In this document: one piece after another, positions 1 to 64,000 of the stretch | Layout of the letters: the number at the start of each line of letters is the position of its first letter | Numbering within the stretch: position 1 is the first letter of the stretch | Position numbers and translations under genes: made by a program | Notes under the pieces: model-generated | Told to the model about the DNA's origin: nothing | Databases searched by the model: none | Seen by the model: only the letters and a program-made list of their open reading frames with translations | Assembly (NCBI GenBank): GCA_965637545.1 | Contig: OZ281497.1 | Span: 26,908,001-26,972,000 of the forward strand | Direction: 5' to 3' | Length of the DNA: 64,000 nt | Origin: Phallusia mammillata | Taxonomy: Eukaryota

Positions 1-267
1 GTAGAACCTGCCAATATTTGAATTAAGGTTTTGGGTTGAGGCGACTTGTGACTTCACGCAAAAACTTTTCCATGGAACTTTATTAACCGGTAAAAAGGAA
101 GTATACATGGTGCTGAGTGCTGACACAACAAAATCCCATAATTTCCTTAAATGCCGTACTTTGTGTTATAATAGTCCGGTTGAAAAACTTTGCAAAAAAA
201 CATTGGCCCACAGGCATTTTCAGCTGATAAAAATTGAACTCCATTAAAAAAGGTTTGGACACCCCTG
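1..267. mobile_element. Right end of a hAT-type MITE, left end outside the window
   Basis: Ends in GGTTTGGACACCCCTG, the reverse complement of the CAGGGGTGTC(C)AAAC terminus seen at 3396; followed by CTTTAGTT (nnnTAnnn). Confidence 0.6.
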
Positions 268-505
268 CTTTAGTTCATAAACAGAATCAATCATAGTACC
301 ACTTGAAAGAATCAACTTGTCAGTTTAGTTGTTCATAAATAAGGAATTGTTAAAATGAATTTAAGACGCTTTTGATTTTTCGTAACAAACAGACAGTGCA
401 TTATATTATGGTTTAATTTGGGGCATTGCTGAATATTAGTTTTGAATTTAATCAAAAATCAACACCATTTTAAATAGAACTGAAAATACTACTGTTTCAT
501 TTCAG

Positions 506-3500
506 AGCACTGGCATCTGTGAAGCTTACCAAAGTGAAGTATGTGGTTTGGTCCAATGATATGTCACATGTTGCACTGTTGGCTAAACACAACATTGCAA
601 TCTGCAATCGTAAACTTGAATCGCTTGCCACAATCCACGAAAATGTGCGTGTGAAGTCGGGAGCATGGGAAGAAAGTGGTGTGTTTATCTACACTACTTC
701 TAATCACATCAAATATGCTCTTACTAATGGGTTAGTTGGTTTATTTTTTTGTTTTGAGCAGTAAAAGTATTTTTATCGAATTTCCTGTTTTGAAAAACAA
801 ATTTGAAATCAGGTTTATTATTAACATAATAAACTTTTGGCTTAAACAATCAATTTTTTGATGTTCAAACAGCTTACTTTGTCCCTGTGATGTTGAGGTT
901 ATGGTCAAATATGCCTTTTTTGTCTTAATTTTATGTATTATGTAAAATGAAAATATTACTATCTGTTTTTGAAATTATTGCATTCCTCAGGGATTTTTCA
1001 CTCTTTGTTAATAACTCAGAATTTATGTCTAAAAATATGTCAGTCTTGGACAGTGAAAAACACATATAAAGGAGCTTGCATATCATCAATGTGTTTATTA
1101 TTTTACATTCCAGTGATCATGGCATCATTCGAACCCTGGACCTTCCCATCTATATAACAAGGGTTAAGGGCACAAGTGTGTATTGCTTGGATCGAGAAAC
1201 TCGTCCTCGAGTTCTTTCCATTGATCCAACAGAATTCAGATTCAAGGTTTGTATCTATGTTTTCGAAATGAGTATTTAATTGTAACAATTGGAAACTGAA
1301 TCTCATTCCAATTGCTTGCAAGAAAAGTGACATTTGCGATTAAGCAGAATTGTCTACTATATTTTTCACATTTCAATACTACTTTAAAACCCAAGAAAGA
1401 TGTACAGGTTAAATATGAGTCTTATTTTGCATAAAATTGTCTGATATACGTTACTTTTGTCAGTTTATAGTTGAGCTGAAATACTGTATTTTTTGTGAGT
1501 TTTTTAAAGACTTTTTGCAGTATTTAAATTCCTTTTCAGAAATCAGCAAATCCATTGCAGTATTTTTATTGTCTCAGTGACTTTTATTCAAAGATAACAT
1601 CGATGCTAAAATGTATTTAAAGATCGGCGTAACAGCTAAAATATAATTACACTTGATAGATGGCACTTGTGAATCGCAAATACGATGAAGTTCTACACAT
1701 GGTTCGTAACACCAAGCTGGTCGGACAATCGATCATCGCTTACTTGCAACAGAAAGGATACCCAGAAGTTGCTCTACACTTTGTCAAGGACGACAAAACA
1801 AGGTTTTCATTGGCTCTAGAGTGTGGAGATATTGAGGTAAATAATTGTATCTTGTATGAATATGAAGATTAAAATAGATTAATGAAATTATTGACAAAAC
1901 AACAAACCAAGTAGATGCAAAAAGAGACATGCTTTATTATTCAAATGTTTCTGCAAATGCTCACCCATCAACAGTGATGAAACTTATAAACAGATTAATG
2001 AAATTATGGAAGTATAAAAACGACTAAATAAAAATAATTTAATATCCACAAAAGTGTAATTGCAACTATTAAATTTTTGAACAAGTAAAACACCATAATA
2101 AACGTTATAGCATACTAACTCTATGGAATTGTTTAGGTGGCATTAGCTGCTGCAAAAGCACTTGATGACAAGCAGTGCTGGGTTGCACTTGGAGAAGTTG
2201 CACTTGCTCATGGGAACCACCAAGTGGTAGAAATGGCTTATCAGCGAACCAAGGATTTCGACAAACTCTCGTTTCTATATTTGCTCACTGGAAATCTTGA
2301 AAAGTTGAGAAAAATGATGAAAATCGGTAAGTATGTACAGACCCCTGAAGTACGCGGTTTCCATCATTTAACGCAATTAAAAAGCAGTCATTTTTGTTCT
2401 GTTATACCTTGTTGGACACTGGTTATCGTATGTTAGTAGAATAGTTGGTTTAATGCTCGGGTCAGTTAGTGAGACTGCTCGGCTAAACACAGAGCATCAA
2501 AAACAGTGATGCTCGGTACAGAGTGCTTAGATTCTTGCTCGGCTCGACCCATCAAATCAATAAACAACATCGAAATCTGTGGTTTACTATAGTTGTTGCC
2601 CTTTTTGTACGTGTCATTTGACTGTAGTGTTTCTTTTTCCAGCTGAAATCAGAAAGGATACATCAGGTCATTACCAGGCTGCTCTTTATCTCGGAGATGT
2701 AGCAGAGCGAGTAAAGGTTCTTCGTGGATGCGGACAAAAGTCGCTCGCTTATCTTACTGCTGCTACACATGGATTAGAAGAAGAAGCAGAGCAGCTCAAA
2801 GATGAAGTAGTCCCAGATATTGATCCCAGCGCAGTCCTTCTTCAGCCACCACCTCCCATCAAACAGTGTGAAGAAAATTGGCCGTTGCTAACTGTCAGCA
2901 AAGGTGGGTCCACAAAAATTTGAGCACTTCGTATAACTTGGTCACACAGCAAACTAACCTTTATAGCAGTGGTTGACAACCTTTTGCTGTGGTCTAAAAG
3001 CAAGATTCACTTTACTATTAAAACCAGAGATTAAGTGGTAAAATTGCCCACTACTTTAAAGGACAGAAACATTGTTTGGAAATGCAAAAATAAACTTCTT
3101 TTGGCGGTTTTGAATTCCTCAGAAAAATAGTTCCACAAACGAACTGTTTTGGATAAGTACGTTAAAAAATGATTGTTTGTATTTTAATTGGTCAAATTGT
3201 TGTAGACCTTGTTTGCACTGGATTCAGTAAATCTGAATTTTCACCTAATTCCAACAAAACTTGAGGTTCAAAAGATTTGTAATGTGATAAGGCTTAAACT
3301 ATTCGACTTCAGTTAATCCAGATTTTCGCCTAACCCTGAAAATTTTTTGTTTCAATTTTGTACGTGTTCACTGAGGTTTGGTGTACTGCATAATGCAGGG
3401 GTGTCAAACATGCAGTCCTCCCAAGAGTTTTTGTGTGGCTCACAAAGTAACTTTGAAAAGTGACGTGTTTTACTCAGGCTCAGGAATACCCTGTCGGAGC

Positions 3501-6500
3501 ACTGAGTTTACATGATGCAATGGTGCTATATGCAACGTCTCAATATGCCCATCTTTAGCATCAGCATTTGCAATTGTTGCATCATTGTATGCCACTGTCT
3601 TTACACAAAGCAATAAAGCACAGTGGGTTATTTTACCCTGCACTGTGTATATGTTTGTTAAAAAGTTCTATTAAACTTTGTTTTTGGCTCTCAAAGTTGT
3701 TGGAGTTTGACACCCCTGGTGTAATGGCTAAAAAAGCACAAGCAATATCACAGAGATAAACAAGGAGTTTATTTCACAATTTTTGTTACAGGATTCTTCC
3801 ATGAGAACAGAAACAAGGGAGGCACAGTCGGAGCTCTCAACGCAGATGACATGGACGCAGATGTTGGAGGATGGGGAGAAGATGTTGAGATCATCATTGA
3901 TGATGAGGGAGGGATCGTGGAAGAAGAGTTTGAGGATGCAGAGGAGGGAGAGGACACTGGAGGAGGTTGGGATGTTGATGATGATGATCTTGAACTTCCA
4001 GCTGATCTTGACATCGCTCCTGATGATGGATCTCATGGAGAAGGATTCTTTGTTGCTCCCACAAAAGGTTTAAATGTTACATATGTTTTATGTAAAAATA
4101 AAAATAAATGTATCTTTTTATGTTGGTATGCCTTAAAATATTTTTAATACTGGACACAGTTTATTGACTATTTCCTATTCTGTCATTGATAAGCCTTGAC
4201 ATTTTAACTACCTTACGTAATAAGTAAGAAACGGTAATGTTTACTAAGTTATCCATACACAAGTTTTTGGTGATTATGTACTAACTTGAATGCATTACAC
4301 ATTCAACATTTCAAGTTTTAGGTTGTCCAGAGCTTCTAATGTAGCCTTATGACCCCCTTCCTTAAAAAAACTTCCGTTATATTGCACTAGTTTTTATGTG
4401 GCGAAACTATTGTTTTGGGCATGTTTTATCTGTGAAAGCAACTCTTTTACTGTTTTTTTTTTTTCAGGAACATCTCAATGCCAGGTATGGTGCAACAATT
4501 CACAACTTGCTGTTGACCACATACTTGCCGGATCATTTGACACTGCGTTCAGGGTGGGTAAAGTGTTGTGGTTGTATGTAATGTTTTTTGAAAAGCCATT
4601 TTAACTTTGTAACATCATTTAATGGAGCTGGTTTGAATGCGCAAAAAAAATTATTCCCATTTAAGTTGTAGTTCACCGAAACTTTTGATGTAGCATTTGT
4701 CGAGTGGTTGCACAGAGGCTTTTATGTCATGTATTTTGTGTTAAAGCTTTGAAGCTACAGCCATAACTTAGATTAAATTTCTTGCAGTTGCTTCATGACC
4801 AAGTTGGGGTCACTGACTTTCAACCCTACAAGACCCTCTTTACCCAAACATTTGCACGGGGACGTACGGCGTTCACGGGAATTCCCGGTCTACCCCCGAT
4901 GAACAGTTACCCCCATCGGAACTGGCGAGAAGCGGGGGCCAAAGGGGGACTTCCCGTCGTGGGTTTGAGCCTCGCTGTGTTAGCTACAAGACTACAGGTA
5001 AACTATTGAACTGCAATTTCCTTTGCAAATAATTTAAATTTGTTGCGTCATATATGTCTGACGTCACAATGCTTAAATGTTGCTAGGCAAATAAAGAAAC
5101 GAAATTTATATTTGGTTAAGCAGAAACGCTAATAACACAGTAAGATTGTAAATATAACAACAAAAAATGAAACCATTTGATTATCAGTTGTGTAAAAGAT
5201 TCCCGTCAAAAACGAGGCCTGAAATTTTGTATCATGCTCAATTGCTCACACATATGCGCTTGCATTCTTGCTAAGATCCGGTTTATTTTTTGAAAAACAC
5301 AAGTTTAACCGGTATGTGATTTCAGGATGCTTACAAACTGACCACACAAGGAAAATTCGATGATGCAATTGTAAAATTCCGTGACATTCTTTTATCTGTT
5401 CCACTTTTGGTGGTCGACAACAAGCAGGAAATAAGTGAGGTGGGATATAACAGGGCACAAAAATCAGTGGCCTTTAAGGTTTTCAATAAAAGGTTGCATT
5501 GCTTACTTTTAAAACTAATTTTTTTTCAAATCGACGAATGCTTATGGTCAAGGTTTTTTGAAACAGAAAGTCTTGACATTACTTTCCTTCAGTTTCTTAC
5601 AAAATTCAAAGTTAGAACTTTACTGTACAATCCAGTCAAAAAAATACTGACAAATTGCAAATCGATAAACCAAGACTAAAAATAACACCAAACACAAAAA
5701 AATCACCAAAAGCCGTTTTCCGACATGCAATATTTTTCCTTCAATGCAGAAGGTTACGAAAAAAGTTGTTAATTTTTTTTAAAACACTAATAAAACAATA
5801 TTAAAATAAAACATTGCTGTTATTTAACAGGCTCAACAGCTGATTACAATTTGCCGCGAATACATTGTCGGACTTTCAATGGAACAACTTCGTAAATCCC
5901 TACCCAAAGCGAGTTTGGATGACCAAAAACGAACATGTGAGATGGCAGCTTACCTCACACACTGTCAGTGGCAACCTATCCATCTCATACTTGCACTGAG
6001 AACAGCACAAAACCTATTCTTCAAGCTGAAAAACTACAAGGTACGTCGGTGTGGTTGTTTTAAAGTGTGTTTAAGATGCAATTAGTTCACTAGTGGGCTT
6101 ATTACAAAGGGTGATTTTAACGAATTTCACTAGCCACCGGGAACAAATCTTATTAAACTGTCTCTTAATCCCATTTCAGACGATTCTGGTTTAATGCTAA
6201 CTGATATTTTGTGTTTTACTATACACTGTAAGTATAGCCTAAGAAATTTGAGCACATTAGACATGATTAACTGGAAAGATAGACCTTAGTCTGCATCGTG
6301 GTAAAATTCACATTACGCCACAAGAGGCGTTATACCTAATAGGGATGTGCCAAAACTGCAAATGTTCTGTTTGGTCGAGCACCGAGCATTAAAAACAGCG
6401 ATGCTCGGTACCGAGTACTCGGGTTCTGGCTCGGCTCGGCCCATCCCGAATACCTAATCAAGCCGGTTAACTGAGCATTTTCTACACGAAATCTACAATA

Positions 6501-7217
6501 TGAAGTTGGATATTATTTCTTCGTGACGTCATAATAGATTGATGACGTAATAATTGTTTCAGACTGCCGCGTCATTTGCGCGTCGACTTCTGGAGCTGGG
6601 TCCCAAACCGGATGTTGCATCACAAACGCGAAAGATAATCGCGGCTTGTGAGAAAAACCCACGTGACACACACGAGTTGCTTTATGACGCACACAATCCA
6701 TTCGATATCTGCGCGGCCACATATGTTCCAATATACAGGTATGTAGTTGTGACGTCATCAGTGTTGTAATTACGCGTTTATGCTAAGGCTACTAGACGTA
6801 AATATTAATTTTTAAAAATTGAAGAAAACAATAAAAAAATACTTTTCTGGCATAAATTTGTTTCTATTTGACCCGAGTTGGATAATTCGATTTTTTTAAA
6901 TAAAATGACCGGAGTGAAATCGAGTATCTTCCCGAATGTGACTCGATTAAAGTTCATTTCAAAAACCACAATTTTACTCAATATGAGCTGTAGACTAAAC
7001 TTATAACACTATATATCACCAAACTTATTTTTACAATCATCAAGTCCACATAACTACAAATATTTTTTCTTTTAGGGGCAAACCGGTTGAAAAATGTCCG
7101 CTAAGTGGCGCATGTTACACTCCCGCCCACAAAGGGGAAATTTGCCCGGTCACGAAATGCACAGAGATAGGAAAAGATTGTGTTGGTCTGAGGGTTAGCT
7201 CTATACAATTCCGCTAA
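506..7217 (+). CDS. COPA: Coatomer subunit alpha, 3' part (5' exons upstream of window). Exons: 506-730, 1114-1246, 1660-1836, 2137-2326, 2643-2903, 3792-4067, 4468-4553, 4788-4997, 5326-5439, 5831-6040, 6563-6738, 7076-7217
   Basis: Exon translations match alpha-COP as I know it ([94 protein letters not shown]...QFR*). All introns are GT-AG with compatible phases; stop TAA at 7215-7217. Confidence 0.97.
2452..2553. mobile_element. Degenerate fragment of the TAGGGATG-ended hAT MITE family (COPA intron)
   Basis: GAGCATCAAAAACAGTGATGCTCGGTACAGAGT...GCTCGGCTCGACCCATC aligns by eye to the 6340 and 17326 copies. Confidence 0.6.
3060..3372 (-). mobile_element. Degenerate reverse copy of the pogo/Tc1-like element at 11247
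   Basis: CAAAACTTGAGGTTCAAAAGATTTGTAATGTG...GTTAATCCAGATTTTCGCCTAA matches the reverse complement of ~11300-11385; boundaries approximate. Confidence 0.55.
3396..3718. mobile_element. hAT (Buster-type) MITE
   Basis: TIRs CAGGGGTGTCAAAC / GTTTGACACCCCTG; degenerate 8-bp TSD GCATAATG / GTGTAATG. Confidence 0.85.
6340..6449. mobile_element. 110-bp minimal hAT (Ac-type) MITE
   Basis: TAGGGATG...CATCCCGA termini with perfect 8-bp TSD ATACCTAA; an internally deleted version of the 13542 and 17326 copies. Confidence 0.9.
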
Positions 7218-7571
7218 TTCCGACTAACAGTGGACATTCAAATTTCGTTTCAAGATATTTTGCTGACTTCGTATTGTTATTGATTCCTTGTAGATATCTA
7301 TGTTTCATGTAGCATTTATGGAATTGCTTTTTTTCTGTGGTAAACGCAATATTTGCTGTCAGTTCATGTTGGCACAGAAAATTGGCTCGTGTCTTCTTTA
7401 TCCGGTGCAATGGGAATTTGTATGAAAAATATTTGTCAAGAAATAAAAATCAATTTCAATACTTTTTCTCACCACTATTGCCTTTTAAATCTGTTGTAGA
7501 GCTTCTAAAAATGTAAATGTAACGAATATAGTGGAAGAATCGAATCCGAGGTTTTAAGATTGTAGACTGCG

Positions 7572-7855
7572 GGGCACTTGTGTATCGTTTGGTAATTGTA
7601 AGCCGTAAGCTAGGCCCCGAATGCAAAAAGTGGTATTTTAAACCTGGAAAGACTCCTGTCGGGGGTTCAGATCACACCGCAGGCATAGATTTTTCAGCCT
7701 TTGCCGTGCCTGACCAATTGGGAATGCTTGGTGATCGGCTGATTTGGTACGACATCTCTAATAGGCCTGGCGTACCGAGATTTATATGTGAGTGTCCCGT
7801 GATCGCTGGTCTGCATGGATGCCTAATAGTTATGAACTAATGCTCATCTTATTTA
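7572..7855 (+). mobile_element. tRNA-headed SINE-like repeat between COPA and DUS1L
   Basis: Body (TTTTTCAGCCT...GGCTGATTTGGTA...TAATAGGCCTGG...TGAGTGT...GGTCTGCA) is shared with 26173-26615, 10175-10280 (-) and 25998-26065 (-); degenerate B-box-like GGGTTCAGATC. Confidence 0.65.
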
Positions 7856-8322
7856 TATCCCAGTTGATATCAGATAATAATTACCACTACTCACATTGAG
7901 CATTTCAACTACATCACGAAGGATTTAAGGACTATAAATGTCCTCGAAGGACAAACTAGCCTACATTTTAACAAAACATTACATGTCGTCCTCCGAAGAC
8001 GTGCAGGTGCAGCAGGCCCAGTTTAAACAGGCATCGGCACAGCAGGCATATTTTCCAATTCTTAAACAACATAAAGCATTTTTTGCCCAAAATTATTTCC
8101 ATTTTATGAATTGATGTGCCGGGGATTTATTGAGAACTAATGAAAAAAAAGCCTGCAAATAATATGCATGACTGCTTTTGTGTCGCATGAGTGATTTCCA
8201 TGCCTGTGTGATGTGATGTAAGACAGTCAAAGTTGTAAGTTTGTGATTGTTTTTCTGTTTGTCTTCGAATTTACTAATTGGGCTTTTGAAGAAGCAAAAA
8301 AATCACAATCTTGAAGTCAAGA

Positions 8323-11119
8323 ATGTCCGAAGAAAATCGGGATGTGAAAAAACTGAAGGGATTCGAGTTTTGGGAGAAAACGTTGCAAAAAGCAAAACTT
8401 GTTGTTGCTCCAATGGTCGACCAGAGTGAGTTAGCGTGGAGGATGTTATCACGAAAATATGGAGCACAGCTTTGCTACACTCCGATGCTACATTCATCTG
8501 TTTTCATTCGTGATCCACAATACAGGTACAAGTTAATCTAATATAATGCTCATTTGTTCGGTCATGTCTAAAACTGCGGGCCCACTTGGATCACTTGGCC
8601 CGCCTCATGCAATTGGAAAACTGTGGGCCCGCTTCTTGCAAGTATAAAAACTGTAGCCCCACTATATATCCAGTGCTTGGCCCGCCTCTCGTATCGAAAA
8701 ACCGCGGGCCCACTATATCCTGTGCTTGTCGCCTGTCGCCTCTATCGCAAGGAAAAACTGCGGGCCCACTACATCCATTGCTTGCCGTTCAGATCTTGTC
8801 AAAATCAAAATTTAATGACATGTGACAGGTGTGTCCACTGCTTTATCAAGCCGGCCCGCAGTTTTTATACTCTTTATACCAACATCAAATTCAGTCACAG
8901 TTTTATAATTGCCAAAAATGAAACCAAAAGTTTGTAAATTAGTGCTGAATGGGCATGTTAAGTATTGGCTGGCTTTAGAGTATTCCCTTTAATTTACTAA
9001 TTGCTCATGTTTAAATGTTGCACAATTGGATCTTTAGGCTGGATGGTCTAGCATCGTGTGATGAAGATCGTCCACTTATTGTTCAGTTTTGTGGAAATAA
9101 ACCGGAAACAATTTTGGAAGCTTGCTTGTTAGCTCAGGATAAATGTGATGCAGTGGACCTTAATCTTGGTTGTCCACAGGTATTTGAAATGCCATGCTTA
9201 GCATCAAAAGTTGCAGAAAATTTAGCTATATTGTATTTAGATTGTGTTAAAATGTAAATATTTTTTACAATACTTCTTGTTTTGTTTTTCAATTTTAAAA
9301 TACTGCGATTTATATATTTCTCATAGATTTTTGATCAGATTGAAGTACAGTAATGTAATTACAATAAACTACAGTAATTACAATAAACTATAGTAATTAC
9401 AGTAAACTACAGTAATGGTGATTTAAAATAAGTTTAATACTTTTCTATAAAAGCCTATTGAAGCAAGCTCCTCTTTTCAAAAAAATATTTTATTTATGGA
9501 CAACTGATAATTCCTTTGCAGATGATTGCCAAGCGGGGAAACTATGGAGCATTCTTGGGTGAAAAATGGGAATTGGTGGAAAAGATTGTTAAAACATGCA
9601 ACGAGAAATTATCAGTGCCAATCACATGCAAGATAAGAGTTTTTACTGATATTGAGAAAACTGTTGCCTATGCTAAAATGCTGGAGAGGTATGTAAATAT
9701 TTTGTTGTTGTTTTTTGTACAATTTATTGATAGTTTAGTTTAACATAAATTTTATTTCATTTTGTTACTTACTATTGTGGTAAAATTAAACATAAAGCTC
9801 AGATTTTTCTTTTTATTATGGCACATTTTAAACCATACGATTCTCCTTGTGATGCATTAATATCAGGGACAATTTTTGCATCATTCAGGGCTGGTTGTCA
9901 GTTGCTAACTGTGCACGGTCGCACCAAGGAAATGAAAGGACCCAAAACTGGCATTGCTAGTTGGAAACACATAAAGGCTGTGAAAGATGCTGTCAAAATT
10001 CCCGTATATGCCAATGGAAATATTCAATACAAAGAAGATGTTGACAGGTAAAACGCTCTACCAACTGGGCTACAAAGAGTCACTGTTGTGCCCAAACCAC
10101 AAATGCTGTTGCCTACCTCATATGCGGCACATGTCAGCTTTGTAGTAGGGAATTTCCAGGTCCACCATTAATTAGCTAAGATGAACATACATAACATTTA
10201 TGCAGACTAGCGATCATAACACACTCATATTTAAATCACAGTACGCCTGGCTGATAATTAGGTGTTATACCAAATTGTCTGGTGGATACATGGTACCGTC
10301 CCTGTGGTGCTTATTTTTGTAGCAAGAATCGTTAACTCATTTCTTGGGTATCTTAGCGTAATTGTTATTACAATATTGATCCCTTTTTCAACCAGGTGTA
10401 TCAAAGATCTAAAAGTCGAGGGAGTTATGACAGCTGAGGGAAACCTTCACAACCCAGCAATATTTATGGGGCAACAACCAATCACATGGGAGATTTCAAG
10501 CGAGTACTTAGATTTGGTGGAAAAGTATCCATGCCCTATGTCATATGTAAGGGGACATTTGTTTAAAATCTGTCACCATGGATTACAAAAGCACACCAAT
10601 GCGAGGGATGTGTTAGCTGGGTCAAAAGACCTAAAAGACATGCGTAGGTCATTAGACATTTTACGTGAGACATGCAAGAAAGTGTGCTGGGGTGAAAATG
10701 GAGTTACCGAGGGACTACCCCACCCACACTGGATCTGCCAACCCTACGTTCGCCCCCCACCCAAACCTGACCCAAGTCGTGTTAAGGTAACCCCACCGAC
10801 AAGTCCAGATATTGGAGAAGTGTCCAGAAAAAAAATGAAAAAGTTGTTGAAACGGTGTCGAAATGCTTCGGAGCTGTCTCTGGAAAACTTGAATCCGAAT
10901 GAAAAAGCGGCAAAACTGGCTGAATGTATTGCTCAGCGACAAGCCAACAAACCAGTTTACACAAAATGCGTTCGTTGTGGAAACCCAAGCGGGAAAAACT
11001 GCATATTTATCTCGTGTAAACGTTGCTGCAAGGACAGAGCCCGAGAGCTGGAAAAGTTTTGTCAAACTCACCGAAATTTTACACCACAAGCTAATTGCAA
11101 AGACAACGTTAATTCATGA
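8323..11119 (+). CDS. DUS1L: tRNA-dihydrouridine(16/17) synthase 1-like, ~464 aa. Exons: 8323-8525, 9038-9179, 9522-9688, 9889-10047, 10396-11119
   Basis: DUS motifs [35 protein letters not shown] (catalytic Cys), [26 protein letters not shown]; C-terminal Cys cluster [17 protein letters not shown] typical of DUS1L; exon phases add up to an open frame. Confidence 0.95.
8560..8870. mobile_element. MULE-like MITE with internal tandem units, degenerate right end (DUS1L intron 1)
   Basis: Starts GGTCATGTCTAAAACTGCGGGCCC like the 35795 element; repeated AAAAC(T/C)G(C/T)GGGCCC units. Confidence 0.75.
9348..9417. repeat. Short minisatellite, ~19-nt unit (DUS1L intron 2)
   Basis: Three to four imperfect copies of CAGTAATTACAATAAACTA. 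Confidence 0.7.
10175..10280 (-). mobile_element. SINE body fragment (DUS1L intron 4)
   Basis: Reverse complement ATTTGGTATAACACC...GGCGTACTGTGATTTAAATATGAGTGTG..GATCGCTAGTCTGCAT aligns to ~7741-7850. Confidence 0.7.
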
Positions 11120-11246
11120 TAGATTCAATGCTATGTGCTTTTCCTCATTATAATAGATGTAGTGTACGGTGGATAACCCTTTATACAGGCTACGTTTTTC
11201 TTTACCGTGTAACTGCAGCGAAATTCGATCGATGCACTGTAGGTGG

Positions 11247-11600
11247 TACAGTGAACCTCGCTTAATCCGGACCCGTTTGGCCCAAAAAATGGCCAGATTT
11301 AGGCGAAGATCCGGATTAACCGATGTTGATTAGTTCAAGCGTTTACCACATTACAAACCATTTGTACCTCAAGTTTTGTCAGAACTAGACGAAGATCCGG
11401 TTTACTATTTATGTTTTTCTCTGGTAGTACATGATAAGTTTAGGAATGCGTTTTCTCATAATCTTTCTTGTAGTAAATAAGATCAAAGCTAGAATTGCAA
11501 AACGTGTTCTATGCAGCAATTTGTTTCCTGAAGGAACGAAATCCTAAACAATTCATCTACGTTTTCCACTATTCTACATTACTTTTCGACCACAATTAAT
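11247..11600 (+). mobile_element. pogo/Tc1-like non-autonomous element, left part
   Basis: TA|CAGTGAACCTCGCTTAATCCG terminus of the Tc1/pogo type; second copy at ~3060-3372; right end not found. Confidence 0.55.
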
Positions 11601-12272
11601 TTGCTACGTTATTTATTGCGATTGTATAACGCAACTGTCCAAGTTCTGGCATAGGAAAAAAATCTACGTTAGTTCATTTGTTGACTTGTCACAATACACA
11701 AAAACAATCGACACTTCTATTGCGTCACAAACAAATAAGGAAATCTTCATGATTTTCCAAAGGTAAGATTCTGGCAGAAGTTTTAAAGAAGATTTTCTGT
11801 AAAACAAAATTTTGTTCCATCAAAGTGCTCAAATCAAGGAGTCAAACCGCTTGAATTTAAAATATGGGTTTAATTTCACCTTTTGTTGCTTTTTTCGGGG
11901 TTCGGTTCAGGTTTTTTAAATTTCTATTATCGAGTTTAAGCTCCAAAAGATTTTTTAATGTGCTCTGCGCGACATCTTATAATTCGTTATTTTTGACACG
12001 CCCTGTAGCCATTATCTCACGTACTGTTCAGTACACTGTTCCGAAAAAAAAAACTCACAAAAAATAATACGGGCTTCTACTGGTTCGGTTCCGGTTCGTG
12101 TTTTTAGGAAATCGTCGTTTACGGTTCGGGTTTAATTAATTTAAGCGCTCAAATAGTTTTGCGGGTTTCGGTTCAACACTCATTTTGCCCCACTAAACAG
12201 GTAATGCGCTGTTTTTTTGCATTTCTTGAGACATAGCAATTGGCTTGCCATGTACTATTAAATACTTAATAT

Positions 12273-15200
12273 TTAATTTGCGACAATTCGTTCGTAAAAC
12301 ATTCCATTCTTCATTGCATCTTTACCTGCAAGTGGACTTGACTCTCTCAATAAGGAAATCTGTGTTGTTTCATCACAATCAGGCGAACCTATTGTTACAT
12401 CTTGCGCCACGCTGCCAAGCACAGGACTGTCCGTCGACTGCATGAGGTACACTGAAAGCACAATGACGTCATTAATTGTGACGTAACGACCGCGTTTGAA
12501 AACGTTATTCGGTCTTGAACATGGAAAACGTATTTCACACCTGATTCGACAGTCGAGTCGTATGTGACGTCATCCGCTTGGCCCGATGACGTCACTTCGG
12601 TGTCATCATCGGCAAGTTTGGAACTGTTCAGTTTGAGCATTGTGTTAAAGACTTCCGGCGCAAAAGTGATGTTGACGTAACGATCGTCATCAGTCGTTAA
12701 AGTCACTTCCTGTGAATGGAAAATTGACAAAAATATGATTTCTTGAACAAACAAATTTTATATGATGAAAAAATCAGTTTGGCACCAGTCATAATAAGAT
12801 CGCCTGATGAAGTGTATCTAGATCAGTGGTTCCAAAACCGGGGAGGAATTCCTCCCTAGGGAGGAATTTCACAAAAACTACAAAAAAATTACATTGGAAA
12901 TGTTACAGAATATTTTTGTATGTACATTATTATGTCCATTGTAATTTGGACCGGGTTCACATTTGGTAAAGGATTCTGAATGGACATCCCTAACGATAAG
13001 GTCTATTTCAAATTGCTATAATTTTTTATGTTATATTTGTTTTTCTTCTTATGGGGAGGAATGAATAGTTCGAAAATGGGCAAAGGGAGGAATGTAACAA
13101 AAAAGGTTGGGAACCACTGATCTGACACTGACTGATGTATCAACTGTACGTATTGATTCAATTTTTGTGCAAATTCTCGTTCTTTTGGTGCATGGTGCTC
13201 GTGAGTTATTGTTAAATAAGCAGCAAGGAACAAAAGTTAAGCTGTGTAAAATACGTTTCGCTATACTGTGGTGTTTTGTCGTCTTGATATTTTGCACAAC
13301 GTTAGAATCACCATAACATGGGTGAAAAACCTGCTGCCTACGTGACTATATAATGTGATTACATCTCAATTTGGTTAAACTATACAATATTGCAGGGAAA
13401 GTCAAAACCAATAAAAGTTGACATGTAAGCATTCCCCTTAGATAAGTTTGCTATGTTTGGCAATTTATATCCAACATTCAACCGCATTATAAGGTCAAAC
13501 TTTTTTTCAACACTGTTGATTATCTGGAACTAAAAAATCATTAGGGATGGGCCGAGCCGAGCCAGAACCCGAGTACTCGGTACCGAGCATCGCTGTTTTT
13601 AATGCTCGGTGCTCGGCCGAGCAGTTGCACAAACTGACCCGAGCGTTAAATTTGCATATTCATGCCCTGCTAACATACGAAACTAGTGTTCTAAGAAAGG
13701 GTGTCTATGAACAAAAACCAATGATTATTCAAATGCATTAGATAGTGAAAAAACGCGTACTTAAAGGGCATACACAGCTTAATAAAACACCGCCGGTGAC
13801 GTAAGAGACCTTGTAGAGCTAAAACATAGAAAGGGGATTTTTTGTGACGTCATAATGCACCGAGCGTGCTCGGCCGAGCACCGAGCATTAAAGTGAGATG
13901 CTCGGTGCTCGACCAAACAGAACATTGGCAGTTTTGGCACATCCCTAAAAATCATAACTTATCCAGTCGGTGATGTTGTTTAACTCATGCGGTCGCAGTA
14001 CAAGAAGGCGACACACTCCTGCAATACAACGTAAGTCCATAACCTAGTGTTCGGCTTTATTACTGCTTCGCCGCACACGGAATAACGAATTTAAGTCCTA
14101 TTTACCTCCGATCCACTGTCGGGTGCAGCTTGTATGATATAAATCCCATCAGAGGAAGTGGATGTGAGATGATAAGTTCCAATGGGAAGTTGACTCTCAC
14201 CGTCTTCACATAAAAGTGCTGAAAACAAGAAAAACTTCACTGTTTCACAATTTGAAGAACTGTACTTGGATTAGGGCCGAAATTTATCTAAAATGCCATT
14301 TTATACTTTGGGAAAAATTTACTTTAGAAAAAGATTTACTTTACTTGGTATTTTAGCCCGTTGTATGTTGTCTAGATTTTCAACAGACTGTGTTTACGAC
14401 AAAATTTGTGGTCATGTTTATAACACATAAGCTTACTTCAAAACGTGGAAAACACTTACAATTAGAAAACTGCGTTTTTTCCTCCCCGTCTGATGATTCC
14501 TGTCACAAAAAATAATCAAATTTAGACAGAAAGCAGTTTTACCTACCAATCACCAGCCATTCAATGAACTAACATTAAACTGTACAGCCTAAAAAAATAG
14601 GTAAATCGGGCTCTTGTGACGTCAAAAATGCATGACGTAATTTTAAATGAACCGTATTTTTTTTAAAAACCAAACCGTTCCCGATTTTCACCTTGAAAAG
14701 TGGAATGACAATAGAGGCCTGTTGTAAAAGAATAGTGTAATAATTCTCTGTAGAAAACCGTAGCTTACTATTGTGCCTTAGTCACTTTAAATCTTTTTCG
14801 TTTGTTCAGGTATAAAACAATTACGTCATACACCGATTACGTCATACATATGTGATGTCACTATGCCTAAAGCACGAAATATTATCATAAGGTGTATTGC
14901 GCCCTACAAAACAAAACTTCCAATCTTCTAAAAGACTTACAGCGGGAATTCGAAAACGTAAGGAATCTGAGCGGGGACTCCCCACATTTGGTGAAGAATT
15001 TAACAACTCTTCTGACACCAAGTGGTCGGGATCGGTCGTCTGTATGAAGAGTGGCGCGGACGTGGTGTCTTCTGATTGGCTGATGACACTAGTGGTGATG
15101 TTACTGGTGTCATCCAATTCTAAATCCTCTTTGCTAAGAATGCGGACACCTCTGTTACGGAGAGCTTCTGCAAAGAAGGGATACTCTCTTAGACACAGTT

Positions 15201-18200
15201 GAATCATAGTAGCAAGATTATAAACTGCTAGTGGTAAGCAGCAAGAACCAGGATGTATCGGGCCAAAATATAACCCAACTTTTTTAAAAGCTAAGCCTGT
15301 ATTAGGCCTAAACGTTGCTAAAATTGCACAAATGAGGCAGAGTGTATAGTCAGGTCCAAACCCGGTTTTAACCCGACTCTAAAATATGAATACATCACAA
15401 GGCAGACATTTTAACAATCGCTGCTGTATCTGCACTACCATGGCAGTGTGTGACCCATAGAGAAGTGGAGTTGAAATATGTGAAAAGTTGTTCCATATAT
15501 TGACGAATCAGATTTTTATGCTGGCTCTTATGTTTAAGCTAGTACTTAAAAGTTATGAAATCGAACCCGAAAGTTGGGTTAACTCAGTGGTTCCCAAACT
15601 ATGCGAGATGTCATTAGGTGTGCCGCAAAAAATATTGAAATTAAAATCAATCAAGTAGAGTAGTAGTACCAGGTGCTTAGACCACTAGGCCAACATGCTC
15701 CACGTCTCTGATATGTTTAACTAGGCTATTTAACTATGAGAGTGACCTGTATAGCGGCTTTATGACCTCATAGTTAGTGCCTTTGTCAATATAATTTTTA
15801 TTCAAATGTTCGAAGTGCGCCAAATAATTTTTGTTTTTTTCTAAAATGCGCCTTAAAAGAAAAAAGTTTGGGAACCACTGGGTTAACTGAATGTCCAATT
15901 GGCCAAACCAAACCACAACTGAGCCTGAAATTCAACCTAGGCACAAAATGCACACACATGAGATTTTAGGGGATAAATTTCAGTTATTAAACTTATACTT
16001 ACGTAAATCAGCTGGACTAATTTTTGTGTATTTTCCTTCTGGTTTGTAGCATGTGTTCTTCGCTTTGTCCCAAGTCTTTACAGTTCGATGGGAAAAGTGA
16101 GTTTTGAGAAATGCAACAGTTTCTACATCAAAAATATTCGATATTTAGCATCTTAAATAACTTAAAGAAAGGCTTTTATGAAATTTGAAATTCTGACTTT
16201 AACAAATTTACACCATTTCACTGATACAAAAATCAATAAAATCATGTGCTTAGCTCTTGTTTCTCAACCAAAAATATATTTTGCACCCTTACCCTTAAAA
16301 GTAAGTTTTTCTGCCTCAGAATCAGCAATTTGTTTTTTGAGGCAATTCCACTTCAATCTGAGCCACTGAGGTGATCTGGCACTTTTCCATCCCTCGCACA
16401 TTTCAAACCAATCTATCTGGTTTTCAGCCATCACGTCGAGTTGTGATATTCTGTGAAAGAAGCAAAAATGACTGTTTAAATTTTTGATTTGGTCTGAAAA
16501 GTTTAAATGGGATTTTACAAATGTGCTCTGTTTTTGAAAAGTTTCATTTTTTTAATGTATTTTTCGACAATCAGGCGGCAGTCCGAGAACTGAAAATTGC
16601 CCTTTGTCGTTCACAGGGTTCGAACCAGGACACTCCCGAGGACGAAACCCGATCTGGTTTTGTATATGGGTCAGGCGCGTCAGGCCATTCGGTCAAGTTT
16701 CATTTTTTAATGACTGAACAGTTGCCATTTTGAAAACAAGCAAACAAGTAATTTTGTCTGTGCTAAAATACATACAATTTCTTATCATATGTTGTAAATG
16801 TATTTCATTCCATCAAAACAGCTTGCTTAGTTTCTAAACAGTTCTAGCCTTTTTTTGAAAAAATGAATCATCTCCGAACAAGAAAGATTTGATTTTAAGT
16901 AAAAGTGGATAAACCAAAATCTAAAAAAAAATCCCATAGCCTTCAAAAAAATCCTTAATCTGTTAATTTGGAACTTGAGTTTGGGCAAGCTGCAATATCA
17001 ATATTTGCATGAAATTTTTTTTTAATAATTACGATTACAAAGCTCATGAAGTCAAAATTCAAATACTTACTTGTCAACAAGTGATTTATCATCGTTTTTC
17101 GTCCATTGCTCTCCTTCCAACATCTTCCAGTTGAGGTAATTTAACCACTTGGTTCGACATTGCTTCTCTGTTCTAGTTTTCACCTTAAGTTGGACATCAA
17201 TACATACTTATGAAGGTGGATTTCAATACCCTTTGTTTTTTATATCCTATATACCGATTTACTAAACACACCATTTGATCTACACATATGATTGTATTTG
17301 CAAGCAAAAACAAATGGGTCGCCACTAGGGATGTGCCAAAACTGCAAATGTTCTGTTTGGTCGAGCACGCGCGGTGCATTATGACATCACAAAAAATCCC
17401 ATTTCTACGTTTTAGCTCCATAAGGTCTCTTATGTCACCGGTGGTTTTTTATTGAGCGGTACATGTCCATAAAGAACGCGTTTTTCCACCATCCAATACA
17501 TTTGATAAATCATTCGTTTTTTTGGATACCCTTCAGAGCACTAGTTACGTATGTTAACAGGGCATGAATATACAAATTTAACGCTCGGTTCAGTTTGTGC
17601 AACTGCTCGGCCGAGCACCGAGCACCGAGCATCAAAAACGGCAATGCTCGGTACCGAGTACTGGAGATCTGACTCGGCTCGGTTTGGCCCATCCCTAGTC
17701 CGCACACATGTTCTGGTAATTTTTAGATTCTTAGAAACAATTTAGTAGAAAGCATTAACCCAAACTTCGAAGGTTTTATCACTTTTTTTATAAAGCATTA
17801 TATTGTCATATATATAATATTTATGAAAACAATAGGAAACCATAAATATGAACCCAACTTAACATGTTGTACCATGTGTGCCACGAAAGCAACACTTTAC
17901 TCACAATTTCAGCAACTAGGGGCCATGAAACACCATCAGTAACCGATTCACCAGGTTTTGTGTCGGTTACTGCGTGGACAGCAAAATCCAATTTCCTTTC
18001 CTCAATTGATGTCCACCGACCTGCCAACAGATTTTTTTGTAAGATTCAAAGACAGATTTTTTATATTTTAAACTGGCTATTGTTTAAAATTTGGAGGATG
18101 GTTGGGTGATTTTAGATTGTACCAAAATGGTATGTTGGGCACCATTGGTGTTCATTCAAGCGTTTTAAGGAGTGGTCTGTAACTTCACCCACCTGAAAAA

Positions 18201-21200
18201 CCCAACTTTAAATTGTAAATTTTTGCAAAAGCCCACAAATCCATTTAATTGTTTTGATACTTTTTTTTAAACTCTAACACCACGAAAATGTTTTTAAACA
18301 ATGCATCCTGAAAATTATATAAAGACTGAAACAAAATAGTAGCATCAAATAAAACCCAAAGTGTTAGCAAATCAAAAATGTTTCAAAAAGCGTTGTTTTA
18401 AAAGTGTGTGGAAAATAAAAACAAGATAACACAAATTAACCTTTTTACTTTTTAAAAAAAGAGGTCTAACCTGTAGTGAGATCATCTTTAATCAATCGAC
18501 ATCTATCCTTTACTGAGTCTGAACTTCGACCCAATTCTTGTCCGATAATCGACCAATCACGTCCATAGATCTTTCTCAACTCTTTTAACTTGTTTACTTC
18601 TTCTTCAGAATATCTACAGTACAATAATATATGAAGGAATTTTATAGAGAAGTGAACTGACCCAAATAGAAAGTGAAATGCTATATTATTGTGAATTGTT
18701 TGGGCAAAAGCTCATGTCATGGTTTGTGATATAATGAGCCTGTTATATCAGTTAAAACCCATTTTATAAACCTACTTTGCGCAAAAAGTTTGTTATTAAA
18801 TTTTATTTACAAAGTTTATGTTCTCAGATGGCTTGCATTCCAATTGTGCAAAACATGTGTGCAATTGATTGCTTTTTGTGCCAATTTAATTGCTTTTTTG
18901 TAGGGAGAATAACTGCTCACCAACAAAGCTTTTCAATTTTTTTTAACCAACAAAGCTATTCAAAAGGTTTTCATGTGGTATATGTATTTTCGTGGATAAC
19001 TCTGAAAGCTTTCACCAGGCTTGGGTTCCATGCAACACTTACTTTCCCTTGTGGTTTCTTTTGTCGAACATTCTCTTTACTCTTCTATAGACGGCAAATA
19101 AAGGTCGATTTAATCCAACACAAAGTGAAGGATAAAAATCTTTGCGCATTTCTTTGTCACTCGTAAAGATGAGATCGGCAACATTTTTTATGTTGTTTTT
19201 CTGCAACAAAAATAACTTCTGTAAACTTCTGTACTTAAATAATGCCTTATATCTTTAAATAATCCCTTTAATGCAATAGAGATGATTCCAGTTAATTGCA
19301 TACCCAATTCACGCAGTTGTTTTACATGTGCAATCAAAAATTGATATAAACAGAACAGGTTGTTTGAAACTCAACGCAATATGGATAGACCAACTATCAG
19401 CGCCAATCTTCAGTACAAGCCTTTTTGTCAACTATATTTTGTTTGGTTGGTGCTACTACGTGTTTGACTTAAGCATTGCCTAGTAACTAATCAGTATCAA
19501 GGCAAAATGACATTGATAGCTTTAAAGCTCCGACATGGCCTCTTACTACAAACAAAATATTGGCTTTAAATTTTGGTTTTCAGCCTATTTAACAACCCAT
19601 AATTGGTATCGGCCCTAAAAAATCCATATCAGTCTATCTCTACTATGCAATTAAACTGATTATGCGATTAACCAAAATCATTTATACCCAGTTCTGTAAA
19701 TAACAAAACAACTTTACCTCACAGTAATCTTTAATGTTCTGCTTGAGTATTTGGACTTCCTCATTACTCCATGTTCCTTTGGTCCATGTATGTCCGCATT
19801 GTTTTAGTTGTTCCTTATGCTCTTTTACAGTGACCCAAACATTACGAACAGGATCTTTCACAGACTCAGGTACTCCTGACAGTGTTTGCTGCATTAGAAA
19901 AACAGAAGCAATTTAAAATTCTATTTGTTTGTGTTCACAACAGGCTTGTAGAGGGGAAATCAATAAAGTCAGGGTCATAATATTTTGGCTTGTTCAGTCA
20001 ATTTTGCCACAAACTTTGTAATACAATAATAACCTAAGTACGGTATTTAATTGTAGGCATCATTTTGTGTGTGTTCTTCCTTCCAGCACTTGAAACTATG
20101 TGCCTTCTCAGCATTTTAGGCCCCCCTTGGCTGGTCCCCCCCCCCCAAAAAAAAAACAACAGCAATAAACTCCGCTCTTTTTTTGGTTGGTGTCAAAAAA
20201 TTTTAAAAACTGGAGTTTGAGTCAGAAACTTTTTAATTGATCCTACAACCCTGTTTTACAAACTCAACAAAATAAGTAAAACATATTGAAAAAGTCGATG
20301 TAACTTAAAAAATGAATAAAAAGCTATGTGGTTTAAATACAGTGCAAAAACTAAAAGCACATTGTTTGCTTCTTTGGGACGTTTGATAGACAAACTTACA
20401 TTGTGTTTCAGTAACTTTGCAGTGGATTTCAAGGCAGTTTTTGCGCGATTTGAAGTGTTTGAGGCAGTGGTGGTAGGTGGAACGAGTGTGTAGACAACAT
20501 CTTCTTCAGGATTTTCAATTGACGGGCTGCAAATATATTAAAGTAAAATCAGTCCTGAAACAGAGGCATTTTGGAATCATCAATCTATACAGGAGTCAGT
20601 ACAAAAAATGCTAAAATTTACACTACACCAGGGGTTCCCAACCTTTCTATGATCCCGTACCACTTGAACGCTCTGCACTGCCACGCGTACCACTTCTTGC
20701 AGAACAACTAATTTGTTTGAATCATATTTCATTCAACGCTAGCTTAAGCTACAAAACAGTAGATGATATCTATCAAGAGCAATCATTTGACATAATTAAC
20801 GCCCACTGTGCCACAGCGTTGTTCGGTTTTTCATAGCAACTATGCTTTTTGTTGAGAATTGACATGACCTGTATTTCGAAGATCGTAATGATACAAAACA
20901 ACAGGAATAGTTACGTAACAATGACAATAGGCCTGGGGAATGTTTTTTTTTTGTAAACAAAACCAGATAAACAAAATATAAAGTTGCAAATCAAGGTTTT
21001 TGCGAACAAAACCAGCTGAAAACCCTTCGCGTACCACAGGTTGGGAACCCCTGCACTACACCAACATAGAAACTGAATGTAGTTTGGTATGACTAGGTGT
21101 AACAGGCATTGACACTATACATTGCTGGGGTGGCAGCAACTATGAAAATTCTATGCTGTCACCCTGAAAATTTCCTTGTTTTACTATTATACTGATGCTT

Positions 21201-23477
21201 TTAAAATATGTGTTGCTTGTGGCAGCATAAAGTGATTGTTGGTTAAACAAGGCAACTGGCATGATTTTTTTTTCAAATGTGCAACCTTGTAAGGTTGCGC
21301 TTGTGTTATATGTGCTGACAATATTAACCAACACATACAATATATACAGTACCAGAACCAACAAATGTATGTTGTGGAATTGTCAGACTGTATGTCTTGG
21401 ATCAAGTTTCGCCTCCCACACACACACACACACAAAAGTAAAAAACCTACACATATACTAGGTGTATATATTTACGTTTGCATCTCAGTATTTTCATTGG
21501 TGTTAAGATAATCTGATGACAGGAATATTGTTGTTGGTTGATCTTCTTTGAGGTACGTCGATGCAGAGGTTGCTTCAACCTTTAAACACATGAAATAATG
21601 GATTAATTTCACAATAATTGTTCAGCAATAAAGGTCATATACTGCTTCAGAATGCACCTTTATCGAAAACCAGTATTTTGGACAACTTTTCAAGTATTAA
21701 CCAATAATTTGAACATCTTCTCCACTTACATTTTGGTTTTTTGGAATGTTCTGATCAGTTTCAGGTGTGGAATACAAAGTGACTACAAGTTCTCCATAAT
21801 CATCTGCATAACAACAAGTTATTAGATAAAAGAAAACATGATTTAAATGTGAATAACTTGACTTACCAGTAACAACTTGTAGTGAGGGCGAGTTAAAAAC
21901 AGGAACTTCATCACTTCCATTCCCAGCTTTTGTCTTTTCACCCTGAAAGTCATATAAATAATATTCTACGTTGACAGTTTGTTCAGTAATGTGCATCCCA
22001 GTTTCTAAAATAGCATGGTGCATGCTTTGAGAAACGTGGAAATATAAGCCCCAACAAGGGTAAATGAGACCAGATTGTAGTGTTATTTTAATTACAAACC
22101 CTCACCCCAACCCCGAATAGCTCTAACCCAGTGGTTCTTAACCTTTTTATAACGGCCGAACCCCTACGATATTCTTGATCCTTTGGTCAAACCCGGTTAC
22201 ATCCTAGGTATTTAACCCATTTTGTTTGGTGGGTCATAATTAGTTTTTGTTCAAACGTAGTGGCAACAGTAACTGTTTGTCCTTTTGTTAAATTCTGACA
22301 TAATAGTACAAGCAACTTGTTTCATGATTGATTTAATTCCGGCACTTTTTAGTTTTTACCAAAATGAAGCATTGTATTTTTAGCATCTGTACACAAACAT
22401 GAAAAAGATGAAGTTATAAGTTTTTACTGCCAACAAAATTTCGTTGTGTTTCTGCTTACGAACAATGCGAACAATGCTCTTTGTTATGTCAAAAAAGAAA
22501 ATGAAACAAGTGCAGGGGTACACAAACATTTTGCCGTTTTTAGCAACTATAGACCCTAACGTTTGACAAAAGCGAGTATTTATATTGTACTTTAAAAAGA
22601 CCTTCGTCGAACCCCTGAATCAGCGTGGCCGAACCCTGGGGTTCGATCGAACCCCGGTTAAGAACCACTGCTCTAACCGTCAGTATGTTTAAGAGTCCGG
22701 AAAATTATAATCTCTACATGACGTATATTTCAGTCCATTAAAACTCAGTAACATGGGGTATACCATGCAGTATTTAGAACCACTACCAATAACCTGATCC
22801 CTGAAGAAAGGTAAACGAACACAACAAGACAACCATTGAATGATTTGTACAAACATTAAAAATGGGCCAATTAAAAGTTTACCAATTGATGTTCATACAA
22901 TACTTGTTGAGTTTAGTAATGTGAACATGTCAATAAATTTCCTGGCGTTATTTTTTCTTAGAAAGCAACAGTTCAGCATGCCGGTACCTCTTGTATATTT
23001 TTCTTAACGTCCTTGTTTTTCTTGGATGAGTTGGTGAGATATTTCTCTGTGTCATCGTCTTCGGCAATTATCGCTGCATCATGTTGGTCATGTGGGGAGG
23101 AATTGAGTGATGATGAGTTGATCGACAAATGTATCTTATCTACAGACTTGCGCTGCACTTTGCAATCTTTGTGGTACGAAAAGAGATCCTGAGCTAAAAA
23201 ATAGAGATTTGTTTGTAATAACTAGTGCAGTAGTGGTCACAATACAGAATCTAGTCATTTTTTTGTGTTTTACATTTTAAATAATATTACTTTTTATAGT
23301 ATTAATACCTTTTCTCTTTCGTACGCCCATTAGCGACAAATCGTGTACATGTTTTGCAGGGTCGGTGACATTCATAATCTCGGAGTCAGTAAAGAATGGT
23401 TTGTTTTCGGTTGATATGCTGTTGTACGAGTCCAAAATCAGGTCCGAACCATTGTCATTAGGGTCACACATTTTCAT
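12273..23477 (-). CDS. DMTF1: Cyclin D-binding Myb-like transcription factor, ~832 aa, 18 predicted exons: 23325-23477, 22988-23188, 21867-21942, 21730-21803, 21476-21579, 20400-20526, 19718-19888, 19043-19200, 18471-18613, 17905-18020, 17071-17183, 16293-16450, 16003-16122, 14941-15224, 14460-14499, 14106-14218, 12541-12709, 12273-12451
   Basis: Core exons translate to [80 protein letters not shown] and [10 protein letters not shown], which closely follow vertebrate DMTF1 Myb repeats. Flanking acidic Ser/Thr-rich exons were placed by splice signals and phase only, so the terminal exons and start codon are less certain than the core. Confidence 0.88.
12824..13119. mobile_element. hAT (Buster-type) MITE in DMTF1 intron
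   Basis: CAGTGGTTCCAAAACC / GGTTGGGAACCACTG termini; left target ATCTAGAT, right copy degenerate (ATCTGACA). Confidence 0.8.
13542..13947. mobile_element. hAT (Ac-type) MITE, 406 bp, in DMTF1 intron
   Basis: TAGGGATG / CATCCCTA termini, perfect 8-bp TSD AAAATCAT; opposite orientation to the 17326 copy. Confidence 0.92.
15585..15880. mobile_element. hAT (Buster-type) MITE in DMTF1 intron
   Basis: CAGTGGTTCCCAAACT / AGTTTGGGAACCACTG with perfect TSD GGTTAACT. Confidence 0.92.
16570..16735. repeat. Dispersed repeat, copy 1 (copy 2 at ~58940-59050)
   Basis: GGGTTCGAACC(C)AGGACACTCCCG(A/G)GGACGAA(A/T)CCCGATC core shared with 58980-59020, with looser similarity in the flanks. Confidence 0.6.
17326..17697. 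mobile_element. hAT (Ac-type) MITE, 372 bp, in DMTF1 intron
   Basis: TAGGGATG / CATCCCTA termini; TSD GTCGCCAC / GTCCGCAC (degenerate). Confidence 0.9.
20629..21053. mobile_element. hAT (Buster-type) MITE in DMTF1 intron
   Basis: CAGGGGTTCCCAACCT / AGGTTGGGAACCCCTG with perfect TSD CACTACAC. Confidence 0.92.
21415..21433. repeat. (CA)n microsatellite
   Basis: CACACACACACACACACA directly visible. Confidence 0.9.
22129..22670. mobile_element. hAT (Buster-type) MITE in DMTF1 intron
   Basis: CAGTGGTTCTTAACC / GGTTAAGAACCACTG with perfect TSD CTCTAACC. Confidence 0.92.
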
Positions 23478-23798
23478 GCCTCTATATTTTCATCTATATT
23501 TTGTTTGTGCATTTTTATTGTAAAGCATAGTGATTATCACTGTTTAACACAAAGTAAAGACATAATTCGATTATAAAATATATAAAAAATCAATACAAAA
23601 AAAAATCATGTAACACATGATGTTGAAAGTTGAATTAACCAAACCATGTAGCACAAATCGCAAAAAAATATGTAGAAATACATCAAATATAGTTTTGTTA
23701 TAACAATAACAACCACATTTGAATTGTACTTATAGACGAAATTCAAAATTTCAAAAAACACAACGCAACATGGGGCAGGCAAAAACCATAGGTTATCC

Positions 23799-24113
23799 GG
23801 GTCTGGTATACTTTCATGACCCAACGTCATAACTACGTCATACCTGTACATACACCAATAACCTTAACATATGATCAACTACGTCATAGTACGGATACGT
23901 CACGCGCATAATGACGTCACTCTGACGTCACATATTTTCCCTATCGCCCGACCAAAATTTCCCACTTTTCGAAATACACATCGCAGAAAGCTGAAAATTG
24001 GTGTGTTGCGTCATCAAGGCTTACTATGCGTAGTTGATCATATGTAAAGGTCATTGGTGTATGTACAGGTATGACGTAGTTATGACGTTGGGTCATGAAA
24101 GTATACCAGACCC
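23799..24113. mobile_element. MULE-like MITE with ~90-bp TIRs between DMTF1 and UBE2N
   Basis: GGGTCTGGTATACTTTCATGACCC... long near-perfect inverted arms; perfect 9-bp TSD AGGTTATCC. Confidence 0.92.
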
Positions 24114-25123
24114 AGGTTATCCGACGAAGTGCTAATAACCACAGTCAATTAAACCAATAAACTTTTGAGCAAATAAAATCAACATGACAAAATACGAAAG
24201 TACGCAAAAAAGAATGCTCGCACCGCTACGGCTGCGACTGCGATAATAGATTAGTACAAGAAGAGAGAACAATCAGACAAACTATGCGTATTGTTTTCCA
24301 TCCTTGAAGTACACGAAAATTCAGGCAATTAAAAAAAACATTTAAATTACATCTCGAATTTATCTTAAACTCTATGGAGACTTGCCAACTTAAAAAAAGA
24401 TAATGCTCATATTAAAAAAAATGGAATTTTTACAAACTACTTTTAATAGCAAAGTCGTGAGCAAAAAACGCCAAAGTAAATTTTGACAAAATTATTTTTA
24501 ATTTTTGTATTAATAAACCGAAAATATATTTTTAACTGATTTTCAGAAATTTAAAAATTTTATATTTTTTGAGAATGATTTTTTTTCTGGAAAACTTGTG
24601 TAAACTGTAGTGTCACGGATTAACAATACCGGCTGCGGCTGCTAACGATTTTTCTCTTCCTGAGTTCCCCTGATTTTCTTGAATGAAACCGATTTTAGTT
24701 TTTTGTGACAACTTTCTGGTTTTAAACAAGTATATTAACTCAATAGTCCAAACTTTTAACTGAAATTGCTTGTTAAGATCAAAATAAATTATTGTGTGCT
24801 GGTATTTTTGATTTACCCTTTCCCTAGAGTTAGTAGTTAGACCCCCATCATAAGTCACAACATGTTATATTGAATACATATTTGTGCAGGTTGTTTTATT
24901 TGTGGCTTGTTGTAATAATAATCAGTGTACTGAATTGCCTGTTTTTAACACCCATTTTCTTATGGGTAACATAACCTTTGATTTCACTTCCTAAAATACA
25001 CTTTCTCATTTAAACAGAAAAGAATTCATAAAAACTTCCTTGCACAGATTGTGTTTGGAACGGACGGTAACCTGTTACGAAGGTTACACATTTGTGTATT
25101 TCATAGTTTTGTGTTTGTTAGCC

Positions 25124-28100
25124 ATGGCTGCCTTGCCTCGTCGTATAATAAAGGTAAGCTTATTGTAATTTTTCACTGTTTAAACACTGTTTAAATATTT
25201 TTTGATAGAATTTTACGAATGATTTTTCCACAATTTGTTTCAGTGAACTTAATGCACTAACATGTTTTTCGCCTGTGACATAACAATGCTAGCAAAAATG
25301 CATGATTTATTTCAGGGGTTAGGCAACCTTATCTGTGTCTCGACAAACTGATATTATGACACACTGATATAAATTACAAATACATGAATATGAACTAGTA
25401 AACTGTTTGCCATGCCATGAAAAATAATTGCCGACCTTTGAGTTATTGTTAGAACATTGATCGTTTTATGTTGAACTTAGATCATATTTGCCTTTTGAAA
25501 AGGTGATATCTATGGTTCAAGGCTTAGCCACTTAGCGTATTTCATCTGCAAGTCTTTGTGCCTTTATTTCAAGTGCTTCAATTTCAAGGCATAGAAAACA
25601 GTTCCCAAATTGATGCTTTTTGCTTTGACTATAAATAATCCTGTTTTTTTTCCTGTCATTGTAGAAAATGAATAAACCTGAATCACTTTTCGTTTGATCA
25701 AGCTGGTTGTAATTTTAATGCCATGATGTTCTTTAATGCTGTTTTATTTTGTTTCAGGAAACGCAACGTCTGGTCTCAGAACCTGTACCTGGGATTCAAG
25801 CAATTCCTGATGACAATAATTTAAGACTTTTTCATGTCGTCATTGATGGACCAAAAGATGTAATGACCTATTTTAATATTATACAGTTGTTTGACTTATT
25901 CTTTTTACTATTCGACCTGTTTCATGTAATTGTTTTAAGTCACCTGTTTGGAAATGTTTGTTTGAATGCTGAAATCAATTATCTTTAGTATAAGGAACAG
26001 GCCTATTAAAGGCGTTATACAGAATCGAAGCATTCCTATATAACAAGGCGTATGCTAGAAAATTACTTGTTTACTGGTTAATCTGGTGATCCCCTACTTT
26101 GAAGCTGACATGTGCAACATACGAGGCAGGCAATGGTGCTTGTGATTCAAGTTTTGTCGCGCTCACCACTGAGCCAGTGTAGTTCATTTGGTAGAATGTG
26201 AGTCCCTGCTGTGGGTTCGAATCCCATGGCTACATTTTTTCAGCCTACGCCTTGGCATATGGGGATGCTTGATGACTGGCTGATTTGGTATAATGCAGGG
26301 TTATTCAATGGGGGCAATATCGCCTGTGAAATGGACCTTGCGTGTTGTAGTAGCAATTAAATTAGGTTTTAGCTGTTAACTGAAGCTTTCGTGATCCTGG
26401 CTGAATCTAACCGCCCACGTCTGCTCAAAAAGCAGAACTTTTATACAAATAACAATTTCATAGGTGGGCGATTTGGAGACAGTGCATTAATAAGGGGGCG
26501 ATTGAGCCAAAAAGGTTGAAGACCCCGGGTATGATGCCTTTAATAGGCCTGGTATATCATGATTCATATATGAGTGTGGTGCGATTGATGGTCTGCAGAC
26601 GCTTCAGGGCTGAACCCATTAATTTAGGTTTATCTTAACATTCTAGTTTTGTTTCTGTTTATTCCAGTCCCCATTTGAAAATGGAGCTTTCAAACTGGAG
26701 TTGTTTCTACCAGCAGAATATCCGATGGCTGCTCCTAAAGTTCGATTTTTAACTAAAATTTATCATCCAAACATTGATAAGCTTGGCAGAATTTGCCTGG
26801 ATATTCTTAAAGGTAAGATTTCAAAATATTAACTTGCTTTTTGACCAATCCAAGTCCTATTTTTTGTGAACATTTCTCTATGTTGTTTCATTTAACTTAC
26901 AGTCAGCAAAAGCGAGTAGGCGTTGTAATATTGACTAATTGATGTGTCAGCTAGTTCTGAAAAATATTTCTTAATCATTTGTTTGCGTAAAAGTTGTGAT
27001 AACGTAATGAAATTGCCGTTTTATTTTGTTATTTCAAAGTTTTGACAGTTCATTGTATTTTACCTCTGAAAGAGTCCTAAAAATATTTATGATTTTTGAA
27101 TTTTTGCGATATTGAGTTGGGGTACCTTTGCTTGATGAGAGAAAACATAGCAAAACAATTGCATTAGAACAATTATCAAGCTGTGAATAGCTTCACAATG
27201 TCAAACATTATTCATGTTTTTGAATGTTTGAACCAAAAAAGAAACTAAAAACAACTATACATACCTGTGTGTTTGGTTGATCAACAGTTTTATGTAATGT
27301 GTGTCAATTAAACGTGCTTTAAATCTATAGATAAATGGAGTCCGGCTTTACAAATGAGAACTGTACTTCTTTCAATACAAGCTCTGCTTAGTGCTCCAAA
27401 TCCGGACGATCCACTAGAAAATGAGGTTGCAGAAAAATGGAAAGAGGCTGAAGCTGTTGCAATAAAAACAGGTAAGATTTATCTGTTTTTTCTGTATACA
27501 TGCATCATATTGGTTATTACTTTACAACAGTGGTTCTCAAAGTATGGGTCGCGCAGGGTCAAAAAATGGGTCGCTCTATGGTGATTCAATTCTGCCTAAA
27601 TGAACTGTTTTCATTTATTTTTCAAGTATTTTCAATTCCTAGTCATGACTGAATTATTGTATCATAGGCATTTTATGTGGCTTTATCTTCGTAACCTTGG
27701 AGTATTGCATCATAAATAAGGGTTTTCTGAGTGTTTAGATGGCACCCAGCTACAGTACTACCATAGCGAAATACAGCCTCACTCGACCACGTTGTACGGC
27801 AAAATGAACCAATCATTACAACATACAGACAATAGCCTTCCAATATTCTGTTACGCACATGGCGCTTGTAGGCTATTAGCATGGGGAATAATAGGAGGTT
27901 AATCATGCGAAACTAAACTTGGAATGTAACAGTTAGCATTCAAGGACAAGTAGGTATTCATTAGTTATATACAAGAAATAAAAAATACATATTTTGATGT
28001 TTGAGGCTTGGGTCGCAACATGTTCATAAAGCTCAGATTTGGGTCGCGCACAAAAAAGTTTGAGAACCACTGCTTTACAAGCTTGTAGTAAAAAAATTAG

Positions 28101-28485
28101 ATTGAATTTGGCAAATATTTCATGTTTTAGAAATTTACCTATCTGAGTTTTAAAATTTTTGCAAACAGACCTAAGCACAAGGGCACATGTGTCTTTGCTC
28201 CCAGCATAACCAATCGCTAAGCTTTTTTATGCAATTACCGTTTTATGCCATTGTATGGACAATTTTTTTTCTTAACAAGTAGGTTTGGATGACATTTGCA
28301 ATGCATCATATAAAATTCAATGGATTATACCTTATATATTAATAAGGTTTATCTGTAATGGCAAATGGCATCTTTTAAAAAACCACCTGATTGTGTTTAT
28401 TATTTTCGAACAGCATCTCATGAAAGGCTATTTTTTTACAGCTAAGGAATGGACAAGAAAATACGCCGTACCAGATTGCAAGTAA
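25124..28485 (+). CDS. UBE2N: Ubiquitin-conjugating enzyme E2 N (Ubc13), 153 aa. Exons: 25124-25153, 25758-25859, 26668-26812, 27331-27471, 28442-28485
   Basis: [59 protein letters not shown] (active-site Cys), [15 protein letters not shown]; GT-AG introns in phase. Confidence 0.96.
25998..26065 (-). mobile_element. Inverted SINE fragment in UBE2N intron 2
   Basis: CAGGCCTATTAAAGGCGTTATAC...AAGCATTCCTATATAACAAGGCGTATGCT is the reverse complement of the SINE body at ~26230-26551 without the nested MITE. Confidence 0.7.
26173..26615 (+). mobile_element. tRNA-headed SINE interrupted by a hAT MITE (UBE2N intron 2)
   Basis: A-box-like TAGTTCATTTGGTAGA and B-box GGTTCGAATCCC (26214-26225), then the shared SINE body. 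Confidence 0.75.
26296..26528. mobile_element. hAT (Buster-type) MITE nested in the SINE
   Basis: Degenerate termini CAGGGTTATTCAA / TTGAAGACCCCGG; TSD GTATAATG / GTATGATG. Confidence 0.75.
27528..28072. mobile_element. hAT (Buster-type) MITE in UBE2N intron 4
   Basis: CAGTGGTTCTCAAA / TTTGAGAACCACTG with perfect TSD CTTTACAA. Confidence 0.92.
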
Positions 28486-29520
28486 TATTCAAGTTATTGA
28501 AATGGGGGTCACACAGAAACTGTTATCTCAATCCCTGCAGTGGATGAAGATTGTTATCATCATAAGACTGATACTTGAACAGTTCCAGACGAAATTTGCT
28601 GTTGTGTACCTTTTCCTATTTATAAAAATGTTCTTTTGAATATATTCAATTTAATCCCCTGTTACAAAAAAGTGGGCCCAGTTTTGCCCATGTGGAGTTT
28701 GTTAGTTTCCAATTTGTGTGAGGCTGGTACCATTTGCTATGATTAACAAATACTGAAGCCGCTCATAATCCCAATTTAGTGAAGTTTTATGCAACTGCAT
28801 TGACTTCATGGAAACATTGTAAAAGCTTGGCACCTCAAGTGGACAAATAACCATATTTGTTAATGTGCAACACTTAACATTGCCCGCAAATTTTCAGACT
28901 GCCATGTTAGGGATCTTTATAGCATAACTATACAGATGTGAAACATGTCGTTAAGTGTGTGTTGAAATCATGGTTGAATTATTAATTAGCTTAAGCAGTG
29001 ACTTATTTCAAAATTTGAGTGAAGTATAGCCCTTATGAGTTGTTTGATATTGTCTCACTTTTACCAGCCCTATTAAACAGGATAATTTTGGATATATCAT
29101 ACAATGGTGTACTTTAATTTCACACGTCACTGTACTCTTAAATGGATTGATCTGTTTTTTCATCAATTTAAATTAAAGCTTTTAAAGCCACCTACCTGTT
29201 ATTAATTGTGTAGCGTGAGGTATATCATGAACTTGGTACAGCGATATGTTTTGGTCTTTTCACATAACTTGTCTATTTGTTATTTCGTCTTTGACCACGC
29301 CCAAGTTATGTGTGCTATGTCTGCGTGTTAAGTTCCCGAAATAAAAACTTCTGTTTTTAAACGAATTTGGATTCTAATTTGTAGTCATCTTGTATTGACC
29401 CATGTTTTTTTGAAGCGGTAATATACCAAGTTCCACAAATTCTTCGAAGCTCTATAACAATCTTTGGTGATTTCTGTTTTGCTTTAAAGCTGGCAGCCTA
29501 AAGGTAAAATTACTTATAAA

Positions 29521-29688
29521 CAGTGGTGGGATTTAGCCAGTTTGCATTGGTTCTATAGAACCGTCTCATGAAATTTTATGAGATCAGTGAACCGGTTAGC
29601 ATTACTGGTTACTTTATATGTAACAGAACCGGCTGAAAAATATGATTTTGTGATAGAACCGGCAGAAAAAAAATGAATCCCACCACTG
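29521..29688. mobile_element. Short hAT MITE
   Basis: CAGTGGTGGGATT / AATCCCACCACTG termini; left target CTTATAAA, right copy apparently split by the next element. Confidence 0.8.
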
Positions 29689-29692
29689 CTTA

Positions 29693-30878
29693 CACTGGGC
29701 AACAAAAAAATATTTTTTTACTGGTGTCTGTAATGTTTTACCTGATTTTGACTAATTCTAGTGCCCTGATTTCAAAAATGCAATCGGTTTATCTGTATCA
29801 CGTCTAGTTTTCCTGTTATGGTACATCCACCTTTGAATCATAATCTATATGTATACACTATAGTGAAACTGGTTTTAAGCATTTTATTTGGAATTAACGC
29901 TATTGCAAGAACAAAATTTCGAATTTAATTTTAAATGCAACAGGTGGACACTTCTAACAAACAAAATTCAACACACAAAAAACAAAAAAATGTTTCAAAT
30001 TTGTAAGTTATCAGGTATAGGCCTACACATGTACATTGGTAACGTTCGGAACTGAGTGGCAGCAATATCGTCCTGTTTAATTGACCAACAATAGTTAGCC
30101 AGGACCACATTATTCCCTCTTCCCTGACACGTTTCGTTTTACTGATATCCTGTTGGAACCTTTCAGCTTAATTCTCATCATTTATATCCCCTATGTTTTA
30201 AGGAAAGTGTAGCTTTATACTCATTTTTGTGCCAAATTTTTCAGACCGCTTAATAACTTAGTTATGTACTCTTTCTAATAATTTCAGTCCCTTTCTACTG
30301 TTTTTGTCCATCACTGCAATATTCCAGTCAACATAAGGTAAGTGGAGCCCATGGCTTGTCCTAAACCCTTAAAGCCACATCGAAGTGTGCAAGATATGCA
30401 CATTTGATACAGATATTTCTTTTTAGTTGTGTTGTATGGGTATTCACCAGTAATGTAGCATAAAACATCTTGGTAATTCATGCAACACCTTATAGATGAC
30501 CTAGCCACTATTAATTTTAGTTTTACCACCTGGCTTTACTAGTCTGAAAATCACTCCATAAAACACGTATAGTTTAAAGTTACCGCTAGCCTGCACCAAC
30601 CATTTTTAGACAGAGCATAGGCATAGAACGCATATTCATGCTATAAAACTGACTGCACTGTAGGAAATTGATGTGTATAATGTAACAAAACTTTAACAAA
30701 CACATAAAAGCATGATTTTAAAGTCATTGAATCAATATGGTCATAAATTTTGATTTTGTAAATAACTTAAAAAGTTGATCTGATTGAAGAAAACCGTAAT
30801 GATTTTTGAAATCAGCACCCCAAAATTAGTCAATATCAGTTTTAACATTAAAGACACCAAAAATTGTGTTGGCCAGTG
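29693..30878. mobile_element. 1.19-kb non-autonomous DNA transposon with CACTG ends (CMC/EnSpm-like)
   Basis: CACTGGGCAAC / GTTGGCCAGTG termini, ~100-bp imperfect inverted arms (GGTGTCT...TGACTAATT...CTGATTTCAAAAAT), TTA on both sides; no ORF of note. Confidence 0.7.
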
Positions 30879-31217
30879 TTATTAATCAGTAAAAAATGTC
30901 ACATATACACAAACAAATATGTTGTATATGCCTATTTGCTGCTCTAAACTCTCAAAATATTGATATGTGACAAACAAAATCTGTGTATGCCACAGCAAAT
31001 TTTTACAATTTTGTGTATTTCATCATAAATAATGGCAAAAAGCATCCCCTGAAGTGCAAAACCTTTATCTTCAAGTAAATATATACTTGAATTGGGTGCA
31101 ATGCAAAACAGATTTACCAGACACAGTTCTTTGTTCGATTGGCACACAGGGGTAGCTTATTAAAAAAACATAAATACTCTATTACAGGAACTGTATCCAA
31201 ACATTTGCAATAAATGA

Positions 31218-35051
<3,834 letters not shown>

Positions 35052-35509
35052 GGTGTCGGTGATTTTCCGTAGATTATGGAATTGAAAGTGACTTGCAGGA
35101 ACAGCAATATCGCTAAAACAAAACTTTTGTTTCTTTCTCGATCCGCTTTCTCGAACTTAATTACCAAAAACAAAACAAACCTTCAACTCAACTCAACTCA
35201 ACTCATGAAGTTCATCAGCCACAAACGCATTCATCCATGACGGTGAATCGTCGTGGTTCACTCATTTTTCACGGCAGAAAAAATAAAAGTTTGCAGCGAA
35301 ACTTTACTCTTACGGGGAAAGCAAAATTTGCCGGATTCGGACATAAAATGTGAAACAATGTAGCTCAGATTTTCTAAGCGTTCATCGTTAAGGTAAAGTG
35401 GTTCGCGTAATACGTTTTAGAAGTGCTTTGCGATTTCTGAACTTCGAAATCAGACAATACAGAATTTGTATGACATCCGTTTCACTATTTTTGTGCCGTT
35501 GAACTTGCC
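35052..35509. promoter_or_regulatory. Probable bidirectional promoter between PDHB and the zinc-finger gene
   Basis: Divergent start codons at 35051 (-) and 35510 (+) are only 458 bp apart; the interval contains a (CAACT)n tract at ~35184-35205. Confidence 0.6.
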
Positions 35510-38500
35510 ATGAATTCTGAAGCGGAGAAAATTCTACAGAAATGGAAAGACAAGGTTTTAATTGTTTTTATGTTTTTTTCATTGCAATTTTGATTGAATA
35601 GGCTATTGTTTTTTTTATGCAATGACCCAAACTTGTTCATTGTTATGTATTTTTCGATATATTTGAAACTGTTTTAGTGTGCCTGTAGTATATTTACTGT
35701 AATCTTGACCTAGAATTGTGTCAAACTTTATTTAATAGTTGACATTATAACATTCTAACTTAAATTATTATCTGATAAATGACTGTTTCAAAACGGTCAC
35801 GTCTAAAACTGCGGGCCCACTTGGATCACTTGGCCCGCTTGGCCCAGCACTTCATGCAATTGAAAAACTGCGGGCCCACTATATCCAGTGCTTGTCGCGT
35901 CTCTCGTAAGTACAAAAACTGCGGGCCCACTATATCCAGTGCTTGTCGCGTCTCTTGCAAGGAAAAACTGCGGGCCCACAATATCCAGTGCTTGTCGCGT
36001 CTCTTGCAAGGAAAAACTGCGGGCCCACAATATCCATTGCTTGGCCCGTCTCTCGCAGGACAAAACGGGCCAAGTGCTGGGCCAAGTGGGCCAAGCGGGC
36101 CCGCAGTTTTAGACATGACCCTTTCAAAACTGCACATACATTTTGAGATCACAAGTTTTTAATGATGCTGTTTATCATTTTTTCTATCTAATGTTAAAGT
36201 TTCCCATCCCAACCAGGCATCCGACAGTAATCCAGTGAAGGAACTGCAATGTCGCCTATGTTCAGAAACTTTTCATGGGGAAGGAATGTTTGTTGAGTCT
36301 CTGATTCACTTACAAACATCTCATTCTGGGTACGAAGAAACTTTTAAAAGAAAACTGAATAGTATCATATGCAGAATTTTTTTGATATCAAAATTGTCCA
36401 TTTTAAATGCACAATAAAAAATAACATCTCCAAAAGCTCAGTTAAAAGTATTAATCAACAAAATTTATACAAAAAAAAATCAACAAAATTATGTTTTATG
36501 ATATTAGAAAAATAATGACACCAGTTGCAAAAGGAAGAAACAAATGGCCCTGTGACTGTTTTCATGTTTTTTTTATTTTACTTCATTAAAAAATAAATTC
36601 CTAGTTCTAAGCTAAACAAAAACAAATCAAAAATGTATTGAATAAGTCACATTGTCATATCTTACTATTTTACATGAAGCCATTTTTTTACACATCACAT
36701 TAAAAACTATGTTCATAGGACTTTGCATTATTCGCATGATATATATATGTCACAATTCCGCAAAAACACACACAAATGATTGAATCTTTCTTAGGGTTCT
36801 GTTGTTAGTGTTATGAAATATCGGTTTTGATATCACATTTTAATGGGGCATTCCAGTTAGTACTGATACCCGGGCTAGTAACATCAGGTCATAGAAACAG
36901 ATACAAACACAAAAATCAATACGAACTCTTTCAGTTGCATATCCTGTGTTATATATAACTGTCATTTATGTGCTGGTGTTAATTTGTAATGTATTTTATA
37001 GGTATTTTGAGTCCCAGCAGCACAGCATTTCTAGTTCTACGGAAGTGGACCACATAGCAACTGCTGAGGAGAATTCGAATACACTTGTTAGCAGCTCATC
37101 GAGAGATGAAGCATTGCAGATGAGTAATGCTGATGAAATATGTGTGGTGGAAAAGATGAATCAAACCACTCAGACCAACAGGAAAAGTCAGCCCACAGAT
37201 ATGTGTACTCAAACAGGTACGTTTAAAGGTTTTGATTGTGTTAGTTTGTATTGTTTGTTACTTGTTGTATTCTACATGCTGGAGCAAATCACAGCACATT
37301 AATTAATATCATTTTGCCATAATAATTTTTTTTTAATTTGAGCACATTTTGACCACTCTGTATTATTTAGATTAAATTACAGCGTACTGTAATTACAGTT
37401 ATTAACATTCATGCCATAATAAGAAAAAAATATAATTTGAGCACATTTTGATCAATCTATATTATTTAATAGAAAAATATATTGATATGTAGCTTTGTTT
37501 GTGTTTTGTTATACATGTATCGTATTTATACTTCTAGACTTTGCAATTCCTTTACCTATTCCTGAACCTCTGAAAAGATTTTTGTGCTTATCAGGTGGGT
37601 AAAACAATACTACTTAATTTTTGTGGTGGAAATTAACTTTTAAGCACAACCAATGCTCGAATTTGTTTTGAAAAATATCGTTAATACATATTCTATGGCA
37701 TTTTTTTATATGTGTGACCTAAGCTTACAAGTCAAAGCAATCAAAATGCCTAGTTCGCTCTTACACATCAATTTTGTGCTATCAACAAATTTGCGTTCTC
37801 ATGTATAAAATGGCCTGAACGATTTCCCTTTACAACTTCCTAAATTTTATTTCTTGTGGTCAATTTACCCGTTGTGGTAACTACCCTTGACAAGCAAACT
37901 TATTGCTGGTAACTGGCAAACATTAGTCTATACTAGTTGAAGTCAGGGCTTGGTAATCTGTACATAATTTTTTTTATCTAGATTGTATAGATATTGTATA
38001 AAAAAAAACAGATTAACAAAAAAACAGTATTTAAATGATAGGAGACCATTTAGTTGACAGAAAAAAATGGTGTTTATTTAAAACAAGTTACACTTTAAAT
38101 GTGTTTACCAAAGTTTAGCTCATATAGTTTATTTAACTAACTGTTTTTGGTCACAAAAATAATTGCTGATTTTTATCTTGGGGTAGAATATTTGATTTTT
38201 GTAGCCTTAATGTTGTTGATTAGAGAATCCAGGCAACTGTAGACCTTACCTTTGCCTCATATGCAACAAACCAGTTTTGAACCTGAAGATAGCAGTGATG
38301 CATTTAAGGAAAAGGCATAATATTTCACTCAGAAGTGATGCAAAAAGAATACAAGGTTTGTATTTGCCCCTGTTATGTGGTGACATTGTGTTTGATTTGA
38401 TTCATGTAATTGATTCATTAAACAAGATAACCTAGATGGTTTTTGCTCGAACTGGTTGTTGAAAAAAAGATAAACAAAATGTACTAAGTATATATTGTTA

Positions 38501-40218
38501 TCCCTTAGAATTGGATTGGTTTTTGCATTGCCCTATGCATGTCTTATCAAATACTATGATCACAAGATAATTGCATTTGGGCAAAGCAGAATCTTGACAA
38601 AAAAGTTTGACTCAAAGCTTATCAAATTGTATATTTATCAAAATATGAAACTTTGCATGCAGAAACATAGTAGAGTGTATGTGTATTGTATGGCCGAAGT
38701 GAGTAAAATCCATCCAAATGCATAACCAGAAGTTGTTTCTGTATTGTGATGGTACGAATTCTAACTAAAGTCCTTATGAGTCTTAATTTAAACTTTCCTG
38801 CGTTGCCATGTATAGGCTACCTTATTTTTTTTAGACCACTTTAACTTGGAGTAGTCTATTGTAGCCGTGCATGAAAGGTTTATTACAGGTTTGTGCAACA
38901 TTGCGGGCTTTGACCTAAAACGTGGGGTTATCACGTACGCAGTGCACCACGATAATAATAAGTTAAAACCTAATCAAAAATGTTACTTACAGCACCAGCT
39001 AATGGAAGTCCTTTAAAACTCGACACCCTAACAAGCGCGAAGGTTAAGATCCGCAAAACGGCGCGCAAGAGCACCACCGCAAGATTGTCGCTCCAGCGTT
39101 CAACTTCGGTTGGGACGGGACAACTTGTACAACAAGTCTTAAACACAATGCCAAGTTCGCCGGAATCCCACTCCAGTACGAATCGTGACGTAGCAATCGC
39201 CATTATGACGTCACGATCAAAAGCTCACGTGATACAGAGTTCAAGCGACGACGGCTCAGATGATCTCATGAACTTGTTCGTTCCTAAGAAAAAGTCGGCT
39301 CTGTCTGGTAATGAAACGGAAACTTCGAAAAACGGATCGCATTCGTCAGACGAAAAGGTCCGAAGTCTTTCGGCCGAAAAATCGACCACTTTTAAGAGGT
39401 TTTATGGAGAGTCAAAGCATCTTTCGCCGTTAAAGCCTTCTAGCAGTAGCACGTCTGATGAAAGTTCACCGAATCCCGTAACCGTTTCGGCAAAGAAGGC
39501 GACCACACCACAAAAAGCAAAGAAAAAGATAATTCAGTCCTTCTGTGGTGAAGGGATGAACCGTCATCAGCAAACTGTAGAAAAACGAGCCATGTTTTTG
39601 GAACAACTAAAAGAGAGGCGGAAAAATAGACCAGGAAAAAATAATAATTTCAAAGTCAAGAAAAAATTCGTGTCACCAAAGAAACAAACCCCGAAATCAC
39701 CCGCCAGAAAAACTGGCTTTGAATGGAAAAGTATTGAATATAACTCCACTTGTAATAGGTTAGCCGAGAAGTCATCAGTCCCAAAGAAAACTCAATCTAC
39801 CACTGCCAACACAACGCCTCCAGCCAGCCCCGAAACTTCCACACCCATGGAAACCTCACCACCAAAATCTAAAAGTACCGACAGGGAAATCCCCAAAACG
39901 AAGAACACGGCTCGCAAAACGGCCCGCCCCCCTAAGTCGCGCACCCCTAGCGATGACAGTGGCTCGATGGACATTAACCAAATTCTCGGCAACAGTCTTT
40001 TCGTTACAACGAAACCGAGTGATGCGGAACGTGACGTGGTATCGCCGGATATTTTCGAACAAAGCAAAATTGTTTCGCGCACATCTCCGTCAGTGACCTC
40101 ACATTCGCATAGTGACGTCAAAGTGAAGCGCCAAACGAGCCGAAAGACAACGAGAAGCAAACTGACGTCCACATCGTTACTTGATGACGTCAAAAGGGTT
40201 GCAGAAAATGGACGATGA
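35510..40218 (+). CDS. Unrecognised C2H2 zinc-finger protein, ~595 aa: two spaced fingers plus a long basic Ser/Thr/Lys-rich tail. Exons: 35510-35554, 36217-36329, 37002-37216, 37538-37594, 38224-38355, 38993-40218
   Basis: Phase-compatible GT-AG chain. Finger 1 LQCRLCSETFHGEGMFVESLIHLQTSH (Cx2C-x15-Hx4H); finger 2 PYLCLICNKPVLNLKIAVMHLRKRH (Cx2C-x12-Hx4H). The last exon is the 412-codon ORF 38980-40218, entered at TTACTTACAG|CA in the required phase 1. The exon 2 acceptor is the weakest part of the model. Confidence 0.72.
35795..36121. mobile_element. MULE-like MITE with four ~49-bp internal tandem units (zinc-finger gene intron 1)
   Basis: GGTCACGTCTAAAACTGCGGGCCC / GGGCCCGCAGTTTTAGACATGACCC termini; 9-bp TSD TTTCAAAAC. 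Confidence 0.88.
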
Positions 40219-40504
40219 CGTGTTTCAAACGGCACGGAATTAAAGCGAAAATTCAATGCAAGTTAGTTGTGGAATTGCCTACTCAGCGAAATTTTGCTTA
40301 TTCTTGCCAGTTTCAACCCTATACATTATACTGTTTTCTGTTGTGTTTTTTACAGTCTCAGGTTGACAACTTTTCATGATTAACATTTTTCGCTTCCTAA
40401 CTAATTGTTCCATCTGCAATTTACCACGGCGTTCTTTTCCGGCATTACTTCAACAGCAAACCGGTGTCAAGCCGACTTGTCGATTTTGATACGCCCTATG
40501 TCTT

Positions 40505-40519
40505 GAGAGAGAGAGAGAG
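40505..40519. repeat. (GA)n microsatellite in the probable 3' UTR of the zinc-finger gene
   Basis: GAGAGAGAGAGAGAG directly visible, upstream of AATAAA at ~40568. Confidence 0.85.
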
Positions 40520-41157
40520 TATCAAATTTTATATATTTGGTAATTTCCGATGCCAAAGTCGAAGGATGAATAAATGCAACTAAAAATTCAAAAAAATCAA
40601 TTACGCCGAAAAGTTTACTTTACCTTGCTTAACGACAGCACTTTTTTACACCACATTTCTATAATATAACTAAAACCTAAATTTGGACAAAAAAAATGTA
40701 AAAACCTACACAAAAATGGTTCTCATATTTTGTCACACTATTGTGGATTGATATCTAACTATATCGTCGATTTGTAGTTTAAACTTTAAACGTTTTGTAT
40801 GGATCGATCTGTTATTGTGACGAATATCTACGCTATAGCATGCTGGCATCTTGCAATAGTCTCCCAATAATGTGATGTGACTATAAGCCTGCAGTAACCT
40901 TATATAGCCAATCATTTCCTGATAGTTAAACCCCAAATTACTATTCGTTGTTTTTTTGCCTTTGATTTTTTTCGTTTTTTTACCTTTCCATTTCGCCATG
41001 CTACTGAGCTATTTTATATTTTTGGACTGGGTGAGATTTTGCGTGCTACCTCAGCTGAAATATTGTCCCTATGTGCAAATCACGTGTTTTCAGTTAACCA
41101 ATCAGGCTGCTTTAACGCCTAATGGCGAATTCTAACTGAGGTTTGGCCATAATGAAT

Positions 41158-41369
41158 GGGTAGAACTACTAAAACTGGAACTCAGCAAACGCCCTGTTTG
41201 GTAGGTGGCGCAACAGAGCATAGGCGGTAATGGTGTTGACTCGGCGATTATTCTTACCATAAACCCAAATTGCTGAGTCAGCATCATAAACGCCTATGCT
41301 TCGTTGCGCCACCTACCAGAAAATCCCAGACCGGGCCATAGCCAAATTTCAGTGTTAGTAGCTCTACCT
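41158..41369. mobile_element. Small inverted-repeat element, possibly Harbinger-like
   Basis: Outer arms GGTAGAACTACTAAAACTG / CAGTGTTAGTAGCTCTACC and inner arms GGTAGGTGGCGCAAC..AGCATAGGCG / CGCCTATGCT..GTTGCGCCACCTACC; possible AAT 3-bp TSD. Confidence 0.6.
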
Positions 41370-44300
41370 AATAAATGACTCAATTGTGGAATGAGGATAA
41401 AAATCATCATAAATAAAAACGCTTCTCTTATTAGCACATAATGTACCGAATATGGTTTGATTTTCGTTTTGAAACTTTCGTTTCTGTTATGTTTTTGTTG
41501 TTGCCAAATATTCGTTCTAAAGAAAAATAATGTTACTATTTGTATTGTGTGTTTAACTTACGCATTATCAAAAGAATTTTTGGGGGGATTGGTGCCAGTG
41601 ATAATAGACATGCTATTTTTTAAGCAGGCCCGAAATCATAGAAACACTGTCTACTGCAAGCTAGGTTCAGTCAAAGCTACGCAATCCCACAGGGCTCAAA
41701 CAAAAACTACGAAATAATGCTGCATTTCAAAACACTTTACAGTATGCTTAAGGAAGTTTGTTTGTATTTCGGACACAAGAAGAAATAAAGTGATTAGTGA
41801 ACTTTACTTGTTAAATACCTACGCCATTCAATGTCGGCCAGTCTTAGCCATTTGCTATGCAACGCGTGTGGAATAATTTATTGATCACCTGAAGAAAAGG
41901 GGAAAGTCCTTAATCCGTAGCAATGCCGTTAGTTACCGCGTAACTGCTGCATTTCTACAGCGATTAGTGACATTTCAAGGCCTTTTGTACCTTTGTCTTA
42001 GTTGTCTGCCGTAACGAAGGCCGCTTTTTCGTTCGTATTAGTTGCCTAGCGCTTTGTTGTCTATCCTTGCTAAGAAACAAGACTGTCCTGTTAATGAACT
42101 TGTTTTCCCTGAGGTAAACGACTGAGACGTCTCTCCACGCAGGTTGTATTGTTAGTTATTTGTTTTTGACACTGAGATTGGTTTAGCTGAAGGCATTTTC
42201 AAAGTTTGCTGCAATAAAACTAGCGCAAGGTTGGAAGTGTGTAAGAAATATAAAAATATTGGAATAAACTGTTGGCAGTGTATAGGGTAAAGAATCTTTT
42301 ACAACTTCTGATTACTTATGACGGTTAATTGTTGGAAAGCACATCTGAATGTATTTTGCAAGCCCAAATTTCAACAGTTTATTTCATTCAAGCTTTAATT
42401 ATACCTTCTGTTGCTTTTACTTCTGACGACCTGAACATGACAATAGCACTTGTCGAAACGTAGTCATGTTTTATACACAAATATACTGGCTCTGATATTT
42501 TTGCGAAGGTTTCATTGAATCTTTCAAAAGACATGTTTAAGCTTAAACATATTTATTTATTTCCCCGTAGCATTTTTGTGTGTTTATGTTATAGGTTACA
42601 ATCTAGCACACAAAACGCTGTCTAAGGAAACCCTAACACCAATAATGTTTTCTAAGCCCTATTAACGACATGTGTTTCCTTACTGGTGTAAAAATAAAAA
42701 TTTGTCTCATTTTTTATCTTATTTTAAACTTGCTACACAAGGTTTATTTAAAAGTGCGTTTTTCGTGCTAAAATTCTTCTTGGCACTTTCGAGTTAATCT
42801 ACGTTGCCACGGTGAATCAATCTTGATGAGATTAGGAACAAAGAACCCGAAGCACTTACTCTGTGTTACATGTGCGCATGAGTGTCAGGGTTAGCCTTTT
42901 AAACCACATTAAGTGGTTGACAGCAGAGGCATGGTAGCTGGTGGTTGTCGATTGCATGCTCGGTATATTGATTTCAATGCATTAAATATCGTTTAGGTAA
43001 AACAATTACTAGGATTTAGCCTCATTTTTTTCCACCAGTATGGAATGAAGCTCGTTTAGGTTAAAATAAAAAATTGTAATACAGTCTCAATGAGTTCAGA
43101 TGAGTTTACTTTGCTTGGTGAAAGAACACATGTCAAAACAATCATTTAAGTCCAAAACAGCTGTGTAAGGTTAAGACGTTATGAAGCGCAAAATAGTAGA
43201 TTGAACAATCGGTGGGTCATGGCTAAACGCGCTGCAACCACACCGTATTAATAGTGTTATGTGACGGGAGTTCACCAGAGAGTTAGTTTGGCGCACATTG
43301 GTATATCATGACTGGGGGAAACCTTGGCAGAACCAGTCTTGGGGGCTCTAGAATCTAACCACCAGCGTTAGGAAAAGGATGGGGTTTGACAGCAAAAGAA
43401 CAAACAATGCAAGTTAAAACAGGTGCGTGAAGCTTCTTTATTTTTTGTTTATTAATAAGTTTTTCGTCCCCCACTGAATCGGAGTTTTGTTTACTCGTCA
43501 CGCATTGTTGCCTTCACCAATAAACGCCTATCGCCCCATGTGTAGGATTTACGTATGTGATCAAAAATAGACAAATAGCTTAAACTTCGTCGTGCAAAAA
43601 AAGTTTAAACTTCTCACAAAAGGGTTTCGTAGTAGGGTTAAAATCACAATGTCACCAATTTCTGTAAATATTGTCCGGATTTGGCGCCAATTCTAGTCAC
43701 GCATCAATGCTTACCACGGTTGACTGGCGATGCTGTCAATTCCTATCAGCAAGAGCAAGAAACTTTTAACTTACCGCAAGATAGTTGCGTCTAATGCTGA
43801 CATGCAATAACAAGCAAGCCTAAGTCGGTGGTTGTAAGCAGCCAACAGTCTTGTAGAACATGGCGTAAGTGCTTGTAGTTGTGAAAGTTGAGCCTGTGTT
43901 ACATCATTAGTGGTCAAAGAACAAGGTTTTGCAAAGTGCAATAGACAGTTGACTGTAGAAGTCTGGGTAAATGCCAAAGCACTTTATGGAAGAACTGAAG
44001 GGTAGATAGAATTCAGTGAGATACAGAAGGCTTGTTTTGTGTTGGTTGTAAACTTGATTGAATGCCTTCAAAGTCAGAATCACCGCAAAGTTGTTTACTT
44101 TGTGCCTTTTTCGTTTTTCAGTAAAAAGGAACGTTAAAACAATGTAGCCTAACTGTTTAGTTTTGTTTAGTCCTGTTTATGTTTTCACAAGCACATACTT
44201 CCCACCAACCGTGAAGTATTTCGTTTACCGGATTGTAGCTGCGGTTGCCAGAGTTCTCTTAAGAAAACTGACAACAAATTATCAGCCTTAAAATAAATTA

Positions 44301-45976
44301 ATTATTCGGTCTATTTGGTGTGAAGTTGTTTGCAAATATTTGAAGATTACAAAGTTTAGGGACCAGAAACATAACTAACACTCGACTAGTACATACATTT
44401 TGACGTTTTTATGCTTCTCGAAGTCGCACTACCATTGTTGAAGCGGAAAAATGTGCTTTGGGCTGAAAACGAAAGCACGCTCAGGTGAAAATGCCGTGTT
44501 TTACTAAATTGCATTGTTTATCAGGCGACTAGAACGCCGAACAGGAAGCAGAGAAAGCACTCCAGTTTTCGATGTATTGTTGTTTTAACACCTCTCGGTG
44601 TAAGTACCGACTGATGTGACACGTAATTTGCTACTTGTGACCGTGGAAAGGTATAACTCCTTGGGGATAATGTTGCCACACGTGTTCTGAGAGAGATTAA
44701 AGCTATACATGTGTAAAGGGCATTGGCATGCGGCATAACATGCGCACTTAGGTTCAACATGGTGACAGACAAATCCCTTTTAATGACTCCCAGATGTTTC
44801 GCCGTTAGTCAGTCAACGTAGGGTATAACTGCGACAACATAATAAATGTTCCTTCGATAATACACGAAAGTGTGGTGATTTTGGTTTGTTGTATGTAATG
44901 GTTTCTAAACTTGTGACAGCAATGGAGCCTTTTTTCCAAATTAAAGGGTGCGATAGCCAAAAAAATTGAATATATTGTCTCTGCTACGAAATGCTTCATT
45001 ATTGCAAATTTTGAGCTAGTTAACCAGACGCAAATTTATTTGGGGTACACGATATAAAGTCATCATAGGTTTTCACAATGTCAAATAACGCTTATTAATT
45101 TTTGTATTCTTTTTCTCAATTACTGTTTCTCGTCCTTTTTAATTCCGAATGCGGCAAATTTTGTGATCGCGAAGGCTTCTCAAGATCACAGACACCTTCG
45201 CTATACCTTGATCTTAGGGATTTTCAAGAACTCGCGTAATCTCAATCGATTTACTCGTCAATGAATCTTTTGACTGTTATAAGCCAGTTGTTGTCAACCA
45301 GGGCTAAATATTACATGCTTATAGTGTGAAACATCAACAAGCAAAAAGTGGTGAGTTTTTCAGGATTTGTGTGTTGAAAAATAGGGGTCGATTTTAGCTT
45401 AAAAAAGAAAACGAGAGGAAAACTATTGAGAATCTTAGTCGTAACGTAATGGTCTTCTAAAGCTTTTTTGAACATGTTTACTTTCCGCCAGACTTACAAC
45501 TGGATATTTTTAGGCCCGTGTAGACTGGTGAACTTTAACATGTTTCGGGATTTGAACCCACGACAGGAGCCTTAGTGGAGTTGGTGCTGTACAAACAGAC
45601 CTGCGCAGGCTCGGTGAAAGGCCTGCCGAAAGTTTGAACCACATACAGTGCACAGTCACCTGCCGGAAATACCGCACATCTCAGCTAATGATAGTAATAT
45701 ATATCACCAGTTTAACCATTGGTCGACAGATGCAGCTACAAGATATCTCTGTGTTGTTTAACGTTGTAGTGTGATCGTTTGCTTGTGACTATATGTGTTG
45801 ATTTACCAGCCGAACCTCATGTAACACTGTGTTAACTTAAAAAGAAACAAACTTACAACATGTGTATGTTTCCGTATGTAACGTGTTTTGTGTGCTTTAT
45901 TCAACAGAACAATACCGGTAGAGAAGCCGCTGTATGTAGTTGCATAACTTTATAAAACTTGCAGTCTCAAATCAAC

Positions 45977-46175
45977 ATGTACAGCAGAAACGCGGGCAGC
46001 AGCTGTGTTAAGCAAGTCAATTACCCTAGCGACGCCATGCGACGGACACGCCCGAACCGGAGAAACCGCACATCGGCGCTAGAGAGGATTATAAACCGTT
46101 GCTTTCTGTTCCGCTGCTTAGATTTTTGCTGCATGCCCAACCCCAACGCGATGGATGATGACGACGATTTCGAAG
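45977..46175 (+). CDS. Candidate alternative first coding exon of a large unidentified gene
   Basis: ATG-initiated frame MYSRNAG...IINRCFLFRCLDFCCMPNPNAMDDDDDFE ending at donor GAAG|GTCAGT (phase 1); CpG-rich relative to its flanks. Confidence 0.5.
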
Positions 46176-47420
46176 GTCAGTAGATGTTAAGTTTGATGCA
46201 TGATTTTATTTTATTTGACAATTGAGATGTTTTGTCGTTTTGGCACATCCGGTTTATGACACAGTTAGCTAATGTTCCATTTAATTTTTTTGTGTCTTTA
46301 TATACACACAAATAAGTATGTAAGGACTTAAAATTAAATATGTGCATTTTGTACGAAGTACCCACGGAGAACATCAATTTAAACACATGCGAACAGTTTG
46401 CAATAACACAAACTCACTGTTTTAAACAGAACATCTGATTAAATTGTTTCGTTATTTTTTATTTCGTATTAATTACTTAGATTGATTCACAAGAAATTCA
46501 AGGTTATATTTTTACAGATAAAAATTTTTGCATGACTTTGTTGACTTTTGTGCTATAATATATCATATTAAAAAATCCTACCGCCGTCTTTTCTCCTAAG
46601 ACGGTCTGGTGACCTAATATTGACAAACGCAATACTCATAATCTTGCCTGTCAAAAGTTTTGATCCTAATGTAGTAATCACAAAACACAGCGATTCTGTT
46701 ACAAGCTAACGAGCTTTTGTGGACGACTCAATGAGTATTCTGATCTGTCGTTATCTCTCTATCTCTACCTCTTCCCTTCTTGCTCCGGATCAAATCCGAA
46801 ATCGATATTTCCCCTTACTTCATTAAAAAGTTACAGAAACAAACCTGTCACTGTTGTCGGTGAATACGAGGACTTTTGCTCGCATTCGGCGATTCCACGA
46901 TAAAACTAACAGGTTCTTTGCGGCGTTGATAATAGTTTCTGTAACACATTTGATAAAATACTCTGCGTTACGATCCCTCTGTGGCTTTTGTTGCCTGTGC
47001 ATTATTGATGAGTTGAAGTACATAATTAATGTCAGATGCGGTCTGCGCGAAACATCGTCCGACGCATGGACCGATACACCAGGGCAAAAATATTCAACAC
47101 ACTGATTTAGAGGTTTGGAGCCTAGGCAAGATTAGATATTGTCATCTTTAGTATCTATGTTTCACTGTAGAAAGCTCAACTGGGCGAGTTTATAAGAAGA
47201 AACAGTTGTAATTAATTTTCTTTAATTTTGAATCAAAACATTTGTAAGATGCAGTTATTGTTTTTTTTACCCAGAATCAAAATTGTCAACAAATCGCCTA
47301 TTTTAAGAAGCTGTGTTATCTTTGATATGAAACTGATAGTATGGCCAACTGTTGCGTTGAATTATAATGGTCTAAATTGACGTTACAATTACAAACATTT
47401 TAAAATTCTGAAGAGTGTGT

Positions 47421-47910
47421 CAGGGGTTGCCAAACTGCGGCTCTTTGAGCCTTTGATTGCGGCTGTTTAATGTTGCACATGCATTTCCCATCTTGCCGAG
47501 TTGTTTAATCTGATTATGAAACAATACATTCTATCACTTATTAACAATGGACTGTTTGTAATAAGTTAATGTACATTCCGAAAACCAAAAAGAACATTAT
47601 TGTACAGAAAGGTGCTATAGCTTGTGCATTGTAGTCCATTATATTGTCAGATTGAAGCTGTAAATCAGGGCTGACATTAAAAGCATTTTACATTTGTATT
47701 GCGGCTTATACTCGCAATAACTGCAAATTTAGCCATGAAAATGTCGTTGAGAAATAATTGCAAAACAAAGAAAGATAAACAAATCTAACTTGGGAAAACA
47801 AAATGGGAGGAGGAGTTTGCATTCATTGATGATGGAGGTAAACCTTTGTGTCTTATCTCTCAAGCTTCGCTCAATTTATTCGCTTTAGAACCGCACTACG
47901 ATTACAGTCA
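47421..47910 (+). pseudogene. 5' relic of a Buster/SPIN-type hAT transposon with decayed transposase start
   Basis: TIR-like CAGGGGTTGCCAAACTGCGGCTC at 47421. The frame from ATG 47741 reads MSLRNNCKTKKDKQI*LGKTKWEEEFAFIDDGGKPLCLISQASLNLFALEPHYDYSQ, resembling the KWxxxYFF..gKPvCLIC...L.RHY..H zinc-finger start of Buster/GTF2IRD2-type transposases, with a stop and a Cys loss. Confidence 0.7.
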
Positions 47911-50900
47911 AAGGGTTCCGCAATTTTTAAAATAGAATGAATAAACATTAAATAAGGCAATCAAATAATTGCACTGGGGTTCCTCGAGTCAGTAGAATGT
48001 TTACATGGGGTTTCACTCGAGCAAAAAGGTTGAAAATCACTGTCCTAATGTGTCATTAACATATAAAAATCATTGTATTATAATTTACACCACGTTATTT
48101 TATTTTTTTTGAAGTGCAATACGTGATGTTAAATCCTTTCAAGCCTATTTGTTCACGATCAAGACTAGCTGAAATTACAGCCGTGCAGATAGTCATAACT
48201 TGCTTTAAAACTTATTACCAAAAATCTCAAATAAAACGAATCGTAATCTGACATTATGTTTAAAATCAATCACAAATCTTAGCAACACAAGATAGAATGC
48301 CTTGACTTTTACCATGGACCGGCTCATTAATTTCCGCGATAACTTGCCAACTGAACGACTTGTGTGTGACGAATGCGACACGACAAACGTGAAGATATAT
48401 TAATCATTGATGAAGTTTAATTCGTGGGAATATCGATTCCATTATCAGATGAAGACCGAATTGTGTCTTCCCACTGGGCTTGTATGTCTTGGGTTGGCGC
48501 TTTCCGCTAATGATGTGTTTCAGCGTTCTTTACAAACCATAAATCCGACATAAAGATGCATAGATAGTTTACTCAAAAATACACATACAGACGGGTTGTA
48601 ATCCCTTTAGAGCAAGCCGGTTTTTGCAAACTTTTGTTGAAGATTTTTGTTTAAGATGAAGGTGTTAAATGCTCATTAAATCTGTCTATGTATTTTCAGC
48701 TATGTGAAATGTAATAAGAATCTGCAAACAAATCGATTGTTTCCATCACTTACTGAATAAGAATTAGTTTCAATCGGGGGAGTTCTTATATTTTTCTCCA
48801 TTTTTAACGTTCTACAGATACTGATCCTATTATATCATTTATTTCGCATTTGCCCAACCTAAAAGTACTCATTTTGTCGAGAAATTTTCGACCTTGCATT
48901 TTGGGGAAACTTACTAAAACAGGTTCCTACTAAAACAACGGGTCGTGACAGTGTTTGAACAATAAACCTATTGCTCTTCGCCGGTCAGTTCTGTTTTGTG
49001 TAATGCCAACAGACAAAGCCTGAGATAAAAGCAAGGCAACGTGTCGATCGTGGTGGGAGAATTGATCGAACAATTTTGTAAATCGATTTTTTAATGGCTC
49101 CTGGACTTCGTGCTACAGTGAGTTATTGGCTTTCGCGTACTATGTGGTCGAAACCTTCAGCTTAGCCCGGCTTAACAAGCTCAGAAGCCGACAATTCGTC
49201 TCTGTTACAGTAATTTAGCTCTGACTAAGGTAGTTGTTTTCATGCCATTATAGGATTTTTAGTTTTTGTCAGAGCCTTTAATGGCAAGATTTAGTGTTTT
49301 GGTTAGCGATTTTCGTTTGGTTTGGTTTGAATATTTGCTGTAAGATTGTATTGTAGTGGCATTTAATGCTATATTAAATACAGCTTGGCTTTGGATTGGC
49401 AGATTGATATTAGTAGTTGTGTGCTATCGTAACATGCGAGTTGTTAGTAAAGCAACTGACTGCACCCAGCAGGAAGTATGTTAACCTGTAATGCCCACAA
49501 GCCAACGAATTTTTTACGCGAATTTAATCAAAATTCAAGGACGTGATAAGACAATGTAAGCCGCCCTCAAATGTAAGCTACACAAACGGTAGAGTACCAA
49601 ACTTCGCGGCTTGCAAACGGACAAATACGGAATCCGTTTAATTGAATACATGACTTTATTGAGCAACAGTAAGTAAACCATAAAGGCTCAGGTTTAACGT
49701 GTATCAGGGCGAAAGCACTGGATGTAACAACTTCGTTTTGTGCGAATTACAAATGAATCAAGAAACCAACCTTTGTTGTGTTCAAACTATAAACTATCGG
49801 ACGCGTCCGAAATATCGATCTAACATTAGTTCCAATTTACAATCCGGCAATTTTTTTGTGTTTGGCGCAAAATAATTTCGTTCTGTTTTTATTTTGTCTC
49901 AATCTTGCCAGCATGTTTTAGTTTGGTAACTGTAATAAACATCCAAACGTAAGAGTTTCATTCTTAGTCAATTGATCAAAATATCTTAAAATATTGCACT
50001 TACGATGTCCAAAGGTGCCACTCTATCACGTCAGAGCACAGGTCAGTAACCAGGGCAACCAGTCGCTGACGTCAATAACTTATCTCGCGTTTAATTTCCG
50101 CCCAACCTTTTCTCGTCCCCTCCAGCCCCAAGGGAACCTTTTTCTATATCAGTCGGTTCTCTCACCTCGCTACTCCGTCACAATGACGCAAGTCTGAGTT
50201 CAAGGTTTCCCGCTTTCTTGCAAAGCACGTGGCCGAGTTCTTGAGCTCATGCGATGTGTGGATGAGATGAAAGCTTGCGTTCTTCCCGTATTGATTTTCC
50301 GTCCGTCCGATATGATATTTGTCCGAGAATGGACGTGGTTTAGATATTGGTCGCTTGTTGCCGACGCTTCCGTTGTAAGAATGTTGGTTGCTGAAGATAG
50401 TGCGAGTTATGTTGAGAAAGTGGTGTCGTTATGCTTATTTGCGAGTAGACGTCATGGAGGCACAGTAACACATTAAATGCGCTCTTATTGGCATCGTTTC
50501 GTTTTGGAAGGTGCAACTTAAGTTCGTTTTTTCCTTGTAAATGTGGTAAGTTGTTTTTCGTTTTAGAGCAATTCTTATACAGAACTTATCTCTATTTGGT
50601 GTGGCCACTGTAATTAATGACTAAGTCCCAACAATGTTTTACAAACCAATTTTGTGTTTTATGATATTGCGGGTCACTAATTTGGAATGATTTGTGATGG
50701 GAAAATACACAAACGATTCGGCCATCTAAACATTTCCAACGTAAATGCAATATCCGTTCAGTTTTGTGCTCCATCTGTAACGAAGAACTTTGTTTGAGTA
50801 AGGATTGGTGATCATCGTGCCTGGTTGTTTAGCGTTATTTTGAAATGCTTCAAAGTATGCAGAACGTTTTATTACTCTGCAGAGACATATACGTCGACCG

Positions 50901-51828
50901 GACGTTAACAAGCGTGCGCTGTAATTAGAATGTAATAACTTTGTTAGTTACTTCGGCTTTGTCGCGAACAGTTATAAAATATATTCGAGAAAGTACCTTA
51001 AATGTCATATGTTGGACGCACTATGTGTAAAACTGACTTAGGAACGCTAGAAACTGACTTAGAAACCTGATGAAAGAAACTGCCAGATTGTATCATGAAG
51101 TTTTAACAGTTTCTGTGTTTGTAAAGTTAAAAAATTCTGATCAACATATACAGCAAATGATTTCTTTGTATACAAGTTCTCAGCTAGAGATGTTTTTGAA
51201 ACTGTATGTCTGCCAAAACTGAAACAAGTGGCGAAATTACGATTCGCCTGAATTGTGTCACTTGCGTGTGAAGTCAGTGGTGCGTAAAAAGTGTCGGTGT
51301 CGGATGTACGTTGTTTGTGGTACACAGAGATTTTCGAGTCGGTAAATGTATTTGTTGTTTAGCAAATAGTGCGAGAAACACAGTGTTTGTAGCAGTCCTT
51401 CAAAAATTTAAAAATTAAAAGATTATTTCTGCGAAAAAGGCGTTTCTCGTTTGTTTAGTATTAGTGGTACAAATTGACGGAAACTGTGATTTGAAATTGA
51501 TCTATCAGATAGTGTCTGTAGACAGATCATGTAGGGCAACTTGGAACTTTAACAAGCTAGGAACTGTTATACTTAGGCGAGACAGTTCCTCTATCTTTAT
51601 GATACAGACTAACAAAAAGTTATTTAAAGAAGCAATTGTCTTACCTTGTCCTCCATATTATAGAATTCTGTAACAAAAAAACATAGCATCTCAGGCTGGT
51701 TTCCTATGTGAGTTTTTATGGCAACTAAAACGTCGATGTGTTGGTTTGAACAGAAACAATACAGTTTTGCCGAGTCAGTATTTTCACATAGAATTGTTGA
51801 TTACTGCTAAATTCGACGTTAACCGAAC

Positions 51829-52300
51829 ATGACGTCCAAACTGAACTCCTTCAACATTCATCAACACCGCAACAATGCCTCCAAAAGTCGCGAGTCCATT
51901 GTGATGTCATGCAAGTCGCGATCGCAGCTCTCATCCGAAAGTGGGGAGGAGGACCGCATAATTCGTGGTGGTGAGACCGCCATGTTTTTGCGCGGGAGCA
52001 TCGACCATGACTGCCTCGTGCCGAATGCTCAGCCTCTGGCGGTCTCAAGAAGATCCATTTCCGGGGGATGTGATACAAGAGTCTTCTACCAAGCCGGAAG
52101 CAGCGGGATCAGCGCCTGTGGATCCCAGCATCCTCTTTCTCCTGTGTTCTCTACAGGAATGCGAGACACGTCAGGTATTGCGTCTCTTGCGCCCGTTGAA
52201 AGGAAGTGGGAGAGATACAGGCCTTGGAGGCAGAGTCTCGTGTCTTATGCTGTGCGAGTGGGACAAAGGATCGTTGCTTTGTTGGAGGGGAAGAAAGCAA
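51829..52300 (+). CDS. Candidate alternative first coding exon (157 codons) of a large unidentified gene
   Basis: Longest ORF in the last 23 kb, GC-rich relative to its flanks, Ser-rich translation, donor GCAA|GTATGT (phase 1) just before the in-frame stop. Confidence 0.55.
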
Positions 52301-54885
52301 GTATGTTGAGTGGTTAAATAAATGTTTTGTGTTTAACTTGTGATATAAATAAGAATGTTATTTTCTCGGCATTTTTTTACAAAGGCATTTCTTTTCCAAA
52401 CGAAGCATTTTCCTACGTCCTTTCTTAAAGCTCCAGGGCTTTTTCGGAGCTAGTACCGCAAAATTATGAAAAGTTTGCGGATTGGATTAAAACAGCTTGC
52501 TATAATTAATCTTTGATATATTTTTTCACTAGCAACTTTGGCTGCAGTTGTTTCTCTTAGCCCTACAGAGTTTCCTTTGCAATACTTATAACTACTTTCT
52601 GCAAATTACCGAATGACTTTACTGTCGGAGGTTTTAGGCCGTGTGTTCGTCATAAACGAATTATTGACGTGGGTCGATACTTTCATCCCGTTTACACGTC
52701 ACATTCCACCAGGGAATTTGTCAATCTTGATATTTCAACACGTTTTAATGCTGCAAAGTATAAAAGGAAACGGAAAGTTTTGCCTTTTGGCCAATTTATC
52801 GGCCTTTGGTTCCTAGAAACTTCTCCGTATTTCGAAACTTTAACGACAAACTGCTTGTGTATTTTATCTTCAAACAACATTAGGCCGATGGAGACATCTT
52901 GTGGCCAAATTTATGTTATAATTTGTCCATTAGTGGGCGTAGCATGCGGTCAAATCAATTGTGGTTACATGTTCAGCTTTACAGATGCACATTTTTCTTA
53001 TGTTTAACGGTGGTGAACGTGCTGTTTTCTTTGTGTAAAATGTAACTATAAATGTGAAATGTTACCACAAACGTAAAAAGTGACTACAAACGCAAAATGT
53101 CGTCACGGACGTATGCTTCAGAATCTATAAGGTAGTTGTACAAAATCTAGTTTCAAAAGAATCGAAACGGAACAATAAACGTACTTGATACGACAAACAT
53201 ATATAAACTACTCAGTGTGATTTTTATGAAAACATTGGAAGTCACGTAAAATTCGCCCTAATCGTGCAGGATAAATAACACTTCAGCGCGTAATACACCA
53301 CACGGGAACAACGAAAATATTAAGCAAGCGTTACACGTGGTCGTTACTTTTCACTGGATGTACCTCTTTCAGGCGGGTATTTGGCTTCTTGAATCATTCT
53401 ATTAAGTTACCTATTGTGATTCAGCGTGTACTGACCCGTAAGGTTAGCATGTTTAATTATGAACCAATCCTCTATTGGTTAATTCACAAAATGAAAGCAT
53501 CATTATTTTGTATCTGAAAAACCTTGCTGACGTCAGGCCGTGACGTAATTAGCAAGTAACTGCTGGAGGTGATTGTCAAAAAACGTCTGTAACACACTGT
53601 TTTCATAAGCCAAGAAAACAGTGTTGGCGACCGTTTCTCTTGCTGTGTTATGTATAGGAGCGCGAAACTAATGAAAACAAGCGCGCATTTCCCACTTGAT
53701 TATCATTTGTGTCATAGCGATAAGACGCCATGAACTGGCATCGCGCCCATGAATAATGTAGTGCTGACATCCATGGCTTGTTCGTATGTGGGTGCGTTCC
53801 TTGCACTACACCTTGTGTTTAATTAATTAGACGCCGGAAGCCCATTTACGGCAAACTTGACTTGAAATGCACAAACTGTGTTCGTTGTAAATTATCGTTT
53901 TAATGATTAAAGCTTACATTTCGGGTATTTTCAGTTCAAAGTCCTTTTTTAGTTTGTTCCTTCCTGCTGCCAAAATGCCTGTTTGTAATGTTAGCTTCAG
54001 TATTTACAATGAATTTGAAAGAACGAGTGAGTTAACTTTACTAATTTGCTTTTGCAAAATTTATCTAAGCTTTACCACTCAACATTGCACTGCCTATATA
54101 AAAAAACAACGTTCGGCGTTTTTTTACTGTCTGAATTATACAGACTCGTTAAAAAAATTGACAGCAATCATCCTGCGCCAGCTGCCCAAAACAAGACAAA
54201 GATGTATATATATATTCATTGGCAGAATAAGTTGGAGAAATTTTTTATCATGCATTTGTGTCTTCAAAAATGGGACTTCTCCAAGCAAGCAAACGCATTT
54301 TAACATTAACGAAAATTAATAGTTTGGCATTACCGTTTTCAGGTGTTTTTTGATACGGCCACCTAAACTTCACCAATGCCTTTGATATTTTTTTTGTTAT
54401 ACAGATAACATTTTTTATTTAAAACTTCTCTGGTCAAATATTTTAGACGATAAAAATTACTTTAGTTATGTTTGTATCAAACCGTCCCATAGGTTCGGTT
54501 GTTTAATCCAAAAAACTTTAACAAATGGTCGTTTCTGCTTTCGGGGTTAAACTGCTGATGCCAAAGGTATGTTTTGTCCACAAATAAACCATTCACTGCA
54601 TACCACACTTGCTAATTCCCTTCAGCAGTTCAGCAACAAAAAAGTGCTTGCCCAATCTGTCTCGTCGCTTCTGTAAAACGCTCTGCCTTTGAGAAAAAGG
54701 GGTTTCGTGTTAGGGGGCATTTAGCTCAGCTGCCAATATTTCGTTTAACTTGCCATGCGGGTACAATGCGTGTTGAATGAACACGACTTGAGTGCTATAG
54801 GGATTAGAGCCAACATGAAGTTTACCGGTGACCTTCAGGGTTTTGAAATGTTGCTGACTTTTCTCGGCTTGCTGCTGTTATTCAG

Positions 54886-54923
54886 ATTACTGGGGCGTTA
54901 CGGCGTTATCCGTTCAAAAAGAG
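54886..54923 (+). CDS. Candidate 38-nt internal micro-exon
   Basis: Branch-like CTGAC, pyrimidine tract and TTCAG acceptor, then strong donor AAAGAG|GTAAGA; open in all three frames, so the frame is unresolved. Confidence 0.4.
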
Positions 54924-57900
54924 GTAAGATTGGGTTTTTGTGGCTTCACGCGTGGTGTCTAATAACTTAGAACAGGATTCAACCGGTTATACTTGTTATA
55001 TGTCAAGTTTTTTATTTGTAAATTTTACTAAATGCTTTTCTCAGTCTTTGAATAACGCTGTTTAATCTACAAGCATCAAGCTGCTCTTTAATTGCATTAC
55101 AGGTTTGTAACGGGTTTACAGTTAGCAGTCTTTGCCAGTTTCTTTAACTGTTTTCAAATTCTATTTACCTAAACCAACAGTATAACTGTTGTTGTCACAA
55201 AGACCATTGTTAGATAAGACACAATCGAATGTTGTCTTTGTTCTATGTAGAAATAACGCGTTTGCTAGAGAGCAGCGATAAAGCACTTCACAGTTGTAGA
55301 CAGTAGACTTTTTTGAACAGTTTTACTTCCAAACTATACATACTGGTTTTAGGTAAAATGTGGCACACTTTTCAACAAGTTTGTTGTTTTGAACTGGCAA
55401 ACCTGAGCGCCGTGTCTAACTTAAGTTTAATTCGTGGTAAACTTGATTAAGCGACTGACGCAGTGGGACGATGGTTATTAAAACTTTCGGCGGGTGTGAG
55501 CTGTCCAACGTGAGGAAAGATTGAAATTGTACGATAACAATGAAACAACACAAAAACAATATCAGTTCATATCTCTCTCAGACTAGCGTTGGTCGTCTAT
55601 AAAAATTTACAATCGGCTTGATTCCTTTTAGCGGGTTTTTATTGGACAATAACAAAGCACTTTTGGTCATGACTTTATCGTGTTTTTTCTCATGTTTCAG
55701 TTTACTTTGTAATTTAACAGTCACATCAGTTGTCACGTGTTTGACTAACCCCAGACGCAGGTCAGTTGCGTCATCAATTGACCCTGACGTAAATTTGCGC
55801 AGTTGTTTTCCGTTTCGCACGATTTTAAGCAATTTGTTCCGCTTGTGGCTACCACAGGCTTGAAAGATTTCAAGTTTAAAACCAACTGTAAAGGGCGGTG
55901 ACCTTATATTCCTTAAAAAGCAGTTTGTTTCAAGTGTTTTCGAGTCTGCTTCGTAGATTGGGTTTGAAAGGAGATATTACCTTTTCACAAGCCGTGCACG
56001 TGTTACAAGAATTCGTATTAATTGTTGTTCATGAAACCGTGTCGTCCTTAAAATCATCGGTACCACGAAACCAGACGCCGTTGTCACGCTCCAATGACCA
56101 TGTGACGCGTGCTCAAAGACGCAACTAAGCATAACATAAATTGTAAACGTCACAAGACATGAAACTTGTACCTCTTTTGTGAAGCAAGGCCCGTGTCTTA
56201 AGCATTTTTCCTGCTTTTTGGTGCAGAGTGTTAATTGGTTGTGAAGAACACAGTGTGAATGTGGGTGAGTTGTATATTTAGGTGGGTTGGTGGGGTTAAA
56301 ATGTTTACGAAAACTATCAGTTGGTAATATTTTAATTTCTGGTCGTAATTAAATTTGTCTCACACATCAAAGTCTGTATTGTCTTGTTTTGTTTGGCACT
56401 TCAAAAATATTTTCTTTGCCTTGGTTTAAATTGTAGAATGATTTATCAAACGGGTGGAACGGGTCGCTGCGTGCATTGAAGTAACTACGCTCTCCTATTG
56501 TTTTCTTGGTCTTTTGAATTCTTGGATTTTCCATGTTTTGTATTTTGTTTGATACTCGTAGCAAGATCCGCTGGAGGCAGCCGTTACCCCAGTGACCATA
56601 AGTGTATGAGAATCTGATAGACATGTAAATGTCAAAAAGGAAAATTACGCGTGGATTTTTTTTATTCTTGCTTTGACGCAATAAATGTTAATAAGCTTAT
56701 TAGAAAGGGGACTAGAAAATTTGTGTCAGTATCTTTTCCTCGTAATGGTCTGTGAAACAAATTAATGGGAAAACAGCTCCCTCTTTCCTTACTTAGCAGT
56801 TTACTGTTCGTCAAACTTCGATAAGACCTAACGCTAGTACTTACACGACGTTGCACGGTTCGTGTCAATCTGCGTTCAAAAAACATCACATCCATGAGTC
56901 AAAAGTTGTACAGATGGTCAATATATTTTAATTTCTGCAATTGTGTGAATGCATTTAAAGTCAATATCGACTTGTTTTACTTGTTTTTTTTGTCATTTTA
57001 GAGCCTTTAATATTCGGTGGAGTGTTTATGTTCGCCCTGGACACCTATCGAATGTTGAAAATAAATAATTCCACCTTTGTTGAACGTGAAATTATGCCTG
57101 TATTAATCGGCCTCATCACATCTTGTCACCACATCCTATCATGTCACTCAATGATGCATAAAGCAGCAGGAAAACACGATTCTTTGCCAAGTTTGAGTCT
57201 ATTTTTCTGGTCACAAGTCGATATAATCGATAAATAAAAGTCATCTACATATAACCTCCATATAAATAGGTTGGGATTTTTTGAAGGTTTTTCGGACCAA
57301 ACGTATAGCTTTGTATGTGTCAAATACAACGCAGTGCAACTGCTTTAACTTGCGCTATTGCATTTCAAGTGAAATTTGCAGCGAACAGTCATTTTTGAAA
57401 AATCATTTATATTTTCGATGCTTTCTGCTGGATTTGTTTAATATTGAGCTATATCAAGCACTCTTGTACTAGTTTTAAGTTTGTTGACGTTTTTTGTTTA
57501 TTAGTAATGTTACCATTTGCCTGTTAAAATTTCCGGTTTTATTTCTGGATAACCTCATAAAGTGACATAGGTTTCGCGAAAGGCAAATTGCTTGCTAATG
57601 CACCATTCTTGTATTTTTTTCAACTCTCTTAAGCTTTTAATAGGTCACGGCACATTTTGCAGGCTAAAAATACAAAAAAAAATGCTTTATAATTTAATGC
57701 AAAGGACAAGACTGCTTGAGCCACCAAATAAGATCACAATGGAGATACAGTGTGCTTCCAAACCCCACAAATAAAATAAAATATTTCTCGGCTCACTTGA
57801 CAATCTCTCATGGGACACTCGTGTACCGCGATACAATGATTGAAAAACGCTGCTGTGGAGCTTGAAAAACCTAATCCACCGGAAGCTTTTTTATCCCCAC

Positions 57901-58420
57901 CATTTCTCCGGTTTCTTAATTGGCTGCTAAATTGTACTTATTTTGCGTTGGTGTTAAGATACCCCTATATAAAAAGATTGCATGTTCTCTAAAGCAGTTC
58001 AATTTTAAATTAATCTTTTTTTGACATGATGAAAAAATGTGATTCAATGCAATCACGAATGGAAGCAAAACGCGTTTCATTTTAACAAAATCATATGAAC
58101 CAGGAAGCCCAAAACGTATGATTGTCAGATTATTAAATTTTTCACGAGCATACGCACATCCTGCTGGTGAACTTTCACCTTTAACCTCCCTCTAACCTTT
58201 TCCATATAAAACAAGTAGCGGACTCCGCTACTCGCGCGTTTAATTTTTCATGGGATCGAAAACCGAACACCGCACTTTTCATTTGCTTAAACACGCCTGC
58301 GACGAGACTATAATCGACTTTGGCCAATCAATAACTGCCGCGTGTTCGTTCAAGAAACCGCAATGCTTTATTCTGGTTTGTTGGTTTTCGACCGAATAGT
58401 TGGTGTTAGTTTTTTGGTAA

Positions 58421-58657
58421 ATTTTTTCATCCGCACAGAACAATTATTCAAGTTTGGTCAACAGTGTTATCAGCTTGAATACAAACAGATCATATTTAAG
58501 ACCACTGATTTTTTTTTATTTTCCTTTTTGTTTATTGGCCTTAAACTCGGTTGGAAAATAAACAAAAAATCAGTGGTCTTAAATATGATCTGTTTGTATT
58601 CAAGCTGATAACACTGTTGACCAAACTTGAATAATTGTTCTGTGCGGATGAAAAAAT
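58421..58657. repeat. Near-perfect long inverted repeat (~104-bp arms, ~28-nt loop)
   Basis: 58421-58524 is the reverse complement of 58553-58657 apart from a small difference in the inner T/A run. Confidence 0.93.
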
Positions 58658-58939
58658 ACAATAAACTGTGTTGATAAAAAAGACCAAAAACTGTACTGAA
58701 GAAAAAACAAACAGCGCTATAAGTTTGTTAATTATAATTGTGTCAACGTTTAATTTCCATGCGTGTTTATTGCTGAAGTGGCGTAATAGAGTATTCACGG
58801 CGCGGAGTTTTGTTATGACAGAAACTACGTAAATATTTTCACCTTCTGCCCCCGCTCATATATAATTCAACACCAGCGCGACACCTTGCGGTTGCGGGTG
58901 GCAATCATCACAAATTGGATGCAAGATACAATACGTGTA

Positions 58940-59050
58940 TTGAGGCAGCAAATGATTGTCGATTTTCTTTTTATTCATGGGGTTCGAACCCAGGACACTC
59001 CCGGGGACGAATCCCGATCAAGGTTTTCCGTTAGTGAGTAGTGCCATTTT
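58940..59050. repeat. Dispersed repeat, copy 2 (copy 1 at ~16570-16735)
   Basis: Shared GGGTTCGAACCCAGGACACTCCCGGGGACGAATCCCGATC core. Confidence 0.6.
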
Positions 59051-61803
59051 GTAACGTCTACCGCCATCTGGTGTCGACAGGAATTGTGATTAGTTTTACA
59101 CCGGGTGGCGCTGTTGCGAAGGTCTAATGTTGGTAGGACTGAAACATCTTCAGCTAGTACTTTGTCGAAAAGTCGGAGGAGGTTAATCTTCACATAAACA
59201 TTTGACCGATTAGTGTTTTTTAGTGCGCAGCTTTGAATTACGTAAATATACGAACACAGTCTTGCCACAAGTACAAACAACGATTATCTTTAATTCTTTA
59301 TATTTCTAAAACTTGGCTTCATGCTTTTTTACATTTATGTAATTACAAAACAGTGACTCTAATCTTAAATGTCTGGTTTTAGAAATAAATGGAGTTGTTT
59401 GTTTCTTCATGCATTTTCTTCACATTTCTAAAACTTAGTTTTATTTGACAATTTGTTTACAACCCCTAAGGAATCTTTCGCGAATGCGAATCGTATCAAT
59501 GGATTTCGATCAACAGTTATTAAGTTCCATGACATCCTCACAATGCAAGTTTTCAACTGTTGGACAAGTTAAAAGTATCTGTATGCACAGCATTGTATGG
59601 AACCTAGACCACATTGCTGTTTTGTTATTGGTGTCAAATCTTGTGTGCATCTTGTTGCGACGCTTAAAGTCCCTAGAGCCCAGCTTGACAACCGTCCCGG
59701 TGTCGCGTTCGTTTAACTTTAGGTTATTGATGTCACTTGTGTTGTGAACTGGGTCATGATTGTTGGAAGCAACTGCGGCGTAGGGCCTGTTGACTTATGA
59801 TCTATTCGAATTTAGATGTGGGAAAGCTACGTCAGAGGTAAATTTCAGGACAATTCTGCCGATTCGTTTTTGAATAATATAAAAATTTTAAACTCTTCCA
59901 GCAGTCTTTATTATAAAGGCATTTTAATAAAGACTGCTGGAAGAACTTTTGTTGATACATTATGCCTGGCAGAAACAGTTTCTTTCAGTCTGTTTTCGAT
60001 CATCAAACGAAATTTTTGGTTTCAAACATATTGTTGCTTTTACTTCAAACTTTCCGTTTGCCCGACAAGTTTCCATATGTTTTTAGATTCAAATCCGAAT
60101 AAGTTTCTTTTTGAATGTGCTATAAATCTTGTTGACCCGTTTTGCAGTTTATTGACTGGTCACATACACTTTACATCAAAACGACATTTGTAGCGGCAGT
60201 CAATTATTATTTGGTTTTATCAGAATTTGGATAACTTTGTATTATTTCAGGCTTTTTACGCCCTATAGCCTTCTCTTTCTCATATACGTTTCCAGTGTTT
60301 CTTGATGCAAACAACTATTTGTTTGTGAAAGCATTCTACTTTTCAACTAACGCTGCGGTTAAAAGTATCAGAAAACTTGAACGCACATGAAGACTTCAAT
60401 CTTATCACATCCTCATCATTTTGATGGACGTTGTTTACAGTTACAGTCTAATGCAGTCACCTACAAAAGTGTATCCCAAGCCCGAAAACGTTCACCAACC
60501 CGAATGAGTCAGTAAACAGTTTACGTAAGACTACCTCACGAAACACAGAAGTGTTTTTCAACTTCATGCCATGTGTAATGAGGCAACATTTCAAGATCAA
60601 GTAAGATTAAAAAACACTCGTTTACCGTATGTTTTCAATGCGATCAACGATTTTTAAGGAAATGGTATTGTTAACCCCTGGGGAGAAAATGTAACGAACA
60701 CCGGCTCGTATTTAAATTGAAGAAATAAATTGTGAAAGCCGAAGTTCGCTCTGGAGGGTTTAAAAGCTATCTTGGGATTCAAATGATTTGTGCGGGTCAT
60801 GCGAGTCCAAATATATGCCGATTAACATATCCATGAAGCCAAATACAATGCGACCACCAAACGACTGTATAGATACAAACCGATTTCTAGTCCTTTTCAG
60901 TTTACCCTAATGGAAACATTTACTTTAATGTTTTGTTTGGAGTAATGCGATTAAGTTGGTGTAAAAAACGAACGACCTAAAAGCTAGTTTAACAAATTAA
61001 ACGCTAAAAAGGGGATCATTTCAACTTGAATTAACAGCTTTAACGAGGATGGCAATGTTACTGCAAACATTTGAAAGGTTGCTTTTCCAACTCAAGCCAA
61101 ATGTCAGAAACTTCCCTGAATGTGTCAGTCAAGCATAATGGAAACTTTTCGTGAGGGAATCGACTGCACATCAATACTTTCATAATGAATGAAAAAAATC
61201 ATTAAACTTCCTCCGCAAATCTATTCGGGGTAATGCAAAAAAGGCAACTTGAACTTTAGGAAGTTTTAGTTTTATCGATCATCCTAATTCTCGGGATAAC
61301 AACTAAAAGTTCAAAATATCTCCATGGACGATGGTCCGCGCTAAATTCAATTACACGACGTCGCCGGAACATCGGAGGAGAGCACGGTAAACATCAGCGG
61401 CAGTTGAATTCCCTTACGTACCCGACAGTTGGTCTGCCCTGAACGCAGAAGGCAATCTTTGCACAGAGGAGTGGCCACGACGGTTTCTGGCTGTCTGGGA
61501 ATAGATTGACCTTCTTCGTGCGGTCGTTTGCACCGTCAATCGATTTTCTGAGCGCTGTGTGTTTAAGAATGCGGTGATGTGCATTTCACTAGCCAGTTTA
61601 GTCTTTGGTATCGGTAAGGTTAGAAGATTGTTTCTGTTCTGAATATCTTTGCCAAAGCCTGTGTGCCACTCGCTGAGTCTGTTAGGGTCTAAACAACCAA
61701 GGGTTTTAAGCCACAACCTATTGTGTGAACTCAGCGTTGTCGGCGTAAAACAGTTGGATTACACTCATCATTTACCTGTGTCTGGTCGGTATTCAGCTTG
61801 TAG

Positions 61804-61890
61804 AAATGTGCGGAATCGGCCGGCAAGTTGTTCACTGCATGCAAAAAGCTTTCAAGCGAAAACCACCCCAACCCGAAGAAGAGGAATCAG
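61804..61890 (+). CDS. Candidate 87-nt symmetric exon or alternative first exon
   Basis: TTGTAG acceptor and TCAG|GTACGT donor; the phase-1 reading gives MCGIGRQVVHCMQKAFKRKPPQPEEEES, but all three frames are open. Confidence 0.4.
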
Positions 61891-64000
61891 GTACGTCCTG
61901 CTCTTCAATATCGTTTAATCGTAAAACAGTTTGCGGCTACTGACATCACTCAACCTCTGAATGACGTTTTTGTCCCGACTTTACAGCAGAACGAGTATTT
62001 ACGAATGATTGGTAAAATAATTTTTGTGGTCCTAAACTGAATGTCAAAACATATGCTTGATGAAGGTTGTTCAATTTTGTTTTGGCAGAATTGCTGGTTA
62101 GTATTTGTCAAGCCTTTTTTTTCAAAAGGCCTTTTTTTGTAAAAAAGTTGACCACATTAAGTGAGCAAATTTATGCAAGATACTAGGTACCTTTATTTCG
62201 TTCGGAGCTTTTGTCAATCAGCGAAACTCAACACCATAGTTTACGTTCCTCTTATCTTCCAAATTCTGCAGTTGTAATATGTCAAAATTGTAATTACTGC
62301 AATGTGTCACTAATGTATTCGCGAATAGCGTGTTGAAAGTGTTGATTTAGTTGCCAAGAAGATTGAAGCAAGTAATGAATTTATGTAATTGTTGGCGCCA
62401 CAACTAATTGATGCTTTATGAAGATTCACTTTTAGTTGTTGTCTTTTTTAAGAATAATTAAACATTCCCATGAGGTAAAAGTGGTTTCGCTTCAACCCGG
62501 TAGTGCCGTAATGTGGTTACTAAATAATTTATTGTTATTTTCTGTTACTTGAAAGTGCCAAACTGGAATAGCCATTTAGGCTGGACATGACAGTAACCTA
62601 AATTAATAAAAGTAACTCGTTTCCAAACCAGCGAGATCTTATGAAACCGATTTAGCAAATCCATGACCTGAGAATGAGCAAATCTGAATCAGCGATAATT
62701 CAGGTACGACTCAAATCGGATTGAAAGTTGATTTTTTTGCTTGAAACTAATTTCGCATCGATTGAAAACGGAAAATAATTAGAAAACCCTACATAATGTC
62801 TGTACCGCTAATGCCTCCGTTAATTTCGCTCCGTTAACCGCAACAGTTTTTCAATTACAGCGTTAATTGTATTTTAGTTCTATAGATTTTCGAGGTCTTA
62901 CTATTCTTGTATAAACGGCCAGTCCAATCAAAATGGTTTGAAATCGTTTTTGTTAAAGATTGCCACACAAACTTTGTTGTTCAGATGCAAAAAAATGCGT
63001 TGTTTGTGTTTCCCAATTAAATGTTTTTCCCTTTTTACTTTGTTGAACAACCTTAACGCGTTCATTACCCGCCTCTTTAAGGGTACGTATGACCGCACAA
63101 TGGCGATGACAATAAATGATTAAAGTTGATCCCCCGAAGCGGTTGGCTATTATGACGTCATAAACCTGTTAGCGTTGGTTAAGGACAAGGCAGTGGTGTT
63201 GATTGTGTCACAAAATGTGGGTACTGTCAGCGATTTTCGTAATGCATTTCTATCCGATTGTAGTACACAGCATATTGACGAAAGCTGACTTATACCTACA
63301 TAGACATGTATTTCATTCTTTCGTGCATCACTATAGGAAACATACTTCTTGCTTTTGATTGTCAAGTTATTTCCCAAGACTATTTCAGTGTATTTCACAT
63401 TTTCAGTATTTCAATTCTATATTCTGGGATGGTAATCTAGTTTCGAATGTATACTTTGTTTTTGTGTGCCAAGGTTACCCACTATGTGTTTTGACCATTG
63501 GTTCGTTTATTCCTTCAGTCTGAATGTATAGAAAATAAAAAAACGGCCTTAACTTTCTTGCATTTGTTGATGCTATATAGCTGAAGGTCGAAGTTGTTCA
63601 ATCGTAGTAACGTTTCGTATTATTCCAACCAGGCAATGGGTTTTCATTTAATGGCATAGGGCACTTGGGAATCGTCAAATTGCCAATGTCCGCAGTCCAC
63701 CGATGAAATCGATCTCGAATGAAAAACTTGCGCTCATCTTCTGATATCATTCGTTGGAGCGTATGACCGCAAGGTAAAGATCCCTATTTATTGATCGGCT
63801 TTTTGACATAGGACCACTTGAAAATACTGCATCCGATTTCCGCACTGTCTATTTACAATAGTGTACTAGAAATATTGTTTTCATGTTCAAATGACATTTG
63901 GACCAACTCTAATTACAAGGGGGGAATTTTGGCCCATTGATTTTAAAGCAAAATCGTTAAATGGCTATTAAAAATGTAAACCCTTGACTTTTTCTGAAGT

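What the first reader, a model, noticed from the sequence alone, without database searches (positions are those of the whole stretch)
38993..40218. Orphan zinc-finger protein whose tail carries several histone H3K9-mimic motifs
Seen: the last exon encodes RKTARKSTT (39058-39075), SPARKTG (~39703), NTARKTARP (~39907) and KRQTSRKTT (~40126) in an otherwise low-complexity basic tail. Established: the H3 tail reads [10 protein letters not shown], and ARK(S/T) mimics in G9a/GLP, WIZ, LIG1 and ATF7IP are methylated by G9a/GLP and read by HP1, CDYL, MPP8 or UHRF1; WIZ and ZNF644 are spaced-C2H2 partners of G9a/GLP. Inference: this may be a lineage-specific multivalent histone-mimic scaffold or decoy for the H3K9 methylation machinery. 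I recognise no ortholog.
Basis: partly seen in the sequence, partly recalled or inferred. Interest (0 to 1): 0.75.

Follow-up and report, generated by a model that had tools for sequence, protein, structure and literature searches.

The report
Ascidian zinc-finger protein with H3-tail mimics
A transcribed sea-squirt (Phallusia mammillata) gene encodes a two-zinc-finger protein whose disordered tail carries three copies of the histone H3 'TARKS' segment; these copies are the best-conserved parts of the protein across ascidians, which makes it a strong but biochemically untested candidate for a new histone-mimic chromatin adaptor.

Summary
Spliced RNA contigs from four studies support the exons, and the 595-aa product equals a UniRef entry of Phallusia mammillata.

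- **Enrichment:** ARK[S/T] occurs 3 times against 0.044 expected from composition (0 of 5000 shuffles).
- **Relatives:** the protein is not a strict orphan. An exhaustive phmmer search found relatives only in ascidians: Ciona intestinalis LOC100186737, C. savignyi, Clavelina lepadiformis and an unnamed close relative of Phallusia.
- **Conservation:** overall identity is only about 23-35%. Even so, the two most conserved 6-residue windows of the whole protein are RKTARP and TARKST, ahead of the zinc-finger cores. A third C-terminal [S/A/G]RK[S/T] island is also conserved.
- **Exception:** the SPARKTG motif is not conserved.
- **H3 likeness:** the islands match Phallusia's own H3 residues 4-11 at 6-7 of 11 positions (K.TARKST; KQTARK in Ciona) and lie in predicted disorder.
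- **Machinery:** the genome encodes EHMT/G9a-, SETDB1- and SUV39-like writers and HP1- and CDYL-like chromodomains.

Best reading (about 0.5): a lineage-restricted, multivalent H3K9-like mimic on a C2H2 protein. Methylation and reader binding are untested. WIZ membership is not supported.

The parts
35294..35554 (+). Exon 1: 5'UTR plus the start codon at 35510 (MNSEAEKILQKWKDK). It lies about 115 bp from the first exon of the divergent Transketolase_C (PDHB-like) gene.
   Evidence: RNA contig pieces and the GT..AG joint 35554/36217 in 4 runs; translation
36217..36329 (+). Exon 2, holding zinc finger 1 (36250-36324, C-x2-C-x15-H-x4-H, CRLC...HLQTSH)
   Evidence: Cys/His invariant in orthologs; AF2 pLDDT 84-90 with beta-beta-alpha elements; zf-WIZ only 12.7 bits
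37002..37216 (+). Exon 3: disordered S/T-rich linker, poorly conserved. It contains a non-conserved QTNRKS.
37538..37594 (+). Exon 4 (57 nt): DFAIPLPIPEPLKRFLCLS, a conserved PIPE..(K/Q)R(F/Y) segment that forms an extra strand before finger 2
   Evidence: present in the RNA contigs of all 4 runs; nearly identical exon in relative L011; P131 and P133 invariant
38224..38355 (+). Exon 5, holding zinc finger 2 (38253-38318, C-x2-C-x12-H-x4-H, CLIC...HLRKRH)
   Evidence: Y152 C154 C157 N163 K165 H170 K173 H175 invariant; AF2 pLDDT 86-92
38993..40218 (+). Exon 6 coding part: 407-aa disordered S/K/T-rich tail with the stop codon (3'UTR runs to at least 40800)
   Evidence: no Pfam family; ESM Atlas model mean pLDDT 0.42
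39058..39075 (+). Island 1: TARKST (residues 210-215, K213), identical to H3 residues 6-11. TARK is invariant in all five orthologs.
   Evidence: (window score 0.77, second of the whole protein)
39703..39714 (+). ARKT within SPARKTG (residues 425-428): real but not conserved, and absent even in the closest relative
   Evidence: rank 82 of 402 tail windows
39907..39930 (+). Island 2: TARKTARP (residues 493-500, K496). A-R-K-x-x-R-P is invariant in all five orthologs (consensus K-x-[TAG]-A-R-K-[ST]-[TA]-R-P).
   Evidence: (window score 0.83, top of the whole protein)
40138..40155 (+). Island 3: SRKTTR (residues 570-575, K572) near the C-terminus. Conserved as [S/A/G]RK[S/T]: SRKST in the relative, SARKST plus SRKST in Clavelina, GRKSAP in Ciona.
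   Evidence: (0.53, sixth non-overlapping window of the protein)

Best explanation
The gene encodes a nuclear, ascidian-restricted protein. It has two folded C2H2-type zinc fingers near the N-terminus and a long disordered tail.

The tail's selected elements are three short copies of the histone H3 tail around lysine 9 (basic-x-T-A-R-K-S/T). The most likely mechanism is H3K9 mimicry.
1. The lysines K213, K496 and K572 are methylated by the organism's H3K9 methyltransferases. The EHMT/G9a ortholog is the prime candidate, because its minimal substrate is TARKSTG with the Arg essential.
2. The methylated ARK(S/T) motifs then dock chromodomain readers (HP1, a CDYL-like protein, the SUV39 chromodomain).
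3. The neighbouring Ser/Thr offers a phospho-methyl switch, as at H3S10.
4. With three motifs and two fingers, the protein would act as a multivalent adaptor that concentrates H3K9 writers and readers wherever the fingers bind. Alternatively, if it is soluble, it would buffer them.

Shown here: gene structure, transcription, motif enrichment, motif conservation, H3 likeness, disorder, and presence of writers and readers in the genome.

Inferred: methylation, reader binding, nuclear and DNA targeting, and whether the protein is a scaffold or a decoy.
For: - **Enrichment:** ARK[ST] 3 against 0.044 expected. Enrichment is also seen in each ortholog.
- **Conservation:** relatives share only 23-35% identity, and the tail's mean column identity is 0.137. 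Yet RKTARP (0.83) and TARKST (0.77) are the two most conserved windows of the whole protein, above the zinc-finger cores (0.65 and 0.60). Outside the fingers, 9 of the 13 invariant columns are T210 A211 R212 K213 and A494 R495 K496 R499 P500.
- **H3 likeness:** the islands match Phallusia's own H3 residues 4-11 at 6-7 of 11 positions, including a basic residue at the K4 position and Thr at the T6 position. Ciona has KQTARK, identical to H3 residues 4-9.
- **The invariant Ala:** Ala at position -2 and a strict R-K order are what G9a and chromodomains require. Importins and basophilic kinases do not need them. (Sources: PMC8541646; PMC2175347, where ATKS is not methylated but ARKT is and then binds HP1; bioRxiv 10.1101/2023.12.21.572340, where the MPP8 chromodomain prefers ARK[S/T]me3.)
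- **Accessibility:** the motifs lie in predicted disorder.
- **Machinery in the same genome:** an EHMT ortholog (EHMT1 3.9e-26), SETDB1- and SUV39-like pre-SET exons, an HP1 chromoshadow and chromodomain, and a CDYL/HP1-class chromodomain.
- **Expression:** the gene is single copy and expressed in many runs.
Against: - No biochemical datum exists for this protein or any ortholog; it is uncharacterised everywhere.
- Island 2 carries an invariant R-P at +3/+4 that H3K9 lacks (H3 has G-G), which hints at a partner other than, or besides, H3 readers.
- Ciona island 1 is ARKR, so there is no Ser/Thr at +1. Ciona islands 2 and 3 look as much like H3K27 (KAARK, RKSAP) as like H3K9.
- Island 3 has S or G rather than A at -2 in most species.
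- Only five sequences from three ascidian lineages were available. One of them (P0002) is a gene call that reads through introns.
- No conserved PxVxL motif for HP1 chromoshadow binding is present.
Confidence: 0.5

Rival explanations
1. The islands are conserved phospho-regulatory motifs for basophilic kinases (R-K-S/T and R-K-x-T, as for Aurora B, PKA or MSK acting on H3S10/T11). The resemblance to H3 reflects shared kinases and phosphatases, not lysine methylation.
For: Every island has R at -2 or -3 of a Ser/Thr (RKS, RKT, RKST). Ciona island 1 (ARKRIS) keeps an R-x-S site while losing the +1 Ser. The tail is S/T-rich with SP/TP sites.
Against: Kinase consensus does not explain the invariant Thr-Ala before the Arg, nor the invariant Lys (never Arg). 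The phospho-acceptor itself varies (S, T, A, R at +1/+2) while A-R-K does not. The two readings are compatible, because a phospho-methyl switch would use both.
Confidence: 0.15
2. The islands are simply basic patches, either nuclear localisation signals or DNA- and nucleosome-contacting clusters, kept by selection for charge.
For: Each island sits in a K/R cluster that fits K-[KR]-x-[KR]: KIRKTARK, KTKNTARK, KRKGARK in Ciona. A zinc-finger protein needs an NLS.
Against: Selection for charge tolerates K/R swaps and shifts in register. Here the exact T-A-R-K and A-R-K-x-x-R-P are invariant, including the uncharged Ala, Thr and Pro, while neighbouring basic residues vary. Three copies of the same specific word are not needed for import.
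Confidence: 0.13
3. The motifs mimic H3K27 rather than H3K9.
For: H3K9 and H3K27 share ARKS. Ciona island 2 (KGARKS, KAARKT) and island 3 (GRKSAPS) score best against the K27 context KAARKSAP.
Against: In Phallusia, its close relative and Clavelina, the islands are K9-like (T at -3, ST at +1/+2; K.TARKST at 6-7 of 11). Island 1 of Ciona is KQTARK, identical to H3 residues 4-9. PRC2 components were not examined here.
Confidence: 0.1
4. The motifs are chance words in a K/R/S/T-rich low-complexity tail and have no function.
For: The tail is compositionally biased (S 16.5%, K 12.3%, T 10.8%). The motif was picked post hoc. One of the four (SPARKTG) is indeed not conserved.
Against: 0 of 5000 and 0 of 20000 shuffles reach the observed count. 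ARK[ST].RP has an expectation of roughly 2e-4 per tail (my estimate from the composition), yet it is present at the same place in all five orthologs. The islands are the top-ranked conserved windows of the protein.
Confidence: 0.02

Closest known systems
Histone-mimic ARK(S/T) motifs of the H3K9 writer complexes (G9a K165/K239 ARKT, GLP ARKT, ATF7IP/mAM ARKT, SETDB1 H3K9-like motifs)
   Same: Same core word A-R-K-S/T in a disordered region. In the known cases the lysine is methylated by G9a/GLP as efficiently as H3 and then binds HP1 and MPP8 chromodomains (PMC2175347; bioRxiv 10.1101/2023.12.21.572340; bioRxiv 10.1101/2025.10.22.683908). The match here extends to H3 residues 4-11.
   Different: The known mimics sit in the enzymes or their cofactors, usually as one or two copies. 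Here three conserved copies sit on a protein with no enzymatic domain, and the family is found only in ascidians. No methylation data exist.
WIZ and ZNF644
   Same: A C2H2 protein with widely spaced fingers and long disordered linkers. Finger 1 gives a sub-threshold zf-WIZ match (23.2 bits in C. savignyi, 12.7 in Phallusia; cut-off 27).
   Different: Only two fingers. There is no significant sequence relation to WIZ or ZNF644 in an exhaustive phmmer search or in the PDB profile search. No zf-WIZ match occurs anywhere in the Phallusia genome at E<=1.
   Same: T-A-R-K word in a disordered segment of a non-H3 protein that is used as a methyl-lysine docking site.
   Different: These are single motifs in proteins with other main functions. 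The readers differ, and UHRF1-type domains were not examined here.
Histone H3 N-terminal tail of Phallusia itself ([18 protein letters not shown]...[12 protein letters not shown])
   Same: TARKST is identical to H3 residues 6-11, and the basic residue at the K4 position is kept.
   Different: The motifs are internal and have no free N-terminus. Island 2 is followed by R-P instead of G-G. There is no histone fold.

Membership tests
H3K9-like histone-mimic motif (G9a/GLP substrate, chromodomain ligand) | Core A-R-K-[S/T], with Arg directly before the target Lys and a small residue at -2 | tested here: met
   ARKS (211-214), ARKT (425-428) and ARKT (494-497). Island 3 is SRKT. ARK is invariant in islands 1 and 2 of all five orthologs.
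H3K9-like histone-mimic motif (G9a/GLP substrate, chromodomain ligand) | Extended likeness to the minimal G9a site H3 6-11/12 (TARKSTG; PMC8541646) | tested here: met
   TARKST is identical to H3 6-11 in Phallusia island 1, in the relative's islands 1 and 2, and in Clavelina island 2. There are 6-7 matches over 11 positions against the organism's own H3. Gly12 is not matched.
H3K9-like histone-mimic motif (G9a/GLP substrate, chromodomain ligand) | Motif lies in an accessible, disordered segment | tested here: met
   AF2 pLDDT is below 50 for residues 182-225. The whole-protein ESM Atlas model has mean pLDDT 0.42. No Pfam domain is found in the tail.
H3K9-like histone-mimic motif (G9a/GLP substrate, chromodomain ligand) | Motif conserved among orthologs above its surroundings | tested here: met
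   Window scores are 0.83 and 0.77 against a tail mean of 0.137, ranks 1 and 2 of the protein. Island 3 scores 0.53. SPARKT is not conserved.
H3K9-like histone-mimic motif (G9a/GLP substrate, chromodomain ligand) | Writers and readers present in the same organism | tested here: met
   EHMT ortholog L001; SETDB1- and SUV39-like pre-SET exons; HP1 chromoshadow and chromodomain; CDYL/HP1-class chromodomain L020.
H3K9-like histone-mimic motif (G9a/GLP substrate, chromodomain ligand) | The lysine is methylated by an H3K9 methyltransferase | not testable with these tools
   Needs an in vitro methylation assay or mass spectrometry.
H3K9-like histone-mimic motif (G9a/GLP substrate, chromodomain ligand) | Methyl-dependent binding by an HP1, CDYL or MPP8 chromodomain | not testable with these tools
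   Needs a pull-down or ITC with methylated peptides. The one complex prediction gave no verdict (see Tried and rejected).
WIZ / ZNF644 | zf-WIZ (PF23015) domains above the gathering score | tested here: not met
   12.7 bits (Phallusia) and 23.2 bits (C. savignyi) against a cut-off of 27. Only the C-x2-C knuckle part of the profile is matched.
WIZ / ZNF644 | Detectable sequence homology to WIZ or ZNF644 | tested here: not met
   phmmer over 1.84 billion representatives returned only four ascidian relatives at E<=0.001.
WIZ / ZNF644 | Many (five or more) widely spaced C2H2 fingers | tested here: not met
   Two fingers only.
Classical C2H2 zinc finger | C-x2-4-C-x12-H-x3-5-H pattern with a beta-beta-alpha fold | tested here: met
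   Finger 2 is C-x2-C-x12-H-x4-H. Finger 1 has a longer x15 spacer. Both have invariant Cys/His and are modelled with strands plus a helix at pLDDT 84-92. Pfam and PDB matches are generic and sub-threshold.
H3K27 mimics acting on PRC2 (JARID2 K116, PALI1, EZHIP) | K27-like context (A-A-R-K-S-A-P) around the lysine | tested here: inconclusive
   Ciona islands 2 and 3 fit K27 slightly better (KAARK, RKSAP). Phallusia, its relative and Clavelina fit K9.

The most novel reading that the evidence does not exclude
An ascidian-specific zinc-finger protein that works as a 'portable H3 tail'. It would carry three trans-acting copies of H3 residues 4-11 which, once methylated, recruit and bridge HP1- and CDYL-type readers and H3K9 writers at the sites its fingers bind. 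It would thereby seed or buffer heterochromatin independently of nucleosomal H3. This would be a multivalent histone-mimic adaptor in which the mimic motifs, not a catalytic or folded domain, are the main selected feature.
Probability: 0.4. Interest if true: 0.75.

Novelty: new member of a known kind. Interest (0 to 1): 0.58.

Why it matters
Histone mimicry by ARK(S/T) motifs is known mostly from mammalian H3K9 writer complexes and from viral proteins, usually as single motifs whose selective importance is hard to judge.

In this family the mimic motifs are the most strongly conserved elements of a whole protein, above its zinc fingers, and they come in three copies. The family occurs in ascidians, where embryos are routinely injected and imaged (Phallusia, Ciona).

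That gives a clean, testable system for three questions:
- whether multivalent non-histone 'H3 tails' organise heterochromatin factors;
- how methyl and phospho switches work off the nucleosome;
- how such adaptors arise in a fast-evolving lineage.

If the motifs turn out not to be methylated, their extreme conservation still marks an unknown, specific binding partner worth finding.

Tried and rejected
- **Complex prediction.** I paired the single-exon CDYL/HP1-class chromodomain of the same genome (L020:1441-1668:+) with residues 195-230 of the protein. The score was 0.15 against a mark of 0.34, and the controls were not run. The tool gave no verdict, so this is evidence neither for nor against binding. 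Peptides and unmethylated lysine are outside what the test was validated on.
- **Word-index protein searches.** The tail alone found only the protein itself. The five-sequence alignment found only the protein and its close relative, because low-complexity words swamped the 8000 candidates. Ciona residues 20-215 found only Ciona. These blanks say little. The exhaustive phmmer run is the basis for 'ascidians only'.
- **Pfam.** There was no family for the tail and only sub-threshold hits for the fingers: zf-WIZ, Spin-doc zf, zf-C2H2_2, zf-BED, DUF629. I rejected membership in WIZ and SPINDOC.
- **Other sequence and structure look-ups.** A PDB profile search with the N-terminal alignment gave only generic C2H2 hits with E above 0.01. 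The ESM Atlas look-alikes were generic C2H2 clusters.
- **Synteny.** The Clavelina ortholog lies between ECSIT and PSS genes, not next to the PDHB-like gene. This is uninformative. The Ciona protein was not on record for a locus look-up.
- **Other short motifs.** I found no conserved PxVxL (HP1 chromoshadow) or RVxF (PP1) motif.
- **14-3-3 mode-1 reading of RKSTRP.** I considered this and set it aside, because from memory of the ELM pattern Arg at +1 of the phospho-site is disfavoured. It was not tested.
- **Earlier scan notes and papers.** The earlier findings held nothing for this place or these words. No paper mentions LOC100186737.
Full report
**What is there**

The window is eukaryotic, about 36% G+C. 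The ORF 38980-40218 on the + strand is preceded by a ttacag acceptor at 38992/38993.

A run search found about 20 holders. Many small runs hold about 42% of the sampled words of 36000-40600, which is the share expected of the exons. I laid contigs of four such runs, from four studies, on 34900-40800. In every run one contig joins six exons through GT..AG introns:
- 35294-35554
- 36217-36329
- 37002-37216
- 37538-37594
- 38224-38355
- 38993 to at least 40600-40800

The runs are only guessed to be RNA. The intron-less joined form is the evidence for transcription. The 57-nt fourth exon cannot be seen by eye.

Joining the exons gives an ATG at 35510 and a 595-aa product. It is identical, letter for letter, to a UniRef/nr entry of Phallusia mammillata named 'Uncharacterized protein LOC100186737'. 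The organism is therefore an ascidian (Phlebobranchia, Ascidiidae). The gene is single copy in this genome.

It lies head to head with a Transketolase_C gene that is pyruvate dehydrogenase E1-beta-like. That gene's first exon ends at 35180, about 115 bp from exon 1.

**Check of the observation**

- TARKST, 39058-39075
- ARKT, 39703-39714
- TARKTARP, 39907-39930
- SRKTTR, 40138-40155

Composition does not explain them.
- In the 407-aa tail (S 16.5%, K 12.3%, T 10.8%, R 6.4%, A 5.2%), ARK[ST] is seen 3 times against 0.044 expected.
- [AS]RK[ST] is seen 4 times against 0.18, and TARK[ST] 2 times against 0.003.
- No shuffle of 5000 reaches the observed count for any of these three.
- Shuffling within 40-residue blocks, which keeps local composition, gives 0.045 expected and 0 of 20000.

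By my own estimate, using typical proteome residue frequencies recalled from memory, P(3 or more) is about 1e-5 for a tail like this. Even with a post hoc choice of motif over a proteome, that leaves the count unusual.

**Anatomy**

There are two zinc fingers.
- Finger 1 is C27-x2-C30-x15-H46-x4-H51.
- Finger 2 is C154-x2-C157-x12-H170-x4-H175.

All ligand residues are invariant in the orthologs. An AlphaFold2 model of residues 1-225, built with the ortholog alignment, gives:
- an N-terminal helix;
- finger 1 at pLDDT 84-90;
- finger 2 at pLDDT 86-92, with an extra strand contributed by the exon-4 segment PIPE..KRF;
- pLDDT below 50 for the linker 58-125 and for 182-225, which holds island 1.

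The ESM Atlas model of the whole protein has mean pLDDT 0.42. Pfam finds nothing in the tail and only sub-threshold generic hits on the fingers. A PDB profile search finds only generic C2H2 fingers at E above 0.01.

**Relatives**

An exhaustive phmmer search of 1.84 billion cluster representatives gave four relatives at E<=0.001. All are ascidian:
- Ciona intestinalis LOC100186737 (416 aa), with a second Ciona form at 91% identity;
- C. savignyi H2YMD0 (395 aa);
- Clavelina lepadiformis (622/679 aa; Aplousobranchia);
- an unnamed 430-aa gene call on a Logan contig.

That Logan contig is genomic. Its gene call reads through two introns. It carries a nearly identical 57-nt exon (DFAIPLPIPEPLRRFLCLS), so it comes from a close relative of Phallusia.

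The protein is therefore not a strict orphan, but nothing outside ascidians was detected. Identity to the Phallusia protein is 35, 23, 23 and 24%.

**The decisive test: conservation**

I used the five-species alignment. Twenty-three columns are invariant.
- Ten belong to the fingers.
- Of the other thirteen, nine are T210 A211 R212 K213 and A494 R495 K496 R499 P500.
- K572 and R575 lie in island 3.

I scored every 6-residue window by mean pairwise column identity. The protein's two best windows are RKTARP (0.83) and TARKST (0.77). These are ahead of the zinc-finger cores HLRKRH (0.65) and YLCLIC (0.60). SRKTTR (0.53) is sixth. The tail mean is 0.137. SPARKT ranks 82 of 402 tail windows and is missing even from the close relative (KSP---KSFRW), so it is a lineage-specific extra or chance copy.

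The island sequences are as follows.

| Species | Island 1 | Island 2 | Island 3 |
|---|---|---|---|
| Phallusia | IRKTARKSTT | KNTARKTARPPK | TSRKTTRSK |
| close relative | IRNTARKSTW | KNTARKSTRPSK | NSRKSTRSR |
| Ciona intestinalis | KQTARKRI | KGARKSTRPH | TGRKSAPSK |
| C. savignyi | KQTARKRI | KAARKTTRPNK | model ends before this point |
| Clavelina | KRTARKSV | KKTARKSTRPEK | SARKSTRKLTSRKST |

Each ortholog is individually enriched. ARK[ST] is 2 against 0.047 in the relative and 3 against 0.042 in Clavelina. ARK is 2 against about 0.09 in Ciona.

A word such as ARK[ST].RP has an expectation near 2e-4 per tail (my estimate from the composition). It occurs at the same place in all five, so alignment artefact is not a tenable explanation.

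**Likeness to H3**

I took H3 from the organism's own gene array. Its tail is [34 protein letters not shown].

I aligned each R-K of the orthologs without gaps to the R-K of K9, K18 and K27.
- Islands 1 and 2 of Phallusia, its relative and Clavelina fit K9 at 6-7 of 11 positions (K.TARKST). A basic residue sits at the K4 position and Thr at the T6 position.
- Ciona island 1 is KQTARK, identical to H3 residues 4-9.
- Ciona island 2 (K.ARKS, KAARK) and island 3 (RKSAP) fit K27 slightly better.

**Machinery**

The same genome has four pre-SET loci.
- One has as its best solved relatives EHMT1 (3.9e-26) and EHMT2.
- Two look like SETDB1 and SUV39. That is my reading of the translations. The SUV39-like locus has a chromodomain exon beside it.
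- One is SETMAR.

There is an HP1 gene, with a chromoshadow exon and a chromodomain first exon 2 kb upstream. There is also a complete single-exon chromodomain whose best solved relatives are CDYL, CBX5, CDYL2, Rhino and MPP8.

**Mechanism**

Established knowledge:
- G9a needs the Arg next to the Lys, prefers Ala before it, and has TARKSTG as its minimal site (PMC8541646).
- ARKT peptides of G9a, GLP and mAM are methylated as well as H3. ATKS is not. G9a K239me3 binds HP1 (PMC2175347).
- The MPP8 chromodomain binds trimethylated H3K9-like peptides of ATF7IP, GLP, G9a and SETDB1 as well as or better than H3K9me3, and prefers ARK[S/T] (bioRxiv 10.1101/2023.12.21.572340).
- A loose R-K pattern alone is very common, found in 8230 human proteins (PMC10611923). 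It is therefore the extended, conserved match that matters here.

The invariance of Thr-Ala-Arg-Lys, including the uncharged Thr and Ala, fits the requirements of these writers and readers. Charge-based functions or kinase consensus fit less well.

I therefore take H3K9-type mimicry as the most likely mechanism (about 0.5). The three lysines would be methylated. The methyl marks would dock chromodomain proteins. The adjacent Ser/Thr would allow a phospho switch. The two fingers would tether the assembly.

Whether the protein recruits (scaffold) or titrates (decoy) cannot be told from sequence.

Points against a pure H3K9 mimic:
- the invariant R-P after island 2;
- ARKR in Ciona island 1;
- the K27-like flavour of the Ciona islands;
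- S or G at -2 in island 3.

**Rivals**

- Basophilic-kinase phospho-motifs: 0.15. This is compatible with a methyl-phospho switch.
- NLS or basic patches: 0.13.
- An H3K27/PRC2-type mimic: 0.10.
- Chance: 0.02.

**Comparison and novelty**

The protein works like the known ARK(S/T) histone mimics. Its domain logic resembles WIZ and ZNF644, which are spaced C2H2 proteins tied to G9a/GLP.

Membership in WIZ fails on three counts:
- zf-WIZ scores 12.7-23.2 bits against a cut-off of 27;
- the protein has only two fingers;
- there is no detectable homology.

No zf-WIZ match occurs in the genome at all.

I file the protein as a new member of a known kind: a new, lineage-restricted candidate histone-mimic protein. 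It is unusual in having three copies and in the mimic motifs being the most conserved part of the protein.

**Limits**

- Five sequences from three ascidian lineages (Ciona; Phallusia with its relative; Clavelina).
- One sequence is a gene model with read-through introns, and one model is probably truncated at the C-terminus.
- Alignment of disordered tails is uncertain outside the islands.
- There is no biochemical evidence.
- The one complex prediction gave no verdict (see Tried and rejected).

Noticed in passing
window 35862-36066: A 49-bp tandem repeat (4.1 copies, 91% matches) lies in intron 1 of the gene. Short RNA-run contigs with loose ends match parts of it, so it probably belongs to a dispersed repeat family that is transcribed elsewhere.
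   Followed up: partly
window 31218-35180, minus strand: A Transketolase_C gene (pyruvate dehydrogenase E1-beta-like by my reading) is spliced on the minus strand, with an 83-nt CT..AC intron at 34944-35026. Its first exon ends at 35180, about 115 bp from exon 1 of the zinc-finger gene, which suggests a short bidirectional promoter.
   Followed up: partly
window ~25749-28485, plus strand: Exons of a ubiquitin-conjugating enzyme (UQ_con, 29.6 bits). The peptide looks UBE2N-like from memory.
   Followed up: partly
window 10262-11119 and 2579-2923, plus strand: A 285-aa open frame has a Cys-rich C-terminal part, and a 114-aa open frame also stands out. Neither has a Pfam family at E<=0.001. They may be large exons of other genes.
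   Followed up: no
window 37538-37594 and L011:~262-318: The 57-nt exon 4 (DFAIPLPIPEPLKRFLCLS) is almost identical in the relative's genomic contig, and its PIPE..(K/Q)R(F/Y) core is kept in Ciona and Clavelina. In the AF2 model it forms an extra strand packed on finger 2, so finger 2 may be an extended, non-classical module.
   Followed up: partly
window 37158-37175 (residues 110-115, QTNRKS): A fifth H3-like word (T.QT.RKS, 6 of 11 matches to H3K9 but with Asn in place of Ala) lies in the linker exon. It is not conserved in the orthologs.
   Followed up: yes
tail residues ~370-385 and ~520-545 (window ~39540-39585 and ~39990-40065): Two further weakly conserved tail segments: an (I/V).....RH(Q/S/A) segment and an F.(S/T)..S...F segment (Ciona LLNMFQSTSSTKEF, Phallusia NSLFVTT...SPDIFEQS). 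They may be additional short linear motifs.
   Followed up: no
G000:C6:14.29-14.43 Mb and contigs C21, C38, C57, C93, C257, C261 (L012-L019): Histone genes stand in long tandem arrays with periods of about 5.0 and 6.2 kb. At least 50 identical H3-scoring copies were listed.
   Followed up: no
L003 (G000:C4:18844140-18847352), minus strand 985-1815: A single-exon 277-aa open frame holds complete pre-SET, SET and post-SET domains. Its best solved relative is SETMAR (5e-63), so this is a SETMAR-like methyltransferase.
   Followed up: partly
L021 (G000:C7:2947425-2950550) against L026 (G000:C3): A second locus encodes a chromodomain segment that shares KKIVKGKIQYLIKWKGFS with the HP1 gene on C3. 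It is a likely HP1 paralog or partial copy.
   Followed up: no
window 39502 and 39816: Two variants in RNA contigs fall within the CDS. A>G at 39502 changes Thr358 to Ala in the non-conserved tail, and G>C at 39816 is synonymous (Thr462). No variant falls in the ARK islands.
   Followed up: yes
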